Below are positions 1 to 64,000 of a DNA stretch of 64,000 nt, one piece after another. How positions within the stretch are numbered: position 1 is the first letter of the stretch; every line of letters begins with the position of its first letter. Below the pieces are notes generated by a model. That model ran no database searches, had not been told where the DNA came from, and was given only the letters and a program-made list of their open reading frames with translations. The stretch lies in sequence record NC_010324.1; one strand, 5' to 3'. Both the position numbers and the translations under genes were made by a program. Source of the DNA: Escherichia phage phiEco32.

Positions 1-1202
1 GAGGTGATGCTGGTTCTTCTGGTAGCAATGGGGTTGTATCAGATTCTGGTGCACCAAATATCACATACTCATCTCCTCATACAATGGTAACACTCGCCTC
101 TGCTTCGGGGCAGGTGGCAACTAATGGAGCAATCCAATCAATCACATCTACAGACGATGTGGCTCCAGTAGGGACTGGAGGTAAATATATATCCACAAAC
201 TTTGACGCATCGCGTTCCAGCGCTGTTTACGGTCGTTCTCTTTCTGAGGTAGTTCCTCGCAACTTTATTGGTGTTTGGACTATCCGTGCTCATGGAGGGT
301 TTACTGCTGCTAACACTTCTTGGTCTGTTATTAATAGTGATGCTTCAGAACAACCTACAGGTACACCAATTACTGGTGGGTTGGTTTCCTCTAAATATGT
401 AGTTGGAGGTGTTGATAAATACCGGTCCTCTATCCAGTTGCTAGGGTCTAATGAAGTTGATCTATCAACTAGAATTACCACCATAAATGATAGATATGCT
501 ATTGGGGCTGCAACTTGGGATTTTAAATTAGACGGTAAACTTCTTTTCAACAAGAGCCTGACTCCTAAGGGGACAGGGGAATCTCCGGGAAATACTTATT
601 TAACACTAGCTAACACTTGGATGAGTGCTGCATACAGTGGATACATAGGGTTTGTTGGTGGTGGGGTTGGGGTTTCTAATGGTGGTTGGAGAAACTTTAT
701 TTCTTTAGGCTCTCTAATCTTCCCAGACTCCAGTCACCCAACTGCTGTTATTTCTCAGGTTTATGACTATGACCTTTCTACAGGAAGCCAACCTAATGGA
801 GACATTGTCAGAAATACCTATTTCAGTGCTGAGAGCTACGATATTACCTTCGGGAACAACAGTGGGACTACTAATTACATCTTCAGTAAATCTCCAGTCT
901 CTGACGAACGACTCAAACATAGCATTAAGGAAGAAGGGACAGCCACAGCTCTTTCTAACCTAAATAAGATGGAGTATAAAACCTTTATCTATAATTATGA
1001 TGAGAAAGCAACTGTAAGGCGTGGGTTTATTGCCCAACAACTTGAAGCTATTGACCCTCAATATGTTAGGAAGTATAAAACCTTCAAAGGTACTGATACC
1101 CTAGCTTTAGATGAGAATGTGTTGCTTTTAGATGCAATTGCTGCTATTCAAGAGCTTACCAAAAAGGTTGAGGTTTTAGAAGCAAAATTGGCAGAGAAGT
1201 AA
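1..1202 (+). CDS. tail fibre/tailspike protein, C-terminal part (5' end lies outside window), with intramolecular-chaperone-like self-cleaving C-terminal domain
   Basis: Frame of ORF 84..1202 is open back to nt 3 with no stop, so the gene starts upstream of the window. C-terminal ~100 aa (VSDERLKHSIKEEGTA...YKTFIYNYDEKATVRRGFIAQQLEAIDPQYV) matches the pattern of fibre/endosialidase C-terminal chaperone domains. Confidence 0.6.
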   Translation, partial: GDAGSSGSNGVVSDSGAPNITYSSPHTMVTLASASGQVATNGAIQSITSTDDVAPVGTGGKYISTNFDASRSSAVYGRSLSEVVPRNFIGVWTIRAHGGFTAANTSWSVINSDASEQPTGTPITGGLVSSKYVVGGVDKYRSSIQLLGSNEVDLSTRITTINDRYAIGAATWDFKLDGKLLFNKSLTPKGTGESPGNTYLTLANTWMSAAYSGYIGFVGGGVGVSNGGWRNFISLGSLIFPDSSHPTAVISQVYDYDLSTGSQPNGDIVRNTYFSAESYDITFGNNSGTTNYIFSKSPVSDERLKHSIKEEGTATALSNLNKMEYKTFIYNYDEKATVRRGFIAQQLEAIDPQYVRKYKTFKGTDTLALDENVLLLDAIAAIQELTKKVEVLEAKLAEK

Positions 1203-1205
1203 TAT

Positions 1206-1223
1206 AAGCCCCTTCGGGGGCTT
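1206..1223 (+). terminator. GC hairpin with UUCG tetraloop after tail fibre gene (no U-tract; terminator or processing/stability element)
   Basis: aagcccc-ttcg-ggggctt, perfect 7-bp stem, 4 nt after the stop codon; downstream sequence is not T-rich. Confidence 0.3.
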
Positions 1224-1294
1224 TAGTAGTAAGTACCCTTAGTAAGTAATGAAACTAATATATCCCAAGAGGTTAATATATAGGAGACACTCAA

Positions 1295-1513
1295 ATGAAA
1301 ATGATGAAACAAGCTGCATACGGTTTAATATGTTTAGGTGCAGGCGTTGTGGTATCAACCGCAGTCCCTGTAGGCGCAGTTCATCCATTAGTAACTGTCC
1401 CTGCTCCAGTAGAGAAGCTCAGCTCTCAATGCAAGCAGAGAACAATTCAAAATAACCTAGTTGTTATTTGTCCTGATGCTGAATCTAACGCTCTGAGAAA
1501 GATACTACCTTAA
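1295..1513 (+). CDS. small membrane protein, holin candidate
   Basis: 72 aa; AGGAG 7 nt upstream of ATG; one hydrophobic segment (AAYGLICLGAGVVVSTAVPVGAV) then hydrophilic tail; sits immediately upstream of the lysozyme gene. Confidence 0.4.
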   Translation: MKMMKQAAYGLICLGAGVVVSTAVPVGAVHPLVTVPAPVEKLSSQCKQRTIQNNLVVICPDAESNALRKILP

Positions 1514-1542
1514 TTTAAAGGGACTACAAAAGGAGGTTAGAA

Positions 1543-2034
1543 ATGGATAACGTCGCATTGCCACCTGTACAACTAAACTTAAGCCCAGCTGGAATGGAAT
1601 TCATCATGAAGCATGAGGGTATGAGAACAAAGGCTTATAAAGATTCCGCAGGTATCTGGACTATATGTGTAGGGGCTACGCGCGATATGAATGGTTATCC
1701 GGTTAGACAAGGATTAACGTATTCTATAGAGGATTGTCTAGCTCTGCTAGATAGAGACACACAAGACTCTGTTCGTGCTACTCAGAAGAACATAAAGGTT
1801 CCTTTACTAGTTCATGAGTTTGATGCACTCACTTCTTTCAACTTCAATGTTGGCAGTGGGGCTTTGAGCACATCTAAGTTAAGGAAGGTTATCAATGGAG
1901 AAGTGAAAGGTGATGTATATTCCGAATTTCTTCGTTGGGATAAAATAACGGTCAAGGGAGAGAAGCAGAGAAGTCAGGGTCTTCATAATAGAAGGGTTGC
2001 AGAAGCTGATCTTTACACCGAAGGTAAATATTAA
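1543..2034 (+). CDS. lysozyme (GH24, T4/lambda-type muramidase), probable endolysin
   Basis: 163 aa; AAAGGAGG RBS; catalytic E-x8-D-x5-T arrangement in HEGMRTKAYKDSAGIWTICVGAT. Confidence 0.8.
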   Translation: MDNVALPPVQLNLSPAGMEFIMKHEGMRTKAYKDSAGIWTICVGATRDMNGYPVRQGLTYSIEDCLALLDRDTQDSVRATQKNIKVPLLVHEFDALTSFNFNVGSGALSTSKLRKVINGEVKGDVYSEFLRWDKITVKGEKQRSQGLHNRRVAEADLYTEGKY

Positions 2035-2046
2035 TGGAGGTGCCTT

Positions 2047-2850
2047 TTGGCTATCGAAACTAATGCGGTAGTTATTACCGACTTAAACCCACTCTATCCT
2101 AGAGACAGGGATTACATCTACGAAGGGGCGGCTCAAATCCGCCTCATTAAGCAAACGTTACAGAACACATTCCCCAATGTTACAGAACCGGTTGATATAG
2201 ATTCTGACACCTTTAAGATTATGTCAGAGAAGCTCAAGTTTACTGGTGATGCAATGGATGTTGGTGGTCTTATGATCAAGAACGTTACTCCGGGAACTGG
2301 TGACAAGGATGTTGTTACTAAAGGTCAGATGGAAGCGTTCATGAAGAACTGGATGGAGAATAAGCTCTATCGAATTGGTTCTTACTACATCACTGAAGAA
2401 GACATTAACCCCGGTGATTCAATCTCCTTAGGGTTTGGTTCTTGGGCTAAAGTGACTGGTGTCATTATGGGTACTGGTGTAGTAAACCCTGATGGCTCTG
2501 TTCCTAATGCTCAGAGAGTTGAGTTCCAAGCAGGTGGTACTGGTGGTCGTGTCTTCAATACTATTCGAACTGAGAACGTACCTTTGATGACTGTTAATGG
2601 CTCCAGCTTCTCTCTATCTAGTAATACTCACAGTCACAATATGGTATTTGGTCGTGGAGATGCTAGTGGTCATAACAGCTCACCAAACTGGTATAGTCCG
2701 GGTGGTGGTTACAGCCAGAGAACTGATAATGACACACATACTCATACAATCTCTGGTAGTGTAAGTCTTGGTCGTGATGATATCTCTCGTCAACCTATTA
2801 ACACTTTGCCACCATTCAGAGCAGCTCACATTTGGAGACGTATTAGCTAA
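2047..2850 (+). CDS. tail fibre-like / tail collar-like structural protein
   Basis: 267 aa; TTG start 5 nt after a strong GGAGGT SD; Gly-rich C-terminal half with HxH motifs (THSHNM, THTHTISGS) as in phage tail-collar/fibre proteins. Confidence 0.45.
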   Translation: MAIETNAVVITDLNPLYPRDRDYIYEGAAQIRLIKQTLQNTFPNVTEPVDIDSDTFKIMSEKLKFTGDAMDVGGLMIKNVTPGTGDKDVVTKGQMEAFMKNWMENKLYRIGSYYITEEDINPGDSISLGFGSWAKVTGVIMGTGVVNPDGSVPNAQRVEFQAGGTGGRVFNTIRTENVPLMTVNGSSFSLSSNTHSHNMVFGRGDASGHNSSPNWYSPGGGYSQRTDNDTHTHTISGSVSLGRDDISRQPINTLPPFRAAHIWRRIS

Positions 2851-2859
2851 GGAGGAATT

Positions 2860-5800
2860 ATGGCGCTGTATCCAATAAAGTCATTAGGTGCTGTAGGCGT
2901 TATCGCTGATCAGGCTCCGACAGACTTAGCTCCTAATGCTTTCACTAATGCTATAAATGCTCGATTTGTGGAGCAGAGAGTATTTAAGACGGGGGGCAAT
3001 GCCCCTCTTTCTTATGTAGATGAAGATAAGGATTTAACCCCTCTGTCTTTCATTTCTATGCCTTTCGATTATTATAGCGCAGGTAATAGCTTTCTTGTTG
3101 TAGGTACGGATAAGAAGTTATATAAACTGACAGATGAAAGCTTGACTGATATTAGCCGTAAGGTTGCTACAGTCACTAAAAAGGCTTCTGCCTCAATTAA
3201 GATTTATCCGGTTGTTTCTCAGATTGTTCCTAAAGAATCAACCATCTCAATGAACTTCAATCAGACCAAGAATCTAGAGGTTTCTCTTCTTCCTGCTGAT
3301 GCCAACAATACCGATCTTGTTTGGGAGGTTAGTAACTCATCTTATGGAAGTATTACAGTAGACCCTAGTGACTCTAAACTTGCTACTCTAACATCTTTTG
3401 AGAAAGAGGGTAATCTTGTAGTAACTATCTCTACTGCCAATGAATCCGTAGTGGCTCAGATTGCTGTTAATATCATAGATGGTGATTCAGGCATCTTCTT
3501 GAGTCAAGATACTGTTACAATTCGTAAGGGAGGGACTACTACTCTCACGGCTGTTACTGGCAAGACTCCTGTAACTTGGTCCAGCAGTAACGCTTCTATT
3601 GTATCCGTAACCCCTAACGCCAACTCTTTAACTGCTGTCATTACAGCGAATGGAGAAGGTAATGTAACAATCACTGCTGATAACGGGACTAAGACTGCTT
3701 CTTGTGAGATTGTTTCTATCCCTCAGATTGATAGTATCTCTTTAAGCCAGTCAGATGTTACTGTGAGTAGAGGTTCTCAGTACATCTTAACTGCTACCCT
3801 TTCTCCTGCTAACGCCCCTAATCAAAATATTACTTGGACCTCTTCTAATCCAAATATTGCAACAGTATCAGGGACTAGCACACAAGGGACGATCAACGCT
3901 CTACTTGCTGGTTTTACTGAGATTACAGCTACCACTGAAGAAGGCAACAGGATTGCTGTCTGTACTGTACGTGTAGATTTAGCTGGGAGGACAATGAGAA
4001 CAAGTGCTATGGCATTTGCCGCTCCTGTGTCAGAGTCAGTAGAAACTCAAGAGGAAGAAGTAGTAACTCCTCCTGAAAGTGAAGAGACGGTTTATTTTGC
4101 TGAGCCTACATCTGGTATTGATACATCAGGGATGTACGAAGGTAATAACTTCTACGATTACTCTAACGTGAATGACATTGAAGGTTTTGCAAGAGCTTCT
4201 TTACTGGCAACCCCTCTGTCATCTGTAACCTTAGATATTGTCAGCGCTTCTCTTGATGTTGGTGAAGAGATTGTCATTACAGCCACAGCTTCTCCAGAAG
4301 GTGAGTACTCTTATCAGTGGTCTGTTGATAAAACTGGTTATGTTTCTACAACCTCAGTTACTGGTAAATCTATCAAACTGGTTGCTCTTCGTAAAGGAGA
4401 GATTAACGTAACATGTACTGTCAGTCAGATGACTCAGAAGGATTACGATGCTTTTGATGACTACCCTTGGTATCACGCTGTTATCTCTAACTGTGCAGTT
4501 GCTACAACTCACTATGAAACTCCTCAGGTAAAAGAATTCGAATCAGAATACTTTGTAGACCTTCCGGGGTGGGGTGAGCAAACAGTTGTTGATAATGATG
4601 GAAACCCTTCAGTCAAGAAGTTTAACTGGAAATGTGAGAGAGTAAGATCTTTTAACAACCGTCTTTTTGCTCTGAATATGAGAGAGGCTAACGCTTCTGG
4701 TGTTACCACTAACTACCCTCTTCGTCTTCGTTGGTCTAACTTTGCCAACGAGAACAAGGCTCCTACACTGTGGGATGACTTTGCCTATGATCGAGTTGTG
4801 TCTTCGGACTTAGCTTCTAACATCGTAGGGCAGACTCAGGCTCTAGAGAATGGGTATGCTGGTTACATCGACTTAGCAGATTCTAATGGTAGCTTGATTG
4901 ATATCCTACCTCTTAAAGATTACTTGTTCGTTTATACAGAGTTTGAAACGTATATTGGTTCTCCGACTAATAACACGTACCAACCTCTAATGTTCAAGAA
5001 GCTCTTTAACGACTCTGGTATCCTTGCTCCCGAGTGTGTGGTTGAAGTAGAAGGTAGTCATTTCGTAGTTACTCAGAACGATGTAATCTTACACAACGGT
5101 GCAACCAAGAAGTCAATTGCATCTAACCGTGTTAAGAATATGTTGATTAATGAGGTGTGTCTGGTTAATCCTCTAGCAACTCGAGTACACTTGCATCAGG
5201 ATAAGAAAGAAGTTTGGGTTCTCTATGTAGGACCGGGGGAGCCAAAAGAAAGCTTCGCTTGTACTAAAGCTGCTGTATGGAACTACGAGTTTGATACTTG
5301 GTCTTTCCGTACTATCCCATATGCTCAGTGTATTGGTCTGGTTGATCCTCCTGTTTTAGAAAGAGGTCCAATCTGGTCTGACTTCCAAGAAATCACTTGG
5401 GATGACCCATCTATTAAAGAACTCGTTTGGAGAAAGGATGCAACAAACTTTAGACAGAGGGTTACGATAGTAGGTTCATTCTTGAAGGGATTCTATCAAG
5501 TGGATGTAGGTGCTCTTGATTATTTCTATGACAGGCTAAATGATGTTGTTATAGAGAAGCCTCTGGAAATGAGGTTGGAGAGGACTGGTATAGATTTTGA
5601 TAATGTGACTAATGAGTGGAATCAGAAGCATATTAACAGGTTCCGGCCTCAGACAACCGGTTCAGGTACTTACATATTTGAAGCTGGTGGTAGTCAATTC
5701 TCAAATGAATACGGACACCCACACACATCTAAGACATATACGATCGGTGTTGACAGGCACGTCTCGGTGAGACTGAACCATCCATACCTTTTCTATAATG

Positions 5801-5877
5801 TTATAGATAATGATGTTAACAGTAATGCTGCTATCAATGGTTTAACGATAGAGTTTGCTGTTGGCGGGCGGAGATAA
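2860..5877 (+). CDS. large virion-associated protein with tandem bacterial Ig-like (Big_2-type) domains
   Basis: 1005 aa; AAGGAGG RBS; at least three ~80-aa repeats with Ig-like signatures (VTWSSSNASIVSV...GNVTITA; ITWTSSNPNIATVSG...; LVWEVSNSSYGSITVD...). Confidence 0.6.
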   Translation: MALYPIKSLGAVGVIADQAPTDLAPNAFTNAINARFVEQRVFKTGGNAPLSYVDEDKDLTPLSFISMPFDYYSAGNSFLVVGTDKKLYKLTDESLTDISRKVATVTKKASASIKIYPVVSQIVPKESTISMNFNQTKNLEVSLLPADANNTDLVWEVSNSSYGSITVDPSDSKLATLTSFEKEGNLVVTISTANESVVAQIAVNIIDGDSGIFLSQDTVTIRKGGTTTLTAVTGKTPVTWSSSNASIVSVTPNANSLTAVITANGEGNVTITADNGTKTASCEIVSIPQIDSISLSQSDVTVSRGSQYILTATLSPANAPNQNITWTSSNPNIATVSGTSTQGTINALLAGFTEITATTEEGNRIAVCTVRVDLAGRTMRTSAMAFAAPVSESVETQEEEVVTPPESEETVYFAEPTSGIDTSGMYEGNNFYDYSNVNDIEGFARASLLATPLSSVTLDIVSASLDVGEEIVITATASPEGEYSYQWSVDKTGYVSTTSVTGKSIKLVALRKGEINVTCTVSQMTQKDYDAFDDYPWYHAVISNCAVATTHYETPQVKEFESEYFVDLPGWGEQTVVDNDGNPSVKKFNWKCERVRSFNNRLFALNMREANASGVTTNYPLRLRWSNFANENKAPTLWDDFAYDRVVSSDLASNIVGQTQALENGYAGYIDLADSNGSLIDILPLKDYLFVYTEFETYIGSPTNNTYQPLMFKKLFNDSGILAPECVVEVEGSHFVVTQNDVILHNGATKKSIASNRVKNMLINEVCLVNPLATRVHLHQDKKEVWVLYVGPGEPKESFACTKAAVWNYEFDTWSFRTIPYAQCIGLVDPPVLERGPIWSDFQEITWDDPSIKELVWRKDATNFRQRVTIVGSFLKGFYQVDVGALDYFYDRLNDVVIEKPLEMRLERTGIDFDNVTNEWNQKHINRFRPQTTGSGTYIFEAGGSQFSNEYGHPHTSKTYTIGVDRHVSVRLNHPYLFYNVIDNDVNSNAAINGLTIEFAVGGRR

Positions 5878-5881
5878 CAAC

Positions 5882-5910
5882 AAGGGGCTTCGTGCCCCTT
5901 TTATTGTTTT
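5882..5910 (+). terminator. rho-independent terminator
   Basis: aaggggc-ttcgt-gcccctt followed by ttattgtttt; lies between the stop at 5877 and the RBS of the next gene. Confidence 0.55.
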
Positions 5911-5920
5911 GGAGGAACTT

Positions 5921-6889
5921 ATGGGTGCAGGTGGTTTTCGTAAGAACACTGGTCGCAACAACACCACACTCCCGTACAACGTTGGGTTTCTCAATAATGT
6001 ACAGGACACAGAAACATATAACGTAGCCGTGTATGATGAATTACAAAAAGTTAGCACAGCTACTAACCAAATGTTCCAAGCTATAGATGAAATTCACGAA
6101 GAGATTGATGTTCGTATTAAAGCTCTTAATGCAATGAATCTACAATTTGATGAGCTTGAGAATAGAATTACTACAGAGATAGAAACAGCTATTGCAGATA
6201 TCCAAACCCAGATGGGGAACCTGTCCACTGAGGACATTTGGGATAACTCTGTTCAACCTCCTGTGAAGCTGGAAAGCACTGTATCTGGTTTTAAGACTAG
6301 CATCGAAGGTAACACAACTAAGATTCAGACAGTAGAAGGTATTGTTAACGATCAAGGTCAAGAGATTGCTCTTGTTCAGACAGAACTGCAAAATATCAAC
6401 GGAAGCCTTTCTCAGTATATGAAACTCTCTGAGTATGAAGCTACGTGGGGTGTTAACTCTACAGTCAACGGAAGATATGCTGGGGTCAAGTTAACTAACA
6501 ACGGAACAAACAGTCAATTTCAAGTAACAGCTAACAAATTTATTGTTGGTGATGGCAGCTCTGGGAATACTCCATTCGTATTTGAGGGTGGGCGAGCTAG
6601 GATGGAATTCGCTGATATAAAGAACGTCAATATCACAACAGCTCAGATTGCTAACGCTAGAATCCAATGGGCACAGATTGATAACGTATCTATCTCCAAT
6701 GCTCAGATTCAGAACTTATCAGCGGATAAGATTACTGCTGGTTCTATGTGGGGTTCTAACTGGAGACTTACTGTTGGTGGTGATTTTGTTATGGGAGGCA
6801 CAGGTGGGGCACAATTGTGGATGAATGGTAACAGAATAGACTTCTACGATGGAAGTGGTGCTCTAAGAATCAGGATAGGGAGTTGGTAA
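5921..6889 (+). CDS. tail fibre / host-specificity-like protein
   Basis: Start moved from track 5855 to ATG 5921 (GGAGGA 4 nt upstream; track start lies inside the terminator hairpin). N-terminal coiled coil; C-terminal repeats (ADIKNVNITTAQIANARIQWAQIDNVSISNAQIQNLSADKITAG) typical of fibre proteins. Confidence 0.5.
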   Translation: MGAGGFRKNTGRNNTTLPYNVGFLNNVQDTETYNVAVYDELQKVSTATNQMFQAIDEIHEEIDVRIKALNAMNLQFDELENRITTEIETAIADIQTQMGNLSTEDIWDNSVQPPVKLESTVSGFKTSIEGNTTKIQTVEGIVNDQGQEIALVQTELQNINGSLSQYMKLSEYEATWGVNSTVNGRYAGVKLTNNGTNSQFQVTANKFIVGDGSSGNTPFVFEGGRARMEFADIKNVNITTAQIANARIQWAQIDNVSISNAQIQNLSADKITAGSMWGSNWRLTVGGDFVMGGTGGAQLWMNGNRIDFYDGSGALRIRIGSW

Positions 6890-6890
6890 T

Positions 6891-7922
6891 ATGGCATATG
6901 GAATATGGACACAACCAGTAGGGCCGGGGCCAGCAACCCCCGCTCCTTTATTTATTGATAGTGGGAGTACTTTCCCTCAGTTCAAGAATAGTATAAGAGG
7001 GAGTTTTAACTTTAATGGAGCTGGGAGATCTTTCCCTATCAGTGGATGGGATGGCAGTGGTCAGATAGTTATTGTTCCTACTGGTTCTTTATGCTGGCAA
7101 TGGGAAGTCCCTCCTAACTTAGTTCCTGATGTTTATTGTGTGAATAATATCTACGTAGAAAACAACTCCTCTTTTAGGGTTACTTTGAATCAGAACCCCG
7201 GTAGTAATCCACTATTCGACTGTGGGTTCAACGTATACCAAATATGGCCTAGAGCAGATAGGAATTATGGAATTACCTTTTCCAATACAGCAGACTACTT
7301 CTCAATATCTGATAGTGGGGTCGTCGGTCAGTGTATTTGGGCTTGGCAGGGAACTATAGGTAATTCTCTTCAAATACCAAATATTGGTGGTTTTAATATG
7401 GCTAATGCTGTTGTGTTTGCTAACTGGTCTGACGGAGGGATTGGCTTATCTTACACATCTGATGACAGAATTATTCGCGTCTATCAGAACAGGCCTTATG
7501 TCAACGGAAATACTAATGAAGGAGGGTCTGTCTTTGCTAGGGTTGCCGTATTCTGTAACGGAGCCGGTGTTCCTGAGCATAATGGAGGTTTGAACATTTA
7601 CTCTCCGGGTACCACACAATGTGTCTTCTCTACTAACAGAACACCTTTCACTGTGGATACTTTTATAGGCTCAGGAGGTGGTAACACGGGAATGTCATAC
7701 CCTATGATACCTCTTACCTCTGGAATAGGTGCAATAAAAGGCCAAGGTAGTGGATGGAGATATCAGCAAATGAGATCTCACACCATGAGTGGTTCTACTA
7801 TAGGAACTGGCTATGGGAGGTATTTGTTTCAGTGGGATCAAAATTATGACCTAGGAGCTGATACTGTAGTTAATTTATCAGTTCCTGTAATAAATGCAGC
7901 TAAGGTTTTTGCTGGACTATAA
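6891..7922 (+). CDS. putative tail fibre distal / receptor-binding protein
   Basis: 343 aa; start overlaps the previous stop (TAATATG); Gly/Asn/Ser/Thr-rich beta-type composition; position in the tail module. Confidence 0.4.
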   Translation: MAYGIWTQPVGPGPATPAPLFIDSGSTFPQFKNSIRGSFNFNGAGRSFPISGWDGSGQIVIVPTGSLCWQWEVPPNLVPDVYCVNNIYVENNSSFRVTLNQNPGSNPLFDCGFNVYQIWPRADRNYGITFSNTADYFSISDSGVVGQCIWAWQGTIGNSLQIPNIGGFNMANAVVFANWSDGGIGLSYTSDDRIIRVYQNRPYVNGNTNEGGSVFARVAVFCNGAGVPEHNGGLNIYSPGTTQCVFSTNRTPFTVDTFIGSGGGNTGMSYPMIPLTSGIGAIKGQGSGWRYQQMRSHTMSGSTIGTGYGRYLFQWDQNYDLGADTVVNLSVPVINAAKVFAGL

Positions 7923-7934
7923 CAAGGAGATATT

Positions 7935-8717
7935 ATGGCAATTAAGATGGGTATTGAAGAATTAGACCCAATGGTTCAACAGGCTTCAAAGAAGTACGGG
8001 ATTCCTGCTGCTTTGATTCATGCTGTAATCCAAAGAGAGTCTAGTGGTCGTCCTACAGTGGCCTCTGGGACTGGTCCTGTAGGTTTAATGCAGATCAGTA
8101 AAGGGTTGGCTAAAGACTATGGTTACAAACTAGAAGACAGGCTTGACCCAGCAAAGAATATCGATATGGGTGCTCGTTATATTCGAGATAACTTAAAAGC
8201 TTTTAATGGTGATGTTAAGAAAGCAATGGTTGGTTACTCGGAAGGTATAGGCGGTGCTAAGCAGATGTTCGCTGGTAAAAGAGGGTTTACTCCTCAAGCC
8301 CTTGACTCAATGAATAACAAACACTTTCTCCCTTTCTATGGTGATGCAGCTTCTCAGATTGCTAATCCAATTGGGGCTTTACAAGCTGTTCAACCAGTCA
8401 ACCAGTTTAATCCAGACAATTTAGACAGAGAGAAGGCTGCACAAGCTCCAACTCAGGCAGAGATTGCTGCTTCTAAGACTGGTGCTTTAGGTGGCAATCC
8501 AGTAGAGTTTTACTCTGATGAAGCGCAAGAAGGTGAAGACCAGAAGCCTCAACAGAACTTCGGTAATGCAGTATTAGGGGTAGCTGCTATGCTTGCTGGT
8601 AAACCTCCTACTTCTCAAACAGTTCAGAGGGCAAGTGCACCACATGCAGCAGGTTCTCAGTACAGTCCACAAACACAAGCAGTGCTCAGACGTTTAGCTA
8701 GCATTGGTGTAAAGTAA
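7935..8717 (+). CDS. virion-associated lytic transglycosylase (SLT domain)
   Basis: 260 aa; AAGGAG RBS; SLT signature RESSGRP...GLMQISKGLAKDYGY with catalytic Glu. Confidence 0.75.
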   Translation: MAIKMGIEELDPMVQQASKKYGIPAALIHAVIQRESSGRPTVASGTGPVGLMQISKGLAKDYGYKLEDRLDPAKNIDMGARYIRDNLKAFNGDVKKAMVGYSEGIGGAKQMFAGKRGFTPQALDSMNNKHFLPFYGDAASQIANPIGALQAVQPVNQFNPDNLDREKAAQAPTQAEIAASKTGALGGNPVEFYSDEAQEGEDQKPQQNFGNAVLGVAAMLAGKPPTSQTVQRASAPHAAGSQYSPQTQAVLRRLASIGVK

Positions 8718-8736
8718 TAATCTTTAAGGAGGACTT

Positions 8737-9789
8737 ATGTCTTTATTTGGAAAATCAGCTTCTAGCAAAACCACAGTGGCTCCTTCCTCTCAGGTTGATG
8801 CCCTGCTGAAGCAGATTGTTGCTAATGCTCAGAATATGCAGAACAACGATCCGGGATTCATCTCCCAACAGCTGGCTGGGTTTAATGGCAACCAACAGGG
8901 TGCTCTGAATAACTTAGCAGCTTCTACGACTCAGAAGAAGTTAGCTGATATGTACACACCTCGTACACAGCAAGGGTTGGACCAACTAAACTCTCTTGCC
9001 CAGCAGTATCAGAATATTGTCAATGGTGGCGGTCTAACTGCTGATGGTGTTAATAACTTCAGTAAAGGATTGAATAACTCAGCTCTTGCTCAAGCGACTA
9101 GTAAGGCAGCTTCCAATGTATCTCTCGGAAATGGTTCTGATTCAGGTTCTCTCCGTAGAGCTGCTGCTCAAGGTGCTGCTCTGAACAGTGCTAATACAAA
9201 CTTAGCTCGTACTATCAGTGGCAAGAATATGGGAATCAGTGCTCTTCAACAAGACCAAAACTTCCAGAGGGGCTTACTTGGTGCTCAGTCAGGATTGGCT
9301 GGACAGAATCTCAATCTTGGTGCTCAAGGTGTTCAGGCAACTCAACAAGCTATCCAGAATCAACTCATGGCTGGTAACCTACAACAGCAACAAGCCCAAG
9401 CTCAAGCTGATATTAATTGGCAGAACGCTATTGGCTCTCAACAGTATGGGTGGAATCAGCTTAACAACCAACTTAATGTATTAAATAGTGTAAGCCCAAT
9501 GGCTGGGTACACGATTAAGAATGCTGCTCCGGGGGTTAATACTGGACAACAGCTCCTAGGTGCTGGTATCACTGGATTAGGTATTGCAGGTCGTATGGGT
9601 GCTTTCTCTCCTAATCAACAGACTCAGAATGCTTGGAGTTCCTATAACAACTCAGGTGGGCAATCTGGAATGGCTGGTCCTATGATTGGTGGTTCTAATC
9701 TTTCTCAACAGAAAGGTCAGTCTAACTGGTTATCCACAGCAGGTAGTAATATCTTAGGTGGTGTCTTAGGGGCATTTGGAGCAAACTAA
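8737..9789 (+). CDS. Q/N/G-rich virion protein (paralog of 9802..10770)
   Basis: 350 aa; AAGGAGG RBS; low-complexity Gln/Asn/Ala/Gly-rich; shares ...NWQNAIGSQQYGWNQLNNQL... block with the next gene. Confidence 0.5.
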   Translation: MSLFGKSASSKTTVAPSSQVDALLKQIVANAQNMQNNDPGFISQQLAGFNGNQQGALNNLAASTTQKKLADMYTPRTQQGLDQLNSLAQQYQNIVNGGGLTADGVNNFSKGLNNSALAQATSKAASNVSLGNGSDSGSLRRAAAQGAALNSANTNLARTISGKNMGISALQQDQNFQRGLLGAQSGLAGQNLNLGAQGVQATQQAIQNQLMAGNLQQQQAQAQADINWQNAIGSQQYGWNQLNNQLNVLNSVSPMAGYTIKNAAPGVNTGQQLLGAGITGLGIAGRMGAFSPNQQTQNAWSSYNNSGGQSGMAGPMIGGSNLSQQKGQSNWLSTAGSNILGGVLGAFGAN

Positions 9790-9801
9790 AGGAGATTTGA
9801 T

Positions 9802-10770
9802 ATGGGACTTTTCGGAGGCGGGGGTAGTAAAACTACTTCCCAAATGATTCGCCCTGAATACATTCAACAGTATATTGACCAGCTTAACCAGCAGATCGGT
9901 AATACTAGTTCAGGGGATTATGTTTATCGAGATAATGTAGGGTTTAATAATAATCAGACAGAGGCACTTAACAACCTAGCACAATCTGGCGCTTTGGGCA
10001 CTCTCTCACAGCAATACATGGATGCAGCAGGTCAAGGCTTGGGTTATCTAGATAATGCCTATAAAGGCTATCAGAGCCTCTCTGGACAAGGTGGGATTAC
10101 TGGAGAACAGATTGGTGCTCTCGCTGGTCAACTGTATGATGATGACGCTGTGCAAGCAGCCATTACAGCTAATAATGAACAGGTTCAACAGAACTTGGCA
10201 CGTAACGCTCTTCCTCAGTTAGCTCAACAGTTTGCTGGTCAACAAGGTTCAGGTGCTCGTATGGCTAAATCTTTTGCCCAAGGTGATGCTCTGAATCAGA
10301 TGCAAGGCCAAGCAACAGATATTACCAATAGTGCCTATAACTCGGCTATTAGCCAAGCTGAAAGCATCCTCTCTGGTAATCGACAGAATCAGGCAGCTGC
10401 TCTCTCTGGTCTTTCTAATATTGGTTCTAACCTTTCTAACCTAGGTCAGCAGGGTGCTAATTTGTCTCAACAGCAAATAATGAATCAATGGAATGCAGGG
10501 TTGCAGCAACAACAGCAACAACAGAATGAATATGATAATGCCTACCAGAATGCTCAGAACGCAGCTAATTGGGGATGGCAAGATATCAACAACCAACTCG
10601 GTGCAGCAGGTGTACTTAACGGTGCTCTCGGACAAACTACAACTACAAAACAATCTGGTGGTAGTGGTGGCTTCTTAGGTGGAGCTATGAGTGGTGCAGC
10701 AGCAGGCTCTGCATTTGGGCCTTGGGGTGCATTAGCTGGGGGTGTAATCGGTGGGTTGGCTAGTACTTAA
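9802..10770 (+). CDS. Q/N/G-rich virion protein (paralog of 8737..9789)
   Basis: 322 aa; AAAGGAG RBS; ...NAANWGWQDINNQLGAAG... block similar to the previous gene. Confidence 0.5.
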   Translation: MGLFGGGGSKTTSQMIRPEYIQQYIDQLNQQIGNTSSGDYVYRDNVGFNNNQTEALNNLAQSGALGTLSQQYMDAAGQGLGYLDNAYKGYQSLSGQGGITGEQIGALAGQLYDDDAVQAAITANNEQVQQNLARNALPQLAQQFAGQQGSGARMAKSFAQGDALNQMQGQATDITNSAYNSAISQAESILSGNRQNQAAALSGLSNIGSNLSNLGQQGANLSQQQIMNQWNAGLQQQQQQQNEYDNAYQNAQNAANWGWQDINNQLGAAGVLNGALGQTTTTKQSGGSGGFLGGAMSGAAAGSAFGPWGALAGGVIGGLAST

Positions 10771-10783
10771 TTAGGAGATAAAT

Positions 10784-12439
10784 ATGCAACAGACAACTTA
10801 CGCTCAGGTCAGAAGTCGTGACCCGAGAAATACTTTCTATGGTGTTAATCCGGGAGCGGCTTCGGCCTCTCCTTATATGGCTAGACCAACTCAGACAGCA
10901 GATATTTCTATGTACCAACGTCCTGCCGTACCTTCATCTCTTGCGGGTCTTGTCTCTCAGGCAGAAGAAGATCAGAATGCTATGGTTAATCCGGGATTTC
11001 AGCAGCGTCTTATGGAACAACAGAATCAAGGAACTCCTACCAGTCTTCAGGGTATTGATATTGGAGCACCGGCTCCTGTAGCGGCTAACCCCAATCTCTC
11101 CACTGATCAGGGTTTACAGGATGCTGGGCTTATGCCTAGTGACCCTCTTCCGGTAACACCTCCTCCTAAACCACTAGAAGCTGGTCCTATGGAGTTTACT
11201 CCTTCTCAGGTGGAACAGGCACAAGGTGTGATTAACACTCTTGCTCAAGGACAAGACACCGGTGATGGGATGACTGCTGCTACTCGTGCTAAAGATCAGG
11301 AACGTGTTAACAATGATATCTTGCAAGTTGCGAAAGCTAAAGATCCTTCAGAAGCTTGGAACAAACTACAGAAAGAACCATTCTATCAGAACTCTAGTTT
11401 CTACACAGGGTTGATGGGTGTAGGTCTTTCCATTATGTCAGGTAAGTCTCCTATCGAAGCTTTCCAGATTGGTCAGGGAATGGCTAATCAAGATGAGACT
11501 AAGAAGCAACTGGAAGCTAACCGTGATGCTCTGATTGAACAAGGTTTCTCTCAAGACTCAATCGCAGCTGCTATTGCTAACGGAGACCCATCTCTTCTGA
11601 AGATGAAAGCTGTAGACCCTGCTCAGAAAGAAGCTCTGTATGCTGCTCGTGAAGAACGTCAGAATGCTGAATGGGATAGACGTCAACAGATTCAAGAGCA
11701 GGCTATGCGTGAACGTGCCGAGGAAACTCGTCGTGCTGCTGAAAAAAGAACTGATATGAACTTTGAACGTCAGAAAGAGTTGATTGGCTATCGTGATAAA
11801 GTTAAGGCTGAACGTGCTGAACAGGTTGCTCAAAGTTTCAACTTCCCCACGAAAGAAATTCGTAACGCTCAGAATACAGCTGAAGGTACTATCGCTAAGC
11901 AGTGGGCAGAGAAAGGTGGCCTGTTTAATCAGTCTAATAAAGACTTGGACTTGGCTGATAAAGCTGTTAAGGACAAAGACTATCAGACGGCCCGTTCTGC
12001 TTACATGCAGGCTATCATGAACTCCGCAAGGGCTGAAATTGGTTCTACTCGTTCTCTCACTGAAGAAGATTTGGGGCATTTTGCAGAAGACCCATCAATC
12101 TTTATCCGTGTAGGTAACAAGTTTGCTCTGAAGTCTGGATGGCGTCCTACTGATGCTGCTCTTGCTTATGCTCGTAAACAGGCTAACGTCGGTCACACCT
12201 CTGCTATGAAAGGTGTTGCTGATGCTAAGAGAGATACTATCAACGCTTATATTGGTTCTGGTATGGATAAGAAGAGAGCTACTGCATTGGTTAACCGTGC
12301 AATCCCTTCTGGTGGTTTCTATGACCCTCTTGGTGCTTTCTCTGAAGAAGCAGAGGAGGCAGTTGGTGGTGCAGCAACTAATCCTAAACTGAACGGTGCT
12401 TTATCGGCTGTCGAAGACACTAGCTGGTTCACGCAATAA
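10784..12439 (+). CDS. internal virion / ejection protein candidate
   Basis: 551 aa; TAGGAG RBS; Pro-rich N-terminal region then charged coiled-coil-like segments; in the virion module. Confidence 0.45.
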   Translation: MQQTTYAQVRSRDPRNTFYGVNPGAASASPYMARPTQTADISMYQRPAVPSSLAGLVSQAEEDQNAMVNPGFQQRLMEQQNQGTPTSLQGIDIGAPAPVAANPNLSTDQGLQDAGLMPSDPLPVTPPPKPLEAGPMEFTPSQVEQAQGVINTLAQGQDTGDGMTAATRAKDQERVNNDILQVAKAKDPSEAWNKLQKEPFYQNSSFYTGLMGVGLSIMSGKSPIEAFQIGQGMANQDETKKQLEANRDALIEQGFSQDSIAAAIANGDPSLLKMKAVDPAQKEALYAAREERQNAEWDRRQQIQEQAMRERAEETRRAAEKRTDMNFERQKELIGYRDKVKAERAEQVAQSFNFPTKEIRNAQNTAEGTIAKQWAEKGGLFNQSNKDLDLADKAVKDKDYQTARSAYMQAIMNSARAEIGSTRSLTEEDLGHFAEDPSIFIRVGNKFALKSGWRPTDAALAYARKQANVGHTSAMKGVADAKRDTINAYIGSGMDKKRATALVNRAIPSGGFYDPLGAFSEEAEEAVGGAATNPKLNGALSAVEDTSWFTQ

Positions 12440-12459
12440 GACCTAAGTCCTGCCTTCTA

Positions 12460-12468
12460 TAATGTATA
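12460..12468 (+). promoter_or_regulatory. candidate phage promoter element TAATGTATA(TAG)
   Basis: Exact 9-mer 38 nt upstream of ATG 12507 in the only sizeable intergenic gap of the structural block; the same motif recurs at matching distance upstream of minus-strand genes (29383, 33308). Confidence 0.35.
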
Positions 12469-12506
12469 TAGGGGGTAGGACATTTTTATTTATAAAAGGA
12501 GACGTT

Positions 12507-15500
12507 ATGGCTAACATTAAACCGTGGGAAGAAGCTTCCAAAGCTCCTGCGTATCTGAATGCCTCTCCGGAGCAACAAGCTCAAATGAGAGAACAATATA
12601 AGGCAGCAGGTGGCTCTATTCCTGAGGAACAACCAGTAGCACAACCACAACAAGAAGAACGTGGTGCTATAGGCGAGTTTGCTCAAGGTGTGTCAAATGC
12701 TCTTCAATCTGGTGGTGCAAATATTGCAGCTAGTGCTGCTAAAGGTATTGGTGGTTTAGTTGAGATCGGTGAGAATCTAGCTGGAGCACAGACTAGTTAT
12801 GGTAAGCGTATCCAAGAGAACTCTCAGAACCTTCTGAAAGAACGTATGGATAAGATTGAGGATGGGATTGGCAAAACTGTTGGTCAGTATGCTGGCGTTG
12901 CTGGTGATATTGGTATGACTGTTGCTAACCCATTGGCTGCTGCTGCTATCATCGCAGGTCGTGAGACAGGTCGTGCATATGCAGACCAAACCCCTGAAGA
13001 GGGAGAAGATAAGTCTATTCTAGATGCAGCCTTAGTTGGTGGTGCTAACTATGCGGCCCAGAGAATCCTTCCGGGTGCTGTCGGTACAGCTGAGTCCACA
13101 CTTGGACGTATTGGTCAGAACGTTGCCAGTAACGCAGTGGCTGGTGCTAAAGGTGGTGCTCTTGTTGGTGCTGCTGAAGTTCAGAACAAGTATGGGGATG
13201 ACAATGATCTAGCTAAGACATTGGAAGGTGTTATCGAAGAGGGGGCTATGGGTGCTGCATTTGGTGGCGCAGTTGGTGGGGTTCATGGTTTGATTAGCCG
13301 TCCGGATTCTGTTGTTTTCAAGAATACTCCAGAGTATGCGAAGACTGATATTGCTGCTGATGACGAACTGATTCGTAGTGCTAAGAATGTTGATGAACTG
13401 AAAGAGGCTTACTCTAAAGCTGAAACTGCTAACGCTGCTTCTGCTCTGAACCTTCTCGATGAGAATGGGTTCCGTATTACAGATGCTGTTGCTGTAGATT
13501 CTCCTGCTGCTCAGCGTATTCTTAACACTGACCAAGCTCGTGCTGAGAAAGCTGCTTCTGTTCAGAAAGAACACTCCAACATTCCGGGCCTTAATCCTTT
13601 AGCTTCTCCTGCTAAGACTCGTGGTAAAGCTTTCGCTGATAATGAGCACAACCAGAAACAGGCTGTTGCTATGAAGGATGCGATGGCTGACTATACCAAG
13701 GATAACACTAAAGCTCTTACAGATGTTTTAGATAACCTAGATCGTGAATTAACCTCTCTCCGAGCTTCTGGTGATTTTACTGGTAGTCCGATTGATATTA
13801 AGAATCGCACACAAGCTGACCGTGACTTCATTGATGCTTACAAGACTTTCTACAATGAAGCAAATCGATTCAAAGCTCGTGAAGGTGAAGACTTCAATAA
13901 CTTTGTAGAGAAAGCTGCTGAACTACAGAAGATGGCTGATAATGTTTCTCCAGAGATGAAGAAAGCTATTGGTGGTCTGAAGAAACTGAAGGGTATGCCT
14001 GAAGGTTTTAATCCTATTCAAGATGCTTACACTCTGAACAATACAGCTAAGTTCATGAGCAACCAAGATCGTGGTTGGACTTCCCTGACTGATGATGGGT
14101 TCCGTGAGGCCTCTTCTCCTAGTCTGGTAATGAACACTCTCGGTGCTGCTAAATATGCTCTGAATCGCTTCTCTTCTCAGCGTGCCCGTTCTCAACGTGT
14201 TAAGCAACAAGAGTCTAATAGTGAAGCTATCCGCTCTCTGGCTCGTGGTGATTTGGAAGTTGCTCGTGCTAAATCTACTGCTGATGAAGCTCGTGCTAAA
14301 ATGGAAGAAGAACCAGTTGTTGATGACATTAAATTTAAGACGCAAAATGACGTGGAAACCGAACCGGTTCGGGAGCCTTCTTCTAGTACTGTGACGGAAG
14401 AAAATCTTCCTTCTTCTGCTCCTCAAGAATCTCCTCTTACAGCTCGTGATTTAGTTGCGCAAAGACGTGCTATCCGTCAGGCTGAACAGCGTCGCGCTGA
14501 AGAAGAGGCAGCTGCTGCTCAAGAAGCTCCGGTTGAACAGGCTCCTCAGGCTGAACCTCTCCCTGCTCGTAATCCTCTAGAGGAACGTCGTGCAATGGAA
14601 CAGCAACGTGCTCAAGAAGAGGCTACACAGGCTCCAGAACCAACCGTAGAGGAACCAACAGTCAAAGCTGAGCCATTACCTGCTCGTGCTCCTAAAGCTC
14701 CTAAGGAAGCTGTACAGGACGTTAAACCGGCAAGTGGTGTAGAACGTTTAGCTGCTATGTCTAGTGCTGCTCGTCAGGCTACCAAAGATCGTGCAGAACG
14801 TTTTGCTCGTTCTCTGTACTCTAAGGCTGCTAAAGCTAAAGCCACTGCTGAAAACTTCTTGGCTTATAAAGGTGATCCTAAGGAATTGATGCGTCGTATT
14901 CGTCAGGAAGATAATGCTATCAACACTGAACGTCATGAAGAAATGGCTCGTAACCAGCTGGCTTCTCAGCAAGGTATTGCTACTGCTAAGAACAACACTG
15001 TACGAACTAATTTTGCTGAATGGGTTAAGGAACGTGGTCTGCCAGAAGACATTGCTACTAAGGCATTACGTGCTGAAGAGAAAGGTTTAGGTGGGAACGT
15101 AACTAACTTGGATAGTCTGAAACGTCGTGCTGAAAGGTTGTATCAGAAGCAGCGTGAGGATGAGTTTGATAGATTATATCAACAAGCTCTAGAAGAGAAC
15201 AAAGCTTTCGATAAGAAAGATGCTCCTAAACTGGTTGACCAGAAGAAAGAGCTTCAGTCTGAGATTGATGCTTTGATTGATTCAGAACCTTTACGTCCTG
15301 CTCAGAAAGATGCTATGCGTAAGCTGATGAATGACTTTGTAGATGGGAAGTTTAAATCTTCAGAGAAGGCTGGTAGGGAAGAGGCTTTGGAAGTTGGTCA
15401 GATGAAGGATATTTGGGATGGGTTTATTAACACCTACAACAGAGAAGTGAATGCCTTCAACAAAGCTAACAAGAACTCTCAGTACGAAGCTGCTGCTAAG

Positions 15501-16928
15501 CACTTACAGGCTCGTGAAGAACGTCTTGCTACCCTCAGGAAAAAGGCTCAGGCTCGTTCAGATGCTAAGGCTGCTGTTGAGAATGAACGTAAAACTCTAG
15601 AGGCTATTGCAGCTCAGAAGAGTGAGATTGAGAAGATGATGGAAGGTTTACCTAAACCTGTCCGTGAGGCTCAGGAATCTCGTACATTGAAACAGTTAGC
15701 TGCTCACCATGACAAGAACTCTCCAGTTCCTCCAGAGAAGTTCCGTAGTTATATCGAACGTATCCATAACGCCGAGTCAGATTACCTTGATCGTCAGCGT
15801 CGTTTAACTGATGCAGAGGAAGATGCTCGTCAGGCCAAGTGGAACAAGATGTATGAGCAAGCGGAAGAGATGAACCGTAAGTTTGATGTGGACAAGAGAG
15901 TTAAGCGCAGTGAAGAGCTTAAAGCGGCCCAAGAGCGTGAGAATGACCTTATGGCAGTACAACGTCAACGTGATGACATTCATCGCCGCCTGATGCGTAC
16001 TATGGAAGATAAGGGCATATCTAGAGAGGATGCTGAAGCATTTGCTGGTTCCTATATGGATAACCGTTATGCACTTCTTGAGAAGCCTATGACTCCTACT
16101 GAACATCAGAATGCTCGTTCTCGTATCGAAGCTGATGTTGAGAAGTTTGCTAAGAAATACGAATCAATGACTCCTATCGAGAAAGAGATTGTTAAGGTTA
16201 CTGGAGATACTGAAGGTAAGCTTGATAACTTGGATGCGGATACTAGGAAGGCTATTGAGGAGGCTCAGAAGGTTGACTCTGATATCAAGAAACTGCAAGA
16301 GGAAGAGTTGGAGATGGAGAAGATTCGTTCTGCTCTGCCTGATGATGAAAAATCTCAAGCAAATTCTGATATCTTGGAAAGCATTAAACAACAGGAAGAA
16401 GTCTTTGCTGATAAAGTAGAGAAAGCTTTCTTGAGTGGGAAAAGCTTGGATGAGTTGGCTAGTGTGGCTGAAGTTTTAGACAGGGTTCATGGTGCAGATA
16501 AGGCTGGTAACAACCGTCGCTTTGTACGTGCATTGCAGACTGCTGCTGAAAACAAGAAGAAGTATGGTGATAATCCAGTAGCTTGGTTTAGTGCTGATGA
16601 TTACTCTGCCATTGCTAAACTTGGTGCTTCTTCCGCAGGTGGTAACAAATCCAGAGCACTGGAGAAGATCTTTGGTTCTACAGCTGAACAGGCTAAGAGT
16701 AAGTTGCTTGGTAGGGATGATGTAGCGAAGATGAGACGTGTGATTGAAGAGAACCCTGATATCAAGATTCCTTCTTACAAGACAACAAATCGTACTGAGT
16801 ACTTGCAGTTCTTGGAGAAGTTTAATGACGAAGGGAAGCCTAAGATTAAACGTGGCTCATTGTCAGAGAAGCTTGAACGCAGTAAGCGTCAATCGAGACT
16901 CCGTGTAAGAGTTCGACCTAAGGAGTGA
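12507..16928 (+). CDS. very large internal virion protein (~1,473 aa), coiled-coil rich
   Basis: Start moved from 12462 to ATG 12507 (AAGGAG 4-5 nt upstream). Ala/Glu/Lys/Arg-rich with long predicted helical regions, typical of podovirus ejection proteins. Confidence 0.55.
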   Translation: MANIKPWEEASKAPAYLNASPEQQAQMREQYKAAGGSIPEEQPVAQPQQEERGAIGEFAQGVSNALQSGGANIAASAAKGIGGLVEIGENLAGAQTSYGKRIQENSQNLLKERMDKIEDGIGKTVGQYAGVAGDIGMTVANPLAAAAIIAGRETGRAYADQTPEEGEDKSILDAALVGGANYAAQRILPGAVGTAESTLGRIGQNVASNAVAGAKGGALVGAAEVQNKYGDDNDLAKTLEGVIEEGAMGAAFGGAVGGVHGLISRPDSVVFKNTPEYAKTDIAADDELIRSAKNVDELKEAYSKAETANAASALNLLDENGFRITDAVAVDSPAAQRILNTDQARAEKAASVQKEHSNIPGLNPLASPAKTRGKAFADNEHNQKQAVAMKDAMADYTKDNTKALTDVLDNLDRELTSLRASGDFTGSPIDIKNRTQADRDFIDAYKTFYNEANRFKAREGEDFNNFVEKAAELQKMADNVSPEMKKAIGGLKKLKGMPEGFNPIQDAYTLNNTAKFMSNQDRGWTSLTDDGFREASSPSLVMNTLGAAKYALNRFSSQRARSQRVKQQESNSEAIRSLARGDLEVARAKSTADEARAKMEEEPVVDDIKFKTQNDVETEPVREPSSSTVTEENLPSSAPQESPLTARDLVAQRRAIRQAEQRRAEEEAAAAQEAPVEQAPQAEPLPARNPLEERRAMEQQRAQEEATQAPEPTVEEPTVKAEPLPARAPKAPKEAVQDVKPASGVERLAAMSSAARQATKDRAERFARSLYSKAAKAKATAENFLAYKGDPKELMRRIRQEDNAINTERHEEMARNQLASQQGIATAKNNTVRTNFAEWVKERGLPEDIATKALRAEEKGLGGNVTNLDSLKRRAERLYQKQREDEFDRLYQQALEENKAFDKKDAPKLVDQKKELQSEIDALIDSEPLRPAQKDAMRKLMNDFVDGKFKSSEKAGREEALEVGQMKDIWDGFINTYNREVNAFNKANKNSQYEAAAKHLQAREERLATLRKKAQARSDAKAAVENERKTLEAIAAQKSEIEKMMEGLPKPVREAQESRTLKQLAAHHDKNSPVPPEKFRSYIERIHNAESDYLDRQRRLTDAEEDARQAKWNKMYEQAEEMNRKFDVDKRVKRSEELKAAQERENDLMAVQRQRDDIHRRLMRTMEDKGISREDAEAFAGSYMDNRYALLEKPMTPTEHQNARSRIEADVEKFAKKYESMTPIEKEIVKVTGDTEGKLDNLDADTRKAIEEAQKVDSDIKKLQEEELEMEKIRSALPDDEKSQANSDILESIKQQEEVFADKVEKAFLSGKSLDELASVAEVLDRVHGADKAGNNRRFVRALQTAAENKKKYGDNPVAWFSADDYSAIAKLGASSAGGNKSRALEKIFGSTAEQAKSKLLGRDDVAKMRRVIEENPDIKIPSYKTTNRTEYLQFLEKFNDEGKPKIKRGSLSEKLERSKRQSRLRVRVRPKE

Positions 16929-16930
16929 TA

Positions 16931-16970
16931 AAAGAAAAGCCCCAACCGAAAGGAAGGGGCTTTATTTGTT
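16931..16970. terminator. bidirectional rho-independent terminator at the convergence point of the two transcription blocks
   Basis: aagcccc-(12-nt loop)-ggggctt with T-runs on both sides (tttatttgtttc on plus; ttttctttt on minus). Confidence 0.5.
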
Positions 16971-17287
16971 TCTAAGTTTTAAAAACCATCAAATTCGTCA
17001 TACATCCCAATTCTCTTCAGAAGTCTGGATGTTCATCTTCAAAGCATCCTGAGATGCCTCCATAGAACCAATCCGATTTACTTCCAAGGATAACAACTTC
17101 TTCATTCATATACCCTCCTAGATTGTGTTTATAAAATTAGTAAGTTTCTCTTCACTTTCATCAAAATCTTTTCCAGCTGCTTCCATCTCCCAAGTATCGG
17201 CATTGTCAATAAAGCTCTGAGCTTCTAATAGATCGTGGATTAAGTCGAAGAGTTTATTTTTATCTGCTTGTGTGATCATGTCAGTTC

Positions 17288-17545
17288 CTAGATTAAATCG
17301 TAATACTGAATAATGTCAGAGAGTTTGAACTCTCGAATCTCATCTTTCTCTATATCTATCGCTGTCATAATCCAACAAGGTTTGCCACCGTTATGAAAAC
17401 GGGAGCTAGCAACGGAGGTTCGGAGTGGAATAACGGACCGGTCAGCAACCTCGCCTCTCCAATTGCGATAGCGAAAGCGAAGCACTTGTTGCGTAGATTT
17501 TTGATCATCACTCATTTCCTTTTTTGAATTGTTTTCTTGCATCAT
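17288..17545 (-). CDS. hypothetical protein
   Basis: 85-aa ORF, first minus-strand gene after the convergence terminator; no recognisable motif. Confidence 0.35.
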   Translation of the reverse strand: MMQENNSKKEMSDDQKSTQQVLRFRYRNWRGEVADRSVIPLRTSVASSRFHNGGKPCWIMTAIDIEKDEIREFKLSDIIQYYDLI

Positions 17546-17912
17546 TTTCCATCTTAGTTTTTAGTTTATGACAAGGGTCTTTACACAGAACCTGAAAACC
17601 TTCTTTCTCACACAGAGCACGAGAGATGATTTCGTCCCAAGTTGCTTCATGATCAAGAGGAACTATAGGATCTATGTGGTCAATAGCCATATCCTTTACA
17701 GGGTGGTCAGAACCACACATGGCACACTTAAAGTGCATTGCCAGTCTGCCTGTCTTTGGATTAATCTTCTGCTCTGTCTTGGCGTCTGCTAGTGCATCGA
17801 ACATGGGCTTCCACTTTCTAGTCAGAGAACGAATCCCTGACTTGATGAAAGAGTTATAACGAGCTTCAGTCCACTGATTACTGCATCTTGTTTTATTAGC
17901 CTTCATTTGCAT
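17508..17912 (-). CDS. HNH endonuclease
   Basis: Track ORF 17508..18032 trimmed to internal ATG (MQMKANKTRCS) because the upstream 40 codons overlap the neighbouring gene. Motif KCAMCGS...HPVKDMAIDHIDPIV...LCKDPCHKLK. Confidence 0.55.
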   Translation of the reverse strand: MQMKANKTRCSNQWTEARYNSFIKSGIRSLTRKWKPMFDALADAKTEQKINPKTGRLAMHFKCAMCGSDHPVKDMAIDHIDPIVPLDHEATWDEIISRALCEKEGFQVLCKDPCHKLKTKMENDARKQFKKGNE

Positions 17913-18348
17913 ACTCTCCGTGAAGCTTCTGTCTTTCTTCTCTAAGAGCTTCTGCGGCAGACTCCAGTGAGTCAAAAACTCCCAGTGAGTACCTCCTTTT
18001 ATTAGCAGAAATTCTTGCTCTCCATTTACCATTAGGCTCTTGGGTTATTCCTTTATATCCGGAAGTGTTATTGTTGTTAATTTTTCTATTGTAGGCATTT
18101 TCTAAAGGTGTTACTAGCCTGAGATTATCCCGTCTATTGTTTTGTCTATCGCAATCTATGTGATCTACAATCTTTCCAGAAATATCCAAACCTTCCATTA
18201 GAAAAACCAATCTATGCAACAGGTACTTCTTCCTGTCGATAAAAGCAAAAAGATACCCATCTCGGTCTACCTTAACTCTAAGTCCAGTAAATTCTCCTGT
18301 ACTTGGGTCATACTCAAAAGAGCATCTAGTCTTCTCAGACTTCGCCAT
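17896..18348 (-). CDS. HNH homing-type endonuclease with AP2 DNA-binding domain
   Basis: 150 aa; HNH_3-type motif VDHIDCDRQNNRRDNLRLVTPLEN then AP2-like YKGITQEPNGKWRARISANKRRYSLGVFDSLESAAEA. Confidence 0.75.
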   Translation of the reverse strand: MAKSEKTRCSFEYDPSTGEFTGLRVKVDRDGYLFAFIDRKKYLLHRLVFLMEGLDISGKIVDHIDCDRQNNRRDNLRLVTPLENAYNRKINNNNTSGYKGITQEPNGKWRARISANKRRYSLGVFDSLESAAEALREERQKLHGEYANEG

Positions 18349-18527
18349 AATCAGCTTCTTCCCAAACTCGTTTGTTTACACGATGACTCACTTTACCCTC
18401 ACGAGGAATACGACCAGTTCGCTGATCAAACAGTTGATGTTTAATCTTTTGGTCTTTACGAGATTCACGATTGGAGGAGTTTTCATCATATGAACGATAA
18501 TCAAATTTACCCATTATAATATCCTTA

Positions 18528-19355
18528 TTACCAAGATTTATCTAACCATGTCCAGTCGAACAGGTCTTCCGGAGTCTGACCAACAAAGAGAAGCCGAGCA
18601 TTCTCAAGCATCTTCTCTTCATCTTCAGTATCGAACTTCTTATAATATTCCATTCGTACTATATGATACATGGTCCACTTGTCTGTAACACCAGCCAACA
18701 ACTTAGCTGCTGCTTTCTTCCCTATTCCTTGACGTCGAAGCTGAAGCTTACCTCCCCACATAACTTCTTTACGTTCTCCACATCCGGGGATATTATCTGT
18801 ACCATCTCCAACCAGCATCTGATAGAAGAAATTTTGCCATGAAACTAAATCAGACACGTAGTGAGGAGGAACCTCTTTCTGTCTTTCTCCACAAGCCCAA
18901 CGATAATGCCATCCGGGAGTTATCAACAAATCTTTGTCTCTAGTACAGATGATAGTATTCTTATCTCTGCGTTGCCTTTCGGCTAGTGCATCATCAGCCT
19001 CTCTCCCAAATACGTCTATGTATTCATATTTACCTTTAATGTAATCACCAACATTTTGCCAGTGAAAAGGTCTTTCTCCGGGAGGTCTATTTGCTTTGTA
19101 GTCTTGCTGTTTAGCAACATCAAAACGGAAGTTACCACCTTCGCTGAAGTAGAACACAACCTTGCTACAACCTGATCGAGCTATGATTGTATCAATCTTA
19201 TACTGAAGTCGTTCAATCATGAAATTGTAATCAACTGGAACACGTCCTGTGTCAAGGAAGGGATGCTCCTGAGTAAGAGCACCCACTTCATACCGAAGAA
19301 CGTCAGCGTCCACTATAGCAACTTCAGGGAGCTTAACTTCTTCCATAAATATCAT
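18528..19355 (-). CDS. 5'-3' exonuclease / flap endonuclease (FEN, RNase H-like)
   Basis: Motifs AIVDADVL, TRDKDLL and GDGTDNIPGCG (metal-binding carboxylate clusters of the PolI 5'-nuclease family). Start ambiguous (ATG 19355 or 19346; track used TTG 19370); overlaps the upstream gene end. Confidence 0.7.
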   Translation of the reverse strand: MIFMEEVKLPEVAIVDADVLRYEVGALTQEHPFLDTGRVPVDYNFMIERLQYKIDTIIARSGCSKVVFYFSEGGNFRFDVAKQQDYKANRPPGERPFHWQNVGDYIKGKYEYIDVFGREADDALAERQRRDKNTIICTRDKDLLITPGWHYRWACGERQKEVPPHYVSDLVSWQNFFYQMLVGDGTDNIPGCGERKEVMWGGKLQLRRQGIGKKAAAKLLAGVTDKWTMYHIVRMEYYKKFDTEDEEKMLENARLLFVGQTPEDLFDWTWLDKSW

Positions 19356-20222
19356 CCTGAGCTTGAGCAATAATCCAATCTAGATCTGATACTGCTGATT
19401 CAATAGTTGAGTCATTAAACAGTAGATATGTTTTTCTCTGTTCGCCTTCAATATATGAGCGAGAGTCTCCATCAAAAGAGCAACCATCTCTAAGAACTTG
19501 GACAACTTGGACATGGAAATTCTTTTCTAGTTCTCGTACCTCTGCATCAAAACCTCCGTCAGTAAACACGACAATATCATCCTGACCTAGCCCTTCTTGT
19601 TTGATACTTTTTACAGCAAGATTCCCCATATGATTGTTTCCAAACATAGGTTTTAAGAAGTCTTCACTTGTAGAAATCATCAAATCTCTTACAGACTTCC
19701 CTCCCCATTCTGGTCTAGGTTTTTCTTTCCATTCACGATCTTCATAGCGTGCTAGAAAGTTTTCTAGAGGTATTCCTAGTGCAGCAGCAGCTACTCTGTA
19801 CATTGGCTCCTTGAAGGATTTGGTTGAATATCCATGGTGGTATGAATGGGCATTGACCCAAGCATTGGCTATCGTATCTTTACCACAACCCGGAGGCCCA
19901 TTAAGAATTACTACTAAAGGCTTATAGTGGGAACCTCCCACCATATTGGTCAGTGCTGGATTGCCTTGAGATTCCATTTCTAATTGCTCCGTGTGGTCAT
20001 GTGAGTAGTCTATTGGAGAAGTTTTGTTACCAGTAACTTTAGGTAAAATCGCTCTAGTTGTTTCTACGTATTTACCGCCATCAATATTGATTTGAAACTC
20101 TACAAGCTCATTCTGTAACTCATATCCTGATAAGTTGGATAGCTCCTCCAACTCATCTCTGACGAAATTTAAATGTTTGATTTTAATTGCAAGAGCTTTC
20201 TTTAAAGCTTTTACCTCTTCAT

Positions 20223-20232
<10 letters not shown>
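19333..20232 (-). CDS. P-loop kinase, dNMP-kinase-like (T4 gp1-like) with N-terminal coiled-coil extension
   Basis: Walker A VVILNGPPGCGKDT; downstream DIVVFTDGGFD resembles the T4 dNMP-kinase layout. Assignment by motif only. Confidence 0.45.
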
Positions 20233-21718
<1,486 letters not shown>

Positions 21719-21719
<1 letters not shown>

Positions 21720-21979
21720 TATTCTATTCCACGTTCTTTCAGAGCTTCTAGCAATCCATTGTGATTGGCAGCACATTCTGTGTACTGGTCCTGATACCAC
21801 TCCAACGTAGTGGCTAGTGCTTTTCCTTGAGCACTTTCTAAAAGAGGCAGGTCAACCCTACATTCAGCTTTTAGGTTTGTTGGTAAGGGCATTGATTGCC
21901 TGCTGTTGTCGCTCATTGAACAAGCTGACATACTCATCACTAGCGCAGACATTATAAAAAACTGGTTTAGTTTTCTCAT
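21719..21979 (-). CDS. o-spanin candidate (outer-membrane lipoprotein) starting inside the i-spanin gene
   Basis: Track ORF 21719..22078 trimmed to MRKLNQFFIMSALVMSMSAC: signal peptide with lipobox-like MSAC, ~60-aa mature part with Cys and Pro; begins in the +1 frame within the 3' part of 21864..22238. Confidence 0.4.
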
Positions 21980-22238
21980 AATGCATCTCTTTATAAACGG
22001 TTTCCGTGTTCTTCTTCCAGTTAGATAAACCGGTAAGAACCCTCTGAGCAACTTCATCAGCTGCTCTATTTCTTTCAATCTCTAACTCTTGTTGATGTTT
22101 CTCTTTATCCAGATTACTGCTGTCTGTTTGATATTCGTTAAACTTCATACCACCAAAGAATACAAGAGCTGAGAAAACGATAAACCCTAAGTTATCACTT
22201 AACGTGTTTTGCATGTTGTCTCCAACGAAAAAAGCCAC
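21864..22238 (-). CDS. i-spanin candidate (N-terminal TMD plus coiled coil)
   Basis: 124 aa; single N-terminal TMD (LGFIVFSALVFFGGM) then charged helical periplasmic part (EKHQQELEIERNRAADEVAQRV...); lipoprotein ORF overlaps out of frame, as in Rz/Rz1 pairs. Confidence 0.4.
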   Translation of the reverse strand: MAFFVGDNMQNTLSDNLGFIVFSALVFFGGMKFNEYQTDSSNLDKEKHQQELEIERNRAADEVAQRVLTGLSNWKKNTETVYKEMHYEKTKPVFYNVCASDEYVSLFNERQQQAINALTNKPKS

Positions 22239-22250
22239 CCGGAGGTGGCT
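22224..22250 (-). terminator. rho-independent terminator (minus strand)
   Basis: On minus strand agccacc-uccg-ggtggcu followed by uuuuuucg; lies between the SSB stop and the spanin start. Confidence 0.55.
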
Positions 22251-22271
22251 AAGCTATAACAAGGAGAGTTA

Positions 22272-23018
22272 TTAGAATGGGCTATCGTTGTCGTCTTCGT
22301 AAGTAGAAGCAGGCTCTTTATCAATCGTAGGGATTGAAGGAGTAGCTTCTTTCTGCTCTGTTTCAGAAGCACGAGTAATTTCACGACCAGCCAGAGGCAT
22401 GTTCTTAGCGTCATTAGCTTGAGTAAGCAGGTTGCGCTGGAACGGGAACATCAGTTGATATGATGCTACGTTCTCATCGGTTTCAGCATACGGTTCGAAG
22501 AATACCAGAGGACTACGAGCTTCACCAACTGCTGCACGATATTTGGTTGGGATTGGAGAAATGGTCTTGATGGAGTTTTTAACTTCACCAGCTTTGTTAG
22601 TGTAAGAGTTAACCAGAATGTTAACAGGCTGGCCTAACAGAACATCCTTGAACCAAGACAGATCGCCTTTCAGTGCTTGAATACTTGGGTCAATCATCTT
22701 GCAAAGATCAAGAATACCAGAGTTCTTAGCTCGTGGGTTTACATCATAGCTCTTGAACTGGCAAGCCGGACGTGGTTCTAATGCCTTACCATCGGAATCT
22801 TTACCAGTAGCATCAACACCAATCAGCTCGAAAGCCAAATCCATACGGAAAGCCGGATTCTTAGGAGTCACTGCTTTGGTCTTCGGGTCAATCCAAGGGT
22901 CACGATTGTGAACACCCAAACCTACTACACGAACGATACGTGCTTCGTACTCACCATCAGGGATTACATCGTAGTTGGATTTACGGGAAGCAGTTGCGAT
23001 AGTTGGAATCATAGACAT
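22272..23018 (-). CDS. single-stranded DNA-binding protein candidate (T7 gp2.5-like)
   Basis: 248 aa; acidic C-terminal tail ending ...YEDDNDSPF (acidic tail with terminal Phe is the hallmark of gp2.5-type SSBs); preceded by a 400-bp promoter-like intergenic region. Confidence 0.45.
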   Translation of the reverse strand: MSMIPTIATASRKSNYDVIPDGEYEARIVRVVGLGVHNRDPWIDPKTKAVTPKNPAFRMDLAFELIGVDATGKDSDGKALEPRPACQFKSYDVNPRAKNSGILDLCKMIDPSIQALKGDLSWFKDVLLGQPVNILVNSYTNKAGEVKNSIKTISPIPTKYRAAVGEARSPLVFFEPYAETDENVASYQLMFPFQRNLLTQANDAKNMPLAGREITRASETEQKEATPSIPTIDKEPASTYEDDNDSPF

Positions 23019-23077
23019 ATTTTAATTTCCTTATTTAATTTGAAAGATTGTTGCTCTCTTTGAGCGGTTATGTATAG

Positions 23078-23086
23078 TATACATTA
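23078..23086 (-). promoter_or_regulatory. candidate phage promoter element TAATGTATA (minus strand)
   Basis: Exact 9-mer on the minus strand ~60 nt upstream of the SSB start codon. Confidence 0.3.
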
Positions 23087-23149
23087 CGCTTATACCGATA
23101 AGAGTACTATATAATATAAGTATCTTTGGTAGTAGATATATCACACTAG

Positions 23150-23158
23150 TAATGTATA
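23150..23158 (+). promoter_or_regulatory. TAATGTATA element in plus orientation inside the 23.0-23.4 kb intergenic region
   Basis: Exact 9-mer (TAATGTATATAT) pointing away from the SSB gene; no plus-strand ORF downstream; could drive an antisense or small RNA. Confidence 0.25.
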
Positions 23159-23594
23159 TATTGTATAGCTGATAAAGTTATTGCAGGCTTGTATATTGGG
23201 CAATTCATAGAATCCCTTGCAAGTACCGAAGGGCAGGAGCCACCTGCGAGATAAAAATAGAGAATTAAGGAATCCTTGATTTAGGTTGTAGGGACTCCTA
23301 GGGACTTTGATTCTCTATTTAAAAGAATAATAATTACTTATTACCTAAATAATTAACTAACTTACTTAAACCAAATTCAATTAGAATAGATAAAAAGATT
23401 ATTCCTAAGAAAGCTAAGAAGTAAATAATATAAGTTACCATTCAAGTAAACCTTTAAAGTTAGTTTGTTCTACTATCCTCTGATAACGAAGATTAGAATC
23501 AGCTTGTTTCTTTAACATCTCATTATATTGATCTCTGATAGAGTCTTTATAAACTACAGGTTCTTTAAATACTGAGATCTTCTTTTTCTCAGAG

Positions 23595-23810
23595 TTAGAT
23601 AGTACATCCATCACAGGTAAGATCTCCGAGAAGGGACAGTGATAACAAACGAGACTGCTCATCGCTATACAGTTGATCAATCTCTTCTTTAAGTTTTGCC
23701 AACTCAATGAAATTGATAAGTTGACCATGTTCAAGACAGTCTGTTTTTAGTATAAATAAAACTTCAGCGTCTGTTGAATCTTCACTTGAATATTTATCAA
23801 TGTATTCCAT
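23595..23810 (-). CDS. hypothetical small acidic protein
   Basis: 71 aa; AGGAG RBS 5 nt upstream of ATG. Confidence 0.4.
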   Translation of the reverse strand: MEYIDKYSSEDSTDAEVLFILKTDCLEHGQLINFIELAKLKEEIDQLYSDEQSRLLSLSLLGDLTCDGCTI

Positions 23811-24302
23811 TTTTACTCCTATTAATTATGACCAAGATTTAACTTTTACTTCGACGTATGTTTTAACTTCACCTTTCAAGACTTCCTGAGAAGCATTTGC
23901 ACTTTCCTCAGAGTGATGTACAACGGTGATCTCTTTCTTTCCAATCTTATAAGTGTGAATCCAAATCATACTTCTTCCTCATATTCCCAATTTCTTTCAT
24001 AATACCCAGAGTTGTAGTTTAGGGCGCACTTCTCGGCCTCTTCTATGTCGTCAGTGTTTAGGATATTTACCCATCCTCCAACTTCATCAAAACCTTCTTC
24101 TACTTCGTTAAACCATACACTATACTTTTTCATCGAGAAGTTCTTCCCCAATCTTTTACATAGCATCGACCGTTAACCCACTTTGTCTCTGACTTAAATT
24201 CCTGAGACAATCTCACTTCACAGTCTTCTCTACTGGCATCTCCTCCGATATCAATCAGATACAGGAATAGAGCTATACCTAAAGCCCAAAGAATTATCTT
24301 CT

Positions 24303-24695
24303 TCATCGAATCACCAAAGGCTCTTCAGAGTACACAGGAGCGGCTATTTCTACAGGAGGTGCTGCCCTAAGGTCATTAAGTCTTACGCCCTTCAGCATAC
24401 CGTCTAGGTGGTCCTTTTTGGGGATTCCAACAGGGAAGTCGTCAATCCAAATATCGACGAAGAAACCTAGCTGTCGACAGACCTCATCCTTCTGCACACC
24501 ATTACAAAAGATAATAGGAATCTGCAAACACTCTGCATCAATCTTAATGTCGTGATTATCGTACCCATTAGGCTCTGCAAAGCGATAAGTTACAAAGCGT
24601 ACATCGTAGCCCTTTTCTTGCATTAATGCCACCACAGAGCGCCACAGCTTTTTATCTGAGGTGTAAGTGTCATCGTAATCTAAGCCAATATTCAT
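24303..24695 (-). CDS. HAD-superfamily phosphatase-like protein (possible 5'(3')-deoxyribonucleotidase)
   Basis: 130 aa; N-terminal MNIGLDYDDTYT contains the DxDxT motif I of HAD phosphatases. Confidence 0.4.
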   Translation of the reverse strand: MNIGLDYDDTYTSDKKLWRSVVALMQEKGYDVRFVTYRFAEPNGYDNHDIKIDAECLQIPIIFCNGVQKDEVCRQLGFFVDIWIDDFPVGIPKKDHLDGMLKGVRLNDLRAAPPVEIAAPVYSEEPLVIR

Positions 24696-24829
24696 TCCCC
24701 TAGCTCCTCATGTTCGTGACCACAAATAGGGCATTTATATAAATGGACAGGTGTTTCGAAGATCTCTGACCATTGCGTATCTATCCTTTTGGATACCGAG
24801 CCACATTTATCACATTCAGATTCTAACAT
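24694..24829 (-). CDS. small zinc-ribbon protein (45 aa, below ORF-track threshold)
   Basis: Hand-called: MLESECDKCGSVSKRIDTQWSEIFETPVHLYKCPICGHEHEELGE; CxxC...CxxC; AAGGA RBS; stop overlaps the downstream start (ATGA). Confidence 0.35.
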
Positions 24830-24842
24830 TTCTAAATCCTTT

Positions 24843-24870
24843 AGACAAGAAAAGCCGCCCGAAGGCAGCT
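24843..24870 (-). terminator. rho-independent terminator (minus strand)
   Basis: On minus strand agcugcc-uucg-ggcggcu (G-U pair only on this strand) followed by uuuucuug. Confidence 0.5.
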
Positions 24871-25062
24871 TCTTATTTAACCGTTCACTTTAGCTTCAAG
24901 TGTTTCATTTTCAATACTCAAGTCAATCACTACACCAGTAAGCTCAACGACTGCTTGGCGAAGGGCATCTTTACCCATAGAGTGTACTTGAGATAAGAAG
25001 AAAGCTTTACCTTCTTCAGTGGATAGGGTTTCTTTTAATTCAGAAGCAGTCATTGATATTCC

Positions 25063-25257
25063 TTATGTTATGTTATAAATTCGCATGATTGTACCACCAT
25101 TGGCTTCAATAGCAGCAACCATTTGGTTTCGTTCTTCATCCGTGTAAACTAACACACTTCTAAACTCACCTGTTGCATCAGTATAAAGGATGTTATATTT
25201 TGGAGGCGGTTTACGGTAAATACCTTCCATCACTCTTTCTCCTCTCGTTCTTTCCAC
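25063..25257 (-). CDS. hypothetical protein
   Basis: 64-aa ORF in a tightly packed minus-strand gene run. Confidence 0.3.
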   Translation of the reverse strand: MERTRGERVMEGIYRKPPPKYNILYTDATGEFRSVLVYTDEERNQMVAAIEANGGTIMRIYNIT

Positions 25258-25413
25258 AGTTCGGCTAGCTCTAGATAGAACTCAGCCTCATCAGGACGAC
25301 CTTGTTCATTACAGATGGCGCTCTGACGATAACACCAATCCGATGGCATCTCTTCCACTTCAATCTCCTTGTTACGAACCAATCAATAAGAATAGTTCAT
25401 TCGTCTTATTTAT

Positions 25414-25608
25414 TCACTCTACCAATGCAGGTACTTCTATCCTTTTAACTGTGAATGTCTTGTTTGGAAACTTTCGAACTAGCTCTGCTGCTTTGGTTAT
25501 TGCTAAGTTCTCTGTCTCAAAGATACACAGTTGACCATTTAATGCTACGAGAGTGGAGCCACCGCTGAAGACGGCCCAAGATTCATAATAACCACGAACA
25601 CTCATCAC
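25414..25608 (-). CDS. hypothetical protein
   Basis: 64-aa ORF; start overlaps the stop of the upstream gene. Confidence 0.35.
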   Translation of the reverse strand: MMSVRGYYESWAVFSGGSTLVALNGQLCIFETENLAITKAAELVRKFPNKTFTVKRIEVPALVE

Positions 25609-25973
25609 TCAACCTCAATACTGTATAGAGTTTTCAGTGTATCTTTAATCCAAGCCCGTCGTTTTGGATTCTTATGATGTGCCCCGTTTTCCCTATCTCT
25701 AAAATATTGATCACATCCGAATGGGTATGTTGGGTCCAAAAACTTTTCTTGATTAAACATATTCTTCATGTCGTCAATATCTAAATGCTTTGTGAAATAG
25801 TAATACCTCTTATAACAGCGAAAGTTGAAGCATAATCCGTGATCTTCACTAAACCATTTTGGATAAATTCCAGTCTTAGTTATTTCATAATATTGGAGGA
25901 GGAAATCCTCCATCCCCCTCTCTTTAGCTAAACATCTCAATGTTCTGTAGATGATATTGGTTTCTTTCATCAC
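25605..25973 (-). CDS. hypothetical protein
   Basis: 122 aa; immediately downstream of the DNA polymerase gene. Confidence 0.4.
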   Translation of the reverse strand: MMKETNIIYRTLRCLAKERGMEDFLLQYYEITKTGIYPKWFSEDHGLCFNFRCYKRYYYFTKHLDIDDMKNMFNQEKFLDPTYPFGCDQYFRDRENGAHHKNPKRRAWIKDTLKTLYSIEVE

Positions 25974-25978
25974 TCACC

Positions 25979-27823
25979 TTAGTGTGTATGCATCCAGTTA
26001 AGTCCAATCTGACAATCAGATGCCAGAGGACATTCCATGTTCAGATACTCGCCAGCTTTCTTAACACAAAGCTCAGTGTGCTCTTTGAGTTTCTGTACAT
26101 CATTACGGTTTACTGAGAATTGACCTTCATCGTGCATATCAATTACCTTAGCACAACGAACCTTATCTTTCTCAATCCACTTGTTAAGGAACATCATAGC
26201 ATATTTCATAACAACAGCACCAGCACATTGCAGGAGTGTGTTAAGGGCTTTATGAACCATAACCTTACCAGTGGCATCCCGTCTCATTGTAATCTTACGA
26301 CCATCAACTCCAATCAAGTATCCTTGAGCAGCTTTCTCTGTCATACGATCGATGAGGATTGCAATACATGGGTTCTCTGCTAAGAAACGTGCTCGCATCA
26401 CTGAACCTTCGTCAGCCCCACCACCTACAATTGAACCAAGCTTAGCATCGCCAGCACCGTAGTTGAATGCATAGATAAATGTCTTAGCGTTGTCACGAGT
26501 AGGAAGACCAGCAAGTTTCTGGTTGTGGGAGTGGATATCACCTTCAAGGAGAATATCACGATACATAATAGCAGAAGCTAAACCACGTTCTGCCAGAGCT
26601 TTCTTAGCTGGGTTGTTCTCTTCAATTGCCTCAGCAAGCATATCCCTACACTCTTTAATGAGGTAGTGAGCGAGCATACGAAGTTCCAGTCCAGAACCAT
26701 CATACCCTAAGAATACTTCTTTACCAGCGGGTATGTAATATTTGTAAGCGCCTACAGGTTTGTCTTTCTTCCCCGGCTTACCTTTCTCGTAAATTACGTT
26801 AGTACCTTTTCGTATATAACAACCATCAGGAACAACGTTAGTAATAACGAAAGGACGAGAGTGATCACTGTCTGAGTTATAGTCAGACTCAAACAGACTG
26901 CGACACTCGTGACCAAACAAACCACGGGAGGGAATATTAACCACGATACGATGTTTGAATCGAAAAGTTGGCGTAGCGCAGCTGTTAGCTTCTGCCGAAA
27001 GTTTACCATCTTCGCGTTCCTTTGCTATGAGTCCACTGATAAGACCTAGCCTGTGAGCCGCTACAACGCGTCTCTTAAGCAAACTTCCAACACTCCCTAG
27101 TTCACCCCCTAGCCCTTCTTCAAGAGTCTCCTCGAGGTTTGTAGGAGCTGTAGGCCACTTGTTTGATGTGGCTAATGCTTTCTTAATCTCATCAAACGTT
27201 ACAGGATTACGGCGATTAGGGTTCAATCCCAAACCAAACACGTAAGCTTTCATGTAGTTCTTAGTTTTAAACCTGAAGTGCTTTTCTAAGAACTTCTTAA
27301 TATCAGCGTCAACCATCTCGGCTGTCTGCTTTTGCTTAGCATTGCCTCGCATCCAAGCAGTATACCATGCTTGGTATGTTCCATACTTTCTCATATCTTT
27401 CTTAATTTCGAAAGTATTCCAAGGCTTCTTAGATACGTTAAACTCTGGAGGAAGAAAGCCCTCATCCATAAGAGCTTCTTTAACTCGTGCATCCTTCGAT
27501 GGGTCAAAGTCTACATATTCGACACAGGTGAAAGCTCCACCAATGTCTTCTCTCTTCAGTCCAACCCTATCACAATAAGCTTGAGGCCACTTCTGCAAAG
27601 CCCCTGACTTCTTAAATGGCTTCATGTAAGTAGAGCCATCTAATCTCATCTTAGGTAAGAGAGGAATCAACTCTCTGTCAATATTAACAATAATCTCTTT
27701 AAGGAGGTGAACATACCACCGAGCATTTCTTCGGTTGAAACTCACTCCGTGCTTTGCTTGCTTAGAGATTATATCAGCGACAGTCATCTCTGTCAAAAAT
27801 GGAAGAGCGTCCGGGTTGCTCAC
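25979..27823 (-). CDS. family-A DNA polymerase, polymerase domain only
   Basis: 614 aa; motif A LGYDGSGLELRMLAHY, motif B KTFIYAFNYGAGDAKLG, motif C VIDMHDEGQF; no exonuclease motifs in this ORF. Confidence 0.85.
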   Translation of the reverse strand: MSNPDALPFLTEMTVADIISKQAKHGVSFNRRNARWYVHLLKEIIVNIDRELIPLLPKMRLDGSTYMKPFKKSGALQKWPQAYCDRVGLKREDIGGAFTCVEYVDFDPSKDARVKEALMDEGFLPPEFNVSKKPWNTFEIKKDMRKYGTYQAWYTAWMRGNAKQKQTAEMVDADIKKFLEKHFRFKTKNYMKAYVFGLGLNPNRRNPVTFDEIKKALATSNKWPTAPTNLEETLEEGLGGELGSVGSLLKRRVVAAHRLGLISGLIAKEREDGKLSAEANSCATPTFRFKHRIVVNIPSRGLFGHECRSLFESDYNSDSDHSRPFVITNVVPDGCYIRKGTNVIYEKGKPGKKDKPVGAYKYYIPAGKEVFLGYDGSGLELRMLAHYLIKECRDMLAEAIEENNPAKKALAERGLASAIMYRDILLEGDIHSHNQKLAGLPTRDNAKTFIYAFNYGAGDAKLGSIVGGGADEGSVMRARFLAENPCIAILIDRMTEKAAQGYLIGVDGRKITMRRDATGKVMVHKALNTLLQCAGAVVMKYAMMFLNKWIEKDKVRCAKVIDMHDEGQFSVNRNDVQKLKEHTELCVKKAGEYLNMECPLASDCQIGLNWMHTH

Positions 27824-27839
27824 TTTATACTCCTTTAAA

Positions 27840-28253
27840 TTATTGGTAAAGTAAATCTGTAAATGCTTGGTTATCTTCTACTACATCCAAGGATGTGGAA
27901 TCAACAGCATATGTTCTCATTGCTGCATTTGTTTGTGCCCAAGTAGGTGGAGAATAAGAAGACCTAACCTCACGAGGCTGCTCTCTGACTAGATGGGCCA
28001 CAACTCTCTGATTAGCAACTTCTTCTCTTTCTCTAATAGCTCTCTGGATATAGGCCAGCTTCATGCCCCAAGCTTCTTCAAACTCTTGAGGATGCTTATC
28101 ACTGATAACCACATACTGACGTTCAGGAATACCAGAGCGAATCTCTGATAATAATTCATGGAACAAATCTAGTTCATGTTCAGTGAGATTCATTTCAATA
28201 TCATCCCACTTGAGAACTAAGAAACGGTTTTGGTGTCTAGCTGGTAATGGCAT
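27840..28253 (-). CDS. hypothetical protein
   Basis: 137 aa; GAGGTGGAG RBS lies in the 3' end of an upstream 52-aa ORF. Confidence 0.4.
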   Translation of the reverse strand: MPLPARHQNRFLVLKWDDIEMNLTEHELDLFHELLSEIRSGIPERQYVVISDKHPQEFEEAWGMKLAYIQRAIREREEVANQRVVAHLVREQPREVRSSYSPPTWAQTNAAMRTYAVDSTSLDVVEDNQAFTDLLYQ

Positions 28254-28416
28254 CCTACTCCACCTCTACTTCAATGTAAGTTCTCTCGCCAACATCGTCT
28301 TTTAAGACCCATGACTTGGCATCTTCTTCCGACTTAAAAGCTTTCACAACGCTGTATCCGCCTTCCCATTCATCACCGAACCAGCGCTGTCCTACGTAAA
28401 TGTATTCTTTCATCAC

Positions 28417-28701
28417 TCAACCTTTCGGGAATGGCATTAAAAACTCTACAGCAGATTTGATTTCGTTATTGATTCGTGAATCACGGTAAGAGATAAACTT
28501 ACCTTTGCTGTCACGTAACATCACATGGGTTCTGGCTGTTTTGTGAGGAAGCAAAGTGATACTGGTTGGTATAGTATCAATTCCTACAGAGCATGAATTA
28601 ATAGTCTTACTCTCTACTAGCAGATAAGACCAAGTACGCGGTTTCTGCTCCGGACGGTTGGGGTATGTGTCTCGAATCTGTACCATAGCTAACTTATTCA
28701 T
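28417..28701 (-). CDS. hypothetical protein, tandem paralog A
   Basis: 94 aa; C-terminus ...RDSKGKFISYRDSRINNEIKSAVEFLMPFPKG parallels the neighbouring gene. Confidence 0.45.
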   Translation of the reverse strand: MNKLAMVQIRDTYPNRPEQKPRTWSYLLVESKTINSCSVGIDTIPTSITLLPHKTARTHVMLRDSKGKFISYRDSRINNEIKSAVEFLMPFPKG

Positions 28702-28702
28702 A

Positions 28703-28960
28703 TTAAACTCCTTTAGGGAATGGGATGAGGTTTTCTACTGCAACACGATATTCTTTCTCTACATCTTTATTCTTATAAGAAATGAATTTCCCATCAGCTC
28801 CACGGAGGATTATATTAGTACGAGCTGTTTTTGCATTATGACCAATCTGGTTTGCAATTAGGCTGATGTTGTGTTTGACATCATGGTTATTAGTGAATTT
28901 CCACTTAGCCAGACGGTTAGTCCAAACATCGATGATAGTTACGGTTTTTACAATAGACAT
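28703..28960 (-). CDS. hypothetical protein, tandem paralog B
   Basis: 85 aa; C-terminus ...RGADGKFISYKNKDVEKEYRVAVENLIPFPKG. Confidence 0.45.
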   Translation of the reverse strand: MSIVKTVTIIDVWTNRLAKWKFTNNHDVKHNISLIANQIGHNAKTARTNIILRGADGKFISYKNKDVEKEYRVAVENLIPFPKGV

Positions 28961-28992
28961 AGTTATTACCTAAGAAGTTTAATTTGGTTTAT

Positions 28993-29023
28993 ATAAAAGA
29001 AAAGGCCACCCTATTGGGTAGCC
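28993..29023 (-). terminator. rho-independent terminator (minus strand)
   Basis: On minus strand ggcuaccc-aaua-ggguggcc followed by uuuucuuuuauau. Confidence 0.5.
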
Positions 29024-29028
29024 TCATG

Positions 29029-29346
29029 TTACGATGAGCTTAAAGCTCCTTTGCGTGCTCCAGCTGCTTTTCCAGCTCGATCACCACTTTTGCCGCCGTT
29101 TGAACGGTTTGAGCTGACTGACTCAACACGTAAGTTGCTTGACGCATTAGAGCCTCCAGACTTGACAGCTCGTTTGTGTCCAACGTCTTTACCTCTGACA
29201 GCAGCTTTTCCATCGCGCTTTTCAACGATGCGACGTGCACGGTGGCGCTGAGCATCTCCGCTCTTGCTCCCAACGCCTGTTTCACCACGGGCAATTGCGG
29301 TACGTCTTTCTTGTGCATAATCCCTCTTTCCTACATGGTCTGCCAT
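29029..29346 (-). CDS. small basic Gly/Arg/Lys/Ser-rich protein
   Basis: 105 aa; strong AAGGAG RBS 5 nt upstream; TAATGTATA element 36 nt upstream of ATG; locally GC-rich. Confidence 0.45.
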   Translation of the reverse strand: MADHVGKRDYAQERRTAIARGETGVGSKSGDAQRHRARRIVEKRDGKAAVRGKDVGHKRAVKSGGSNASSNLRVESVSSNRSNGGKSGDRAGKAAGARKGALSSS

Positions 29347-29382
29347 TTAGAACTCCTTAATATATCAGTGTACACTAAGGAG

Positions 29383-29391
29383 TATACATTA
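29383..29391 (-). promoter_or_regulatory. candidate phage promoter element TAATGTATA (minus strand)
   Basis: Exact 9-mer on the minus strand 36 nt upstream of ATG 29346; same spacing as the plus-strand copy at 12460. Confidence 0.35.
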
Positions 29392-29581
29392 TGGATACTA
29401 TTAAAACTCTGCTAAGTATTTAATATCAGAGGCATATACCTCATCAAAGGAAATAGGCTCTCCGTTGTAGAGGAGTTCTATTTTCAGTATACCAGAGCAT
29501 TTGGTGTCTTTGGAATCAACCCTGATAGAGAGTTTGTCAACTATCTGAGCTTTAATCTCTTCTATCATTAACTCTTGAATA

Positions 29582-29767
29582 TTACTCACTCCACCCTCCC
29601 GGTGGTACAAAATCATCATGAACGTCAATGATAGTAGGTTCTCCATCATACATGCAGGTGTCTTCATTGAACTCTTCACACTCAAAACATGCTCGTTCGA
29701 TATTTTTGTAGAAGTCAATGGTTGCTGAACCATCACCACAATCTCGAATAACTAAAGCGACTTTCAT
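29582..29767 (-). CDS. hypothetical small Cys-containing protein
   Basis: 61 aa (CGDG...CFECEEFNEDTC); directly downstream of phoH. Confidence 0.35.
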   Translation of the reverse strand: MKVALVIRDCGDGSATIDFYKNIERACFECEEFNEDTCMYDGEPTIIDVHDDFVPPGGWSE

Positions 29768-30507
29768 TTATCTTGTTCCTTTTCCATAGCTTTAACAATA
29801 GCTTTACAGAAACCAGAACGAACAATGTCATCCGATTCGCCGTCTACAATCTCAGCGAACTCATACAGATCATGTTCATCAATAAAGTTAGTAGCCCAAG
29901 TAAGACCACTCTCACGACCACGCATATCATGCTGGTTTGTATCACCCATACAGAACAATTGAGAGGTTTCTCCCAATCGAGTCATGATGGAGAAGGCTTC
30001 ATCTTTAGTGGTGTTCTGGAACTCATCCACGATAACAATGGCATCATTGAAGGAACGACCACGGAGATATTCCAGAGGTACGAATTCGATGTTACCGTTT
30101 CCGATTTGGCATTCATAGAACCCTTTACCATATCGCTGAGTAATAACATCAATGATAGGCATCAGGTAAGGTTCAAACTTCTCGCGCATTCCTCCCGGAA
30201 GTAACCCAAGGGAATTGCCCATGCCAACCGAAGGGCGACTCAGAATGATCTTCTGAATCTTACCGCTTTTCAGTGCATCAATAACTGTGGAAGTGATTAC
30301 AAAGGTCTTACCACAGCCCGCAGGAGCGTCTGTGAACACAACTTGTTTAGTCTTAATAGCATTGAGTAGCTCAGACTGAAACTGGTTCTGAGGGACTACA
30401 GGCTTTGCTAAAACCACCTCTTCATACTCTCGCTTACCTTTACGAGTAACAAGTGCTTCCCGACGAAGGTCTTTCCGTGATTCTTTCCGTGATTGACGAC
30501 GACTCAT
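29764..30507 (-). CDS. phoH: PhoH-like ATPase
   Basis: 247 aa; Walker A FTDAPAGCGKTF and Walker B-like IVIVDEFQN. Confidence 0.8.
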   Translation of the reverse strand: MSRRQSRKESRKDLRREALVTRKGKREYEEVVLAKPVVPQNQFQSELLNAIKTKQVVFTDAPAGCGKTFVITSTVIDALKSGKIQKIILSRPSVGMGNSLGLLPGGMREKFEPYLMPIIDVITQRYGKGFYECQIGNGNIEFVPLEYLRGRSFNDAIVIVDEFQNTTKDEAFSIMTRLGETSQLFCMGDTNQHDMRGRESGLTWATNFIDEHDLYEFAEIVDGESDDIVRSGFCKAIVKAMEKEQDK

Positions 30508-30689
30508 TTACGCTCTCCAATTTCTTCGTAATGACACTCAGTAGTTAAGCAATCTTTACAGATTGCTGTATAAACCCTGACGTTAGTAAATCGTTTGTTC
30601 TTCCCTTTGGTTGGAGAGCCTTTAGCAAGCTCTCTGATAACCTTGTTACTTAAATGAAGGTTTGTTCCTTCACATCTAGAGCACTTCAT
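30504..30689 (-). CDS. small zinc-ribbon protein
   Basis: 61 aa; CSRC...CKDC. Confidence 0.4.
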   Translation of the reverse strand: MKCSRCEGTNLHLSNKVIRELAKGSPTKGKNKRFTNVRVYTAICKDCLTTECHYEEIGERK

Positions 30690-31005
30690 GGTTCATATCT
30701 TTATGAATCCTGTAAACAGCTGTCGCCATACAAGCAACAGCCTCATTATGTGGGAGGTGCATTCCTGTAGAACCATCCCAATCTTTGAACTCAGCGTCAA
30801 AGACTCCGGTAGGCTCTGGATACAGAGCTTGCAGCTCCACTAGATCATTAGCAACTTGTTGCCATTTATCATCAGACCAGATAGGGTCATCCAACCAGTA
30901 ATACAAATAGGAATGGATGATCAATTGCCTTCTATGCCGATTGATTACTTCAGCGGGACTTATCTCACTTCCATTTGAAGTCCTAAATGTATTACTGTCA
31001 ATCAT
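30676..31005 (-). CDS. stand-alone protein resembling NAD-dependent DNA ligase domain Ia
   Basis: 109 aa; HSYLYYWLDDPIWSDDKWQQVANDLVELQALYPEP parallels the LigA N-terminal pattern H-YLY---D-P-I-D--YD-L---L-ELE--HPE. Confidence 0.4.
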   Translation of the reverse strand: MIDSNTFRTSNGSEISPAEVINRHRRQLIIHSYLYYWLDDPIWSDDKWQQVANDLVELQALYPEPTGVFDAEFKDWDGSTGMHLPHNEAVACMATAVYRIHKDMNHEVL

Positions 31006-31220
31006 TTCACAACCTTAAATTTGAATGTTGTTGGGTGATAATAGTGCAACCTGTTAATGGTGTGCTTTGTTTCAAGGTATATCCTGCAAGAGTGACACAT
31101 GACATGAGTCAAACCGGTTACAGGATTAAACTTAAAGTTGGCGATAGGCTTCTCTTTCTTACAGAAGCTGCACACTTTATGTGTCATTAGTTCTCCAAAG
31201 TTTTCTTCAGAGCTGCCCAT
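31002..31220 (-). CDS. small zinc-ribbon protein
   Basis: 72 aa; CSFC...CHSC. Confidence 0.4.
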   Translation of the reverse strand: MGSSEENFGELMTHKVCSFCKKEKPIANFKFNPVTGLTHVMCHSCRIYLETKHTINRLHYYHPTTFKFKVVK

Positions 31221-40497: not shown

Positions 40498-40722
40498 TTA
40501 GATACCTTTAAGTTTAAGAATTTCGTTACGAGTTTTTTGAATCTGAGCTTCAATTTCGAAGTAGTCGTTGAACGCGTCGTTCTCTACTTCATCGGATGGT
40601 GCATCAATCAGACCGAAAGCGAACGGATACAGCTTTCGCTGCTCCGTTACCAATTCGATATGAACTCCTATATAATATTGTAGGAGAGTAATCTTCGGTT
40701 TCTTAGGAACCAGATTTGACAT
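40498..40722 (-). CDS. hypothetical small acidic protein
   Basis: 74 aa; 2 nt after the ATP-grasp start. Confidence 0.35.
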   Translation of the reverse strand: MSNLVPKKPKITLLQYYIGVHIELVTEQRKLYPFAFGLIDAPSDEVENDAFNDYFEIEAQIQKTRNEILKLKGI

Positions 40723-40936
40723 GAGGTTCTACCTTAATGCCTTTGATTTTTACATAATCAGCAAGTACGTTGTTGATCACCGTTGGGAAAGGAACCTCAA
40801 CCTGTGTTTCAAGTACTTGACCAATACCAGCTTGCATCCACTTTTGGATTGCACGAAGGTTATCACATCCTGTGCTCGTCATCGGGATACGTCGAGTAGT
40901 TACAACGTTATCCAGCATCATCTTACGAATTTCCAT
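40703..40936 (-). CDS. hypothetical protein
   Basis: 77 aa; ATG follows the upstream stop by 2 nt. Confidence 0.4.
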   Translation of the reverse strand: MEIRKMMLDNVVTTRRIPMTSTGCDNLRAIQKWMQAGIGQVLETQVEVPFPTVINNVLADYVKIKGIKVEPHVKSGS

Positions 40937-40938
40937 AC

Positions 40939-42969
40939 TTAACCTCTATTCAATGAACATTTAGGAGAATTACAATAAACTTGATTCATAGAACCAAGCG
41001 TACAACTTTCAGCATCGCGCCACGGAATCTGCTTAAAACACTCTGAGCAGTACCCGAGGGTTGACCACATTGCTTTGGTGAAGTCAGTGCTTCGGTTTCC
41101 GTCGAAGCTGACGACAGTTTTGCGGAGAGCTGTTCGTGATTCAGGAAACACACCTGCTTTCTCAGCAGGTTCCTCCTTTTTTGGCTTAGTCGAGATTGCA
41201 AAAATACTGTTGCTACGTTTCTCAACATAAGCATCAACAACATCCTCCAGAGTGATGCCTGTCTGTTTCGCTGAGGAAGGTAATACAGTCATACGACCGA
41301 TCATATCTTCAGTTACACGTAAAGCGAATTCAGGACGACGGGCGTTTGTTGTATCTGTTGCTTTAATCCAGACATAACCATCTTTGATCGTAGCATTAGA
41401 TACTTTCTTCTTTACTTCTACAGCGCAGACTTTACAGATATCTTCACCACGAAGACGACTAAGTTCATCATCGAACTCATTCTCTGTTTTAACTTCACCG
41501 CAGATTTCACAAACACCAATAGGAGTTTCCTCCTCTTCTTCCTCTTTAGGTTTAGTCAAACCTTCCAGACATTCAGGATGCCAATAGCACTGATATGCGA
41601 AGACTGCTTTAGGTGCATCCTTCCAATCAATGTGCTTATCACAACCACCACAATCACCATGAGAGTGCGCTTCCCAGAATTTACGAGTGATAGTAACACC
41701 ATTCTTGTTGACGAAACTATCATTCATATCAAAAGGGATATCATCATCGAAGTCAGCAGTAGTTGACTCAGGCTCCTTTTTCTCCAGAGATGGGTCAACA
41801 AAACGACCTGCTGTGATCACTAAACGGACCATAGCATTGACTTCGGAGATGCAGGATACTGTCCCACGGTAAACAATTTTAGGGTCTTTCAGTGCATCCT
41901 GATAAGCCTTAATGTCTACGTTATGAACATCACCTTCGATATACTCTTGAGACTTCTCATCGTAGATATAGCCAATCATCTTACCACGAGAAGGAACAGC
42001 ACCAGCAGTTGCATAAGGAACAAACTCATGCGGAGTGATTTCCACAGTCATATCGCGGCGAATATCAATGTTTCGATCGCTTGCGATTTTGTTTTGACTT
42101 ACCACTGCGTTTCTTCGACGAACGTCTGCCGCTGTCACTCCCGGCTTCGTGTCGTAAGGATTGCTTGTATTGCTTTTTGAGGAACTTTGATAGTTGCTTT
42201 GGCTGTAGTTGTTCGAGTAATAACTGGCCCAACGATTGACTACCGTAAAAACCGGAAGCTCGTGGGCGACCTCTTCAACCAGAGTCATACTATTGTTTGA
42301 CATATCAAAGATATATTCTGTACCAACTTTACATTCAAAATGCTCATCAATACGGTTCTTGTGAGATCTAGAACGCTTCAGAATCCACATCAACATATCT
42401 TCTTCAGAAGCACCAAACCAATCCCTGTTACAACGTGCGAGGTGGAATGGACGCTCTTCGTTACGGATGATATGAAGACGGTTATCAGAAGCATCATGCC
42501 AGATTAAGGTGAAAGCACCATCCAGCTTTTGAATAGTCTCTGCTGCACCAATAGTGTTAATAGAGTGGCAGATGTTCTCACTGTCTACCTCGAAGTTTTT
42601 GCTGTCAGGTAACAGATCTTGGTCCATCAAGGTTCCGTTATGAACCAGAGTGATGTTACCATGTTGGAAAGGATGGGCGTTCTTGGCGTTAACTGCACCT
42701 TTCGTTGCATGACGGCTGTGACCAACAATCCATGAAGGCGCTACAGTGTACGCTGTTTCGCCAGTGGTATGCTTCTTGTACTCATCTTGTAGGATGAATG
42801 CGAAAGAAGGAAGAGCTTCTTTATAAGTGAAGACTTCCTTAGTGCTTTTACGCTGACCAAAGATACCGGAGGAATGTTGTCCTCGGAATACTCCAGCATA
42901 AAAGAGTTGGTTGAATACGTCTAAATCAGTGCTTGACAGATTACCGCCAGCTAATACGATGCCACAAAT
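40939..42969 (-). CDS. class-II (Ntn) glutamine amidotransferase domain fused to a Cys-rich zinc-ribbon C-terminal region; non-canonical ATT start
   Basis: Track ORF (start 42630) extended 339 nt upstream in frame to ATT 42969 (TAG stop two codons further up). N-terminus MCGIVLAGGNLSSTDLDVFNQLFYAGVFRGQHSSGIF matches PurF/GlmS/AsnB (MCGIV...RG-D-AGI). AGGTGG SD 8 nt upstream. C-terminal half has HGDCGGCDKH, CEICG...CKVC, CSECF...CNSPKC. Confidence 0.7.
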   Translation of the reverse strand: MCGIVLAGGNLSSTDLDVFNQLFYAGVFRGQHSSGIFGQRKSTKEVFTYKEALPSFAFILQDEYKKHTTGETAYTVAPSWIVGHSRHATKGAVNAKNAHPFQHGNITLVHNGTLMDQDLLPDSKNFEVDSENICHSINTIGAAETIQKLDGAFTLIWHDASDNRLHIIRNEERPFHLARCNRDWFGASEEDMLMWILKRSRSHKNRIDEHFECKVGTEYIFDMSNNSMTLVEEVAHELPVFTVVNRWASYYSNNYSQSNYQSSSKSNTSNPYDTKPGVTAADVRRRNAVVSQNKIASDRNIDIRRDMTVEITPHEFVPYATAGAVPSRGKMIGYIYDEKSQEYIEGDVHNVDIKAYQDALKDPKIVYRGTVSCISEVNAMVRLVITAGRFVDPSLEKKEPESTTADFDDDIPFDMNDSFVNKNGVTITRKFWEAHSHGDCGGCDKHIDWKDAPKAVFAYQCYWHPECLEGLTKPKEEEEEETPIGVCEICGEVKTENEFDDELSRLRGEDICKVCAVEVKKKVSNATIKDGYVWIKATDTTNARRPEFALRVTEDMIGRMTVLPSSAKQTGITLEDVVDAYVEKRSNSIFAISTKPKKEEPAEKAGVFPESRTALRKTVVSFDGNRSTDFTKAMWSTLGYCSECFKQIPWRDAESCTLGSMNQVYCNSPKCSLNRG

Positions 42970-43048
42970 TTTCTAATCCACCTGAAGGGTAAACCCTTTC
43001 ATCTAATTAACCTTTAAATTGTGCCCCTTTATCAGAGGCACCCATTGA

Positions 43049-44152
43049 TTACAGCGCTTGCTCTAACTGATTTTCCAGATGGTCTGGAATGTACCCTGTG
43101 ATATTGCTATCACTGTGACCTGACTCGCGTAGTAAGTCAAAAATAGCACGGATACGCTGTTCTGGAGCGTGTCTTACTTGAGATAGGTCTGCTGTACGAA
43201 GCATAACCAGAATCTCTTGGTACAAATTGTTAGCGTTCCCTCGGACATATCCAAGGAATCCATAGAAGTCTGACATATGACGTAAGTCAACAAGAACATC
43301 TCCGTTGGAGTTAGTTCTACGTAAACGAATACGACCAGACTGTTCTACTTCATGAGAACGGCAATACAAAACATCACGGGCCATACAATACCCTGAATGC
43401 AAATCAGATTCATCCAGATTGTAATCTAGAGGAAGATAAGGAAGCATTGGGGCGAATCGTACAGTATTTAAGTGCTCAATAAACTGATCATTGCTCATAT
43501 CTGCATTATCTAGAGCCAGCTTCTTCAACATCAAGAAGCGGTTAACCAGATTGAGAAGTTGACCACGTTTCCACTTAGGCTCACTGATACGGAACTCAAT
43601 TGAACCGTATTGGGCAAGTGGCAGAAGGTTCAGGGATGTGTACTTATCCCATGAACGAACCAGACGGTTGAAGAACTCTTCATCGTCGTAGTTAAATGCG
43701 TCAGAGGCATTCATTACCTGTGCTTGTACCACTGCAAAAGCAGGGCAGAAGTTGCTACGGTAACGATGGTAGCCTGAACACTTGAACAACATCTTTTCAT
43801 AGAAGGTCCAAGCGAGAATGGTTTTCTTGAGGATATTACTATCAGCATCCCTCATATCCATATGAACGTGAGTAGAGCAACGCCAAGTCCCCTCAGCGTG
43901 CGATTCAGCTACTGCTTCACTCAGGTTGTTGATAGCGTCTAACAACTCCTGTCCGTTGTAAGGCCGTGAACATACCATTTCACAACCATTACGCAGGGAA
44001 CCATCCTCTGTACAATCCCACATATCTGCTTCGATATGATCGGAACCTTCGAGTTCAAGTTCAATACCGACACCGCACTGAAGTGCAATTGAACTATGCG
44101 CCTCAGTTAAATGACCTTCTCGATATCCAAAAGTTTGCGCTACAGTTGTCAT
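43049..44152 (-). CDS. glutamine-synthetase-fold carboxylate-amine ligase (amidoligase-like)
   Basis: 367 aa; metal/ATP-site-like motifs QCGVGIELELEG and WRCSTHVHMDM; neighbours a GATase-like and an AIG2/GGCT-like gene. Confidence 0.5.
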   Translation of the reverse strand: MTTVAQTFGYREGHLTEAHSSIALQCGVGIELELEGSDHIEADMWDCTEDGSLRNGCEMVCSRPYNGQELLDAINNLSEAVAESHAEGTWRCSTHVHMDMRDADSNILKKTILAWTFYEKMLFKCSGYHRYRSNFCPAFAVVQAQVMNASDAFNYDDEEFFNRLVRSWDKYTSLNLLPLAQYGSIEFRISEPKWKRGQLLNLVNRFLMLKKLALDNADMSNDQFIEHLNTVRFAPMLPYLPLDYNLDESDLHSGYCMARDVLYCRSHEVEQSGRIRLRRTNSNGDVLVDLRHMSDFYGFLGYVRGNANNLYQEILVMLRTADLSQVRHAPEQRIRAIFDLLRESGHSDSNITGYIPDHLENQLEQAL

Positions 44153-44766
44153 AACGAATCCACCAACGTAATATTATAATTGCTAAGGTTTTCAGAGATG
44201 TGATGAAAATGCTCCAGAAGTCGCATCGGTTGTTGACCGTAAGAGTCACGAGGCGCTTCCAGATCTACCTGACCTACCAGTGCACCTTTATAATGCACTT
44301 TACCATCTGTAGGATTGATGTAAATATAACGAGTAACCAATCCATCAAATTCAGGATTGAACAGACTGTAAACCATTTCACCAGAGATCGAACGACCAAT
44401 TCCCGGAGCGTTTCGAATCTTGTTACCCATCAAACCCTTCGCTCTCTGGCGAACAGGGTTGATATGAGTCCAGCTTACAGTATTACCGTTGTGAAACAGA
44501 TAACCAACGTCAGGTGATTCAAGAATCAAGGTTGGGTCGAACACTGGAATATTCATCGTAGTGTTTCGGAGATTCCCATGCTCGTTCTTGTACCACTGCT
44601 CTACAACAAAATACAGAGCCTGTTCTGCTTCATGCGAGAAGTCATCGCTGCGGAAGTTACCGCTCTGCTCAACACCAATCACAAAACACGGAAGGTTGAT
44701 ATTGCCTGCTCGTTTAGCAATCCATGTACCATTATAGTAATGAGAAAAATCAGCTACTAAGCTCAC
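44149..44766 (-). CDS. hypothetical protein (operon member)
   Basis: 205 aa; stop overlaps the amidoligase start by 4 nt. Confidence 0.45.
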   Translation of the reverse strand: MSLVADFSHYYNGTWIAKRAGNINLPCFVIGVEQSGNFRSDDFSHEAEQALYFVVEQWYKNEHGNLRNTTMNIPVFDPTLILESPDVGYLFHNGNTVSWTHINPVRQRAKGLMGNKIRNAPGIGRSISGEMVYSLFNPEFDGLVTRYIYINPTDGKVHYKGALVGQVDLEAPRDSYGQQPMRLLEHFHHISENLSNYNITLVDSL

Positions 44767-44775
44767 GATAACCTC

Positions 44776-45582
44776 TTATGCTACCTGAAGGAGTTTGATC
44801 TGCTGGTCAGCTTCTTTAACGTTGTTCCCGTTAATGATTTCATGAAGCTTCTCAATCGGAAGGCGAGAGTGCAATGCCATCAGAGTGGACATATCACACT
44901 GCTGAACAACCTTGTCAACCTGATCGTAAACAAACTTACGGTTTTCACGATCACTAATCCAGAAGTTAGACAGAGAACGGTATTCAATACCATAGTCTTT
45001 ATAACGGATTGCAGATGCTTTACCGTAGAGTTCTTTACGGCGAGTATCTTTGTCCATAATTACTGCTGGAAGAGACAGGAAGTAGTCACACAACACACCC
45101 AGCATCATCTGAGTTTGCAGAGTGATATCCAAAGCACCAACTACGCCAAGATGTACGTGACCACCGGCAGTACGAAGTCCCTTATTCTGAGAAGTCGGGG
45201 ATGGGTTTTTCTGACCAGTGAAGGCGTTGAAATCAGGAGTGCACCCGAAGATGAACGCTGATTCATTAAAGGTCTTCATCTCTTCTTCAGTGAAGATGTG
45301 AGAGCTAACACCCGGAGCTGTTTCCATGTCCAGTTTGTTCAGGACATTATTGGTGAGATCAATACCACGTTGCATGTTATCGTTAAACGCTTCAAAACCG
45401 CTCTGTGGGTCGATATCAAACTCAGCCAATACATTGTCCTCTTGAAGACGAACATCCTTAGCCAGAGTGATCTTATCGTCCTTAGAACAGCCTAATAGAC
45501 CAGCTACAGAGGTGATGATACCGTTGCTAGTACGAACGAACATTTCAGGGTCAGAGCCGATGAGGAATTTGCGCTTAGTCAT
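44776..45582 (-). CDS. hypothetical protein; possible second GS-like ligase
   Basis: 268 aa; FLIGSDPEMF and TAGGHVHLG loosely parallel the GxExE / HVH motifs of 43049..44152. Confidence 0.4.
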   Translation of the reverse strand: MTKRKFLIGSDPEMFVRTSNGIITSVAGLLGCSKDDKITLAKDVRLQEDNVLAEFDIDPQSGFEAFNDNMQRGIDLTNNVLNKLDMETAPGVSSHIFTEEEMKTFNESAFIFGCTPDFNAFTGQKNPSPTSQNKGLRTAGGHVHLGVVGALDITLQTQMMLGVLCDYFLSLPAVIMDKDTRRKELYGKASAIRYKDYGIEYRSLSNFWISDRENRKFVYDQVDKVVQQCDMSTLMALHSRLPIEKLHEIINGNNVKEADQQIKLLQVA

Positions 45583-46546
45583 TGTAATACTCCACTAGTT
45601 CAGAAAAGAGAGATGAGATTGTGTTACCAACTTCTTCAAGAGTAAGACCGGAATCTGCTCCAGTTCTTTGAATCAGTCGGGATGTAAAGTTTTGTACTGT
45701 AATGTTTCCCAACTTGTCGTCTATTGATTCACGTTTGTGACCATAACAGTTGGACCAGAGTCTTAACCACTCTGACATTGTTTCATACTCGTCCGGGTCT
45801 TGATCTTTAGCACGAGCAAATCTTCGTAAGGCATCTTGGTTATGGTTACGAACATAACCATTCTCGTTGTCGCCAACACCGAAGGGGTTTTGAACCCATA
45901 CTTGCTTCGTGTATTCATCAGAGTCTACAACCAAAGGAAGGAATGCTGCTGCTGACATATTGTTGTTAATAACAATAGAGGTGCTTTCGCTACTCCCATT
46001 AGCTCTTCCTCGTTGAGACCATCCACCGAAGAAGTCACGACCCAACCCAGCTAACACTAGAGCGATGCCGATGCGTTTACGCTTCAGCCACTCTTCCCTG
46101 TCTTCAATTCCTTCTGCTAGGAAATCCATTCCACGATATTGCCCTTCCAGAATACTACGAAAGAGCATAAGTCCTGTGAAGATCTGATCTGCTGGATGCT
46201 CACGAAGGTTGACAGCAACACTGTTCGCTGAAGTGATCGTAAATACGTCACGATAGCAAGACATGGAGTTCATAATGTCTGCTGTTTCAACCAAGTTCTT
46301 TTCAATATCAGATGCAACATGACCGTGAAAAGAGTGAGTCCAGTAATTCAACATCTCCAGTTGCAAGTTGATATCACGGTTGAAGCGTTTATGACGCCCC
46401 TCTTCCATTGCATAGTCGCCATTAATGTCATTTATGACTTGACCTTGCATGTAGTTGTGAATACCGAAGCACCCACGACCTAAGAACTTCTGTTCCCCTA
46501 AATCCTGTTGAAGATTAAGAGGTACGATCGTTGTGGAGATTGACAT
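45575..46546 (-). CDS. hypothetical protein (operon member)
   Basis: 323 aa; overlaps the downstream start by 8 nt. Confidence 0.45.
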   Translation of the reverse strand: MSISTTIVPLNLQQDLGEQKFLGRGCFGIHNYMQGQVINDINGDYAMEEGRHKRFNRDINLQLEMLNYWTHSFHGHVASDIEKNLVETADIMNSMSCYRDVFTITSANSVAVNLREHPADQIFTGLMLFRSILEGQYRGMDFLAEGIEDREEWLKRKRIGIALVLAGLGRDFFGGWSQRGRANGSSESTSIVINNNMSAAAFLPLVVDSDEYTKQVWVQNPFGVGDNENGYVRNHNQDALRRFARAKDQDPDEYETMSEWLRLWSNCYGHKRESIDDKLGNITVQNFTSRLIQRTGADSGLTLEEVGNTISSLFSELVEYYND

Positions 46547-46556
46547 AACTAACCTT

Positions 46557-47756
46557 TTATTTTCCTAAAAATAATCCGCTCATAATACCATCCCACTCAG
46601 AGGACGGAATCACTGAATACTCCGAACTTTGGTCCAGAGTTCCGCTACTGAATCGCTGAACAATATTATAAATATTGAACATATCTTTAGTCTCAGCGCG
46701 ATAAGCGTAGACTAATCTGTCAGCTGTTCTTTCATCTTTAGATACCCGACGAGCAAAGGTAACCAGAAGGTTGTCACCTTTGAGTATTTCTGACTCATCT
46801 TTTACTAGATCAGGGTGCATAACCGGCAAGAACATTGAGTTGTTCACTCGTAACTCTGCTGTTTCATCATTCTCATAATGAATCCACTTAAAGTCTTCAT
46901 CACGGAAATGACCACACCCATCTCTATATGACTGTTGACGCCAAGGAACTTGAAATGCTTCAGCGTATTTATCAGCCATGCCGACTGTAAATAGTGACGC
47001 TGGGAAAATACAAGCATCCCAATCATTACCAACCAGAGTTGCTTTCGTTTCCCCTAAGAGGTTAGTGTAAGTGCTAACCATTCGTGAGTAAACATAAGCC
47101 TGAAGGATTGTCCAGCCCTCAACCAACCATTTATGAAGGAAGGTTTCAACTTGACTCTCCTCATCTTCACAATAGAAGGTTCGGTCTAACATTAAATAGA
47201 ACAGACAACGATCAGCAGGAATGTTCTCAGTTGCTACCCCCATAAAACCTTTATCGTGCCAGCGTAAACAGGAGGGACGACCTTTGTCCACAAATGCTTC
47301 CATAGCTTCCAGTACAGCACGAGGTGTGGTTCGATGTTCAGGGTTTTTGTCGTTCCAACGTTCAATGTTATTCTTGGGAGGTGTGTCTTCATCTTCATAC
47401 GAACACCAACTTAAAGCTTCAGCTACATGCTTTTCATCACGCCAACGTCTAAAACCTAACATCTTCATATGAGTTCCAGAGTTCCAGATATGCTTGATTT
47501 TACACATATCCATCTCTCGGCTTAACCGGAACTCTTCTCCATCAGCACTACGAACGTTAGCTTCTTCATGCCACACTCGAACGTGCATATTCCACCCATG
47601 AGTTGCCTCATAAGTGTTAGGTTCAAAATATTCATCATACTCTTCATCGTCTTCATCAACGCCGCCATTATAGTTGCGAAGTTGAAGGAATCCATAACAA
47701 GGAGGACTAACCGTTAAAACATTACCTTCAGTATCTTCTAATGTTACTGGAAACAT
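46557..47756 (-). CDS. hypothetical protein (operon member; possible thiol enzyme)
   Basis: 399 aa; conserved-looking Cys/His positions (SPPCYGF, ATHGWNMHVRVWHEE). Confidence 0.45.
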   Translation of the reverse strand: MFPVTLEDTEGNVLTVSPPCYGFLQLRNYNGGVDEDDEEYDEYFEPNTYEATHGWNMHVRVWHEEANVRSADGEEFRLSREMDMCKIKHIWNSGTHMKMLGFRRWRDEKHVAEALSWCSYEDEDTPPKNNIERWNDKNPEHRTTPRAVLEAMEAFVDKGRPSCLRWHDKGFMGVATENIPADRCLFYLMLDRTFYCEDEESQVETFLHKWLVEGWTILQAYVYSRMVSTYTNLLGETKATLVGNDWDACIFPASLFTVGMADKYAEAFQVPWRQQSYRDGCGHFRDEDFKWIHYENDETAELRVNNSMFLPVMHPDLVKDESEILKGDNLLVTFARRVSKDERTADRLVYAYRAETKDMFNIYNIVQRFSSGTLDQSSEYSVIPSSEWDGIMSGLFLGK

Positions 47757-47767
47757 TATACCAACCT

Positions 47768-48130
47768 CTATTGGTTTTTAATCAACTCAATCGATTTACG
47801 GATATAAAGAATATCTCGGAAGTTTCGATAGTTGTTCATAAATTGATGCTTCTGGAACTCAGCTTCTTCCAGAGCTTTCTTTGCTTCTGCGTAGTTTTTA
47901 CGGGCAAGATGTACAACCCGCTCTGGTAACACGTTTGCACGATGGATTAGATACTTATGAGCTTTCATGTTACTTTGCTCACGAGCAATCTTACCTTTAG
48001 CAACCTTGATACCATTTGCAATCCAAGCAAGTTCTTGCTCAAGCTCATCGTTGGACATTCCACCGAGGTTTGATGCAACCTTGTTCAGAGTTTCAATATT
48101 AACGTTGCCCTTGATGGGACGTGTATTCAT
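47768..48130 (-). CDS. hypothetical helical protein
   Basis: 120 aa; AGGAG RBS 5 nt upstream; first gene of the run that continues through the ligase cluster. Confidence 0.45.
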   Translation of the reverse strand: MNTRPIKGNVNIETLNKVASNLGGMSNDELEQELAWIANGIKVAKGKIAREQSNMKAHKYLIHRANVLPERVVHLARKNYAEAKKALEEAEFQKHQFMNNYRNFRDILYIRKSIELIKNQ

Positions 48131-48301
48131 ACTTACTCCTGTTGTTTACACTCGTCAATAACCCACTGATAAGTGGATTGCCCAGAAAAGAAACACTGAA
48201 TAAATCCAGATGTTCTCTGCGTTACCAGTGCTAGTGCACAAATCACTACCGCTGCTGCTAGCAGTTTTAAATCTAATTTAGACATATTTCCTCTCGTTGG
48301 A

Positions 48302-48329
48302 TTTAAAAAAGGACTCTCCGAAAAGAGTC
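48302..48329 (-). terminator. rho-independent terminator or attenuator (minus strand)
   Basis: On minus strand gacucu-uuucgg-agaguc followed by cuuuuuuaaa. Confidence 0.45.
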
Positions 48330-48520
48330 AAGCTTTAAATACAAAAAGATATTACCCAATATCTGTGGATAACCTGCTCTTAAAATATCTATCCGACGGA
48401 TGTTCGAGGAGTGTTCCTCTCCCTAGCATCGGCCCCATACGGGAAATATATTAAGATTAGGTTAGTTGAGTCAGAATAACTCACATAGCCCTCCGAAGAA
48501 GGCTATAGGCGTTACTACAA

Positions 48521-48736
48521 CTAAAAATCACTTGATTTTACAAAATCATCACTAAGGATTTCGTCAATTTCTTTGTTAGTCAAATCTTTCCTGAACCAAC
48601 AACAAGGTACATCCACCCATTGACCAGAGTTATTTTCTACAGAGCATCTATTGCCTGTCTTACTCTTGCACTTATAGGTCTTACCTTTGTCTAGACGATA
48701 GTGTATTCTATAAACGATCGACACAAGTGTTATCAT
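48521..48736 (-). CDS. hypothetical small protein
   Basis: 71 aa, basic with Cys pairs; followed by the conserved CTCACATAGCCCTC hairpin. Confidence 0.4.
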   Translation of the reverse strand: MITLVSIVYRIHYRLDKGKTYKCKSKTGNRCSVENNSGQWVDVPCCWFRKDLTNKEIDEILSDDFVKSSDF

Positions 48737-49200
48737 TACTCTACCCTAACTGAAGGACAGTATTTCTCTTTCTTGCTACGATACATCACAACAATCCAGT
48801 TTGAATCACGACGCTCTTTCTTACGTCGTTTCTTTTCAGCACGAGTTTCATATGTGCTAGTTCGGTGGTCACGGTATATTCCACGAAGTTCATAAAATGC
48901 CCAACCACCACCAAACACTACACCAGCCAAAGCAGCCAAAGATAAGGCACCAAGAGCAGGGGCAGTGAACCATGTCCACCAATTGAATGACAAAAAATTC
49001 TCATGTCCAAGGAAAGAGCCACCAATCATGGACAGTGCAGCGTATACAACCCCTAACAGCAGCGTCAGTGCAATGAAGTGCATCACTGTACGCCAGAAGT
49101 ATTCGCAAAAGTTAGTCATATTATCCCAATGAGAGTTGGGTAAACCTGACATGGTTTTGTTGAACTTATGCAACCATCCGTTCTTGTTAATCTTGATCAT
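48736..49200 (-). CDS. membrane protein (two TMDs)
   Basis: 154 aa; hydrophobic segments FIALTLLLGVVYAALSMIGG and FTAPALGALSLAALAGVVFGGGW. Confidence 0.5.
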   Translation of the reverse strand: MIKINKNGWLHKFNKTMSGLPNSHWDNMTNFCEYFWRTVMHFIALTLLLGVVYAALSMIGGSFLGHENFLSFNWWTWFTAPALGALSLAALAGVVFGGGWAFYELRGIYRDHRTSTYETRAEKKRRKKERRDSNWIVVMYRSKKEKYCPSVRVE

Positions 49201-49433
49201 TACTCACCTTTCTTGGCACGATCTTTGGCAGTTTTGCCAGTGCGGATGCGATGAGAAACGTTAACCAGAGTGCCACCATCAACTACGGTAACGCTCTTGT
49301 TTTTAGCCAGATCGAACACAGTTTTCTCCGTGCCACCCAAGCGAATTTGCTTAGGTTCGCTGAAGGTTTGGGTTGATTTAGATTGGAACTGAAACGGTTG
49401 ACGGATTGCATCAATTGCACTTACTTTAGACAT
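49200..49433 (-). CDS. hypothetical protein
   Basis: 77 aa; start overlaps the upstream stop. Confidence 0.4.
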   Translation of the reverse strand: MSKVSAIDAIRQPFQFQSKSTQTFSEPKQIRLGGTEKTVFDLAKNKSVTVVDGGTLVNVSHRIRTGKTAKDRAKKGE

Positions 49434-49664
49434 AGTGGAAATTCCTTAAAAAGTTATGGCTGCGTAGAGGGAATTCCCTACGCAAATTGGGCCGCCTAAA
49501 AAGAGGCGTCATAGTACTAAAAGGAGGAGAGAAGAGGGCTTATTTAGCTACCTTTTTCTGTCCGTTTACGAACCAGATAATTGAACCATCAGGCTGTCGT
49601 TGACCGAAGCCTTTCTGGTTAATCATATCGTCATAAGAATATGCTTTACGTCTCATTTGTTTTC

Positions 49665-49919
49665 CTACGAAGTTAAGATGATTTCAGCCTTAATAAACTT
49701 CTCACCAACAACCATATCACCAGAGATGACACGTAGTTCTCCAGTGCCTAGGTTAACAGCTCCAGCAGGTTGACAACCCCTGCTTTTAGCTGTCATCATA
49801 TAAACCTTTTGATTCTGGCACTCTTGGAGAGTGAACACATCTGACATATTTAGATCTCTGACACGGAGGATTTTTTCCTCTTTGTCTTTAACTTTAATGT
49901 TAATAATGCTCATATGCAC
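49665..49919 (-). CDS. small protein of expanded paralog family (member D)
   Basis: 84 aa; DLNMSDVFTL...GAVNLGTGELRV fits the family pattern. Confidence 0.5.
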   Translation of the reverse strand: MHMSIINIKVKDKEEKILRVRDLNMSDVFTLQECQNQKVYMMTAKSRGCQPAGAVNLGTGELRVISGDMVVGEKFIKAEIILTS

Positions 49920-50164
49920 TACTCCTGAACCACTGACATACGAATCATTTCTACCTGATCGTCAAGACCTTTAACAGATAACATACCTGTGGAAAGGTTT
50001 ACCACAGGAACCCAACCACTGGCTATACGGATGTTACCAGAAGCATTTTCAACCCTCATGTAATATTGAGGAGAAGCACTTCCGTTCTGAACCACGAAAG
50101 GATTTCCAGGAATAATTGTTTCCAACTTTACCGTATTATCCTTTTTCTTTGGGATGATTTTCAT
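49919..50164 (-). CDS. small protein of expanded paralog family (member C)
   Basis: 81 aa; MKIIPKKKDNTVKLETIIPGNPFVV...VVNLSTGML. Confidence 0.5.
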   Translation of the reverse strand: MKIIPKKKDNTVKLETIIPGNPFVVQNGSASPQYYMRVENASGNIRIASGWVPVVNLSTGMLSVKGLDDQVEMIRMSVVQE

Positions 50165-50412
50165 TATGTGTTATCCACCAAAAGTTCTGCCGACACAGGA
50201 ATAACTCGACAATAAATAGAAGGTGCTGTTACATTGCCATCAGACAGACGAAGAGTGATTGATCTGTCAGAGTTGATAGTAACGTTTGGACTTGCAGACA
50301 CAGACCCTTTGACATACAGGGTTGCATTGTCAGGAAACTTAAACACAGCTCCGCTGGGAAGTGAGTTGAGATCAACTGTAGTCACTTCTTCTTTCTTGTG
50401 AGTAATCTTCAT
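50164..50412 (-). CDS. small protein of expanded paralog family (member B)
   Basis: Start set to internal ATG (MKITHKKEE...), 1 nt after the upstream stop; DLNSLPSGAVFKF. Confidence 0.5.
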   Translation of the reverse strand: MKITHKKEEVTTVDLNSLPSGAVFKFPDNATLYVKGSVSASPNVTINSDRSITLRLSDGNVTAPSIYCRVIPVSAELLVDNT

Positions 50413-50413
50413 A

Positions 50414-50644
50414 TTATTTACCCTGAATAATAAGTTTAGATTCGAACAGATCAACAGTATTGGACAAAGGGACCGGAAAGAAAATATCTTTAGGGTTCCG
50501 AACACACATTGCAGAATGTTCCCCTGTTTTTATCCAGAATTTAGGGACTACATCGTCACCAGTAAAACGGAAAACATCTCCATTCTCCAAGTCAGAGAAA
50601 GTCTTGGAGGGTGTTTTGCTTTTTGGTACTAGCTCAAAATTCAT
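50414..50644 (-). CDS. small protein of expanded paralog family (member A)
   Basis: 76 aa; FSDLENGDVFRF...FWIKTGEHSAMCVRNP. Confidence 0.5.
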   Translation of the reverse strand: MNFELVPKSKTPSKTFSDLENGDVFRFTGDDVVPKFWIKTGEHSAMCVRNPKDIFFPVPLSNTVDLFESKLIIQGK

Positions 50645-50652
50645 CTTGATTC

Positions 50653-50976
50653 CTATTTAAGTTTGAGGCTAATGTTAAGGTGCATACATGCCCTGTTCTG
50701 TACAGCAGCATAACTCCTACCGAGCATGTCAGCCATTCTCTGAATAGACATGAACCCAGCATTACGGATAAGGAACTGATCGTCTTCTTCAGACCAGACT
50801 CTTCTTTGACGCTTACGTTTTATCTGGAAATTAGAACAGGCTCTGCTAATAACTGATTTATTAGTTTCCATGATATCTGCAACTGTTTCTAAAGAGTAGT
50901 TATTAACCAAGACTTCTAGTTGTTTTACTACTTCAGGAGTCCATCTGATTCTTTCAGGTTTCATTTTACCACCCAT
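50653..50976 (-). CDS. DNA-binding protein with two helix-turn-helix (Myb/SANT-like) repeats
   Basis: 107 aa; two repeats W-x-EE...NR (WTPEVVKQLEVLVNNYSLETVADIMETNKSVISRA; WSEEDDQFLIRNAGFMSIQRMADMLGRSYAAVQNRA). Confidence 0.45.
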   Translation of the reverse strand: MGGKMKPERIRWTPEVVKQLEVLVNNYSLETVADIMETNKSVISRACSNFQIKRKRQRRVWSEEDDQFLIRNAGFMSIQRMADMLGRSYAAVQNRACMHLNISLKLK

Positions 50977-51187
50977 GCCGACTTTTGACTAATACACCAT
51001 CAATTATTAGATAGTGTGAATGGTTAATCATATCCGAAGACAAGTCTCCGTGAGAGCTATTCCATTTAAGGAAATTCATATTTTCCCAATCAGTGTAGTG
51101 CTTTTTGGCTTCTTCCTCTACCTGACTAAGAGTTACCCTTCTGAAAGGATAAGGACTATGCTTTATAAGCGTCTCACATTTTGTCAT
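50966..51187 (-). CDS. hypothetical protein
   Basis: 73 aa; GGAGG RBS; preceded by a 290-bp intergenic region with a sigma70-like TTGAAT-17-TTATAT arrangement on the minus strand. Confidence 0.4.
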   Translation of the reverse strand: MTKCETLIKHSPYPFRRVTLSQVEEEAKKHYTDWENMNFLKWNSSHGDLSSDMINHSHYLIIDGVLVKSRHGW

Positions 51188-51604
51188 ACACCCTCCAATT
51201 AAACATTTATATAAGACTTGCTTAGATAAAGATTCAATAAATAGGGGGAGGGGGCGAATCCTCCCTTATCCTATTAATTAATATTGCATGTAAGACCTAA
51301 CAATCGGTTGCCTTTGTAGGAATAAGCGTAAAGCCAATCCAGCACTAAACTCCCGCCCCCTTAGTGGGCTGGGTTATTAAAGGGTAACGCCCTTATGGGC
51401 TAGTTACATGAATGTTAGTTTGATAGGAGATCTGAAGTCCTATCTCAAAGGACTCTCGTAAGAATCCTTCACGATATTACTTATTCATCTCTCGTCGGCT
51501 ATCTCTCCAAGCCAGCCAAGTGTAGGTTTTCAATTCTTCAAAGTCTTCTGGAGAGAATAGATAATCTTTGAAGGTGTTTCCAAACCACTCTAAAAATTCT
51601 TTAG

Positions 51605-51865
51605 TCATGAGTCCTCATACTTTTTGTTAGGAAGGATGAAATCCCAAAGAGCAGCCCATGCTACGAGTGCTATAAACAGTACAGCAATAATAGGCCACAA
51701 GAAAACCATAGCTGCTATCTTTCCTAGGTCTGGCTCACCATCCCAACCTCGGAAACACTGATTACCTTTAACATCTATAATCTTAATCAGAACACCTGAT
51801 ACTACTGATCCTATCAGATAGGCTATTAACACACTAACAAGACTGGTCACAAGGTTGATCTCCAC
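51605..51865 (-). CDS. small membrane protein (two TMDs)
   Basis: 86 aa; GTG start; LVSVLIAYLIGSVVSGVLI and AAMVFLWPIIAVLFIALVAWAALW. Confidence 0.4.
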   Translation of the reverse strand: MEINLVTSLVSVLIAYLIGSVVSGVLIKIIDVKGNQCFRGWDGEPDLGKIAAMVFLWPIIAVLFIALVAWAALWDFILPNKKYEDS

Positions 51866-52016
51866 ATGTTTTACAGATCACTGGTGAGTAACTACAGGCA
51901 GGATATACTGACACCCCATCAAACGTCTCACATCCACAATCAGGACATGTACCGTTGGATTCCATGTCATAATCGTCATCTATTTCACCACCGCCAAAAC
52001 AACTCATACAGGCTCC

Positions 52017-52238
52017 TTAGTAAACTAAACCTGTAGCCTTTGCATCAGGCTGAGGGACTACTTTTGCGCTAGGGCGATAACCATCCACTGAACCGTTCCA
52101 AAGATTGACACAGGTGATATATCCATCGTTTATGATGTCTGTTTTAATCCAGAAGTGTTTATCATGACCAAAAACACTTCCGTTTGGAAGGCTGGACAGC
52201 TCAACGGTTTTAAGTGACTGCTTAGAGTCTAGTTTCAT
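52017..52238 (-). CDS. small protein of expanded paralog family (member E)
   Basis: Start set to internal ATG (MKLDSKQS...); LSSLPNGSVFGHDKHFWIKTDIINDGYITCVNLWNGSV. Confidence 0.5.
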   Translation of the reverse strand: MKLDSKQSLKTVELSSLPNGSVFGHDKHFWIKTDIINDGYITCVNLWNGSVDGYRPSAKVVPQPDAKATGLVY

Positions 52239-52245
52239 AATAACC

Positions 52246-52494
52246 TCAATTATCGTAGCATGTATCCCAATACATGTAGTTAACGTATGTTCTCGGTTTG
52301 AGTCCATATATAATGAAGTGTGTCTTCTTAATCCTTTCCTTCAGCGTGTAATAAAGGCCATCACTGAAGTTACCAATCTTTACTTGGAAGCGTAAGGAGC
52401 GAGCATCCATTCGAAGCATAGAGATTAGCTGTACCCTACTACCTCCAGCCATCTCTTCAAGAAGCTTCTTTGTATTCCAATAATGAGCTGTCAT
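52246..52494 (-). CDS. hypothetical protein
   Basis: 82 aa; 1 nt after the upstream stop. Confidence 0.4.
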   Translation of the reverse strand: MTAHYWNTKKLLEEMAGGSRVQLISMLRMDARSLRFQVKIGNFSDGLYYTLKERIKKTHFIIYGLKPRTYVNYMYWDTCYDN

Positions 52495-52495
52495 A

Positions 52496-52777
52496 TTACC
52501 ACTCCTTACCGGTTGTTGTTACAGAACCACCACACCACTGTGCATCTGACAAGGTTTTAGTTTCCTCATCTACTGCTGCACCATTCAGGCATGAGATACC
52601 ACTATAACGCATATCAATTTCACCAGAAGGAACCTTCTCACCCTTATGCCAGCGAGAAACACAAACACCTTCCACTGCTACTGCACACCATCCATCAGGA
52701 CGGCTCTGTACGCAGCCTGTAAGGGCCACACAGACAAGGAAGATACAGATTAAGGATATTACACCACCCCAACTCAT
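52496..52777 (-). CDS. lipoprotein (signal peptide plus lipobox LTGC)
   Basis: 93 aa; MSWGGVISLICIFLVCVALTGC; mature part Cys-rich; first gene downstream of the tRNA. Confidence 0.55.
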   Translation of the reverse strand: MSWGGVISLICIFLVCVALTGCVQSRPDGWCAVAVEGVCVSRWHKGEKVPSGEIDMRYSGISCLNGAAVDEETKTLSDAQWCGGSVTTTGKEW

Positions 52778-52796
52778 ATCTACCTCCTATTTGATT

Positions 52797-52873
52797 TGGC
52801 GCACCCTACAGGATTCGAACCTGTAACCGACGGATTAGAAATCCGATGTTCTGTCCAATTGAACTAAGGGCGC
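52797..52873 (-). tRNA. tRNA-Arg (anticodon UCU), CCA encoded
   Basis: Minus-strand cloverleaf: acceptor GCGCCCT/AGGGTGC (one G-U), D-arm GTTC-AATTGGACA-GAAC, anticodon loop UUUCUAA, T-arm ACAGG-TTCGAAT-CCTGT, discriminator G then CCA. Acceptor and T-arm match E. coli argU from memory. Confidence 0.85.
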
Positions 52874-53053
52874 AGGATTATTTAGATCATGTCTCGCTTG
52901 GTGATATGACCACATGTTTTACACTGCACGATGTAGCGTAAACCTTTATGTTTCGTACCACCATAATCATCAGTGATCTTTAGTGTATACTTTTCAAGGA
53001 TTGTCCAATCATGCAGATGCAGTAGACGTTTAAACCACTTGAACATATTAACC

Positions 53054-53305
53054 TCAAGCACAAGCAGGGAGAGTGATGATTTTATACTTGCCTTCAAACT
53101 CTCCAAATAAACCCAAGAATGTAGGACTGTAAGTACCAGTGCAAACAAACTCATCAAATAATTCGTTATAGCTAGGCTTAATCTTCCAAGCCCATACATA
53201 ACCCATCTTGTCAATTGCAATGTAACGAGTGTTCAGAGGAACAGTCATCATTACACCGTCAACTTCAATCACTTTAGTGATTGGTGCAGCTTGGAAGTTT
53301 TTCAT
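53054..53305 (-). CDS. hypothetical protein
   Basis: Start set to internal ATG (MKNFQAAPI...) just after the upstream stop. Confidence 0.4.
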   Translation of the reverse strand: MKNFQAAPITKVIEVDGVMMTVPLNTRYIAIDKMGYVWAWKIKPSYNELFDEFVCTGTYSPTFLGLFGEFEGKYKIITLPACA

Positions 53306-53526
53306 CCTACTCTCCTGACGTTTAGGGTAGCTTGGTAAAATTTGACAGGACAACTTCTGTCAAACGTAAATCTTGTTTCAGGGTTATTTATACAGATAGC
53401 ATGTCTGTGCATAACCTTCATATATAAAGGAGGTTTTGTATCCCCATCTATCTCTAGAGAGAACACATCACCATTACGTAGACTACCAAAAGTATTATCC
53501 CTAGGCTCAGAGCGAACGATAATCAT
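53302..53526 (-). CDS. small protein of expanded paralog family (member F)
   Basis: 74 aa; FGSLRNGDVFSL...AICINNPETRF. Confidence 0.5.
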   Translation of the reverse strand: MIIVRSEPRDNTFGSLRNGDVFSLEIDGDTKPPLYMKVMHRHAICINNPETRFTFDRSCPVKFYQATLNVRRVG

Positions 53527-53699
53527 ACTTTACCTTTGATAAAAATATCATTACCACAGACACAGCATGAACGAACAACAGTAGCGCCACGCTGAACGAT
53601 ACGAACCTCTTCCTTAACCAGATTAATACGAGCACCACAGCAAGGAGAGTTGACATAAGAGTAACCAGCTTGTGTATTCTTGATTGTTTGCTTAGACAT
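53523..53699 (-). CDS. small zinc-ribbon-like protein (58 aa, below ORF-track threshold)
   Basis: Hand-called: MSKQTIKNTQAGYSYVNSPCCGARINLVKEEVRIVQRGATVVRSCCVCGNDIFIKGKV; AGAGGAA RBS; stop overlaps the next start (ATGA). Confidence 0.4.
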   Translation of the reverse strand: MSKQTIKNTQAGYSYVNSPCCGARINLVKEEVRIVQRGATVVRSCCVCGNDIFIKGKV

Positions 53700-53744
53700 T
53701 TGAGCTTCCTCTTGTTAGTTTAAGTAAGAGCTGTCCCTTAATTA

Positions 53745-53772
53745 AAACAACAAAGGCCGCCCGAAGGCAGCC
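53745..53772 (-). terminator. rho-independent terminator (minus strand)
   Basis: On minus strand ggcugcc-uucg-ggcggcc followed by uuuguuguuuu; directly after the stop of 53778..54029. Confidence 0.5.
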
Positions 53773-53777
53773 TCTCT

Positions 53778-54029
53778 TTATTGACTAACACCACGAATCA
53801 GATGATTCTGTAGCATCTCGTCTTCTGCATTATACAGGAACGCAAACATCAACTCCTTAGCCACATCTCTTGAGCAATTAAGACACTTAGAGATTTGCGT
53901 TAGTTGCATGTTGCGTTCTGTGTGTTCCATCAAGGCAATGCGAATGATCTCTCGCATACCTATCACATGGGTTGTCTTAACCGGCATAGGTCCAATTGCC
54001 TTGCTTATTACGGATGGCTGACATTGCAT
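53778..54029 (-). CDS. hypothetical protein (possible HTH)
   Basis: 83 aa; true start probably an internal Met (MPVKTT or MREII). Confidence 0.35.
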   Translation of the reverse strand: MQCQPSVISKAIGPMPVKTTHVIGMREIIRIALMEHTERNMQLTQISKCLNCSRDVAKELMFAFLYNAEDEMLQNHLIRGVSQ

Positions 54030-54475
54030 GAATCCAGAAGCCTTCCAGTTTCAGAGCACCATTAGCTACTGCATCCATACGTTCAGGGCGGTTCATACGT
54101 TTGGTTGATACTTTCATACATATCTCTCTTTGTTAGTGGAGGCATTATTGCCAGTTGATATAAGGGATAGCCCTAGTCAGTAGACTAATCCTGACCGCGT
54201 ACTCATCGCCGACCTTCTCTGCCTAAGAGTTCAGGTTCTAGAGCTATCTCTTATTCCAACTGGTGAAGACCTCCTACCCCTAGGAGATCTCCCAAATCCC
54301 AAACCAATACGTACCCCTACGTAGTGGAAAGTCTACCGAAATTGCACAGGTTTTAGTCTAACACCGGATGTTTGAGCAAGCTCTCCCTAGCGGTGCGGCA
54401 TATGCCTGATTGATATAGTTAACGAGGAACACCCTCACATAGCCCTCTGATAAACACAAGGGCTATAAGTCGGTG

Positions 54476-54694
54476 TTACTTTTGGGATAAACACAGATCG
54501 GGACGTGGCATAACAGTGGTTGATAGACCGAAGACTTCAACAGAACCACTATTCAGGTTAGCGGCCTTGCACAAACCATCAGGAGTTTTATCTTCTAACA
54601 TTAGCCAGAAACGTCTATCGTAGGAGAAAACATCACCACTTTTAACATCTTCTGCATTTGCATATTTAGGATAATCAACTACTTTAATTTCCAT
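54476..54694 (-). CDS. small protein of expanded paralog family (member G)
   Basis: 72 aa; AEDVKSGDVFSYDRRFWLML...CKAANLNSGSVEVF. Confidence 0.5.
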   Translation of the reverse strand: MEIKVVDYPKYANAEDVKSGDVFSYDRRFWLMLEDKTPDGLCKAANLNSGSVEVFGLSTTVMPRPDLCLSQK

Positions 54695-54952
54695 CTACTT
54701 ACCTTTATTAGTAATTACTACATCAGGGATAAGGATTACAGGAAGACTTGAATCAAGCTTCATAACCTGATTAGTTCTTAAACCAAGTACAACTGTTCCA
54801 GAATCTCTCCTGTCTGATTCTGTTACGTGTGGAGTGAATAAACTAACAACTAAATAGTGATCGACACGCGTAGCTTTAACTTGGAACACATCCCCAAGCT
54901 TTAAATCACCCACTGTGAGATCTGCGTCTTTCATCTCAAGATCAATCTTCAT
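54695..54952 (-). CDS. small protein of expanded paralog family (member H)
   Basis: 85 aa; VGDLKLGDVFQV...VVLGLRTNQVM. Confidence 0.5.
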   Translation of the reverse strand: MKIDLEMKDADLTVGDLKLGDVFQVKATRVDHYLVVSLFTPHVTESDRRDSGTVVLGLRTNQVMKLDSSLPVILIPDVVITNKGK

Positions 54953-55202
54953 CTTTAGCCCCTATATTGGTTATTTGGAGATCACTGCGTACTTGGCAGA
55001 CTTCATCCCGTTTAAAAGGCATAAGCTTTCCAGTTACCACATCAACACAGTTCACATAGTTATCTGCGTATAGTGTGTCGGTTCTAATATAAAGAGAGTC
55101 TTTACGCTCAAATAGAACGCCCGGCTTCATGTTGTTTAAGCGAAGCATTGTATGGTCGGATTTAATATTAACTTTCACTGTTAATCCCCTGCTGTTTAGC
55201 AA
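54942..55202 (-). CDS. small protein of expanded paralog family (member I)
   Basis: 86 aa; NMKPGVLFERKDSLYIRT...CVDVVTGKLM. Confidence 0.45.
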   Translation of the reverse strand: MLNSRGLTVKVNIKSDHTMLRLNNMKPGVLFERKDSLYIRTDTLYADNYVNCVDVVTGKLMPFKRDEVCQVRSDLQITNIGAKDED

Positions 55203-55464
55203 TAGCTACTCGCAAGTCTTCATTAGCACGAGCAAGGCGCAACACTTCGTGGTTGAGGTTCTGAAGACGTTTGTTTCTGTCCTCTACTTGCATAATAAGA
55301 TCGTTGAGTGTTACTTTAACTTTCTCATTATACATCTCATCCACTCGGACTAGAGATCTATACATTCTCTCCCAGCTTGCTGCTTTGTTTCTGAGAACAA
55401 TAAACCCTATAACGCTGATAGTTAAACAGAGTACAAAAAGGAATTTATATACTTCTAAAGTCAT
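55168..55464 (-). CDS. membrane-anchored coiled-coil protein
   Basis: 98 aa; N-terminal TMD FLFVLCLTISVIGFIVL then helical charged region. Confidence 0.4.
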   Translation of the reverse strand: MTLEVYKFLFVLCLTISVIGFIVLRNKAASWERMYRSLVRVDEMYNEKVKVTLNDLIMQVEDRNKRLQNLNHEVLRLARANEDLRVAIAKQQGINSES

Positions 55465-55663
55465 ATTATTTACCCTTTATCAGAGATTAAAAGTAATATT
55501 ATTTAAGTAAGTTAAATTTAGTAAACTTATTTTCTAAGAAATTTTCAAAGGGTCTATATACAGAGCATTACCCATAGTCCCAGAATACTACCATCTTTTT
55601 CAATAAATTTACTAAGTGGTTGGTTTATAAAGGAATTTAGTTTGTCAAATCTGGCACTAGTGA

Positions 55664-56053
55664 TTATTCCCTAGAGCTATTATCGAACACTAAATCACCA
55701 CAATACATAGGATTGGCATACCATTTTGGCACCCCTTCGCTCTTACTCTGAAAGTAAGTCCCACTGTACAGCGGAACGTAATTCTTCTTAAGGGCACGTT
55801 TAGCAAGTCGCTCGCTTTCTCCAATGGCTTGCTTAGTCATCGGATTTTTATCACGAATCAGCTTTACATAACGTTTATAAGGTTTCTCCTGTTTTAATAG
55901 TACCGGAATCCACTCAAACTGGTTCTTTTGTCTTATCACCTGTTCAGCGGTCAGTTTTCGTTGGGCCATTCTATTTATCACGGTATCCGCAACTAAAGCC
56001 TTACATGCGGTTGGCTGATTCCCTGCCTCATAATAAATAGTCAATGTCAACAT
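55664..56053 (-). CDS. cell-wall hydrolase, SleB/CwlJ-like (Hydrolase_2-type)
   Basis: 129 aa; TIYYEAGNQPTACKALVADTVINRM parallels the SleB signature IYGEARGE...VA-VI-NR. Confidence 0.45.
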   Translation of the reverse strand: MLTLTIYYEAGNQPTACKALVADTVINRMAQRKLTAEQVIRQKNQFEWIPVLLKQEKPYKRYVKLIRDKNPMTKQAIGESERLAKRALKKNYVPLYSGTYFQSKSEGVPKWYANPMYCGDLVFDNSSRE

Positions 56054-56125
56054 TAGCTGTGCCGTTGTTATCAGAACTTGCTACCTCCTGTTTTGTTGTT
56101 TCAATAAACACCCTCGAAAAGATGC

Positions 56126-56155
56126 TTATAGAAACACCCCTCCCTTTCGGGAGAG
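56126..56155 (-). terminator. terminator hairpin downstream of the YadA-like gene (minus strand)
   Basis: On minus strand ccucuccc-gaaa-gggagggg (one G-U) followed by uguuucua...cuuuuc. Confidence 0.4.
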
Positions 56156-56163
56156 GCACTATC

Positions 56164-56844
56164 TTACCACTCGTAACTTACACCAGCGCCCAGAACAGCG
56201 TCACTCTCTGAAGTCATTGCCACTGATGCTTTAGTTACTACGTTTTCATTGAAACGAGCACTAACACCAATAGCAAGAGCAGATTCACCATCGTAAGCAC
56301 CTACCCCAGCACCAACAGAGAAAGCAGATCCTTGACTTACTTGCGGGATGTTAGCCATTGCAGCCACGCCAGAAATACCAGCAGAGGCATGATCACGGTT
56401 ACGGTCTACTTGTTTTTGCAAAGAAGCAAAACGTTTGTTGGTGGATTGTTCCAGAGCTTTGATGGATTTGGCGTTAGCATTAACGGCAGACATATCTGCA
56501 TCTTTACCATTTTTACCATTTAATCCGTCAACGCCATTCAAACCTGCTGCACCAGTTAGGCCAGTTTCGCCTTTCTTACCATCTGCACCAGAATCGCCTT
56601 TTTCACCTTGAGCGCCATCTTTACCATCAATGCCGTCTTTACCATCAATGCCATTAGCGCCAGTGTCGCCTTTCTCTCCCTGATCACCTTTTTCACCTTT
56701 AAACCAATCTCCGATACCGCAACCATTGGTAGATTGACCTACACCACAACCTCCATTGCCATTGCCATTGTTTCCACTTTTAGCAAAAACAGGCGATGCC
56801 ATTACGGACAGAGCTAGGATTGATGATAATACAATTGCTTTCAT
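56164..56844 (-). CDS. YadA-like trimeric autotransporter-type protein with collagen-like Gly-X-Y repeats
   Basis: Start set to internal ATG (MKAIVLSSILALSVMASPVFA signal peptide). About 20 Gly-X-Y triplets (GEKGDQGEKGDTGANGIDGKDGIDGKDG...). C-terminal ~70 aa (AGISGVAAMANIPQ...AIGVSARFNENVVTKASVAMTSESDAVLGAGVSYEW) matches a YadA-type anchor. Confidence 0.6.
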   Translation of the reverse strand: MKAIVLSSILALSVMASPVFAKSGNNGNGNGGCGVGQSTNGCGIGDWFKGEKGDQGEKGDTGANGIDGKDGIDGKDGAQGEKGDSGADGKKGETGLTGAAGLNGVDGLNGKNGKDADMSAVNANAKSIKALEQSTNKRFASLQKQVDRNRDHASAGISGVAAMANIPQVSQGSAFSVGAGVGAYDGESALAIGVSARFNENVVTKASVAMTSESDAVLGAGVSYEW

Positions 56845-57062
56845 TTCATAGATTCCTATACAGTAGACATAAAAAAGCCCCAGCCGTAGCCGGGGCAAAC
56901 CTGAAAGCAACACATGACCGTTGCTATAAACACACTCGCAAATGCACTTACAGCAACGCAAAAAAGCCGCTCAAAGGCGGCTATGCGGAAGCTTCAAATG
57001 GGGAGAGGGCACGACGCTACAGAAAGAGCGTCACAGTACTAAAAGAGGGGGCTATATTCCTA

Positions 57063-57506
57063 CTACTTAACCCTTGCCTCTTTGATGGGGTCAATGTATT
57101 TCTCAACGCCCCACTTGTGTTTACTATCTGCGTAGAAAACATCAGGTGCACACTGGCTTGTCTTAGGGAAAGCCTGAGGGTCTTTCGTGCTACCCTTAAA
57201 CTTCTGTTTACCACGGGTGCGACCATTACAGAAGATTTCTAACTTCTTCTCTTCTTCTGTTTTAGCGCCCCCGCTCTGTAACAAAGAACGTTTATGATCA
57301 GCTAACAACAACGCATCAGCACGATGGACACGATGGCCTACACGTTTTGCCACACTGGAAGGAACAAGGGATTCAGCCTCAGCCTTTGCAGCACGACGTT
57401 TTAAACTACGCTTACTAACGTGATTAGTTGCCTTCGGTTTCTCTTTCTCTAGTTCAGAGATAGCAAAACAACGCCCGCCCTTCATGCTGATTTTAGATTT
57501 AGCCAC
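57063..57506 (-). CDS. hypothetical basic protein
   Basis: 147 aa, Lys/Arg-rich; followed by a hairpin and the conserved AGTACTAAAAGAGG element. Confidence 0.4.
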   Translation of the reverse strand: MAKSKISMKGGRCFAISELEKEKPKATNHVSKRSLKRRAAKAEAESLVPSSVAKRVGHRVHRADALLLADHKRSLLQSGGAKTEEEKKLEIFCNGRTRGKQKFKGSTKDPQAFPKTSQCAPDVFYADSKHKWGVEKYIDPIKEARVK

Positions 57507-57575
57507 AATCTTATTCCTTTTAGTGATAAGTTATATCGGGCAAGCCCATCAAGTCGATAGGCTTGAACAAATAAC

Positions 57576-57785
57576 TTAATCGAGTAAACTAAATGACTTC
57601 CAACTACGTATTAATATTTCGCCGTCATCCATCCTTACTGATATTTTAAGTAATTTCTTATTGCAACTGCTAACCGTTACGATCGCACCAGTAACACACT
57701 TACCCTTATTATTGTAAAGGTACATTGCACGACGGCCTAACAGACGAGATGGCGCTTTCTTAAATTCTGAAATGTTAGTGATCAT
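57576..57785 (-). CDS. hypothetical small protein (possible distant family member)
   Basis: 69 aa; similar size and beta-rich composition to the 49.6-55.2 kb family, but the shared motif is not clear. Confidence 0.3.
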   Translation of the reverse strand: MITNISEFKKAPSRLLGRRAMYLYNNKGKCVTGAIVTVSSCNKKLLKISVRMDDGEILIRSWKSFSLLD

Positions 57786-58002
57786 AATGCTTGATACCTT
57801 TGAATGTGTTCAATACGGGTTGATTGAGCAAATGACGCTTTAACAGCCATTTTCCTAACTTCTTCTTTACGCTGGTTAGTGTGTACAGTATCCCAATGAT
57901 TGTTATCACGTTGGCGCTGTAATATCTTACTACATTTTCGATGGTTTCCCGTGCTGCGATGTTTCTCACAAATAGGACACTTGCCAAAATTGCTACTGAA
58001 TA

Positions 58003-58230
58003 TCATTTTCTCAATCCCAACTTTCTTAAGATACGGCCTAACGTTGTTTCTTGCGTGATAATATAGCTGATCGCTTCACGTTCCAACGTTTCGATCTTCA
58101 TTGGCGACGGATACCATTCACCGGTAATAACACATTTACATTCAACGCCATACTTTTTAGATAGGCGGTAATGTTGACCGTTGACAAGATTCCTATAAAT
58201 CGTGGTATGCGTAATTAACATGATCATCAC
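58003..58230 (-). CDS. hypothetical protein
   Basis: 75 aa ORF in the GC-richer segment. Confidence 0.35.
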   Translation of the reverse strand: MMIMLITHTTIYRNLVNGQHYRLSKKYGVECKCVITGEWYPSPMKIETLEREAISYIITQETTLGRILRKLGLRK

Positions 58231-58332
58231 CTTTGATTAAATTCTTTGATTAATGCACTGAATCAATGCACTGATAAAAGAAAAGGCGCTACCCGTTAAG
58301 ATAGCGCCTTATGTTTATTCAAATTGTCTTAC

Positions 58333-59232
58333 TTATGCCGCCTGACGTGCCGCCATAATTTCAGCCGCTTTACGCAATACTTCTTCCTCTTCTGCTTTCG
58401 CCGCTTGTTCGGTACGGGTAGCAACCGTTGAAGAGATACGACCGCGCAGGCTTTCTAACTTCTCCTGCATAGTTGCAATGGTCTTTTCCATTTCATCAGC
58501 GTATGAATCGAGTGATTCTAATTCCTTGCTTGATGCGTTCATCAGATAATCATCTGAGATCGCTACCGTCGAGGCCGTGACTTTCTTGATGAGTGAATCA
58601 AAGGACTTTTTAACCTTCCCAACTTCTTCACTCAGGGCGATAGTGTTATCGCTAGTTGCGCCGTTGCGCTCATCAGCCAGTAATTTGGCTTCAATACGGA
58701 TTGCATTCAAGCGTTCAACTAAAGCGTAAATATCCTGATTAAAATCTTCCTTGTTTTTCGCCGGAATTTGCAGGTGTGCCGCCACGTTGTCATTACAACC
58801 CTTGTAAAAGTTAGGGTTATCGACTTCAATTTCACGGCCTAAAGCAAAGTTTTCGAAAGCGTTTGACCAGCGAGCGCGGTTTTGTTCCATTTTGGCCTTA
58901 ATTTGCGCTTCTTTCGCGTCTTCTTTAGCTTTCGCCTCACCTTCCAGATTAATCCACTTTTTACGACCATTTGCCGCATCGGTGTTAAACTTGATAGGAG
59001 TTAAGAAAGTAATTGCAGTGGCAATCACATCCATATCACGAAAACGTTCAGTTAACAAGAAGTCAACCGCCGTCTGCAATACGTCCAGCTTTTTACCGTT
59101 ACTGCGGAAGTGCTGTAAGTGCCCTAACAGGAAGTTAGAAACATCTTGTTTGATCGCCGCGTTATTGCTACGAATGTTGTTAGCCAGTGCGTTAAAACCA
59201 GATTCGTTAACCAGAGTAAAGATTTTAGCCAT
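58333..59232 (-). CDS. hypothetical coiled-coil protein
   Basis: Start set to ATG 59232 (MAKIFTL...) with AAGGTGA SD 5 nt upstream; GC content visibly higher than the phage average. Confidence 0.5.
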   Translation of the reverse strand: MAKIFTLVNESGFNALANNIRSNNAAIKQDVSNFLLGHLQHFRSNGKKLDVLQTAVDFLLTERFRDMDVIATAITFLTPIKFNTDAANGRKKWINLEGEAKAKEDAKEAQIKAKMEQNRARWSNAFENFALGREIEVDNPNFYKGCNDNVAAHLQIPAKNKEDFNQDIYALVERLNAIRIEAKLLADERNGATSDNTIALSEEVGKVKKSFDSLIKKVTASTVAISDDYLMNASSKELESLDSYADEMEKTIATMQEKLESLRGRISSTVATRTEQAAKAEEEEVLRKAAEIMAARQAA

Positions 59233-60052
59233 GATATTCACCTTTCAATTGTAAGGGCGCTATTGCCCCGCTCTCTATGAGCTTGTTTAAGTCACTATTA
59301 ACTTAACTATAACCACTCGTTGTTAAGTAGTTATAGGTAAGCGGGGCGGTCTTATCAGGAGTTAACCTTGCCGCCCCCTTATCCGTGATGTTTCATCTGG
59401 TATCTTTAATTAGTCGCTATAAACGAAGCCGACCTGATAGCGATGATCAATCATCACAATAAGGCAGTGCGTCCGACTCTAATTAGTTACGTTTATTGTA
59501 ACCGTCGGCAATATCGTCTACTTTGCTTTCGCTCTCGCCTATCCTTTTGTATCAACTCTCAATCACTAGCCATCGCCCACAACGGGATGCTATTGTGAAA
59601 GAGTCATTGACCGTCTAATGTTCTGACGTTTTATATCTTTCGGCAAGTTTACTACATAAACCGACTATGTACTTTCATCTTGTGATGAATCTCAAGCCGT
59701 TCACATCGTAAACGTTCACACTAAACCTTATTGTTAAATAGCAATTTGCCACTTTTTAACCACTCCCCGCCGCCCTCAATTGGGCGTTAATTCTTCGGGC
59801 TTGCCTACCCTGATTAACTTCTTTCACTGTAGCGCCTTGTTAGCGATGGCCGCCGCTACCCTTAACCGTGGGCGATTAGCTTAAGCCTTTGCGTGCACTC
59901 AATGAATCCGTTTATCAGTGGTGACGTTTCCAGTAAGGGAATGTAAAACTGTTTACCCTGATAATTTAGGGAGTCTTACGCCGTTTTATCTGGTATGCTT
60001 TCCGATGGTTATTATCATCAAGCATATTCAACCGATATAGGAGAATGTTTAA

Positions 60053-60720
60053 ATTATTAAAGAGCGGTAAATCTATCAGTGTGCTTTCTCACACTATGCA
60101 ACTGTTAGCCGTTGTTACGCTTTCCTTAAGCGGTGATTTGCTTAAGTGTGCTCATTATGAATCATGCTGTTTTAGCTGTCAACCACTTTTTTAATCTTTT
60201 TCGTCGTTCCCGCTGTTGGGAGGATATATCAATCAGCTATGTTTGATTGAAGATTAAGCGGCAAGGCTTAAACTTATGATTCATATTTTTAAAGAGCGGT
60301 TACTACATTCACAGCTTAACACATCGTGTTAGCTTGTCAAACTCTTTTTTATCATCTTCTTTTATTCCGTTCCCTTATCTCGCTTGAATCTATGCGAAAA
60401 GGCAAGATGATAAGTCTGATTTGTCTTTTAGGAATCTAGTGCACTTTCAAGCATCGACCATTTGAAAGTATCGAACAAATGAGGCTTATTTTGTTGCTCA
60501 TCGTCCGCCTGTTTCACGTATGAATCAGGAATCAATTCTAGCGGTCAACTAAGCGCCTTATAGTAATGACGTTACCGCCACCTGTAAGACAAATCATATT
60601 TTTAAAGAGCGGGATGTTTTGATTCATCGCTGAATGAGTGCTCATTATGTATCAGGCTTTTTCCGGTGTCAATACTCTTTTTTAAGTATTTTCACTTTCT
60701 AGCCTGATTTTTAAAGAGCG
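60053..60720. repeat. four dispersed copies of a 14-15-nt repeat (A)TTTTTAAAGAGCG(G) within an ORF-free region
   Basis: Copies at about 60053-60067 (variant ttattaaagagcgg), 60285-60299, 60598-60612 and 60707-60720; two are preceded by tgattcat/aaatcat; irregular spacing (232, 313, 109 nt). Confidence 0.5.
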
Positions 60721-61176
60721 TAGCACTTCGTTGTGCGTCCTACCGTCGGTATTCCTACCGCTCCCCGTTGAAGCCTTTTACCGTGATGCTAATCACCTAT
60801 CAGGGAATCTTGTTGCTTGTTGCTTACTGCTTACTACGGGATTCATATTACTATACAGGAAAACCCTGTCAATACCCTTTTTTCAAACTATTTTACATCT
60901 CATTGTTTTATAAAGGAATTTATTTTAGGGATGATAGGAACTACAAAGAAATCAGGATATAGAGGAACGGGTGCGCGTGATACATCACAAGAAACGGCTT
61001 GTAAAGCAATAATAAGCGTCCTAAAACGCATCACAACGAGCTAAAAGGGAGTAAGGTATACAATCACCTTAGAAAAGAAAAAAGCCTCTTAATGAGGCTT
61101 ACAGGAAGGATTTAAAGCATCAGATAGATTATGACCATAGGCATGACCACGGCACAATACAGGAGAAAGATTAAGC

Positions 61177-61542
61177 CTATGGATTTACACATTGACCGTT
61201 ACCGGATGCCATTTCATTCATGGACTCATCAAAGAGCGTTAACGATGAGCGCATCAAGTGATCGACCGTGATTTGTTTACCAGTGGATTCATTTACCAGT
61301 TGAACAGTTTTATCATATGATTGCACATGATCGAAATCATTTACATGCAAAATAATAACTTTAGGTGACTTTTTACCGGTTTCATAGTTTTCTACAAGAT
61401 AAGTACATTGCAAGCCGTCAACCGTAGCAGGGGAAAATGTTGCAGCCTTAACGCTACCCATAGCCGATAGCAGGACACCTAACAGAAGAACGACCAGAAA
61501 GAAGCCTACAACCGTTTTAACGACGAATTTAATAAACCACAT
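61177..61542 (-). CDS. secreted/membrane protein (N-terminal signal-anchor)
   Basis: 121 aa; MWFIKFVVKTVVGFFLVVLLLGVLLSAMGSVKA. Confidence 0.45.
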   Translation of the reverse strand: MWFIKFVVKTVVGFFLVVLLLGVLLSAMGSVKAATFSPATVDGLQCTYLVENYETGKKSPKVIILHVNDFDHVQSYDKTVQLVNESTGKQITVDHLMRSSLTLFDESMNEMASGNGQCVNP

Positions 61543-61634
61543 AGCAATAAACCTTTAGTTAGAGAATATAAGAATAGAGCATATCAGCGACGAATAACGC
61601 CACTGTAATAACGAACAAGCAACGCCAAAAATAA

Positions 61635-61916
61635 TCATTCTTCTTCATTGATACCCTCGCCAAAAAATGCTACGCTGATCTGTTCCACTTCTTCCAGCGA
61701 TAGGAGAATCCCACGTTGCGCCAAATACTTCCCAACTGTTATATAATCCTGCACCAGACAAACAACGGGAAAGCGGATATTTTGTATCTCACCTTTAGAA
61801 AGAAAAGATAAATAACCAGCGTCGATTGATTCATCAAAGGACAATGTAACGCCACCGTAATTATGCGTATCAATTAACGCAATAGTTTCATTTCCCATAA
61901 CGTTTCCAATCCTCAT
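61635..61916 (-). CDS. hypothetical protein
   Basis: 93-aa ORF in the co-directional run at the right end of the window. Confidence 0.4.
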   Translation of the reverse strand: MRIGNVMGNETIALIDTHNYGGVTLSFDESIDAGYLSFLSKGEIQNIRFPVVCLVQDYITVGKYLAQRGILLSLEEVEQISVAFFGEGINEEE

Positions 61917-62118
61917 AGTGATTAACTAGTGCCTGATAATCGTCAGATGATAACTCACCGCCTAAATAGGCAACGGTTATGCGTGCTTTGTATTCTGACA
62001 AACTGCATAGCGCGGGAGCGGATAACCTGCTTTCGCCATAACATCCTAGCACTTCAACGATACAACCGTTTAAAGATACTGATTTATTAATCACGATATG
62101 GTTAGCCATTAATATCAT
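61888..62118 (-). CDS. hypothetical protein
   Basis: 76 aa; overlaps neighbours at both ends. Confidence 0.35.
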   Translation of the reverse strand: MILMANHIVINKSVSLNGCIVEVLGCYGESRLSAPALCSLSEYKARITVAYLGGELSSDDYQALVNHYEDWKRYGK

Positions 62119-62365
62119 CCTTAATTAGTCCATGATTGAGCAGGTTAGCCAGTGATAGGCCACCGTCAAAATAAACAGAACGGAAATCATCGCGGTCAAT
62201 TTCGATTCCGACAGCAGATAGCCAATTTTTAGCCTGTTCAAAATCCATAGTACAGAAAGCAACAACAGGCAACGTTAACTGACCGTGACGCATGTTAAAC
62301 GTGATAGCGGTATCGCCAACAAAACAAGAAAAGCCATTAGATAATCTAACTTCTTTGATAGCCAT
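62102..62365 (-). CDS. hypothetical protein
   Basis: 87-aa ORF. Confidence 0.4.
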   Translation of the reverse strand: MAIKEVRLSNGFSCFVGDTAITFNMRHGQLTLPVVAFCTMDFEQAKNWLSAVGIEIDRDDFRSVYFDGGLSLANLLNHGLIKDDING

Positions 62366-62389
62366 TTTTACACTCCCAAAATAGGTTAT

Positions 62390-63262
62390 TTACTTACCAG
62401 CCTTAATACAGTTGGCTAAATTAACGTGAACGGTATAAACAGCGTTATCAGCGTTATTATAAACGGTAGTGGCGATCATCGACTCATTAACCGGACCATA
62501 ACTCACTAGGTTGGTTACAGCTTTAACGTCTTCGTAACGTTGTACAGTGCCAAATGTCACCATATCCGCATCGTTATCAGTACGCTTGAGAACTAGATCA
62601 CTGTTAGGCTGATTGTCTAGTGTCTTAGACTGAAAGAGAACGCCATCATTAGTTACGTTGCTAAACTTCATTTTTAGCACGATATTATTGCTGTCACTAT
62701 CTGCACCGTTGCAAATCATCCAACCTTTATTGATGGAACTAGAGAAGACACTAGCGGCATCAGTTGCAGGAGTAGGACTAGCGATAGCCTTATCAGAAAG
62801 AGATGTGACCAGTGCACTAACACCAATAGCTGCAACCAGTGCATAACTTGCCAGATTAACAGACTTCATAATCTTACTTGCAACAGTAGGCTTGATTGGC
62901 TGTTTCTTGTTTTTCTTGTTCCATGCTTCAACCATGACAGACAAGCGGGATAATTCAGCTTTCACATCGCGGCATGACTCAGGCCAATCTTTCTGATTCC
63001 AGCTATCTAGATTCGCCTGAATGTAACAGTTGATAGCGTCCTGCATATCGGTAAAACCGTTCTCTTTGAACGTGCTTTCATCTTCACACTGTAAGGCGTT
63101 CGCAGTAGAGTTAATGATCAAGCAAGCCAACATGATTGAGTTTTTGAATCCTTTACGTGCACTTTCGTTTTCCATCCACGCATCAGGACTACCAACGGTT
63201 AAGCCTAAAGAGGAAAGGCTTTCGTTTGCTTTGTTCAAGTGGTTAATTGCTACTTTAGACAT
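62390..63262 (-). CDS. hypothetical protein with central hydrophobic segment
   Basis: 290 aa; preceded by >700 bp of AT-rich non-coding DNA; central TMD-like LASYALVAAIGVSALVTSL. Confidence 0.5.
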   Translation of the reverse strand: MSKVAINHLNKANESLSSLGLTVGSPDAWMENESARKGFKNSIMLACLIINSTANALQCEDESTFKENGFTDMQDAINCYIQANLDSWNQKDWPESCRDVKAELSRLSVMVEAWNKKNKKQPIKPTVASKIMKSVNLASYALVAAIGVSALVTSLSDKAIASPTPATDAASVFSSSINKGWMICNGADSDSNNIVLKMKFSNVTNDGVLFQSKTLDNQPNSDLVLKRTDNDADMVTFGTVQRYEDVKAVTNLVSYGPVNESMIATTVYNNADNAVYTVHVNLANCIKAGK

Positions 63263-64000
63263 TTGATATTCCTTATGGTTGATGAAAACTACAAACTACA
63301 ATCGCAACTATATAATAAAGGAAAAGGCTGTCAACCATTTATTTTCTAACTTTCTTGCATCCTACTGAAAACTAAAGGAATTTAATTTACTAAACTTTCC
63401 ATATTCAGGGGGATTAACTTACTAACTATTGTTACTTTATAACACTAACGATAACACTACGGGTAGCAGACCAACAGACCAGGACAAACGGGGATACAAC
63501 AACCGCAGGACAGACCACGGGGAAACATGCAAGATAGTGCGGTAATAATATACCACTTAAATAATTAGTTAACTATTAATAGCATTACTCAAACATCAAA
63601 GACCATTCGCTACGCTCATGTACGCTGAAAAAGAAAGTATTAAAAGAAACAATTAAAAGAAATACAATCATCCACTTAATTAATACATATATCATTATTG
63701 CACTCATAATCATTGCTATTGAAACTATTATCAACGTAACTATGGGGGATGTGGGCTATTACTTATGGGTATTATTAACCCTCTTATGGTAGTGCCTGTA
63801 CAGTGCTAGCCTTTCTCTCACTCTTTAAAGGGGAACTAAATAAACGGGTAGCTAATGAATAGGATGGTATACACGGGGAAATAATTACGGGGAGTAGGCA
63901 CGGGGAAAGGTGGAACGTTGAAAGGGAAGGTAAAGGCATTCCCATATGAGCTTTTTTAAATGAGGACTCCCCCTTTTTAGGAAACGCGCGGCGAGCGGCT

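Follow-up and report, generated by a model that had tools for sequence, protein, structure and literature searches.

Results

Two overlapping HNH genes in phiEco32

The window that we analysed is a stretch of 64,000 nucleotides from Escherichia phage phiEco32 (NC_010324.1), and the locus of interest consists of two open reading frames (ORFs) on the minus strand that overlap in different frames and carry HNH motifs (Table 1), just as the initial annotation of the sequence had described them. Both are already annotated in GenBank, and both proteins are exact matches to phiEco32 entries. We refer to the first as the HEG (homing-endonuclease gene) and to the second as the resident gene. The start of the latter had been placed at position 17912; since that ATG is missing in two of the four lineages that carry the HEG, and the 132-aa GenBank product begins at 17906, we set the conserved start at ATG 17906, and the overlap with the HEG is then 11 nt. 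The motif KTRCS, said to occur at both N-termini, is indeed present in each (MAKSEKTRCS in the HEG protein and MKANKTRCS in the resident one), and a phmmer search across all window ORFs of at least 50 aa gave no further paralogues of either protein.

Table 1. Features of the HNH locus, with positions numbered from the first letter of the window
Feature	Position	Strand	Description
AP2-HNH homing-endonuclease gene (HEG)	17896..18348	-	150 aa; GenBank ABY52832.1
HEG domains	residues 42-85; residues 96-144		HNH_3 (catalytic) and probable AP2 (DNA binding), respectively; from domain and structure matches
Left copy of the duplicated site	18319..18348	-	ATGGCGAAGTCTGAGAAGACTAGATGCTCT = MAKSEKTRCS; 10 codons
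HEG body proper	17907..18318	-	FEYDP ... KLHGEYAN; without counterpart in HEG-less genomes
Putative Shine-Dalgarno, GGAGAG	17914..17919	-	7 nt upstream of ATG 17906
Right copy (spare N-terminus)	17874..17906	-	ATGAAGGCTAATAAAACAAGATGCAGTAATCAG = MKANKTRCSNQ
HEG stop codon	17898..17896	-	overlaps ATG 17906 of the resident gene
Resident gene, predicted zinc-finger HNH nuclease	17508..17906	-	132 aa; GenBank ABY52831.1; equivalent to SU10 gp027 and YF01 gp25
Upstream 59-aa gene	18335..18514	-	PHROG 10643; last 14 nt overlap the HEG start
Bidirectional intrinsic-terminator hairpin	16936..16972	both	context only, outside the element

The pair had also been described as lying next to a convergence terminator, which holds only roughly: the two transcription directions do converge at a hairpin, and SU10 has an annotated terminator at the corresponding site, but the hairpin is about 540 nt away from the genes, with three small ORFs in between. 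The idea that the neighbourhood is an insertion hot spot is supported in relatives. It was recognised by reading and folding the sequence, a simple terminator scan having given nothing. The 221 Klebsiella-phage matches in our first BLAST search were 33-41-nt matches to this terminator region and not to the HNH genes, and they were set aside.

The two predicted nucleases

The HEG protein has a clear Pfam HNH_3 match (E 9.6e-15; 54 bits against a cut-off of 24.8), and it matches both PHROG 99 "HNH endonuclease" (7e-54) and the structure of I-HmuI (1u3e). An AP2 domain is probably present as well: the Pfam AP2 hit (E 1.7e-6) scores 28.7 bits, below the curated cut-off of 33.3, while plant AP2/ERF structures are matched at E 3.5e-5 and PF00847 appears in the precomputed Pfam list for the protein. 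The catalytic motif is intact, with D62, H63, N71, N75 and N84 invariant in the alignment of 24 homologues. In the same alignment, the C-terminus (KLHGE[YF]A) is that of the family, whereas a replacement has taken place at the N-terminus, where the family's own first ~10 residues are missing. The gene is under purifying selection (dN/dS 0.04 between the phiEco32 and L044 copies); between lineages, dN is 0.14-0.23 and dS is saturated.

The resident protein matches PHROG 3106 "HNH endonuclease" (7e-40) and has an intact CxxC..DH..CxxCH motif, in which C61, C64, C108 and H113 are invariant and D76, H77 and C112 nearly so (at least 90%); the earlier description of both genes as encoding HNH nucleases is supported. 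Sequence searches of PDB and NCBIfam gave no match, a Foldseek search of PDB found nothing significant, and similarity to HK97 gp74, GVE2 HNH and Geobacter Gme HNH is undetectable at the sequence level. By fold, the protein is predicted to be a small beta-beta-alpha-metal nuclease of the gp74/GVE2/McrA type, its core bearing zinc-binding cysteine pairs, with a conserved N-terminal helical region (W..ARY.SF.KS.LR...RKW.P) that is extra relative to HK97 gp74, GVE2 HNH and Gme HNH. The gene's surroundings comprise exonuclease, dNMP kinase and sigma-factor genes, and the late genes are encoded on the other strand. The gene does not adjoin the terminase and portal genes, in contrast to genes of the HK97 gp74 type. 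The label "terminase small subunit" has been judged unfounded for this gene, the terminase of YF01 being gp3/gp4 (small terminase gp3) and the resident gene gp25 (PMC9965538). The resident gene lies in the middle-gene block, and we do not regard it as a small terminase. Probably, the protein does a job that the phage needs, putatively DNA processing or nicking. The localized nicks of phage tf were considered as a lead and dropped, as PMC3517423 draws no link from them to an HNH gene.

In every kuravirus examined, the resident gene occupies the same position; this holds for 97 of 97 matching phage records and for all 18 loci recovered from metagenome and IMG/VR scans, both kuravirus-like and more distant. 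Purifying selection acts on the gene (dN/dS 0.07-0.17), and unrelated podophages of 45-50 kb carry homologues of it in single copy. The proposal that it is itself a free-standing homing endonuclease, to be checked by its presence or absence among relatives, finds no variation to rest on in either set. From its distribution and sequence conservation, we take the gene to be a conserved single-copy kuravirus gene that serves as the HEG's target and host.

The HEG lies inside the resident gene

Rather than merely lying beside the second gene, as first reported, the HEG interrupts its 5' coding end immediately behind codon 10. In a BLAST comparison with SU10, the 453-nt segment 17875-18327 of phiEco32 corresponds to 15 nt, and the flanks are 100% identical over 500 nt upstream and 98-99% identical downstream. 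The difference between the two phages at the junction is confined to those 15 nt, 8 of which are substituted, and just downstream of the HEG identity is 92-100% per 100-nt window. The insert is almost entirely ORF. The two 5' ends of the HEG and the resident gene form a 22-nt direct repeat of 77% identity; because this repeat and the HEG-less relatives show one gene start duplicated, we read the common KTRCS motif as the scar of a duplicated insertion site and not as chance.

Which copy is the original is visible in relatives. The resident gene of SU10 opens with the same 21 nt as the left copy of phiEco32, and the empty site in L007 and L038 is identical to the left copy in L044 over all 30 nt. 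In phiEco32, the HEG continues in frame from the 10 codons with which the resident gene originally began (MAKSEKTRCS/FEYDP..., the slash marking the junction here and below), and the start that it uses is the one from which HEG-less phages translate their resident gene; the 14-nt overlap of this start with the 59-aa gene suggests translational coupling. At the other end, a new ATG arises at the junction AAT/GAAGGCT, and the GGAGAG upstream of it is built from the HEG's own conserved G-E codons; GGAGA is found at the same distance before the resident ATG in all four HEG lineages. The rebuilt resident protein reads MKANKTRCSNQ/WTEARY..., its spare N-terminus recoded relative to the interrupted codons.

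Distribution of the HEG and HEG-less twins

HEG presence was scored among about 97 phage records carrying the resident gene. In this collection, TH34, an "UNVERIFIED" record, is the only other GenBank kuravirus with the HEG, which SU10, MN03 and all the rest lack, and the presence or absence polymorphism sought for the AP2-HNH gene is therefore real. None of the 18 loci from the metagenome and IMG/VR scans, kuravirus-like or more distant, carries it; the HEG/resident junction pattern was not found in the IMG/VR scan, and the single metagenome scan gave HEG-less loci only. The positive cases form four diverged lineages (phiEco32 with L044-47, TH34, L003-5 from Logan and L006 from ENA) whose HEGs are 68-79% identical and share the same architecture and the same site. 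Three of the four have HEG-less twins with flanks 98-100% identical; upstream of the site, L003 and its twin L042 agree at 98.1% over 484 nt, and L006 and its twin L043 at 99.6% over 250 nt.

In each of the four lineages, the first 9-10 residues of the HEG match the local HEG-less N-terminus. The four versions are MAKSEKTRCS, MEKAEKTRCS, MPRAKLNKTR (compared with MPRAKPNKTRCS of the HEG-less P0127) and MPRANSSPKTV (compared with MPRANSSPKTRCS of the HEG-less P0136). The resident gene behind the HEG, on the other hand, opens with M[KR]A[NEK]KTRCSN[QE]W in all four. As judged from these alignments, the left copy is lineage-specific and the spare N-terminus stays with the HEG. Between phiEco32 and L044-47, the HEG is 94-96% identical and the spare N-terminus identical, while the upstream gene is only 72-84% identical and each left-flank background has HEG-less twins of its own; we interpret the same HEG in different flanking backgrounds as evidence of transfer.

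All HEG-carrying alleles have Asn before the conserved Trp, a position held by Gly in 13 of the 15 HEG-less protein clusters. The empty sites are of the SU10 type (...GAGAAGACTCGCTGTAGTGGAATGTGGACTGAAGC), the L007 type (...AAGACTAGATGCTCTGGAATGTGG) and the ECBP2 type (...AGATGTTCAAACCAGTGG), the last being Asn-type. Sliding 100-nt identity between phiEco32 and 12 relatives gave no extended co-conversion tract beside the HEG. The HEG-less phages XT18 and SDYTW1 differ at six positions within 9 nt at the R-C-S codons, all synonymous; as a resistance signature, such recoding is suggestive only, similar mismatch clusters being found elsewhere in the same 1.4 kb.

Discussion

A probable selfish gene that would restore the gene it interrupts

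We consider it likely that an HNH_3-AP2 HEG inserted after codon 10 of the resident gene, taking over the resident start and bringing along a patch that rebuilds the interrupted gene. The HEG would have lost its own first ~10 codons and, because it is fused in frame to the original resident start, would be translated from the resident gene's initiation site. Its 3' end would in turn supply the Shine-Dalgarno sequence, the new ATG and the synonymously recoded spare codons that make the resident gene complete. In a mixed infection, the endonuclease would nick or cut the intact allele that HEG-less relatives carry, near its codons 8-13, and repair off the HEG-carrying genome would transfer both the HEG and the spare N-terminus to the damaged one. 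By virtue of its recoding, above all the change from Gly (GGN) to Asn (AAT) just before the conserved Trp, the spare copy would shield the carrier from self-cleavage. The cut site so placed and the immunity credited to this change are both inferences, and the synonymous changes of the patch, along with Gly-to-Asn, may also give the carrier immunity to cleavage. In its presence and absence among relatives, the AP2-HNH gene acts like a mobile homing-endonuclease gene, and cleavage activity is predicted for its product.

The most serious alternative, although we regard it as unlikely, is that the HEG is an old and immobile resident, inserted once in an ancestor and repeatedly lost, with the HEG-less alleles as deletion products and no present homing. 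The divergence of the HEG between lineages is about equal to that of the neighbouring genes (68-79% against 69-76%), and this is explained equally well by long vertical residence with recurrent loss and by ongoing homing; moreover, HEG-less alleles of the ECBP2/UKE3 type (..AGATGTTCAAA[CT]CAGTGG) resemble exact recombination products of the repeat copies of TH34. In three lineages, however, the HEG-less twins have Gly where the HEG-carrying alleles have Asn, and they show other differences besides; therefore, they are not simple deletion derivatives of their HEG-carrying twins. The same HEG with the same spare N-terminus occurs in two flank backgrounds, and the strong constraint on the nuclease is hard to square with an inert passenger.

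We find it improbable that the two genes are independent free-standing homing endonucleases that ended up as neighbours in a hot spot for insertions, which was the original reading of the locus. Both do encode HNH nucleases, further HNH genes are found close by in relatives, and "homing endonuclease" is the annotation given to some of the second gene's distant homologues. The second gene is nevertheless universal among the kuraviruses examined, fixed in position and conserved by purifying selection, it is itself interrupted by the first, and its protein lacks the separate DNA-binding domain that homing endonucleases typically have. Marginally less probable still is domestication, with the AP2-HNH protein retained because it benefits the phage, perhaps by regulating through DNA binding or by partnering the resident HNH protein. 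The strong purifying selection, the long persistence and the tight translational coupling to the resident gene would all agree with such a role, and AP2 DNA-binding modules have been re-used as regulators (PMC10448857); yet the great majority of phages that are otherwise nearly identical lack the HEG, which is thus dispensable, and the HEG protein keeps all its catalytic HNH residues. Finally, a group I intron with an intron-encoded endonuclease, whose splicing would restore the resident gene, is very improbable: while the nearest solved homologue, I-HmuI, is intron-encoded and an intact resident protein would result if codon 10 were joined to AATCAG, an Rfam scan of 17400-18600 gave no group I or group II intron match at E <= 10, the ORF fills nearly all of the 453 nt and has no space for a ribozyme core, and the downstream start, Shine-Dalgarno sequence and spare N-terminus make splicing unnecessary.

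Relation to known systems

Insertion with a portable patch has partial parallels in several systems. The layout of the phiEco32 HEG, with an N-terminal HNH_3 and a probable C-terminal AP2 domain, is shared with T5 heg, with genes of the Xanthomonas phages Xp10, OP1 and Xop411 and with the "IPA-HNH" genes of ICP1. These free-standing HNH_3-AP2 ("HNN-AP2") HEGs have a catalytic core related to I-HmuI and, like the phiEco32 HEG, occur sporadically among otherwise near-identical phages. The Xanthomonas phages even combine mobile HNN-AP2 genes with a single-copy CxxC-type HNH gene at a fixed position (PMC2248197), the same contrast as between the two genes of phiEco32. HNN-AP2 HEGs have been described as intergenic, however, whereas the phiEco32 HEG lies inside coding sequence; the borrowing of the host start and the carrying of a replacement 5' end also set it apart from them.

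Endonucleases tied to conserved genes are familiar from other phages. MobE and the T4 seg and mob genes home without an intron: each encodes a free-standing endonuclease linked to a conserved phage gene, and in mixed infections it is spread through the repair of double-strand breaks. MobE reportedly splits the nrdA gene of Aeromonas phage Aeh1 into pieces; in phiEco32, by contrast, the host gene does not become two functional polypeptides but stays one complete ORF, because its first codons have been duplicated.

The closest analogue is the fungal mitochondrial "gene hybrid", known from atp6 of Allomyces macrogynus and from atp6, atp9, cox2 and nad3 of Glomus, where endonuclease ORFs insert in genes, often in frame, and bring along a diverged gene end, so that the gene stays functional (PMC3630166). 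In both cases, the native and the inserted copies of the gene end form a diverged duplication. The fungal hybrids involve LAGLIDADG and GIY-YIG endonucleases in mitochondria, whereas ours is an HNH enzyme in a phage, and the likeness is a functional analogy, not a sign of common descent. The geometry is also reversed: in the fungal hybrids, the C-terminus is replaced and the displaced native end decays downstream, whereas in phiEco32 it is the N-terminus that is replaced, along with a start codon and a ribosome-binding site, and the native N-terminus, once displaced, has become the start of the endonuclease.

Implications

If the proposed mechanism is correct, a selfish nuclease gene can occupy a conserved phage gene harmlessly, with neither an intron nor an intein. 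We would give slightly less than even weight to the broader idea that the cassette exemplifies a separate strategy of general use, in which HEGs colonise coding sequence by stealing a start and carrying a portable recoded patch. For annotation, the downstream gene should be treated as a conserved nuclease, neither a homing endonuclease nor a small terminase, and the insertion scar could mislead both gene-start calls and pangenome clustering. As phiEco32 and SU10 are cultivable, they and the three natural empty-site variants make a system for studying homing, target recognition and resistance, and they do so in the kuraviruses, a phage group now in therapy use. In relatives, the 3' end of the resident gene bears a second HNH endonuclease, likewise fused in frame, which we take as a sign of the strategy's generality in a gene-dense operon.

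Structure and distribution of the gene pair

The initial annotation described two overlapping HNH genes, and these are borne out, with the start of the second moved 6 nt from 17912 to 17906: the latter ATG is the conserved start and the one used in GenBank, and the former is lacking in two of the four lineages with this arrangement. The encoded proteins of 150 and 132 aa are exact matches to ABY52832.1 and ABY52831.1 (phiEco32, 77,554-bp contig), and their genes, overlapping in different reading frames, form the terminal part of a block with a sigma factor, a SLOG-family protein, a dNMP kinase, a 5'-3' exonuclease and a 59-aa protein. The components are therefore known, as both genes already carry HNH endonuclease annotations. 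Phages commonly carry HNH-AP2 homing endonucleases (PMC2248197, PMC10448857), and the first protein, encoded by what we call the HEG, matches the structure of the homing endonuclease I-HmuI and those of plant AP2/ERF domains. The second, or resident, gene encodes a predicted small HNH nuclease that binds zinc and has, in addition, a conserved helical region at its N-terminus.

Both genes had been regarded as probable free-standing homing endonucleases; presence or absence variation was found for the HEG, whereas none was seen for the resident gene. When 2.5 kb around the pair served as query, dozens of kuraviruses matched at 95-98% identity, SU10, MN03 and YF01 among them, and all of these matches had a gap of about 440 nt. 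In the alignment to SU10, 17875-18327 of phiEco32 is non-homologous and replaced by 15 nt, while the flanks are 100% identical over 500 nt upstream and 98-99% identical downstream. DNA and protein queries found a close relative of the HEG in a single phage record, TH34 (73% nt, 74% aa), the next-best protein being about 40-45% identical. The resident gene is present in 97 phage records at >=60% identity and its position never varies, and all 18 loci from the IMG/VR and metagenome scans have it and lack the HEG; single-copy homologues of 26-50% identity are found in unrelated 45-50 kb podophages, with hosts including Vibrio, Pseudomonas, Citrobacter and Aeromonas. With dN/dS of 0.07-0.17, it is under purifying selection. 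The gene is conserved and probably needed, and its being the predicted target of a homing endonuclease would fit that. Two places in MG983840.1 (phage myPSH1131) match the resident protein, which may reflect a duplication or an assembly artefact.

The resident gene does not adjoin terminase genes, so it lacks the synteny used as a criterion of the packaging-HNH family. Its equivalent in YF01, gp25, was discussed in a pangenome study that judged the 'terminase small subunit' label on some records an HNH-domain artefact (PMC9965538). The label is widespread for this protein (UniProt B0FIJ2, many GenBank records) and has apparently been propagated in error, a case already made by that study. An 85-aa gene overlaps the resident 3' end by 38 nt and is kept beside it in all lineages seen, distant Logan and ENA contigs included.

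Coordinates of the features discussed (phiEco32 window unless a relative's locus, L0xx, is named)
Feature	Location	Strand	Remarks
HEG	18348..17896	minus	HNH_3 (Pfam E 9.6e-15) and AP2 (E 1.7e-6, slightly under the Pfam cut-off)
Resident gene	17906..17508	minus	PHROG 3106; CxxC..DH..CxxCH HNH motif
85-aa gene	17288-17545	minus	Weak WYL-domain match (E 3e-4, just under cut-off)
dNMP kinase ORF	19333-20232	minus	299 aa
30-aa ORF	17017-17109	minus	Unlisted; MNEEVVILGSKSDWFYGGISGCFEDEHPDF
Shared 41-nt piece	16979-17019
Shared terminator-hairpin piece	16935-16967		33 nt
Second AP2-HNH gene	L045:1314-1799; L046:804-1298		161-164 aa
Dam-type methylase	L022:1287-1817; L003:2315-2854; L043:240-782
Resident gene with PHROG 3377 fusion	L045:2443-3393; L046:1942-2892; L003:3443-4390		315-316 aa
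XT18 extra genes	L019:2799-3419		Two small ORFs and a 121-aa HNH gene (Pfam HNH, E 8e-9)

An insertion that takes the start and returns a spare one

The KTRCS motif shared by the two N-termini is an insertion scar. The resident gene of SU10 opens ATGGCGAAGTCTGAGAAGACT CGCTGTAGTGGAATG TGGACTGAAGC (MAKSEKTRCSGMWTEA), its first 14 nt overlapping the 3' end of the upstream 59-aa gene. The phiEco32 HEG opens with the same 21 nt, followed by AGATGCTCT (R-C-S), after which the endonuclease body begins TTTGAGTATGACCCA (FEYDP); its 3' end reads ...CACGGAGAGTATGCAAATGAAGGCTAA, and there, overlapping it, the resident reading frame begins anew with ATGAAGGCTAATAAAACAAGATGCAGTAATCAG TGGACTGAAGC (MKANKTRCSNQWTEA). 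The left copy (the original start, now opening the HEG) and the right copy (the spare N-terminus at the HEG 3' end) form a 22-nt direct repeat of 77% identity with a spacing of 439 nt. According to the family alignment, the usual first ~10 residues of the endonuclease family are absent from the HEG and the N-terminus of the resident gene stands in their place, while the C-terminus, KLHGE[YF]A, is native to the family. The new ATG of the resident gene arises at the junction (..AAT/GAAGGCT..), and GGAGAG, a putative Shine-Dalgarno sequence for the rebuilt gene, lies 7 nt upstream and comes from the conserved G-E codons of the endonuclease. No in-frame ATG other than the original start precedes residue 51 of the HEG, which must therefore use the original initiation site of the resident gene.

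The same architecture, with identical site and identical overlap, is found with four diverged versions of the endonuclease (68-79% aa identity): that of phiEco32 and loci L044-47, that of TH34, that of three Logan contigs (L003-5) and that of one ENA contig (L006). In each lineage, the first 9-10 residues of the HEG copy the local HEG-less N-terminus, and the resident gene downstream has one common N-terminal type, M[KR]A[NEK]KTRCSN[QE]W. The copying is confirmed at the DNA level by twins with and without the HEG, which are 98.1% identical across 484 nt up to the junction in one pair (L003 vs L042) and 99.6% across 250 nt in another (L006 vs L043).

N-termini of the HEG and of local HEG-less resident genes (slash, junction)
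Lineage	HEG N-terminus	Local HEG-less N-terminus
phiEco32	MAKSEKTRCS/FEYDP	MAKSEKTRCSG[MT]W
TH34	MEKAEKTRCS/FSYNP	MAKAEKTRCSNQW
Logan	MPRAKLNKTR/FEYDP	MPRAKPNKTRCSGQW
ENA	MPRANSSPKTV/FEYNP	MPRANSSPKTRCSGEW

The most telling case for the spare N-terminus going with the endonuclease is that of L044-47, from four different samples. Their endonuclease is 94-96% identical to that of phiEco32, and their spare N-terminus is the same as the phiEco32 one; the upstream gene is the other allele, of the 63-aa type (72-84% identical to its phiEco32 counterpart), and the left repeat copy matches at 30/30 nt the empty site found in L007 and L038, HEG-less phages with this background. One endonuclease variant thus sits in two backgrounds, each with its own HEG-less twins, the pattern expected of a mobile cassette of endonuclease body and spare N-terminus.

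Maintenance, mechanism and alternatives

The catalytic residues of the HEG are invariant in the alignment, its dN/dS is 0.04 between phiEco32 and L044, and dN between lineages is 0.14-0.23, with synonymous sites saturated; therefore, the endonuclease protein is maintained by selection. We suggest that the predicted endonuclease would nick or cut the uninterrupted allele near codons 8-13, that repair of the break would copy the cassette into the broken genome, and that the recoded spare copy would shield the genome carrying it. All alleles with the HEG have Asn (AAT) immediately before x-Trp, and 13/15 HEG-less protein clusters have Gly (GGN) there, though these counts are not phylogenetically independent. 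The Asn-type HEG-less alleles of ECBP2 and UKE3 resemble what recombination between TH34-type repeat copies would yield; they could also represent the ancestral allele that took the first insertion. The R-C-S codons are synonymously recoded among HEG-less alleles (CGCTGTAGT, AGATGCTCT, AGATGTTCA), which is striking, yet not unique within the region.

The HEG and its neighbouring genes show similar divergence between lineages, so long residence with repeated loss may be the main dynamic of the HEG. Three observations speak against pure loss: the HEG is under strong purifying selection, it is present in two backgrounds, and twins with and without it differ at the Gly/Asn position and elsewhere. 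No wide co-conversion tract is visible around the HEG. As far as an Rfam search shows, there is no group I intron.

In the phage literature searched, we found no description of an element that inserts in frame at the 5' end of a gene, takes over its start and brings along a portable substitute for its N-terminus. The nearest parallel comes from fungal mitochondria, where mobile endonuclease ORFs insert into atp6, atp9, cox2 or nad3 and bring a foreign replacement C-terminus (PMC3630166); the phiEco32 cassette is the mirror image, the replaced end being the 5' one.

A variable neighbourhood

The idea of an insertion hot spot holds for the neighbourhood. In phiEco32 and SU10, nothing separates the exonuclease gene from the small upstream gene; in relatives, this slot is filled by a second AP2-HNH gene (43% identical to the first) in L045 and L046 and by a Dam-type DNA methylase in 4E8, EK5, Logan contig L003 and ENA contig L043. 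In some relatives, the resident protein is enlarged: an in-frame fusion at the resident 3' end adds an entire PHROG 3377 'HNH endonuclease', which makes up the final ~190 residues and is 61% identical between the two lineages, and the resident domain has also had its C-terminal half replaced. This looks like a second endonuclease using in-frame fusion, at the opposite end of the same gene. The extra genes of XT18 adjoin the convergence terminator, a position at which phiEco32 has nothing.

The dNMP kinase ORF is longer in phiEco32 than in TH34 (198 aa) or XT18, UKE3 and SU7 (~200 aa); the ~100 additional residues at its N-terminus match a PHROG of their own (26149), have no homology in several relatives and are another variable segment. 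The 30-aa ORF is flanked by the DUF7438 gene and the terminator, has no Pfam match and is preceded by a perfect AGGAGG ribosome-binding site. The 33-nt piece at the terminator hairpin is 100% identical in >100 T4-like phages, which infect Klebsiella, Enterobacter, Citrobacter and Cronobacter, and the 41-nt piece is shared at 95% with other Klebsiella myophages, within 'hypothetical protein' genes; together, these two pieces account for most of the 382 matches in the first BLAST search.

Follow-up and report, generated by a model that had tools for sequence, protein, structure and literature searches.

The 64-kb stretch of phage DNA analysed here (the window) carries, on its minus strand, two overlapping open reading frames which very probably constitute the two-component spanin of Kuravirus in its overlapped architecture. 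This reading is supported by the ORFs themselves, their overlap, a signal peptide with lipobox, conservation, homology and genomic context, all of which are read from sequence. Membership was judged by the definition of spanins given by Summer et al. (2007) and Kongari et al. (2018; PMC6139136), and the pair combines an N-terminal transmembrane domain and helical structure in the inner-membrane component (i-spanin), a lipobox in the outer-membrane component (o-spanin), adjacent overlapped genes and periplasmic cysteines.

By nucleotide identity, the window is that of a phiEco32/SU10-like E. coli podophage of C3 morphotype, belonging to the genus Kuravirus (Gordonclarkvirinae). Positions 21000..23200 are 98.6% identical to Shigella phage ShigP1 over their full length and 97–98.5% identical to vB_EcoP_SU10, MN03 and many other E. 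coli Kuravirus phages. The structural (late) block is made up of the plus-strand genes between 84 and 16928, and minus-strand genes follow from about 17100 onward. A search of the whole window against Rfam returned one tRNA only and no match at the spanin locus; plus-strand ORFs within 21487..22028 were treated as antisense noise. The features on which the following argument draws are collected in Table 1.

Table 1. Positions of the spanin genes, their regulatory elements and the genes discussed with them (window coordinates).
Feature	Position	Strand	Details
i-spanin gene	21864..22214	-	116 aa, MQNTLSDN...KPKS; ATG start
i-spanin anchor core LGFIVFSALVFFGGM, residues 9–23	22146..22190	-	Kyte-Doolittle 15-residue maximum 2.23
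o-spanin gene	21719..21979	-	86-aa prolipoprotein; predicted 67-aa mature part from Cys20 (CSMSDNSRQ...)
Lipobox codons M-S-A-C, o-spanin residues 17–20	21920..21931	-	Cys20 is the predicted lipid-modified N-terminus
Dual-coding overlap	21864..21979	-	116 nt; 38 C-terminal i-spanin codons and o-spanin signal, lipobox and first mature residues
GGAG ribosome-binding site	22220..22223	-	6 nt before ATG 22214; kept in 8 phages
Terminator-like hairpin AGCCACC-TCCG-GGTGGCT with T run (TTTTTCG)	22227..22250	-	Directly upstream of the i-spanin ribosome-binding site
248-aa gene	22272..23018	-	phrog_6599; acidic C-terminal tail DDNDSPF; upstream of the spanins
Middle promoter motif TAATGTATA	23078..23086	-	Phage-sigma (gp36-type); upstream of the 248-aa gene
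Macro-domain gene	21279..21719	-	PF01661, E 8.2e-11; downstream of the o-spanin
Sigma-70-like promoter TGGACA-18-TATAAT	21278..21307	-	At the macro gene 3' end; serves the phage sigma-factor gene
Holin-family ORF	1295..1513	+	72 aa, one hydrophobic stretch; phrog_11161 holin, E 2.8e-50; immediately upstream of the endolysin
Endolysin, GH24 lysozyme	1543..2034	+	163 aa; PF00959, E 4.3e-32; late structural block

Gene models of the two components

The i-spanin features a single strongly hydrophobic N-terminal segment, with a transmembrane anchor at about residues 8–24. AlphaFold2, which was run on both spanins as monomers with a 9-sequence alignment, modelled two helices (residues 3–82 and 93–111) separated by an unstructured segment at residues 83–92, at moderate confidence (mean pLDDT 72.5), and for the phiEco32 i-spanin, Kongari et al. 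(2018; PMC6139136) tabulate a helix content of 61% in the periplasmic domain. With residues 3–116 placed on positions 6–127 of 127, the protein matches the profile of PHROG 1152 ‘Rz-like spanin’ (E 1.8e-37), i.e., the full-length profile match by which we assign it to the PHROG 1152/‘JH2’ i-spanin family.

An earlier note on this DNA had described a protein of 124 aa with an N-terminal transmembrane domain and a helical periplasmic domain. The anchor and the helicity hold, but the GTG start at 22238 implied by that length does not: this codon lacks a ribosome-binding site and lies inside the 3' arm of the terminator-like hairpin, and the codons in frame upstream of ATG 22214 are conserved solely through the conservation of the hairpin. 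Since both the hairpin and the GGAG motif are conserved, we consider ATG 22214 the most likely start, giving a protein of 116 aa. This start agrees with GenBank and with the curated spanin set, in which GGAG is the Shine-Dalgarno site of the i-spanin (Kongari et al., 2018, PMC6139136).

The second frame begins 235 nt into the i-spanin ORF, in the +1 frame, and extends 145 nt past the i-spanin stop. The proposal of an Rz/Rz1-type overlapped architecture is thereby sustained, with an overlap of 116 nt and an o-spanin that reaches beyond the end of its partner. The predicted N-terminus MRKLNQFFIMSALVMSMSAC, followed by SMSD, matches a PROSITE PS51257-type lipoprotein pattern (MSALVMSMSAC), with Arg2 and Lys3 providing a K/R within the first seven residues and the Cys at position 20; the residue at +2 is Ser and not Asp, as for outer-membrane sorting. 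The Met at –3 of the lipobox is rarer at that position than Leu. A six-frame scan of the window for ORFs with an ATG start and a length of 40 aa or more gave 662, of which five match the pattern; the o-spanin is the sole one of these with a plausible signal peptide, the other four being without a credible one. No further lipobox or spanin candidate was found in the 64-kb stretch. A GAG Shine-Dalgarno sequence is located 7 nt before ATG 21979. Two longer starts, namely TTG 22078 and an ATG giving 112 aa, were rejected: the phages UKE3 and HC-25922 lack them, and the Cys would come to lie at about position 46.

At the level of protein families, the o-spanin matches phrog_2425 (E 3.7e-26), which is labelled ‘unknown function’, and weakly phrog_456, an Rz-like spanin. 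Its AlphaFold2 model, likewise of moderate confidence (pLDDT 66.5), shows the signal helix, a low-confidence linker at residues 21–33 and C-terminal helices at residues 53–73 and 76–82. Neither spanin gave a significant match to Pfam (including the lambda Rz/Rz1 families), NCBIfam or PDB sequences; weak NCBIfam matches to Mfa1 and BsmA covered the lipoprotein-signal region only and were not significant. Membership in the lambda Rz (Pfam Phage_lysis) or Rz1 sequence families was rejected, as no Pfam profile reached threshold. Consequently, the pair is to be regarded as analogous to lambda Rz/Rz1 and not as a member of those sequence families.

Homologues, dual-coding constraint and endonuclease-split relatives

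Searches with tblastn retrieved 411 phage records for the i-spanin and 193 for the o-spanin, many of which already carry one of these two names as annotation. Each of the 193 o-spanin matches spans 80% or more of the protein, with identities down to about 28%, and among the matches listed most begin within the first few residues, which means that the signal peptide is included. For closer comparison, pairs were extracted from KBNP1711, 101114UKE3, HC-25922, SU7 and PAS59 as well as from Proteus phage PM-CJR, Salmonella phage 9NA, Erwinia phage M7 and Salmonella phage Mushroom. In the uninterrupted pairs, the start of the lipoprotein ORF always falls, in the +1 frame, on the same conserved i-spanin block (…EKTKPVFYNVC…), and every one of their o-spanins passed the lipobox test. 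Across four phage groups (Gordonclarkvirinae, Ounavirinae, Nonanavirus and Gorganvirus), C90, E80, K81, N88, Y95, N100 and E101 of the i-spanin are invariant. In the o-spanin, Cys20 and C69 are invariant across these groups, among nine homologues, and C40 is kept in seven of the nine; the lipoprotein ORF with an MSAC lipobox that had been noticed earlier is thus borne out by pattern match and by its invariant Cys20. Both components therefore hold an invariant periplasmic cysteine (C90 and C69, respectively), as expected of spanins. Of special weight is the situation in Salmonella phage 9NA and Proteus phage PM-CJR, where a homologous overlapped pair directly follows holin and endolysin; we regard this cassette placement as the strongest contextual evidence for a spanin identity.

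Short ORFs in alternative frames are common, and several spurious ones occur in the same stretch, so that the second frame could in principle be a chance opening inside and behind a real gene. This reading has a negligible probability and is, as judged from conservation, already refuted: the frame runs on for 145 nt past the i-spanin where nothing else is coding, its homologues occur throughout the phage records described above at identities as low as about 28%, its cysteines are invariant, and the lipobox pattern that it carries is rare among the ORFs of the window.

The overlap itself bears the mark of two constrained frames. In six uninterrupted orthologues, 16 of the 116 overlap sites are variable (13.8%), as opposed to 145 of 380 outside (Fisher p = 4.3e-7), where the values are 35.7% for the part coding for the i-spanin only and 42.1% for the part coding for the o-spanin only. 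Substitutions in the overlap mostly hit third codon positions of the i-spanin frame, the pattern to be expected if two frames are constrained.

These data also bear on the start of the o-spanin. The annotations of ShigP1 and SU10 as well as the vAPECPW12 paper call a CDS of 174 nt (21719..21892), and in most public records the o-spanin is accordingly shortened to 57 aa, without a signal peptide. If translation began at the internal ATG 21892, the product would be a 57-aa protein that is no lipoprotein, and an overlapped pair would not exist. We consider this highly improbable. The 29 codons upstream contain no stop, are conserved and, in all relatives examined, distant ones included, specify a signal peptide with lipobox; variability drops in the overlap; a Shine-Dalgarno sequence precedes ATG 21979; and curators moved the start upstream for a LipoP hit (PMC6139136). 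A further argument against the short form comes from relatives in which a homing endonuclease displaces the o-spanin N-terminus and a new lipoprotein signal takes its place.

In SU7, PAS59, Bas86 and Bas87, a free-standing HNH_3-AP2 endonuclease gene lies between the spanin genes, and E20-1 and EK010 carry a diverged form of it at the same place. Comparison of SU7 with its uninterrupted congener UKE3 revealed a duplication in SU7 of 31 nt of overlap sequence, beginning with the Cys codon. In one copy, the sequence has been recoded by changes that are mostly synonymous for the i-spanin, and this copy belongs to the end of a 113-aa i-spanin that has a new tail. The other copy is exact and opens the mature o-spanin. 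The replaced o-spanin N-termini are non-homologous, reading MLTKKKQKSCLVIFLASSLMAC in SU7 and PAS59 and (V/M)HIKKKLLSCTGILLAFSLSAC in E20-1; in these three phages they are again lipoprotein signals with an unchanged Cys position, encoded in another frame of the endonuclease gene 3' end. The gain of a new lipoprotein signal after insertion implies that selection kept both genes and specifically the lipoprotein signal. As judged from these split relatives, the overlap itself is dispensable. In such relatives it may serve as a homing site, in which case the endonuclease would be a mobile element that brings along a working part of a gene of its host phage; on the uninterrupted overlap, the HNH_3-AP2 enzymes of SU7 or E20-1 might then cleave near GCTTGTTCAA(C/T)GAGCGACAACAGCAGGCA.

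Genomic position, expression and proposed mechanism

The pair had been placed in the minus-strand block between a macro-domain gene and a gene for a single-stranded DNA-binding protein (SSB). The first neighbour is confirmed by PF01661, whereas the second is not: Pfam, PDB and PHROG gave no support for an SSB identity of the 248-aa gene, and its SSB-like acidic tail (..DDNDSPF) is the sole pointer in that direction. On the downstream side, the o-spanin stop overlaps the macro ATG (TAATG), which suggests translational coupling of the two genes. The spanin genes are set among genes for replication and transcription, and the elements around them comprise the conserved hairpin before the pair and, after it, the macro gene, whose end is overlapped by the sigma-factor promoter.

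The temporal class of the pair was assigned on the basis of the SU10 paper and the 2025 NAR paper. The SU10 counterparts are CDS34 and CDS35, and the SU10 paper describes CDS25–68 as a ‘middle’ block, assigned by homology to phiEco32, with holin and lysozyme among the late genes. The nearest recognisable promoter upstream of the spanins is the TAATGTATA motif, which SU10 has in identical form as its middle promoter ‘between CDS37 and CDS38’ and which matches the gp36-holoenzyme motif AATGTA taken from the 2025 NAR paper; the 248-aa gene and the hairpin lie in between. The stem of this hairpin (22250..22233; dG –13.7 kcal/mol, z –2.6) is identical in 8 phages of 3 genera. Four terminators are listed in the SU10 paper, and the hairpin before the i-spanin is not among them; the same paper describes a sigma-70-like promoter for CDS32. 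Judging from sequence elements, the spanins would probably be expressed in the middle phase and at an attenuated level, from transcripts that start at the gp36-type promoter near 23086 and read through the hairpin. As a terminator-like hairpin lies between the genes and the only recognisable upstream promoter, timing and level of this expression are uncertain.

A linkage of holin, endolysin and spanins is absent in this phage: the spanins lie 19.7 kb away from the GH24 lysozyme and the holin-like ORF and on the opposite strand, close to the distance of about 20 kb given in the earlier note. Such linkage does not define spanins, T4 being without it. The phage has a complete holin–endolysin–spanin lysis set, and the remote spanin position is not anomalous, as it is the standard Kuravirus layout. 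A separation of spanins and endolysin, by about 12 kb, was also reported for phage Privateer. For the holin-family ORF, a 2026 paper on a relative predicted a signal peptide only.

This layout is the main reason to consider a function outside of lysis. A membrane protein and a lipoprotein could form a non-lytic system that acts earlier in infection, e.g., in superinfection exclusion or envelope remodelling as for Llp and Cor. Such a role would explain the place in the middle block beside the macro-domain and sigma-factor genes, the distance from holin and endolysin on the opposite strand, the middle expression class and the overlap of the o-spanin stop with the macro gene start, and literature searches found no experiment, and hence no functional test, on the spanin pair of this family. 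We nevertheless hold this explanation to be quite improbable, as homologues fill the spanin slot of the lysis cassettes in 9NA and PM-CJR, and topology, sizes, periplasmic cysteines and overlapped layout correspond to the definition of spanins. Moreover, the 64-kb stretch offers no alternative spanin candidate, and bona fide or curated spanins of T4 and Felix O1-like phages are also found apart from holin and endolysin. Altogether, conservation, homologue context and signal replacement disfavour the chance frame, the 57-aa product and the non-lytic system alike, leaving the two-component spanin as our preferred reading. Two extensions of it, both unlikely, could be envisaged. The pair might have a second, pre-lytic envelope role. 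It is also conceivable, though unlikely, that the position is functional and not incidental, e.g., by allowing a dosage- and time-limited ‘pre-loading’ of spanins, and this includes the related reading of the overlap as an endonuclease homing site.

The mechanism proposed for the spanin pair is drawn from the established picture of lambda Rz/Rz1 and T4 PseT.3/PseT.2, for which Kongari et al. (2018; PMC6139136) provide a summary. By this analogy, the 116-aa i-spanin would insert into the inner membrane via its N-terminal anchor and project its two-helix domain into the periplasm. The o-spanin precursor would be processed at MSA|C and lipid-modified at Cys20, and the Ser at +2 would direct it to the outer membrane, where it would reside in the inner leaflet. 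Binding between the i-spanin and o-spanin C-termini would then give complexes that cross the periplasm through the peptidoglycan mesh, and the periplasmic cysteines (C90 of the i-spanin; C40 and C69 of the o-spanin) could establish intermolecular disulfides and thereby disulfide-linked homodimers. Once the holin releases the GH24 endolysin and the peptidoglycan is destroyed, the freed complexes would fuse inner and outer membrane and complete lysis. Since spanins would be held inactive until the wall is degraded, an early synthesis should be harmless.

Comparison with known spanin systems

The closest counterparts are curated spanins. Kongari et al. (2018; PMC6139136) placed phiEco32 in the ‘JH2’ i-spanin family together with NJ01, ECBP2, KBNP1711 and Felix O1-like phages, and in a four-member o-spanin family (‘NJ01’). 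The supplement of that study lists phiEco32, NJ01, KBNP1711 and ECBP2 as ‘ovl’ with 116 and 86 aa, an overlap of 116 nt (115 for NJ01), a 19-aa signal and a mature o-spanin of 67 aa, and its curator notes record that the o-spanin start was moved upstream, giving a LipoP hit. Comparison with the curated sets therefore corroborates the architecture, the near-identical pairs of phiEco32, NJ01 and KBNP1711 being curated as overlapped spanins. The curated pairs such as NJ01 have the same lengths, the same architecture and the same upstream sequence (gtggcttttttcgttGGAGAcaac in NJ01), and the NJ01 o-spanin is 96.5% identical to the one described here; the phiEco32, NJ01, KBNP1711 and ECBP2 pairs differ from it by point substitutions only, e.g., CSM versus CST after the lipobox.

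Further support comes from recent Kuravirus studies. A 2025 paper listed a holin, an endolysin and, on the complement strand, an o-spanin with coordinates that match, and a 2026 paper on Kuravirus ZCEC16, whose stated methods include SignalP 6 and DeepTMHMM, described overlapping i- and o-spanin genes with transmembrane domain and lipobox. GenBank/RefSeq records use the label ‘Rz-like spanin’ and in some cases ‘o-spanin’. In light of the curated listing, these labels and the Kuravirus papers, the assignment as a spanin pair is correct but already known. Most public Kuravirus records, however, carry a short o-spanin or label one or both spanins ‘hypothetical protein’, and the 86-aa start at 21979 should be carried into public annotation.

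At a larger distance, Felix O1-like phages (Ounavirinae) encode pairs with i-spanins of the same family, for instance gp091/gp092 of Salmonella phage Mushroom and gp099/gp100 of Erwinia phage M7. Their i-spanins share about 27–33% identity and the common motif EK..P.F.N.C..D.Y...FNE, their +1-frame o-spanin genes likewise have their start at this conserved block, and the pairs are likewise located away from holin and endolysin. They differ in their low identity, their myovirus genomes and their flanking genes, except for a macro-like one. Behind the pair of Erwinia phage M7 lies the gene for a macro-like ‘phosphatase’, a homologue of the macro protein of the phage studied here (24% identity, E 3e-6).

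With lambda Rz/Rz1, the pair shares an N-anchored helical inner-membrane protein combined with an outer-membrane lipoprotein in the +1 frame, periplasmic cysteines in both components and a presumed membrane fusion after degradation of the wall. In contrast, no sequence homology is detectable by Pfam, Rz1 is fully embedded in Rz whereas the o-spanin described here runs past the i-spanin stop, and Rz/Rz1 stand at the end of the lysis cassette. T4 PseT.3/PseT.2 resemble the pair in size (117 and 83 aa), in a predicted C-terminal helix of the o-spanin and in genes that are not near holin t or endolysin e (PMC6139136), but these are ‘separated’ genes and not overlapped. Alongside T4 and the Felix O1-like phages, the Kuravirus pair represents one more case of spanins unlinked from holin and endolysin and placed in an earlier transcription class, in keeping with the idea that spanins do no harm as long as the cell wall is in place.

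Endonuclease insertion in the spanin overlap

In about seven related phages, a homing-endonuclease gene of the HNH_3-AP2 type sits within the overlap of the two spanin genes, at a point that corresponds to 21864..21979 of the window, and with this insertion the spanin architecture changes from overlapped to separated. In the split relatives, 31 nt of the overlap are present twice, one copy being recoded. The o-spanin there has a new lipoprotein signal, non-homologous and encoded within the 3' end of the endonuclease gene in a different reading frame. Such splitting of a spanin pair by an endonuclease was not mentioned in the literature searched on these terms. Two overlapping HNH-type ORFs were also observed in the window itself (17508..18348, minus strand), where the minus-strand block begins; one shares its HNH_3 + AP2 architecture with the spanin-splitting endonuclease of SU7, and the second gave a weak HNH_5 match.

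Features of the window and endonuclease insertions in relatives (the latter in coordinates of their own sequence stretches)
Feature	Position	Strand	Basis or remark
'Holin', 72 aa	1295..1513	+	phrog_11161
HNH-type ORF	17896..18348	-	HNH_3 + AP2 architecture
SLOG-family gene, annotated 'GTP-binding protein'	20223..20615	-	PF10686, E 2.7e-7
Macro-domain gene	21279..21719	-	directly after spanins
Terminator-like hairpin	22227..22250	-	dG -13.7 kcal/mol
248-aa protein gene	22272..23018	-	phrog_6599, unknown
gp36-type middle promoter TAATGTATA	23086..23078	-	drives 248-aa gene
tRNA-Arg, anticodon TCT	52797..52873	-	Rfam + ARAGORN
HNH_3-AP2 insertion, SU7	L007 1192-2229		homing endonuclease
HNH_3-AP2 insertion, PAS59	L006 388-1425		homing endonuclease
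HNH_3-AP2 insertion, E20-1	L012 388-1425		homing endonuclease

Gene models and public labels

In ShigP1, SU10 and many other public records, the annotated o-spanin has 57 aa and begins at an internal ATG (21719..21892, minus strand), a model also used in a 2025 paper; compared with 21719..21979 (minus strand), this shorter version lacks the signal peptide and the lipobox. In some other records, one or both spanin genes are labelled 'hypothetical protein'. The holin assignment for the genus looks unsettled: the 72-aa protein has one hydrophobic segment, close to the N-terminus, and for its counterpart in a relative a 2026 paper reported that predictors give a signal peptide only, with the TMD absent. 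The same paper classed the endolysin as SAR-type, whereas the N-terminus of the window's endolysin (MDNVALPPVQLNLSPAG...) is not hydrophobic.

The public label of the gene downstream of the sigma factor, 'GTP-binding protein', is probably uninformative; its SLOG-family product is related to YspA/cpYpsA. The tRNA-Arg is a single gene that both tools detected, and the same tRNA-Arg (TCT) is reported for Kuravirus ZCEC16.

Surroundings of the spanin pair

Upstream of the spanins, the 248-aa protein, labelled SSB in the earlier note, had no match in Pfam, PDB or a function-bearing PHROG; its last residues, YEDDNDSPF, form an acidic tail like that of SSB. SU10 and several other phages carry an additional HNH gene between the gene for this protein and the terminator-like hairpin, which is located directly 5' of the i-spanin ribosome-binding site. 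The hairpin's stem is unchanged across eight phages of three genera, yet the SU10 genome paper, which lists four terminators, does not include it. A possible role of the hairpin is to attenuate transcription into the spanin, macro and sigma region.

In KBNP1711, UKE3, HC-25922, SU7 and PAS59, the macro slot after the spanins is taken by an unrelated 69-74-aa ORF. Erwinia phage M7 (Ounavirinae) encodes a homologue of the macro-domain protein (L010 1778-2560; 24% identity, E 3e-6), so that spanin-macro synteny is shared between subfamilies but variable within Gordonclarkvirinae. In M7 this homologue directly follows the homologous spanin pair, just as the macro gene directly follows the spanins in the window.

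Follow-up and report, generated by a model that had tools for sequence, protein, structure and literature searches.

In Escherichia phage phiEco32, a Kuravirus podophage and a model of host RNA polymerase takeover by gp36 and gp79, every gene near the gap upstream of the SSB gene is oriented on the minus strand, and this gap carries the promoter motif of the phage sigma factor on both strands, which raises the question of what a promoter that points away from its neighboring genes could serve. The analysis covered a 64,000-nucleotide stretch of the sequence record NC_010324.1 (the window; positions refer to it unless another genome is named), together with the corresponding region of related phages. 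The explanation that we favor, and regard as probable, is a pair of back-to-back gp36 promoters, of which P40 serves the SSB gene and the other, here called Panti, would give rise to a conserved noncoding RNA of ~160 nt that ends at a long hairpin (H3) and for which a cis-antisense role is preferred.

The SSB gene corresponds to the ORF at 22272..23018 (−; 248 aa), which is homologous to phiEco32 gene 40 and is recorded as an ssDNA-binding protein in some records. The sigma factor is encoded in the same window (ORF 20612..21259, −) and is identical at 214 of 214 residues to the gp36 chain (9m7y_F) of the cryo-EM open complex PDB 9m7y. An earlier sequence-only reading had described the region upstream of the SSB gene as a noncoding gap of 400 bp, of which only 23019-23333 (~315 bp) proved to be noncoding, the top ~100 bp being part of a hydrophobic 35-aa ORF (MVTYIIYFLAFLGIIFLSILIEFGLSKLVNYLGNK; 23334-23441, −) that is an annotated CDS in many relatives. 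This small ORF and the upstream ORF have 7 nt in common; the small ORF is missing from Paul, XT18, Bas86, Bas88, EK010, and ECBP2, where the phosphoesterase gene comes directly instead. Over the 2 kb around the gap, many Kuravirus genomes, including CHD5UKE1, SU10, and WFI101126, shared 95 to 98.5% identity with the window. The BLAST matches to SU10 and WFI101126 were broken into two or three pieces; both genomes possess an HNH endonuclease gene downstream of the SSB gene that is missing from the window (22240-22272) and a ~500-bp phosphoesterase gene upstream that is apparently missing as well (23435-23810). ARAGORN called a single tRNA-Arg at 52797-52873 and no tRNA in the gap, and matches to the sigma-70 consensus in the region stayed at chance level (6 versus 6.3 expected).

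Promoter motifs upstream of the SSB gene

In the published phiEco32 work, TAATGTATA is the consensus, established by experiment, of the promoters that polymerase with the phage sigma factor gp36 reads, and six such promoters are placed upstream of genes 6, 13, 26, 40, 58, and 68. Exact copies of this motif were located, as the sequence-only reading had reported, on both strands of the gap, at 23078-23086 (−) and 23150-23158 (+). Exact matches of this type (TAATGVATA) occurred four times in 64 kb compared with 0.8 expected, a number given by only 1 of 100 shuffles, and two of the four copies in the window lie in the gap upstream of the SSB gene.

Because gene 40 is among the genes with a published promoter, the minus-strand copy (23086..23078, exact consensus) was identified as P40, the middle promoter that drives the SSB gene in a gp36-dependent manner. 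Its AATG occupies positions −14 to −11 with a predicted start at ~23071, the SU10 supplement gives exactly the P40 sequence (aagcgtaatgtatactatacataaccgctcaaagagagcaa), and the element is unchanged in all aligned relatives. The motif and P40 are thus known biology already, a fact of which the earlier reading was unaware. P40 is overlain by a near-perfect palindrome, TTATGTATA-G-TATACATTA (23068-23086), which puts a one-mismatch copy of the motif on the plus strand across the P40 start region. Downstream, the 5′ untranslated region of the SSB mRNA contains a hairpin read from the sequence, GCUC-AAAGA-GAGC (23053..23065, −), beyond which lie an AU-rich leader and the ribosome-binding site. Hairpins of different sequence were observed at the same leader position in 7-11, GAP52, Privateer, and three uncultured phages with 67 to 70% SSB identity, examples from these distant relatives being GUCCA-AGA-UGGAC, GAAGAG...CUCUUC, and GGAAAC...GUUUCC. 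By analogy with T4 gene 32, the SSB leader hairpin could be an mRNA stabilizer or a translational operator.

The plus-strand copy belongs to a more extensive promoter. In the structural paper on the phiEco32 promoter P68 (cryo-EM open complex, PDB 9m7y), gp36 reads AATG at −14 to −11, and its C-terminal domain contacts −37G and −34A. Panti contains an exact consensus −10-type element, TAATGTATATA (23150..23160, +), with AATGTA at −14 to −9, and a −35 block, TTGGTAGTAGATAT (23126..23139, +), in which G23128 falls at −37 and A23131 at −34; the numbering of that paper places the predicted +1 at about A23165 (range, 23165 to 23168). The site with the −10 element AAATGTATATA at 33316 (−) was identified as P68 because it lies in the gap before a 109-aa ORF beside a Dps-like gene, and the 14-nt block TTGGTAGTAGATAT is found there (33341..33328) with the same sequence and spacing as at Panti. 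Within the window, the 11-mer GGTAGTAGATA occurred twice, at Panti and P68, in both cases 11 nt upstream of T or A followed by AATGTATATA. Panti therefore shares the −10-type element AATGTATATA and the sigma factor with both P68 and P40, whereas P68 alone also has the same −35 block and spacing. A consensus −10-type element, the −37G and −34A contact bases, and a cognate sigma factor encoded in the same genome are all found together at Panti. The divergent promoters proposed by the sequence-only reading were hence borne out at the level of motifs, both copies of TAATGTATA fitting the gp36 consensus, with one being P40 and the other having the full P68-type −35 and −10 elements.

Unlike the six published phiEco32 promoters, each of which faces genes, Panti runs against all neighboring genes, has no gene to express, and is followed by conserved noncoding sequence. 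It is missing from the SU10 promoter list and from the phiEco32 list in the form quoted by a later paper, and the new part of the present analysis, measured against these two lists, is Panti together with its predicted RNA. A seventh gp36 promoter of the P68 type that drives a noncoding RNA of ~160 nt is a well-supported prediction from the sequence. If true, it would add a noncoding RNA product to the six-promoter program, and Panti would offer a ready test case for the existing in vitro system of core polymerase, gp36, and gp79.

Conservation and distribution of the element

The region was taken from 26 relatives in the phage collection (Kuravirus, Suseptimavirus, and Nieuwekanaalvirus), IMG/VR, and metagenomes, with the IMG/VR and metagenome scans contributing only six new sequences. 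In the most divergent relatives, identity to the window was 84 to 87% for the adjacent SSB coding DNA and 64 to 69% for the spacer between P40 and Panti, and it reached 94 to 100% for the 94 nt at 23229-23322 (the 3′ domain of the predicted RNA). Panti was intact in 25 of the 26 relatives, the sole exception being a metagenome contig with a G-to-A change at −11, and the GGTAGTA of its −35 block was invariant in all 26. Conservation ends exactly at H3, with either the 35-aa ORF or the phosphoesterase gene downstream.

Some relatives differ around the promoters. In the exceptional metagenome contig (~8920-8935), AATATATA replaces AATGTATA, by which the critical −11 G is mutated and a perfect TATAAT hexamer is made; the downstream RNA region is intact. 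One group of relatives, including this contig and myPSH2311 (~440-650), has an insertion of ~130 bp between the two promoters, and in this group the start of a minus-strand ORF (MKFNHKYAATEKARAYV...) overlaps the −35 block of Panti and changes GGTAGTAGATA to GGTAGTATATC.

The element was absent from 7-11, GAP52, Privateer, LAh_8, Vp_R1, and three uncultured contigs with 67 to 70% SSB identity, and the distant relatives without it have just 50 to 240 bp ahead of the SSB gene. On the sequences compared, it appears to be restricted to Gordonclarkvirinae. In the three uncultured phages, a 170-bp region preceding the SSB homologue contains an invariant block of ~70 nt with AGCTA repeats (GGAAGCATCTAGCAAAGCTAGCATATCAAAGCTAAGCTAAGCTATATGC...), which takes the place of the element studied here and may be a promoter region for the sigma factor of those phages. 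Among the records inspected, none carried an annotation under Panti and the predicted RNA, which include the most conserved block of the region; the SU7 and 4E8 records annotate only a minus-strand promoter by the SSB start, plus, in 4E8, a hypothetical CDS (g037c; 437-631 of that locus) over part of the gap.

The distribution of conserved positions bears on the operator region that had been suggested along with the divergent promoters, and no support was obtained for an operator role of the palindromes. Control at the DNA level only, in which operators tune P40 and Panti is a competing or decoy site for polymerase with no functional product, is in our judgment very unlikely. The strong conservation of the primary sequence and the presence of several palindromes, including the one over P40 and another inside the P40 spacer (CTTAT-N4-ATAAG, 23089-23102), are in keeping with it. 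However, the conserved block lies 150 to 250 bp upstream of P40, past the other promoter, while the DNA between the two promoters, where operators would be expected, is the least conserved of all, and the palindrome over P40 is not kept in the Suseptimavirus relatives.

The predicted RNA and its fold

The noncoding RNA predicted downstream of Panti spans 23165..23322 (+), with a length of ~158 nt in the window and 156 to 187 nt in the relatives. It begins at the predicted +1 with the 17-nt hairpin H1 (AUAGCU-GAUAA-AGUUAU, 23165..23181, +), which is followed by a central cassette delimited from the alignments (23182..23228, +; ~47 nt in the version of the window) and by the 3′ domain with two further hairpins. 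The first of these, Hc (GCAGG-AGCCA-CCUGC, 23233..23247, +), has its sole variable base (C/A) in the loop, and the second, H3 (23255..23320), lies where conservation stops in the 3′ direction. The plus-strand form of H3 comprises 15 to 16 bp with two invariant G·U pairs, then 3 to 4 bp, and a last 4 bp closing an 11-nt loop, and three G·U pairs in H3 are invariant altogether; on the minus strand the hairpin is reduced to an 11-bp stem.

Every element listed in the sequence-only reading was confirmed in the sequence, the repeats lying within this unit. The palindrome AAGGA-A-TCCTT (AAGGAATCCTT) lies at 23267-23277, the direct repeat TAGGGACT at 23289-23296 and 23299-23306 (10 nt apart), and GCAGG-AGCCA-CCTGC at the Hc position, and CCCTT (23214-23218) can pair with AAGGG (23229-23233). 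The inverted arms AAATAGAGAAT (23255-23265) and ATTCTCTATTT (23310-23320) form 11 perfect pairs rather than 12 pairs ending in TTTT, base 23321 being an A; a repeat tool stretched this inverted repeat (23255-23320) to 14 nt at 93%.

Covariation was found at H1, a helix that had been missed in the sequence-only reading. Across 22 distinct sequences, double compensatory changes occurred at two of its pairs (UA/GC at one and CG/UA/AU at the other), and a third pair was GC in 12 and GU in 10 of the 22, the GU form becoming a C·A mismatch on the other strand. None of the 500 column shuffles and none of the slid controls reached the covariation score of H1, and the plain count of double-change pairs, which was two, was reached in 45 of the 500 shuffles. 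Covariation is limited to this one 6-bp helix, the other 29 pairs being invariant or nearly so, and the sample is confined to the subfamily, the distant relatives having no such element. The invariant helices Hc and H3 are neutral as to RNA structure, arguing neither for nor against it. Of the hairpins picked in the sequence-only reading, AAGGA-A-TCCTT and CCCTT/AAGGG turned out to be invariant or outside the consensus fold, and the real signal lay in H1. Compensatory changes of this kind are unexpected for a protein-binding site, which is a further point against control at the DNA level only.

The fold is also asymmetric between the strands. RNAalifold, run independently, recovered the same helices on the plus strand and lost H1 on the reverse-complement alignment; the consensus energies were −26.7 (plus) versus −24.1 (minus), with Hc and H3 being possible on both strands. 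In all 21 of the 21 relatives, the plus strand was more stable than the minus strand by 3.5 to 10.5 kcal/mol, and the window itself folded at −45.8 kcal/mol (z, −2.2) on the plus strand versus −35.3 kcal/mol (z, −1.8) on the minus strand.

Coding capacity was absent: 17 of the 22 RNA versions have no AUG or GUG start codon, and no plus-strand ORF of at least 30 aa was present. A coding reading was tried and rejected, since a 1-nt indel that separates groups of relatives interrupts the 20-codon TTG frame in the SU7 group. A search of Rfam with 23019-23434 from the window and four relatives, covering both cassette types, returned no family at E values up to 10, and no Kuravirus transcript data were found in the searchable literature. 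The small structured RNA that had been considered in the sequence-only reading is thereby supported computationally, as a conserved, folded, noncoding unit predicted to start at the +1 of Panti.

The central domain exists in two unrelated versions at the same place, A (~47 nt) and B (~75 nt). Since the cassettes are spread independently of H1 type and H3 version, recombination is indicated. Related phages have been collected for therapy, and among the 97 related genome records in the searched collection, 12 covered the full version B query; outside the phage group, version B gave only chance matches of 28 nt in ICP1.

On the plus strand, the bases next to H3 are UAUUUAAAA, with no U tract, and a scan for plus-strand terminators over 22000-24500 called none, for which reason the 3′ end of the RNA was placed from the limit of conservation alone; transcription from Panti may continue into a longer antisense RNA. 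The minus-strand hairpin is succeeded by a U-rich tail (UUUUUAUCUC; 23248..23257, −), which supplies UUUUUAU (U5) and is invariant in all relatives, and it lies past the stop codon of the upstream gene by between 14 nt (window) and 37 nt (Paul). Judging from this layout, minus-strand H3 with U5 may also end transcription of the upstream operon, as an atypical terminator.

The same features could be taken to mean that the block functions on the minus strand, with H3 and U5 forming an operon terminator or an RNase III-type site, the block being a 3′ untranslated region, and Panti being weak, silent, or incidental, which we judge to be quite unlikely. The short distance of H3 past the upstream stop codon, the invariant UUUUUAU, and the ability of Hc and H3 to form on either strand at similar listed energies (see above) would fit, but the terminator scan did not call H3 with U5, the stem being AT rich and enclosing ~44 nt. 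Moreover, an invariant, full P68-type promoter beside a fast-diverging spacer would be left unexplained, as would H1, in which 10 of the 22 sequences have a C·A mismatch when read on the minus strand, and the three invariant G·U pairs of H3 become mismatches on that strand. A minus-strand function and the favored noncoding RNA from Panti can both be partly true.

Possible roles of the Panti transcript

In the explanation that we favor, E. coli RNA polymerase with gp36 would start at Panti (~23165) in the middle phase of infection, and the transcript would consist of the 5′-terminal H1, an interchangeable central cassette, and an almost invariant 3′ domain ending in H3. H3 would be the end of the unit and, on the opposite strand with its U5 tail, would terminate the upstream operon. 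Read-through transcripts from the upstream genes would be met head-on by the predicted RNA, which is complementary to them over its whole length and would pair with them; such pairing could shield P40 and the SSB gene from this read-through and set the 3′ end of the upstream operon.

The closest known analogue of a cis-antisense role appears to be the OOP RNA of phage lambda, a 77-nt RNA from the interval between cII and the replication gene O that is transcribed in the direction opposite to the rightward operon. Like OOP, the Panti transcript would be a short RNA with its own promoter, counter to the operon and beside replication genes, and could pair with read-through mRNA. OOP stops at a standard terminator and shares sequence with a coding region, whereas the Panti RNA would be about twice as long and wholly intergenic, with a swappable central cassette and without a clear U-tract terminator.

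A cis-antisense role alone leaves the near-invariant primary sequence unaccounted for, and this near invariance therefore suggests a protein partner or a role at the DNA level. A further reading is a trans-acting middle-phase RNA, the 3′ domain of which would bind or sequester a protein of the host or the phage while the cassettes, shuffled between phages by recombination, set specificity, the RNA acting as a decoy or in anti-defense. We consider it improbable. A short BLAST search of the RNA for trans targets within the window gave chance-level matches only (≤12 nt), and the duplex energy against 228 translation-start regions was no better than that of shuffled RNAs (−40.0 versus a mean minimum of −38.6). 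Two other candidates were rejected, namely, a captured or mimicked host RNA, for which no match was obtained in 5,426 complete E. coli genomes at BLAST sensitivity, and a CsrA sponge, for which four invariant GGA triplets were counted (six to seven with cassette B), just one of them in a loop of the consensus fold.

A transcription-primed origin of replication is the main rival to the cis-antisense explanation, albeit an unlikely one in our estimation. The Panti transcript would then be a primer or pre-primer that forms an R-loop in AT-rich DNA and is extended by the phage DNA polymerase; by analogy with ColE1 RNA II, the RNA fold would aid hybrid formation or processing. Several features of the locus are compatible with this possibility. 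Panti is a promoter without a gene inside the replication block and adjoining the SSB gene, and of all 150-bp stretches in the 64-kb window, the one richest in AT (GC content, 0.20) starts where the predicted RNA ends. Directly 3′ of this RNA, the stretch at 23326..23440, which encodes the 35-aa ORF (−), has a GC content of 0.19 and is the AT-richest DNA of the window. The order of phage-specific promoter, RNA domain, and AT-rich DNA includes a candidate unwinding element, and the conserved primary sequence, the palindromes, and the direct repeat with its 10-bp spacing would suit protein-binding DNA. Against these points, the GC skew has no inflection here and tracks only gene orientation, and where relatives lack the 35-aa ORF, only ~40 bp of AT-rich sequence is left before the next gene. 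One group of relatives has a direct-repeat spacing of 9 bp instead of 10 bp, distant relatives with the same replication genes have none of the element, and the covariation of H1 together with the G·U pairs favors an RNA over DNA sites.

Known replication origins provide a similar balance of likeness and difference. The T4 origins oriF and oriG and the T7 primary origin consist of a promoter followed by an unwinding element, and T4 oriF/oriG and T7 phiOL/phiOR include phage-specific promoters used for replication and not for expressing genes. Panti resembles them as a phage-specific, middle-type promoter without a gene and with very AT-rich DNA beyond it; however, the T4 and T7 origins have no conserved, folded RNA of ~160 nt before the AT-rich DNA. 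ColE1 RNA II is a folded pre-primer, the structure of which decides hybrid formation at the origin. The Panti RNA would likewise fold and lie ahead of a zone where initiation may occur, but it shows no similarity to RNA II in sequence or in Rfam and has no known RNase H-type processing site. If the RNA does prime replication, the origin of this phage group would be located.

The second AT-richest stretch of the window lies at 55465-55663 (GC content, ~0.22) in a gap of ~200 bp between minus-strand genes, and a one-mismatch copy of the gp36 motif, GAATGTATA (55367, −), adjoins it, inside an ORF.

Follow-up and report, generated by a model that had tools for sequence, protein, structure and literature searches.

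AUU and AUC initiation codons count as rare curiosities in bacteria that gene callers ignore, and infC and pcnB of Escherichia coli are the reference cases. In infC, AUU or AUC is the target of autoregulation by IF3 (PMC5499595), and in pcnB, the gene for poly(A) polymerase I, AUU keeps a potentially harmful enzyme low according to Binns and Masters (2002), in the form in which that work is cited in PMC3592434. The Shine-Dalgarno (SD) sequence of pcnB, GAGG, lies 6 nt 5' of the AUU. Related arrangements include structured standby sites and SD-proximal hairpins in 5' untranslated regions, as in the ribosome standby model and in mRNAs that dock on the 30S platform; in these, a hairpin lies where the ribosome footprint ends and is followed directly by an accessible SD.

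Here, we report the analysis of a 64,000-nt stretch of DNA from Escherichia phage phiEco32 (NC_010324.1; hereafter the window), with an emphasis on an amidotransferase gene whose leader shares the hairpin placement of these standby arrangements and whose start region resembles that of infC. Both infC and the phage gene show an AUU/AUC pair conserved among orthologues, a good SD at a distance of about 8 nt and a stop one codon before the AUU (UAA GGU AUU in infC, UAG AAA AUU in the phage). The two differ in that the infC AUU senses the product of its own gene, whereas the phage gene encodes a predicted metabolic enzyme that is not known to be linked to IF3, and in that the infC leader lies inside the thrS coding sequence, whereas the phage leader is intergenic with a hairpin abutting the SD. 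No hairpin in that position was seen by eye in the E. coli infC and pcnB leaders. Furthermore, pcnB is a single chromosomal gene without AUU/AUC recurrence across its family, in contrast to the phage glutamine amidotransferase (GATase) family, where such recurrence is found.

The gene and leader features described below lie on the minus strand of the window. According to the open frame, Pfam and the family profile, the full-length gene spans 40939..42969, stop included (676 codons counting the AUU), and comprises a class-II (Ntn) glutamine amidotransferase domain followed by a Cys-rich C-terminal region. Read 5' to 3', the frame runs TAG (42975-42973), AAA (42972-42970), ATT (42969-42967), TGT (42966-42964), GGC, ATC, GTA. 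Mechanical ORF calling starts the gene at an internal TTG (42628..42630), a false start that also appears in several GenBank records. As the initial annotation had noted, the frame stays open for 113 codons further upstream, with no in-frame ATG, GTG or TTG between the TAG and this TTG, and between this TAG and the codon for Cys1 only the ATT could plausibly serve as a start. Two details of that annotation required correction: the TAG, described as two codons above the ATT, is separated from it by the single codon AAA, and an in-frame ATG at 43002-43000 had been overlooked. This ATG opens a mini-ORF of 9 codons (42973..43002, MKGFTLQVD) that extends across the hairpin and the SD and is closed by the same TAG, which ends 3 nt 5' of the AUU.

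The other elements of the leader are located where the initial annotation had placed them. The SD, AGGTGG (42978..42983), lies 8 nt 5' of the ATT, separated from it by the A-rich spacer ATTAGAAA (42970..42977), the last codon of which is AAA. One base further upstream is the predicted hairpin AAGGG-TTTA-CCCTT (42985..42998; arms AAGGG at 42998-42994 and CCCTT at 42989-42985, loop TTTA at 42993-42990), with its 3' end 15 nt 5' of the AUU. These elements fall within a 54-nt leader block (42962..43015) that is identical in Kuravirus, Nieuwekanaalvirus and Suseptimavirus. The upstream gene encodes an Amidoligase_2 protein (43049..44152; stop TAA at 43051-43049). Just 3' of its stop, folding and alignment point to an intergenic hairpin, GUGCCUCU-GAUAA-AGGGGCAC (43021..43041), with compensatory changes between genera; lacking a T-run, this hairpin did not score as an intrinsic terminator. 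On the strand of the amidotransferase gene, no promoter or terminator in the leader scored above shuffled sequences, and the best matches of the leader to Rfam covariance models reach 14-17 bits, where the gathering thresholds are 44-70, and are sub-threshold noise. The SU10 promoter table has no entry near gene 85, and the published phiEco32 gp36 promoters sit elsewhere than this leader (PMC8948821).

The full-length protein scores 55 bits with Pfam GATase_6 (cutoff 27) and 27.4 bits with GATase_7 (cutoff 25). As the initial annotation had anticipated, a start at the TTG would remove the amidotransferase domain: the truncated protein reaches 23.6 bits with GATase_6, and the call is lost. A single-sequence search of the PDB yielded no match; relatives were found only by profile search, in which the family alignment matched the glutaminase domains of GlmS (E=2e-10), PurF and AsnB. 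Cys1-Gly2 is invariant in all three homologue alignments, and homologues read M-C-G. R28, N110-G111 and D128 are invariant as well and align with the GlmS strings YRGYDSAG, VHNG and ETDTE; from established GlmS knowledge, we take these residues to be the Arg, the oxyanion-hole Asn-Gly and the Asp of the glutamine site. The class-II N-terminus that had been read upstream of the TTG is thus upheld, its motifs being conserved in register with GlmS and PurF, and from profile and motifs the gene product is predicted to be a class-II (Ntn) glutamine amidotransferase. As in GlmS, PurF and AsnB, a Cys directly follows the initiator Met; methionine aminopeptidase removes Met before Cys, so that TGT (42964..42966) would encode the N-terminal nucleophile Cys1 after loss of fMet, with CGIVLAGGNLSSTDLDVFNQLFYAGVFR as the predicted mature N-terminal peptide. 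The phage protein departs from these three enzymes in its Cys-rich C-terminal part, and its gene neighbours amidoligase and ATP-grasp genes.

Every comparative test at hand supports the proposal of AUU initiation. In six distant homologues, from phages P59, GAP52, PKM.Lu.22.1, SE131, LAh_9 and PJNS034, the alignment places M-C-G-I-V with an ATG exactly in the ATT slot. Among independently deposited phage records, 97 carry the 71-nt ATT leader at an identity of 90% or more, 67 of them at 100%; the ATT itself is invariant across all 97, which represent four genera, namely the three coliphage genera and that of an Aeromonas phage. Purifying selection on codons 1-113 is strong (dN/dS 0.04-0.10, dS>1). 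The 54-nt leader block ranks 10th of 3,904 identity runs among the three genera, the coding DNA of which has dS>1. The SD is at functional spacing from the ATT, and other ATT/ATC leaders carry GGAG(G) 6-9 nt upstream of the start. Together, these comparisons confirm the predicted start codon of the amidotransferase gene as AUU at 42969-42967.

We surveyed 218 unique phage homologues, scoring the codon that precedes Cys1: it is ATG in 165, ATT in 32, ATC in 10, TTG in 7 and GTG in 4. A single phage enzyme family thus uses these rare starts in 42 of its 218 unique members (19%), which come from phages of Klebsiella, Pseudomonas and Aeromonas as well as from coliphages and many uncultured phages. 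None of the 218 has ATA in this position, nor a different near-cognate codon such as ACG or AAG. For 33 of the 42 ATT/ATC genes, there is no in-frame canonical start upstream. The commonest codon at position -1 of these genes is AAA (18/42), and predicted pairing of the SD with the anti-SD is stronger than in ATG genes (-7.9 vs -6.5 kcal/mol, p=4e-4). The median gap to the upstream ORF is 31 nt for ATT/ATC genes and 3 nt for ATG genes. ATT and ATC occur at scattered places on the tree, requiring about 24 changes by parsimony, and interchange between close relatives, such as Klebsiella phage Klyazma (ATC) and contig L173 (ATT). Aeromonas phage BUCT695 has the whole leader cassette in common with the window, though its protein is nearer those of ATG-type phages, and the unrelated contig L082/L016 contains the same 8-nt spacer as the window, with which L082 has an 18-mer in common. 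On these grounds, the ATT/ATC lineages may carry a common ancestral, horizontally spreading leader cassette, and independent inventions are not required.

Taken by itself, the hairpin of the window (-5.4 kcal/mol, z = -1.2) is not distinguishable from shuffled sequence. Across the family, its association with ATT/ATC starts is highly significant. In the discovery set, with a hairpin scored if it ends 11-17 nt upstream of the start, an interval fixed after seeing these first data, 22/34 ATT/ATC leaders but 1/109 ATG leaders carry one (Fisher p=2.7e-16); in shuffled leaders, the count averages 1.95 and never exceeds 7. When only spacers of at least 18 nt are considered, the counts are 16/25 ATT/ATC vs 0/46 ATG (p=6e-10), and replication in an independent clade gave 3/8 ATT/ATC vs 4/56 ATG (p=0.036). 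There are 18 distinct stem sequences, with compensatory changes in 5/6 pairs of the GUU-loop subset. The distance from hairpin to start is tight, 12-15 nt, whereas that to the upstream stop varies from 1 to 74 nt. The hairpin-flanked SD described in the initial annotation is, in this light, a recurrent architecture rather than an accident. The hairpin is kept in BUCT695 with a loop change, and two cultured phages, Klebsiella phage Klyazma (ATC) and Pseudomonas phage FBPa8 (ATT), display the complete module of hairpin, SD and AUU/AUC. Two other candidate structures were rejected. An alternative G.U hairpin that would sequester the SD (GGUUUACC/GGUGGAUU) has similar energy in the window and two mismatches in BUCT695, and so is not conserved; a long-range helix, GUUAAU..GAUG / CAUC..AUUAGC, has z = -1.0 and is lost in BUCT695.

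Several other explanations were weighed against direct initiation at a genuine AUU. That the ATT stems from an error in sequencing or assembly, or is an inactivating mutation private to this isolate, would take one G-to-T difference. Presence of the same ATT in 97 independent records, spanning three coliphage genera and an Aeromonas phage, excludes a sequencing error, ATT/ATC recurs in both metagenomic and cultured relatives, and the absence of ATA, ACG, AAG and other codons expected from random start loss points the same way; on these comparative data, this explanation is already effectively refuted. A start at TTG 42630 or another downstream codon, with the 113 codons an untranslated relic and the amidotransferase domain dead, is the choice of gene callers and of the ES17, Paul and NJ01 records. 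SU10 infections do yield the protein, with 9 peptides detected, and the proteomics table lists it at 63.8 kDa (PMC4281155), which would suit the shorter product; this value comes from the TTG-truncated database model and is no measured mass, and N-terminal peptides could not be reported because that model was the one searched. With low dN/dS over codons 1-113 and synonymous sites saturated, all glutamine-site motifs invariant, the truncated protein below the Pfam cutoff and homologues beginning M-C-G at the aligned position, we find a downstream start scarcely credible. The ATG at 43002, the TAG and the GATase share one frame, which would allow the UAG to be read through, yielding a 12-residue propeptide (MKGFTLQVDxKI) that is removed autocatalytically to expose Cys1. 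Propeptide processing exists in some class-II amidotransferases, such as Bacillus subtilis PurF, from which an 11-residue propeptide is cleaved off. In the phage gene, an in-frame TAG lies two codons before Cys1, and simple PurF-type extension is excluded because the TAG interrupts it. Readthrough itself is very improbable: the only tRNA in the 64,000-nt window is tRNA-Arg(TCT), with no suppressor tRNA, natural E. coli hosts suppress UAG inefficiently, 33/42 ATT/ATC genes lack a canonical start before the in-frame stop, distant homologues have ATG in the ATT slot and no propeptide, and the SD is placed for the ATT.

Two further explanations accept the AUU and concern how ribosomes reach it. 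The mini-ORF could couple to the gene, with ribosomes starting at AUG 43002, translating nine codons through the hairpin, stopping at UAG 42975-42973 and reinitiating 3 nt on at the AUU with the help of AGGUGG. Most ribosomes that read the AUU would then be ones that had just terminated, as in thrS-infC, and this could coexist with direct initiation. The UAG AAA AUU geometry matches the infC junction, where de novo initiation and reinitiation have roughly equal shares (PMC3592434). An SD-like AAAGG lies 8 nt 5' of the AUG, exactly where the invariant block begins, the frame is kept in BUCT695 (MKGLTLQAD before the stop), and in L082 a TTG...TAG of 4 codons lies in this register. Against such coupling, the mini-ORF ATG of BUCT695 has no SD and both substitutions there are non-synonymous, GATGAAAGG occurs also in GAP52, where its ATG is out of frame and it provides the SD for an ordinary ATG start, the mini-ORF is absent from most other ATT/ATC lineages, and ATT/ATC genes are on the whole less coupled to upstream ORFs, as their longer gaps indicate. 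We consider it a minority possibility, albeit a serious one. The lesser coupling also leads us to reject reinitiation from a long upstream ORF as a general mechanism, and a study of reinitiation at non-canonical codons (PMC4648390) is eukaryotic and not applicable. It is unlikely, in our assessment, that the AUU is real and the hairpin irrelevant to initiation, being an element of mRNA stability or processing or a passenger of the ATT/ATC leader cassette. The unexceptional folding energy, the longer intergenic spacers of ATT/ATC genes, which leave room for hairpins, the common SD-to-start motifs suggestive of common descent and the modest effect in replication all agree with a bystander role. 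The fixed distance to the start against the variable distance to the upstream stop, the lack of a hairpin in all 46 ATG genes with comparable spacers and the compensatory substitution of stems that keep their position argue for a connection with the start.

We therefore favor direct initiation, and hold it very probable that the gene is translated from AUU 42969-42967 and that its leader exemplifies a recurrent initiation module of phage class-II GATases. The module would consist of a 4-7 bp hairpin with its 3' end 12-15 nt from the start, a strong SD, an A-rich spacer and AUU or AUC. In the window, AGGUGG would recruit the 30S subunit, initiator tRNA would read AUU as a near-cognate codon, and removal of fMet would free Cys1 as the N-terminal nucleophile that the enzyme needs. 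With a weak codon disfavored by IF3, the limiting step may be commitment to the start codon rather than ribosome binding. By analogy with infC and pcnB, we infer low or condition-dependent synthesis of this glutamine-hydrolysing enzyme. Placed where the ribosome footprint begins on its 5' side, the hairpin may keep the SD in register and open to pairing, or may dock on the 30S platform. We also propose, tentatively, that the arrangement is a dedicated, previously undescribed translation-initiation region in which a small helix right at the 5' edge of the SD, 12-15 nt from the P-site codon, enables or controls AUU/AUC initiation, perhaps stacked on the SD:anti-SD helix or docked on the 30S platform where IF3 acts, and through which phages tie a glutamine-consuming enzyme to IF3, ppGpp or nutrient state.

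The ATT start is already present in deposited records: SU10 (2014) and Bas90 begin the CDS there, without comment, and their CDS has the same 2031 nt. In the literature searched, we found no earlier description of the ATT start or of the hairpin-SD-AUU/AUC module, nor any SD-adjacent hairpin specifically paired with AUU/AUC or conserved as a module of a gene family. New here are the recurrence of AUU/AUC at the level of the family and its pairing with a hairpin and a stronger SD. For annotation, the consequence is that many deposited records, among them ES17, Paul, NJ01, KBNP1711, EP335, ECBP2, EK010, Klyazma and FBPa8, truncate the gene and delete the catalytic cysteine. The order hairpin, SD, AUU/AUC is a reusable search signature for other gene families. 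With its many combinations of hairpin, SD and start codon, the GATase family is a natural replicated experiment on the use of weak codons, and the recurrence of this arrangement in related phage genes suggests that selection has favored it as a means of setting amidotransferase translation.

The amidotransferase (GATase) gene of this Kuravirus coliphage (SU10/ES17-like, Gordonclarkvirinae) is listed as a mechanical ORF of 563 aa on the minus strand, starting at TTG 42630. The frame 5' of this TTG stays open for 113 further codons, up to TAG 42975-42973; the initial annotation had reported both features, and both were seen in the ORF list and on reading the frame. On the minus strand, the region reads, 5' to 3', ATG (43002) AAA GGG TTT ACC CTT CAG GTG GAT TAG (42975) AAA ATT (42969) TGT (42966) GGC ATC GTA. 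The Shine-Dalgarno (SD) sequence AGGTGG (42983-42978, minus strand) lies 8 nt from ATT and is adjoined by the hairpin AAGGG-TTTA-CCCTT (42998-42985, minus strand), which ends one base from the SD and 15 nt from the AUU; this layout agrees with the earlier reading. Two details of that reading require amendment: the TAG was placed two codons above ATT, where a single codon (AAA) intervenes, and an in-frame ATG at 43002, opening a nine-codon mini-ORF that ends at TAG 42975-42973, was overlooked.

The ATG slot of homologues, dN/dS, Pfam scores and 97 deposited records confirm the AUU observation and support its proposed interpretation as the start of the amidotransferase gene; on this comparative evidence, ATT 42969-42967 is the start codon. 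Homologue alignment, a check proposed in the initial annotation, places ATG exactly at the ATT position, yielding M-C-G-I-V, in six distant homologues (Proteus P59, Cronobacter GAP52, PKM.Lu.22.1, Salmonella SE131, Aeromonas LAh_9 and E. coli PJNS034). Cys1, Gly2, R28, N110-G111 and D128 are invariant, and a profile of the family can be aligned to the GlmS, PurF and AsnB glutaminase domains. The full-length protein scores 55 bits against Pfam GATase_6 (cutoff, 27 bits), compared with 23.6 bits for the TTG-truncated version. For codons 1-113, dN/dS is 0.10 against KBNP1711 and 0.04 against ECBP2, with dS above 1, so this segment is translated and under selection; the functional domain is encoded by these 113 upstream codons. 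Of the deposited phage records, 97 match the 71-nt leader, ATT included, at 90% identity or more, and 67 match it at 100%, which rules out a sequencing error at ATT. The window contains no suppressor tRNA; its sole tRNA gene is tRNA-Arg(TCT) (52797-52873, minus strand). Scanning the leader yielded no Rfam match, nor any promoter or terminator signal exceeding chance, so that these searches revealed no other device for reading the frame.

Kuravirus, Nieuwekanaalvirus and Suseptimavirus share, without a single difference, a 54-nt block at 42962-43015, AAAGGTTAATTAGATGAAAGGGTTTACCCTTCAGGTGGATTAGAAAATTTGTGG, beside which the synonymous sites are saturated. Of the 3,904 identity runs in 22.8 kb of alignment spanning the three genomes, this block ranks 10th; judged by these identities, the GATase leader is unusually constrained. 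The longest three-way identical runs (window phage, KBNP1711 and ECBP2) cluster at 57196-59773 (106, 93, 73, 72, 70, 62 and 57 nt), far above the 73% three-way identity averaged over the genome, and probably represent regulatory DNA or RNA of the early region. Directly 3' of the amidoligase stop codon, a separate hairpin, GUGCCUCU-GAUAA-AGGGGCAC (43041-43021, minus strand), displays compensatory substitutions between genera (GTGCC/GGCAC to GCGC/GCGC in ECBP2 and EK010). Lacking a T-run, this hairpin does not qualify as a classical terminator and may act in mRNA processing or stability.

The same leader cassette is found in Aeromonas phage BUCT695 (Grimontviridae) with two substitutions, TTTA to TTAA in the loop and AGGTGG to AGGCGG. 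Its leader DNA is 90% identical to window 42950-43020, although over its first 200 residues the protein is only ~54% identical to that of the window phage; it is nearer to those of ATG-type phages (GAP52, 64%). Such sharing implies either extreme constraint or horizontal movement of the cassette, and suggests that a translation-initiation cassette of roughly 70 nt was transferred horizontally. The mini-ORF spanning the hairpin and SD raises the possibility that reinitiation contributes in part at the AUU: it yields the infC-like geometry UAG AAA AUU, so that some reinitiation is possible in the window's lineage. The mini-ORF is not, however, a feature of the GATase family, and in BUCT695 it lacks an SD, its ATG resembling a leftover from the ancestral SD region GATGAAAGGA, which is seen in GAP52.

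Starts at AUU or AUC, as read here for the window gene, recur across the GATase family. Among 218 unique homologues, drawn from three IMG/VR viral-contig scans (alignments of different clades) and cultured phages, the codon preceding Cys1 is ATG in 165, ATT in 32, ATC in 10, TTG in 7 and GTG in 4, with ATA or other near-cognates in none. ATA is absent despite AT-rich genomes and despite ATG to ATA being a transition (survey loci L021-L269); ATT and ATC, the only near-cognates seen in this slot, are the pair reported for infC. In 33 of the 42 ATT/ATC genes, no canonical start lies in frame between the upstream stop and the ATT or ATC. In a neighbour-joining tree, ATT/ATC genes are scattered (~24 parsimony changes, against 28.5 on average when labels were shuffled). 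Start codons vary between near relatives: two survey loci, L170 (TTG) and L173 (ATT), have identical N-termini, and Klebsiella phage Klyazma has ATC where L173 has ATT. Cultured examples include Klyazma, with GGAGGataatact followed by ATC, and Pseudomonas phage FBPa8, with GGAGGataaaatt followed by ATT. SD:anti-SD pairing is stronger in ATT/ATC than in ATG genes (-7.9 versus -6.5 kcal/mol, p = 4e-4), and coupling to the upstream gene is less tight (median gap, 31 versus 3 nt). The commonest -1 codon of ATT/ATC genes is AAA (18/42); tandem ATT-ATT, ATC-ATT or ATT-ATC at positions -1 and 0 occurs in 15 of the 42.

Together with the stronger SD, a positioned hairpin is associated with these starts and forms part of the AUU/AUC module. 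Leaders were scored for hairpins that have a stem of at least 4 bp, 3-7 nt in the loop and dG no higher than -2.5 kcal/mol, and that end, on the 3' side, 11-17 nt before the start codon (a distance range fixed after the first data set was seen). Such hairpins occur in 22 of 34 ATT/ATC leaders of the discovery set, versus 1/109 ATG and 0/10 GTG/TTG leaders (Fisher p = 2.7e-16); after shuffling of the 34 ATT/ATC leaders, 1.95 had one on average and never more than 7. When only leaders whose real spacer is 18 nt or longer are considered, the counts are 16/25, 0/46 and 0/3, respectively (p = 6e-10). With criteria preset, the effect in a replication clade is modest (3/8, 4/56 and 0/1; p = 0.036). 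The hairpin-to-start distance clusters at 12-15 nt, and the distance from hairpin to upstream stop ranges from 1 to 74 nt. The window hairpin, energetically unremarkable alone (z = -1.2), matches the module position exactly. The ATT/ATC leaders, which contain 18 different hairpin sequences, may descend from one spreading cassette. Loci L060 and L114 share the SD-to-start string CTAGGAGATGAGAAA-ATT and have different stems (AGACTA/TAGTCT versus ACGAC/GTCGT). In five GUU-loop leaders, a subset picked for having hairpins, compensatory double changes affect 5/6 stem pairs, with a covariation score of 1.03 versus 0.39 for shuffles (0/500 as high) and at most 0.2 for slid controls. In these leaders (L111, L112, L120, L127 and L132), the GUU triloop is conserved and the stems covary freely; the triloop could be a specific recognition element.

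The Kuravirus ATT start is already annotated in some records, namely SU10 and BASEL phage Bas90 (CDS of 2031 nt). Other records carry downstream TTG, GTG or ATG starts: an internal TTG in ES17, Paul and NJ01, an internal ATG at codon 11 in ECBP2 and EK010, still more downstream positions in KBNP1711 and EP335, and truncated CDSs in Klyazma (OP125547) and FBPa8 (ON857932). Such misplaced starts remove catalytic Cys1 and as many as 113 residues. SU10 proteomics detected the protein with 9 peptides (PMC4281155). Table S1 of that paper gives the product, gp85, as 677 aa, but its Table 2 has 63.8 kDa, which fits the truncated model of 563 aa (PMC4281155); the N-terminal 113 residues were thus apparently missing from the mass spectrometry database, and these data cannot define the N-terminus. 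At the opposite end, the C-terminal third (window 40939-41700) contains repeated Cys-rich motifs (e.g. CGGCDKHIDW...CYWHPEC, CEICGE...CKVC and CSECFKQIPW...CNSPKC) that resemble zinc-ribbon modules; a distant homologue, on locus L016, ends in a similar motif. The small gene directly downstream (40703-40936, minus strand) matches Pfam DUF7195 (62 bits).

We found no discussion of the ATT codon in the searchable literature and no description of a family-wide hairpin-SD-AUU/AUC module; the family-wide start-codon pattern is new. Non-canonical AUU/AUC initiation is likewise known from infC and pcnB, but these, by eye, have no positioned hairpin, whereas the GATase module couples a hairpin to the start and recurs across a phage enzyme family. 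In infC, AUU and AUC serve as a target of IF3 discrimination (PMC5499595), and in reporters AUU gives several-fold lower output than AUG (PMC3592434). With a strong SD and a weak codon combined, commitment to the start codon, and no longer ribosome binding, would become the controlled step. The hairpin borders the ribosome footprint on its 5' side; there it might leave the SD accessible and in the correct register, form a stack with the SD helix, or make a docking contact with the platform. Plausibly, this glutamine-hydrolysing enzyme, whose gene sits in an amidoligase/ATP-grasp cluster, would then be made at a low level or in a state-dependent manner.

What the first reader, a model, noticed from the sequence alone, without database searches (positions are those of the whole stretch)
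48470..57060. Two conserved hairpin-containing elements recur immediately downstream of minus-strand genes
Element 1: CTCACATAGCCCTC-loop-GGCTATA(A/G)G...GTTACT at 48479-48520 and 54427-54480, each directly after a stop codon, with loops UUCUUCGGA and a 12-nt loop. Element 2: hairpin plus GCGTCA(T/C)AGTACTAAAAG(G)AGG at 49493-49527 and 57013-57051, also just after stop codons. Neither has a U-tract. The conservation extends beyond the stems, so these are probably not just terminators; they could be RNA processing sites, stability elements or binding sites.
Basis: seen in the sequence. Interest (0 to 1): 0.4.

Follow-up and report, generated by a model that had tools for sequence, protein, structure and literature searches.

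The report
Structured RNA modules punctuating phage early-operon
Both repeated motifs are real: the first is the opening stem-loop of an undescribed family of folded non-coding RNA segments lying between early genes of phiEco32-like phages and conserved across two phage families, and the second is a short conserved, mostly unfolded motif whose role is unknown.

Summary
The window is a Kuravirus (phiEco32-like coliphage). The finding lies in its minus-strand early gene cluster. Both repeats are present as described and are far above chance.

Element 1 is not a lone hairpin. Its conserved flanks pair with each other (helix P0), giving a ~45-55 nt interrupted stem-loop that contains or closely follows the upstream gene's stop codon. 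This stem-loop opens a ~130-nt multi-helix RNA domain (P0/P1, P2, P3/P4; in copy a also a long-range P5 and an intrinsic terminator).

This genome has two clear copies (a, b) and a divergent third (c). All sequences of subfamily Gordonclarkvirinae examined have a and b. The distant Salmonella 7-11 group has a and c. Cronobacter phage GAP52 has neither. The helices are 97-100% paired with 7-11 compensatory pairs. G·U pairs and UNCG/CUUG tetraloops point to the sense RNA strand. There is no Rfam match.

Element 2 is a pyrimidine-rich linear motif plus a weak, non-covarying hairpin, restricted to Gordonclarkvirinae.

The best reading is RNA-level punctuation units of the early polycistronic transcript. 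The mechanism is unproven.

In passing, four perfect boxA sites follow the early promoters.

The parts
48474..48516 (-). E1a stem-loop. P0 pairs AGUAAC with GUUAUU(C). P1 is CUAUAGCCUUC-UUCG-GAGGGCUAUG with a C(UUCG)G tetraloop.
   Evidence: (z -3.9)
48303..48520 (-). The a-type RNA unit, running from the stop codon to the terminator. P5 5' strand 48451-48464. P2 48433-48443. P3/P4 48393-48432, with invariant UGCUAGGGAGAG...CUCGAACAUCCG. P5 3' strand 48370-48385. Intrinsic terminator 48303-48338.
   Evidence: (R1 143.8 bits)
54427..54480 (-). E1b stem-loop. P0 pairs AACAC with GUGUU. P1 has a 12-nt loop. The stop codon UAA (54476-54478) lies inside the AGUAAC motif.
   Evidence: (z -3.9)
54352..54480 (-). 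The b-type core domain: E1b stem-loop, P2 (54397-54406) and P3/P4 (54362-54395), with a G(CUUG)C tetraloop in P4.
   Evidence: (R1 100.9 bits)
51236..51482 (-). The c-type unit, a divergent paralog. It has a stop-codon-containing hairpin 51435-51482 with a U(UACG)A loop, a second hairpin 51422-51444, a P2-like hairpin 51389-51400, and a terminator-like hairpin 51236-51265.
   Evidence: R1 19.6 bits; z -4.3
49489..49538 (-). E2a: a C/U-rich tract, then UAGUACUAUGACGCC, a weak hairpin and GCCC. A separate strong hairpin follows at 49462-49483.
57007..57051 (-). E2b: CCCCCUCUUUUAGUACUGUGACGC, a 10-nt loop, then GCGUCGUGCCC.
56869..56982 (-). Tandem intrinsic terminators immediately downstream of E2b (56959-56982 and 56869-56896).

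Best explanation
E1 and E2 are RNA-level elements of the long early polycistronic transcript of a phiEco32-like phage.

E1 is the opening stem-loop (outer helix P0 plus UNCG-type-capped helix P1) of a family of conserved, folded, non-coding RNA units. These units occupy the three long intergenic gaps of the early region.

Anatomy of the units (shown):
- Each unit starts at, or a few bases after, the stop codon of whatever gene lies upstream.
- Each folds into several helices with invariant unpaired nucleotides.
- Units a and c end at an intrinsic or terminator-like hairpin just before the next gene's ribosome-binding site.

Most likely mechanism (inferred, not shown):
- The built-in stop codon ends translation.
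- The stable stem-loop then forms. It marks and protects the 3' side of the upstream message and the 5' side of the folded RNA.
- Termination at the unit's own terminator, or nuclease trimming, leaves a stable structured RNA of about 200 nt. Its invariant internal loops are recognised by a conserved host or phage factor.
- The units thereby punctuate the operon into blocks.
- Because they are conserved while neighbouring genes are swapped, they also serve as the junctions of gene-cassette mosaicism.

E2 is a different, mostly unstructured pyrimidine-rich motif lying in front of a weak hairpin and, for E2b, in front of terminators. It probably acts as a recognition or processing signal at block boundaries.
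For: Identity of the region:
- The window is a Kuravirus, and the region holds homologs of early genes phi32_90 to phi32_124.

Structure of the E1 domain:
- Across 24 distinct a and b copies, 99.6% of pair cells are paired. Seven pairs show compensatory changes. Covariation is 0.321 against at most 0.074 for slid controls, and 0 of 500 shuffles reach it.
- Across 11 full a units, 97.5% of cells are paired and 11 pairs are compensatory. The structure includes P0 and a long-range helix P5.
- P0 in the b copies shows AACAC/GUGUU in this window against AACAU/AUGUU in ECBP2.
- Many G.U pairs would become A.C mismatches on the other strand.
- The loops C(UUCG)G, U(UACG)A and G(CUUG)C are RNA-type tetraloops.
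- The E1 stem-loops are unusually stable, with z about -3.9 to -4.3.

Distribution:
- Every Kuravirus and Suseptimavirus sequence examined has copies a and b. The 7-11 group has a and c.
- In the small-gene early region, the a unit and the c hairpin are the only DNA similarity between Kuravirus and the 7-11 group, at 72-82%.

Boundaries:
- Homology among phages starts at the stop-codon motif, while at least 5 different upstream gene ends are joined to it.
- Units a and c end in terminator-type hairpins that are conserved, with compensatory changes, across families.
- No sigma-70 promoter lies inside the units. Strong promoters occur only at 60.2-63.3 kb.

Literature:
- CUUCGG-type hairpins in phage intergenic regions stabilise transcripts and stop reverse transcriptase. 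One such hairpin in 7-11 coincides with a primer-extension end (PMC8948821).
Against: - No transcript-end, cleavage or abundance data exist for any of these phages in the material I could read. Pavlova 2012 and Savalia 2008 were not available.
- The units are absent from GAP52, a relative with the same genome layout. They are therefore dispensable or replaceable.
- Copy b has no terminator of its own.
- E2 shows no covariation and no stable fold.
- A weak E2-like copy lies inside a late gene.
- The factor that would read the invariant loops is unknown. Neighbouring proteins gave no informative Pfam or PHROG hits.
- P0 competes with an alternative local hairpin (GAGN...NCUC), which ECBP2 copy a favours.
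Confidence: 0.45

Rival explanations
1. Conditional attenuator, riboswitch-like or factor-dependent. The multi-helix a-type domain would sense a ligand or protein. It would set how much transcription passes the conserved terminator into the downstream conserved enzyme cluster (amidoligases, glutamine amidotransferase, ATP-grasp enzyme, gp79, replication genes).
For: - The architecture is a junction with invariant unpaired nucleotides followed about 45 nt later by an intrinsic terminator.
- The unit sits at the boundary between variable small genes and the conserved enzyme cluster in both Kuravirus and 7-11.
- Genes downstream have no known early promoter of their own (PMC4281155; PMC8948821).
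Against: - Inspection of the alignment showed no conserved alternative (antiterminator) pairing longer than about 4-5 bp.
- Copy b has the same domain but no terminator.
- GAP52 lacks the unit upstream of its endolysin and enzyme cluster.
Confidence: 0.15
2. Simple mRNA processing or stability hairpins. E1 would be an RNase III-type or 3'-end-protecting stem-loop and E2 an RNase E-type site. The rest of the intergenic sequence would have no further function.
For: - E1 is an interrupted helix of about 17-22 bp with an internal loop, located right after stop codons like the T7 early RNase III sites (T7 from general knowledge).
- The UNCG caps resemble T4 intergenic hairpins.
- An A/U-rich single-stranded linker follows the hairpin.
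- A structured element shared with the P22 gene-24 leader lies in the same intergenic region.
Against: - This does not explain the conserved P2, P3/P4 and P5 helices, or the invariant internal-loop sequences retained across two phage families.
- The conserved helix length (about 17 bp) is short for RNase III.
- E2 has no stable structure.
Confidence: 0.15
3. Processive antitermination signals (put-like RNA, or nut-like sites with a phage protein) that let early RNA polymerase read through the five or six intrinsic terminators of the early region.
For: - Early transcripts must cross terminators at 58310, 56982, 56896, 53775 and 48329.
- The 7-11 authors state that an antitermination strategy 'remains to be defined'.
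- Each E element lies upstream of a terminator.
- E1b lies where nutL would lie relative to a P22-like leader element.
Against: - The elements lie 3-12 kb from the promoters, and none precedes the first terminator (58310).
- Perfect boxA sites already sit right after each early promoter in Kuravirus.
- E1 and E2 contain no boxA.
- The small protein downstream of E1b is unrelated to P22 gp24.
- GAP52 lacks the units.
- Similarity to put was not tested.
Confidence: 0.1
4. DNA-level elements: recombination hot spots or cassette boundaries, a protein operator (E2 contains the 8-bp palindrome TAGTACTA), or a single-strand replication signal (hairpins plus a perfect DnaA box in unit a).
For: - Mosaic junctions coincide with the 5' edges of E1 and E2b.
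- E2 keeps palindromic character in different forms: TAGTACTA in Kuravirus and AGTAGTcaACTACT in ECBP2.
- TTATCCACA at 48364-48372 is invariant out to 7-11.
Against: - G.U pairs and UNCG tetraloops are specific to one RNA strand.
- All copies are in the transcription sense.
- There is no cluster of DnaA boxes, and half of the box is the 3' strand of helix P5.
- There is no promoter, as T4 PeSL cassettes would have.
- Mosaic junctions are equally expected next to any conserved functional RNA.
Confidence: 0.1

Closest known systems
CUUCGG / UNCG-capped intergenic hairpins of T4 and other phages (Tuerk et al. 1988, as summarised in PMC8948821)
   Same: These are very stable tetraloop hairpins in intergenic regions of phage polycistronic transcripts. 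E1a P1 is C(UUCG)G, copy c is U(UACG)A, and the 7-11 c copy is U(UUCG)A.
   Different: E1 carries a second outer helix that contains the stop codon. It has conserved stem sequence. It is only the first domain of a larger conserved multi-helix RNA. E1b has a 12-nt loop instead of a tetraloop.
T7 early-region RNase III processing signals (R0.3 to R1.3); lambda sib retroregulator
   Same: These are interrupted stem-loops between or after genes in an early polycistronic mRNA, with conservation among copies beyond simple pairing.
   Different: The conserved E1 helix is about 17 bp, which is short. There is no sequence similarity. Cleavage is untested. E1 is followed by further conserved structure.
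3'UTR-derived small RNAs of enterobacteria (CpxQ, SroC type)
   Same: Units a and c share the terminator of the upstream message, are more conserved than flanking genes, and have a U-rich stretch before the terminator hairpin plus invariant unpaired stretches.
   Different: The units are much larger and more structured (about 200-250 nt, 5-7 helices). They occur in three paralogous copies. Expression as a separate RNA and any target are unknown.
HK022 put RNAs and lambda/P22 nut sites (processive antitermination)
   Same: These are cis RNA elements of phage early transcripts upstream of terminators. The need for antitermination in this phage group is documented.
   Different: E1 and E2 are far from the promoters. 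They contain no boxA or boxB. No N-like protein was found. Genuine boxA sites occur elsewhere, in the promoter-proximal leader.
PeSL mobile regulatory cassettes of T4-type phages (Arbiol et al. 2010; from memory)
   Same: These are repeated stem-loop-containing intergenic sequences that flank variable small early genes and coincide with mosaic junctions.
   Different: PeSLs include an early promoter. E1 and E2 contain none.

Membership tests
Intrinsic (Rho-independent) terminator | G+C-rich hairpin immediately followed by a U-tract | tested here: not met
   The terminator scan lists no site at the E1 or E2 hairpins. Separate canonical terminators lie at 48303-48338, 56959-56982 and 56869-56896.
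Any Rfam family | Covariance-model match | tested here: not met
   At gathering threshold only the tRNA-Arg was found. With E-value up to 10 there was nothing over the elements.
UNCG/CUUCGG stable hairpins | C(UUCG)G or a related UNCG tetraloop closing a stem in an intergenic region | tested here: met
   E1a has CCUUC-UUCG-GAGGG. Copy c has a UACG loop. The 7-11 and pSal c copies have UUCG and UCCG. This is not met for E1b, which has a 12-nt loop, or for E2.
RNase III processing signal (T7 type) | About two turns (roughly 20 bp) of coaxial helix, often with an internal loop | tested here: inconclusive
   P0 plus P1 give about 17 bp conserved, 22 bp in this phage with a phage-specific extension, and 19 bp in copy c.
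RNase III processing signal (T7 type) | Cleavage by RNase III | not testable with these tools
   This needs in vitro cleavage or comparison of rnc hosts.
lambda/P22 nut site | boxA (GYTCTTTAANA) followed by a boxB hairpin, and an N-type protein | tested here: not met
   boxA matches occur only at 60055-60719 and 5412, none in E1 or E2. The 46-aa protein after E1b is unrelated to P22-type gp24. Model R1 does not hit the ST104 nutL region.
HK022 put RNA | Two adjacent stem-loops just downstream of the early promoters, acting on RNA polymerase in cis | tested here: not met
   On location, E1 and E2 lie 3-12 kb downstream of the promoters at 60.2-63.3 kb. Sequence or structure similarity to put was not tested.
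T4-type PeSL cassette | Early sigma-70 promoter plus stem-loop | tested here: not met
   There is no promoter of at least 10/12 match in or next to the elements. The only candidate is 9/12 and is not conserved. Stem-loop and mosaic-junction behaviour are met.
3'UTR-derived sRNA | Shares the intrinsic terminator of the upstream mRNA; conserved beyond the flanking genes | tested here: met
   Units a and c run from a stop codon to a terminator. They are the only DNA similarity to the 7-11 group in this region.
3'UTR-derived sRNA | Accumulates as a discrete RNA and acts on targets | not testable with these tools
   No transcript data were available.
Transcriptional riboswitch/attenuator | Conserved aptamer-like junction followed by a terminator, with a mutually exclusive antiterminator pairing | tested here: inconclusive
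   The junction and terminator are present in unit a. No conserved alternative pairing was seen by inspecting the alignment.

The most novel reading that the evidence does not exclude
The a-type unit (E1 stem-loop, four-helix junction and conserved terminator) is a regulated read-through switch, either ligand-/factor-sensing or put-like. It would gate entry of early transcription into the conserved enzyme and replication cluster. If so, it would be part of the 'undefined' antitermination/temporal-control strategy of phiEco32/7-11-like phages. The b and c paralogs would be related switches or decoys.
Probability: 0.2. Interest if true: 0.8.

Novelty: new variant of a known kind. Interest (0 to 1): 0.55.

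Why it matters
phiEco32-like phages are a model for phage-encoded sigma factors and are used therapeutically (ES17, SU10 relatives). How their very long early transcripts are organised, protected and read through terminators is openly unresolved (PMC8948821).

The E1 units are the only non-coding sequences conserved between two phage families in a region where the protein genes turn over quickly. That implies recognition by a conserved host or phage factor. They give concrete, mutable targets for testing RNA processing, stable phage ncRNAs or regulated read-through. They are also candidates for a new RNA family.

The boxA sites noticed in passing offer a directly testable answer for Rho resistance of the Kuravirus early transcripts.

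Tried and rejected
RNA family and gene searches:
- Rfam at gathering and at lax thresholds found nothing but the tRNA-Arg.
- A tRNA/tmRNA scan found only tRNA-Arg at 52797-52873.

Promoter readings:
- Sigma-70 promoter: E2 has TACTAT but no -35. E1 has only a 9/12 non-conserved match. Rejected.
- phiEco32 gp36 promoter (TAATGTATA; PMC4331800): no match in the elements.
- 7-11 sigma promoter (GTAAtg-16-aCTA; PMC8948821): the spacing does not fit.

Other functional readings:
- Origin or DnaA-box cluster: a single box only.
- Rho-utilisation (rut) site for E2: the E2 regions are not among the most C-rich, G-poor 60-nt windows.
- Coding potential: some records annotate small CDSs over the units. 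However, variation falls in loops and compensatory pairs.
- N-like antiterminator after E1b: no similarity to P22-type gp24.
- Synteny with the 7-11 'Q-like' gp136: no similarity.
- Neighbouring proteins in Pfam and PHROGs: uninformative.

Homolog searches:
- E. coli genomes: only two marginal 37-nt matches.
- IMG/VR and the metagenome scan with the P3/P4 core found only relatives of Kuravirus, Suseptimavirus and the 7-11 group, plus a few chance-like hits.
- GAP52: no unit.

Literature:
- Pavlova 2012 and Savalia 2008 are not held.
- The svsR paper is irrelevant.
- HK022 put comparison was abandoned after fetching the wrong region.

Full report
**What the window is.** Megablast of 48-58 kb finds 108 phage records. 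All are phiEco32-like podophages (ShigP1, EK5, ES17, SU10, Paul and others; genus Kuravirus, subfamily Gordonclarkvirinae). The finding lies in the minus-strand cluster of small early genes, homologs of phi32_90 to phi32_124. According to the literature, these genes are transcribed by host sigma-70 RNA polymerase from a few strong promoters at the far upstream end (PMC4281155; PMC8948821). In this window those promoters are at 63334, 60872, 60672 and 60182 on the minus strand. Clear intrinsic terminators on the same strand lie at 61100, 58310, 56982, 56896, 53775 and 48329.

**The observation.** Both repeats exist as described.
- The 14-mer of Element 1 (E1) occurs exactly twice; every other match needs 3 mismatches and is at chance level.
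- The 18-mer of Element 2 (E2) occurs exactly twice, plus one 2-mismatch copy, against 0.13 expected.
- Both elements are on the sense strand of the genes and directly follow stop codons.

**E1 is much more than a hairpin.** The similarity between the two copies continues for about 90 nt on the minus strand. Both copies lie at the start of unusually long intergenic gaps, 48286-48520 and 54118-54475.

Instances came from annotated phages, IMG/VR and metagenomes. This gave 24 distinct sequences of two paralogs, a and b, from Kuravirus and Suseptimavirus (ECBP2), plus single a-type copies from the Salmonella 7-11 group (family Grimontviridae).

RNAalifold predicts helices P1, P2, P3 and P4. On that alignment:
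- 99.6% of pair cells are standard pairs.
- Seven pairs show changes on both sides.
- The covariation score is 0.321, against at most 0.074 when partners are slid by 1-3 columns. No shuffle out of 500 reaches it.

Folding eleven complete a-type units from stop codon to terminator adds two helices:
- P0 pairs the conserved 5' AGUAAC with GUUAUU just after P1.
- P5 is a long-range helix that pairs the linker (UAACCU, UCUUAA) with UUAAGA...AGGUUA. It encloses P2 and P3/P4 in a junction.

That structure is 97.5% paired, with 11 compensatory pairs. In the b copies P0 is AACAC/GUGUU in this window and AACAU/AUGUU in ECBP2.

The P3/P4 domain contains invariant unpaired nucleotides (UGCUAGGG-GAG...CUC-AACAUCCG). 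It also contains a correlated non-Watson-Crick position, seen by eye: A with G, or C with A.

Several observations identify the sense RNA strand as the folding molecule:
- Several conserved G.U pairs would be A.C on the opposite strand.
- The loops include C(UUCG)G in E1a and G(CUUG)C in P4 of copy b.
- All copies are oriented with transcription.

The E1 stem-loops are unusually stable, with z = -3.9 for both.

A covariance model (R1) recovers two copies in each Gordonclarkvirinae genome and one in 7-11 and pSal-SNUABM-01. It also gives a weak hit in the third long early gap, 51188-51476. That 'c' unit also starts at a stop codon. It has a UACG-capped hairpin (z -4.3), a second hairpin, an AAACUAAC linker and a P2-like hairpin. 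It ends in a terminator-like hairpin. It is conserved in 7-11 and pSal, with compensatory changes both in the first hairpin and in the terminal hairpin.

No Rfam family matches any of this.

**Boundaries and mosaicism.** In copies b and c, the upstream gene's stop codon is the UAA inside the (A)AGUAA motif. In other phages the same position reads UGA (AGUGAC). In copy c the sequence UGAAUAAGUAA carries stops in all three frames.

Homology among phages begins at this motif, while at least five unrelated upstream gene ends are joined to it, for both the a and the b copies. The same holds for E2b. One metagenomic contig joins the phi32_93 homolog directly to E1a. The units are therefore fixed points between which small early genes are exchanged.

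Between Kuravirus and the 7-11 group, the a unit (72-74% identity) and the c hairpin (82%) are the only detectable DNA similarity in the small-gene region. The units are more constrained than the neighbouring genes. They are nevertheless absent from Cronobacter phage GAP52.

**E2.** E2 consists of:
- a C/U-rich, G-poor tract;
- the motif UAGUACURUGACGC(C), with ACUAUGACGC common to all four copies in Kuravirus and ECBP2;
- a 5-6 bp hairpin with a pyrimidine-rich loop.

The stems never vary, so there is no covariation. The folds are not more stable than shuffles.

E2 occurs twice per genome in Gordonclarkvirinae and is absent from the 7-11 group. E2b is followed within 25-110 nt by two canonical terminators. 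A profile search finds one further weak copy inside a late gene, in the sense orientation (14376-14396, E = 0.003).

E2 is not among the most C-rich, G-poor segments, so a rut-site reading has no special support. Its function remains open.

**How it most likely works.** The following is shown:
- E1 belongs to conserved, folded RNA units in the early transcript.
- The units start at stop codons.
- Units a and c end at terminators.
- The units contain no promoter.

The following is inferred. Translation stops at the built-in stop codon. The long stem-loop then forms and delimits or protects the adjacent RNAs. Termination or trimming releases a stable structured RNA, whose invariant loops are read by a conserved factor. 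I put this at 0.45.

Rival explanations:
- A regulated attenuator in front of the conserved enzyme and replication cluster (0.15).
- put- or nut-like antitermination (0.10).
- DNA-level roles (0.10).

Four observations lower the antitermination reading:
- The elements are far from the promoters.
- E1 and E2 contain no boxA.
- GAP52 lacks the units.
- Genuine boxA sites occur elsewhere (next paragraph).

**Noticed on the way.** Four perfect matches to the gamma-proteobacterial boxA consensus GYTCTTTAANA (PMC5725501) lie on the sense strand at 60055-60719. Each is 30-125 nt downstream of an early promoter. The window holds five matches against 0.54 expected. These sites are conserved in Paul and ECBP2 but are not found in the 7-11 leader. 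They would recruit NusB/NusE and make early transcription Rho-resistant. That would be useful for a transcript with 236-360-nt untranslated stretches.

Downstream of E1b lies an ~85-nt element (54166-54248) shared with P22-like phages. In those phages it sits between nutL and the N-type gene 24. Its 11-bp closing stem shows six compensatory pairs.

**Novelty.** I found no description of these units in Rfam or in the papers I could read. The kind of element is familiar: phage intercistronic structured RNA and UNCG hairpins. The specific multi-helix family, its stop-codon-embedded opening helix and its cross-family conservation appear new.

Noticed in passing
window 60055-60065, 60287-60297, 60600-60610, 60709-60719 (minus strand): Four perfect boxA sites (GYTCTTTAANA; CGCUCUUUAA, the same 10-mer as the P22-type nutL boxA). 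Each lies 30-125 nt downstream of a strong early sigma-70 promoter, and by eye a small hairpin often lies just upstream. The window has 5 matches against 0.54 expected. The sites are conserved in Paul and ECBP2 and absent from the 7-11 leader. This suggests Nus-factor (rrn/nut-type) anti-Rho modification of early transcription.
   Followed up: partly
window 54166-54248 (minus strand): An ~85-nt structured element, 79% identical over 67 nt to P22-like phages (ST104 and others). In those phages it lies between nutL and the start of antiterminator gene 24. It has an 11-bp closing stem with 6 compensatory pairs and no Rfam match. It is probably an N-leader-type regulatory or processing structure placed in front of the 46-aa phi32_112 homolog.
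   Followed up: partly
window 48364-48372 (minus strand): A perfect DnaA box (TTATCCACA) inside the a unit, invariant out to phage 7-11. Half of it is the 3' strand of RNA helix P5, while UCCACAG is unpaired and invariant. There is no cluster of boxes nearby.
   Followed up: partly
window 14376-14396 (+ strand): A weak E2-like copy (CUUCUAGUACUGUGACG followed by the hairpin GGAAGA-AAA-UCUUCC) inside the 1488-aa late ORF, in the sense orientation (nhmmer E = 0.003).
   Followed up: no
L006 (phage 7-11) 10516-10562: Another intercistronic hairpin with the same design as E1. The stop codon lies in the outer helix (CAGUAA/UUACUG), which encloses AAGCCUUC-UUUCGA-GAGGGCUU. This is nearly the P1 sequence of the 7-11-group a units.
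   Followed up: no
L006 (phage 7-11) 7560-7750: An unannotated 700-nt gap after gp135 contains tRNA-like 3' halves (GGTTCGAATCC...CCACC and GGTTCGACTCC...GCTCCA). The gap ends with the same ACTAACAAAGAGAGAT ribosome-binding leader that precedes phi32_112 in the window.
   Followed up: no
window 56857-56865 (minus strand): TACTGTATA, one mismatch from the gp36 promoter element TAATGTATA, lies just after the tandem terminators and before the next gene block (lipoprotein/YadA-like gene and cell-wall hydrolase). One-mismatch matches are at chance level overall.
   Followed up: no
L004 (phage Paul) 14042-14137; several other records: Small 'hypothetical protein' CDSs are annotated over the a and b RNA units in some GenBank records. 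These are probably mis-annotations of non-coding RNA.
   Followed up: no
L041 (Cronobacter phage GAP52) 29832-29892 and 36437-36580: GAP52 has the same gene order but lacks the a and c units. A simple hairpin (GCCCAC...GUGGGC) precedes its endolysin instead.
   Followed up: partly
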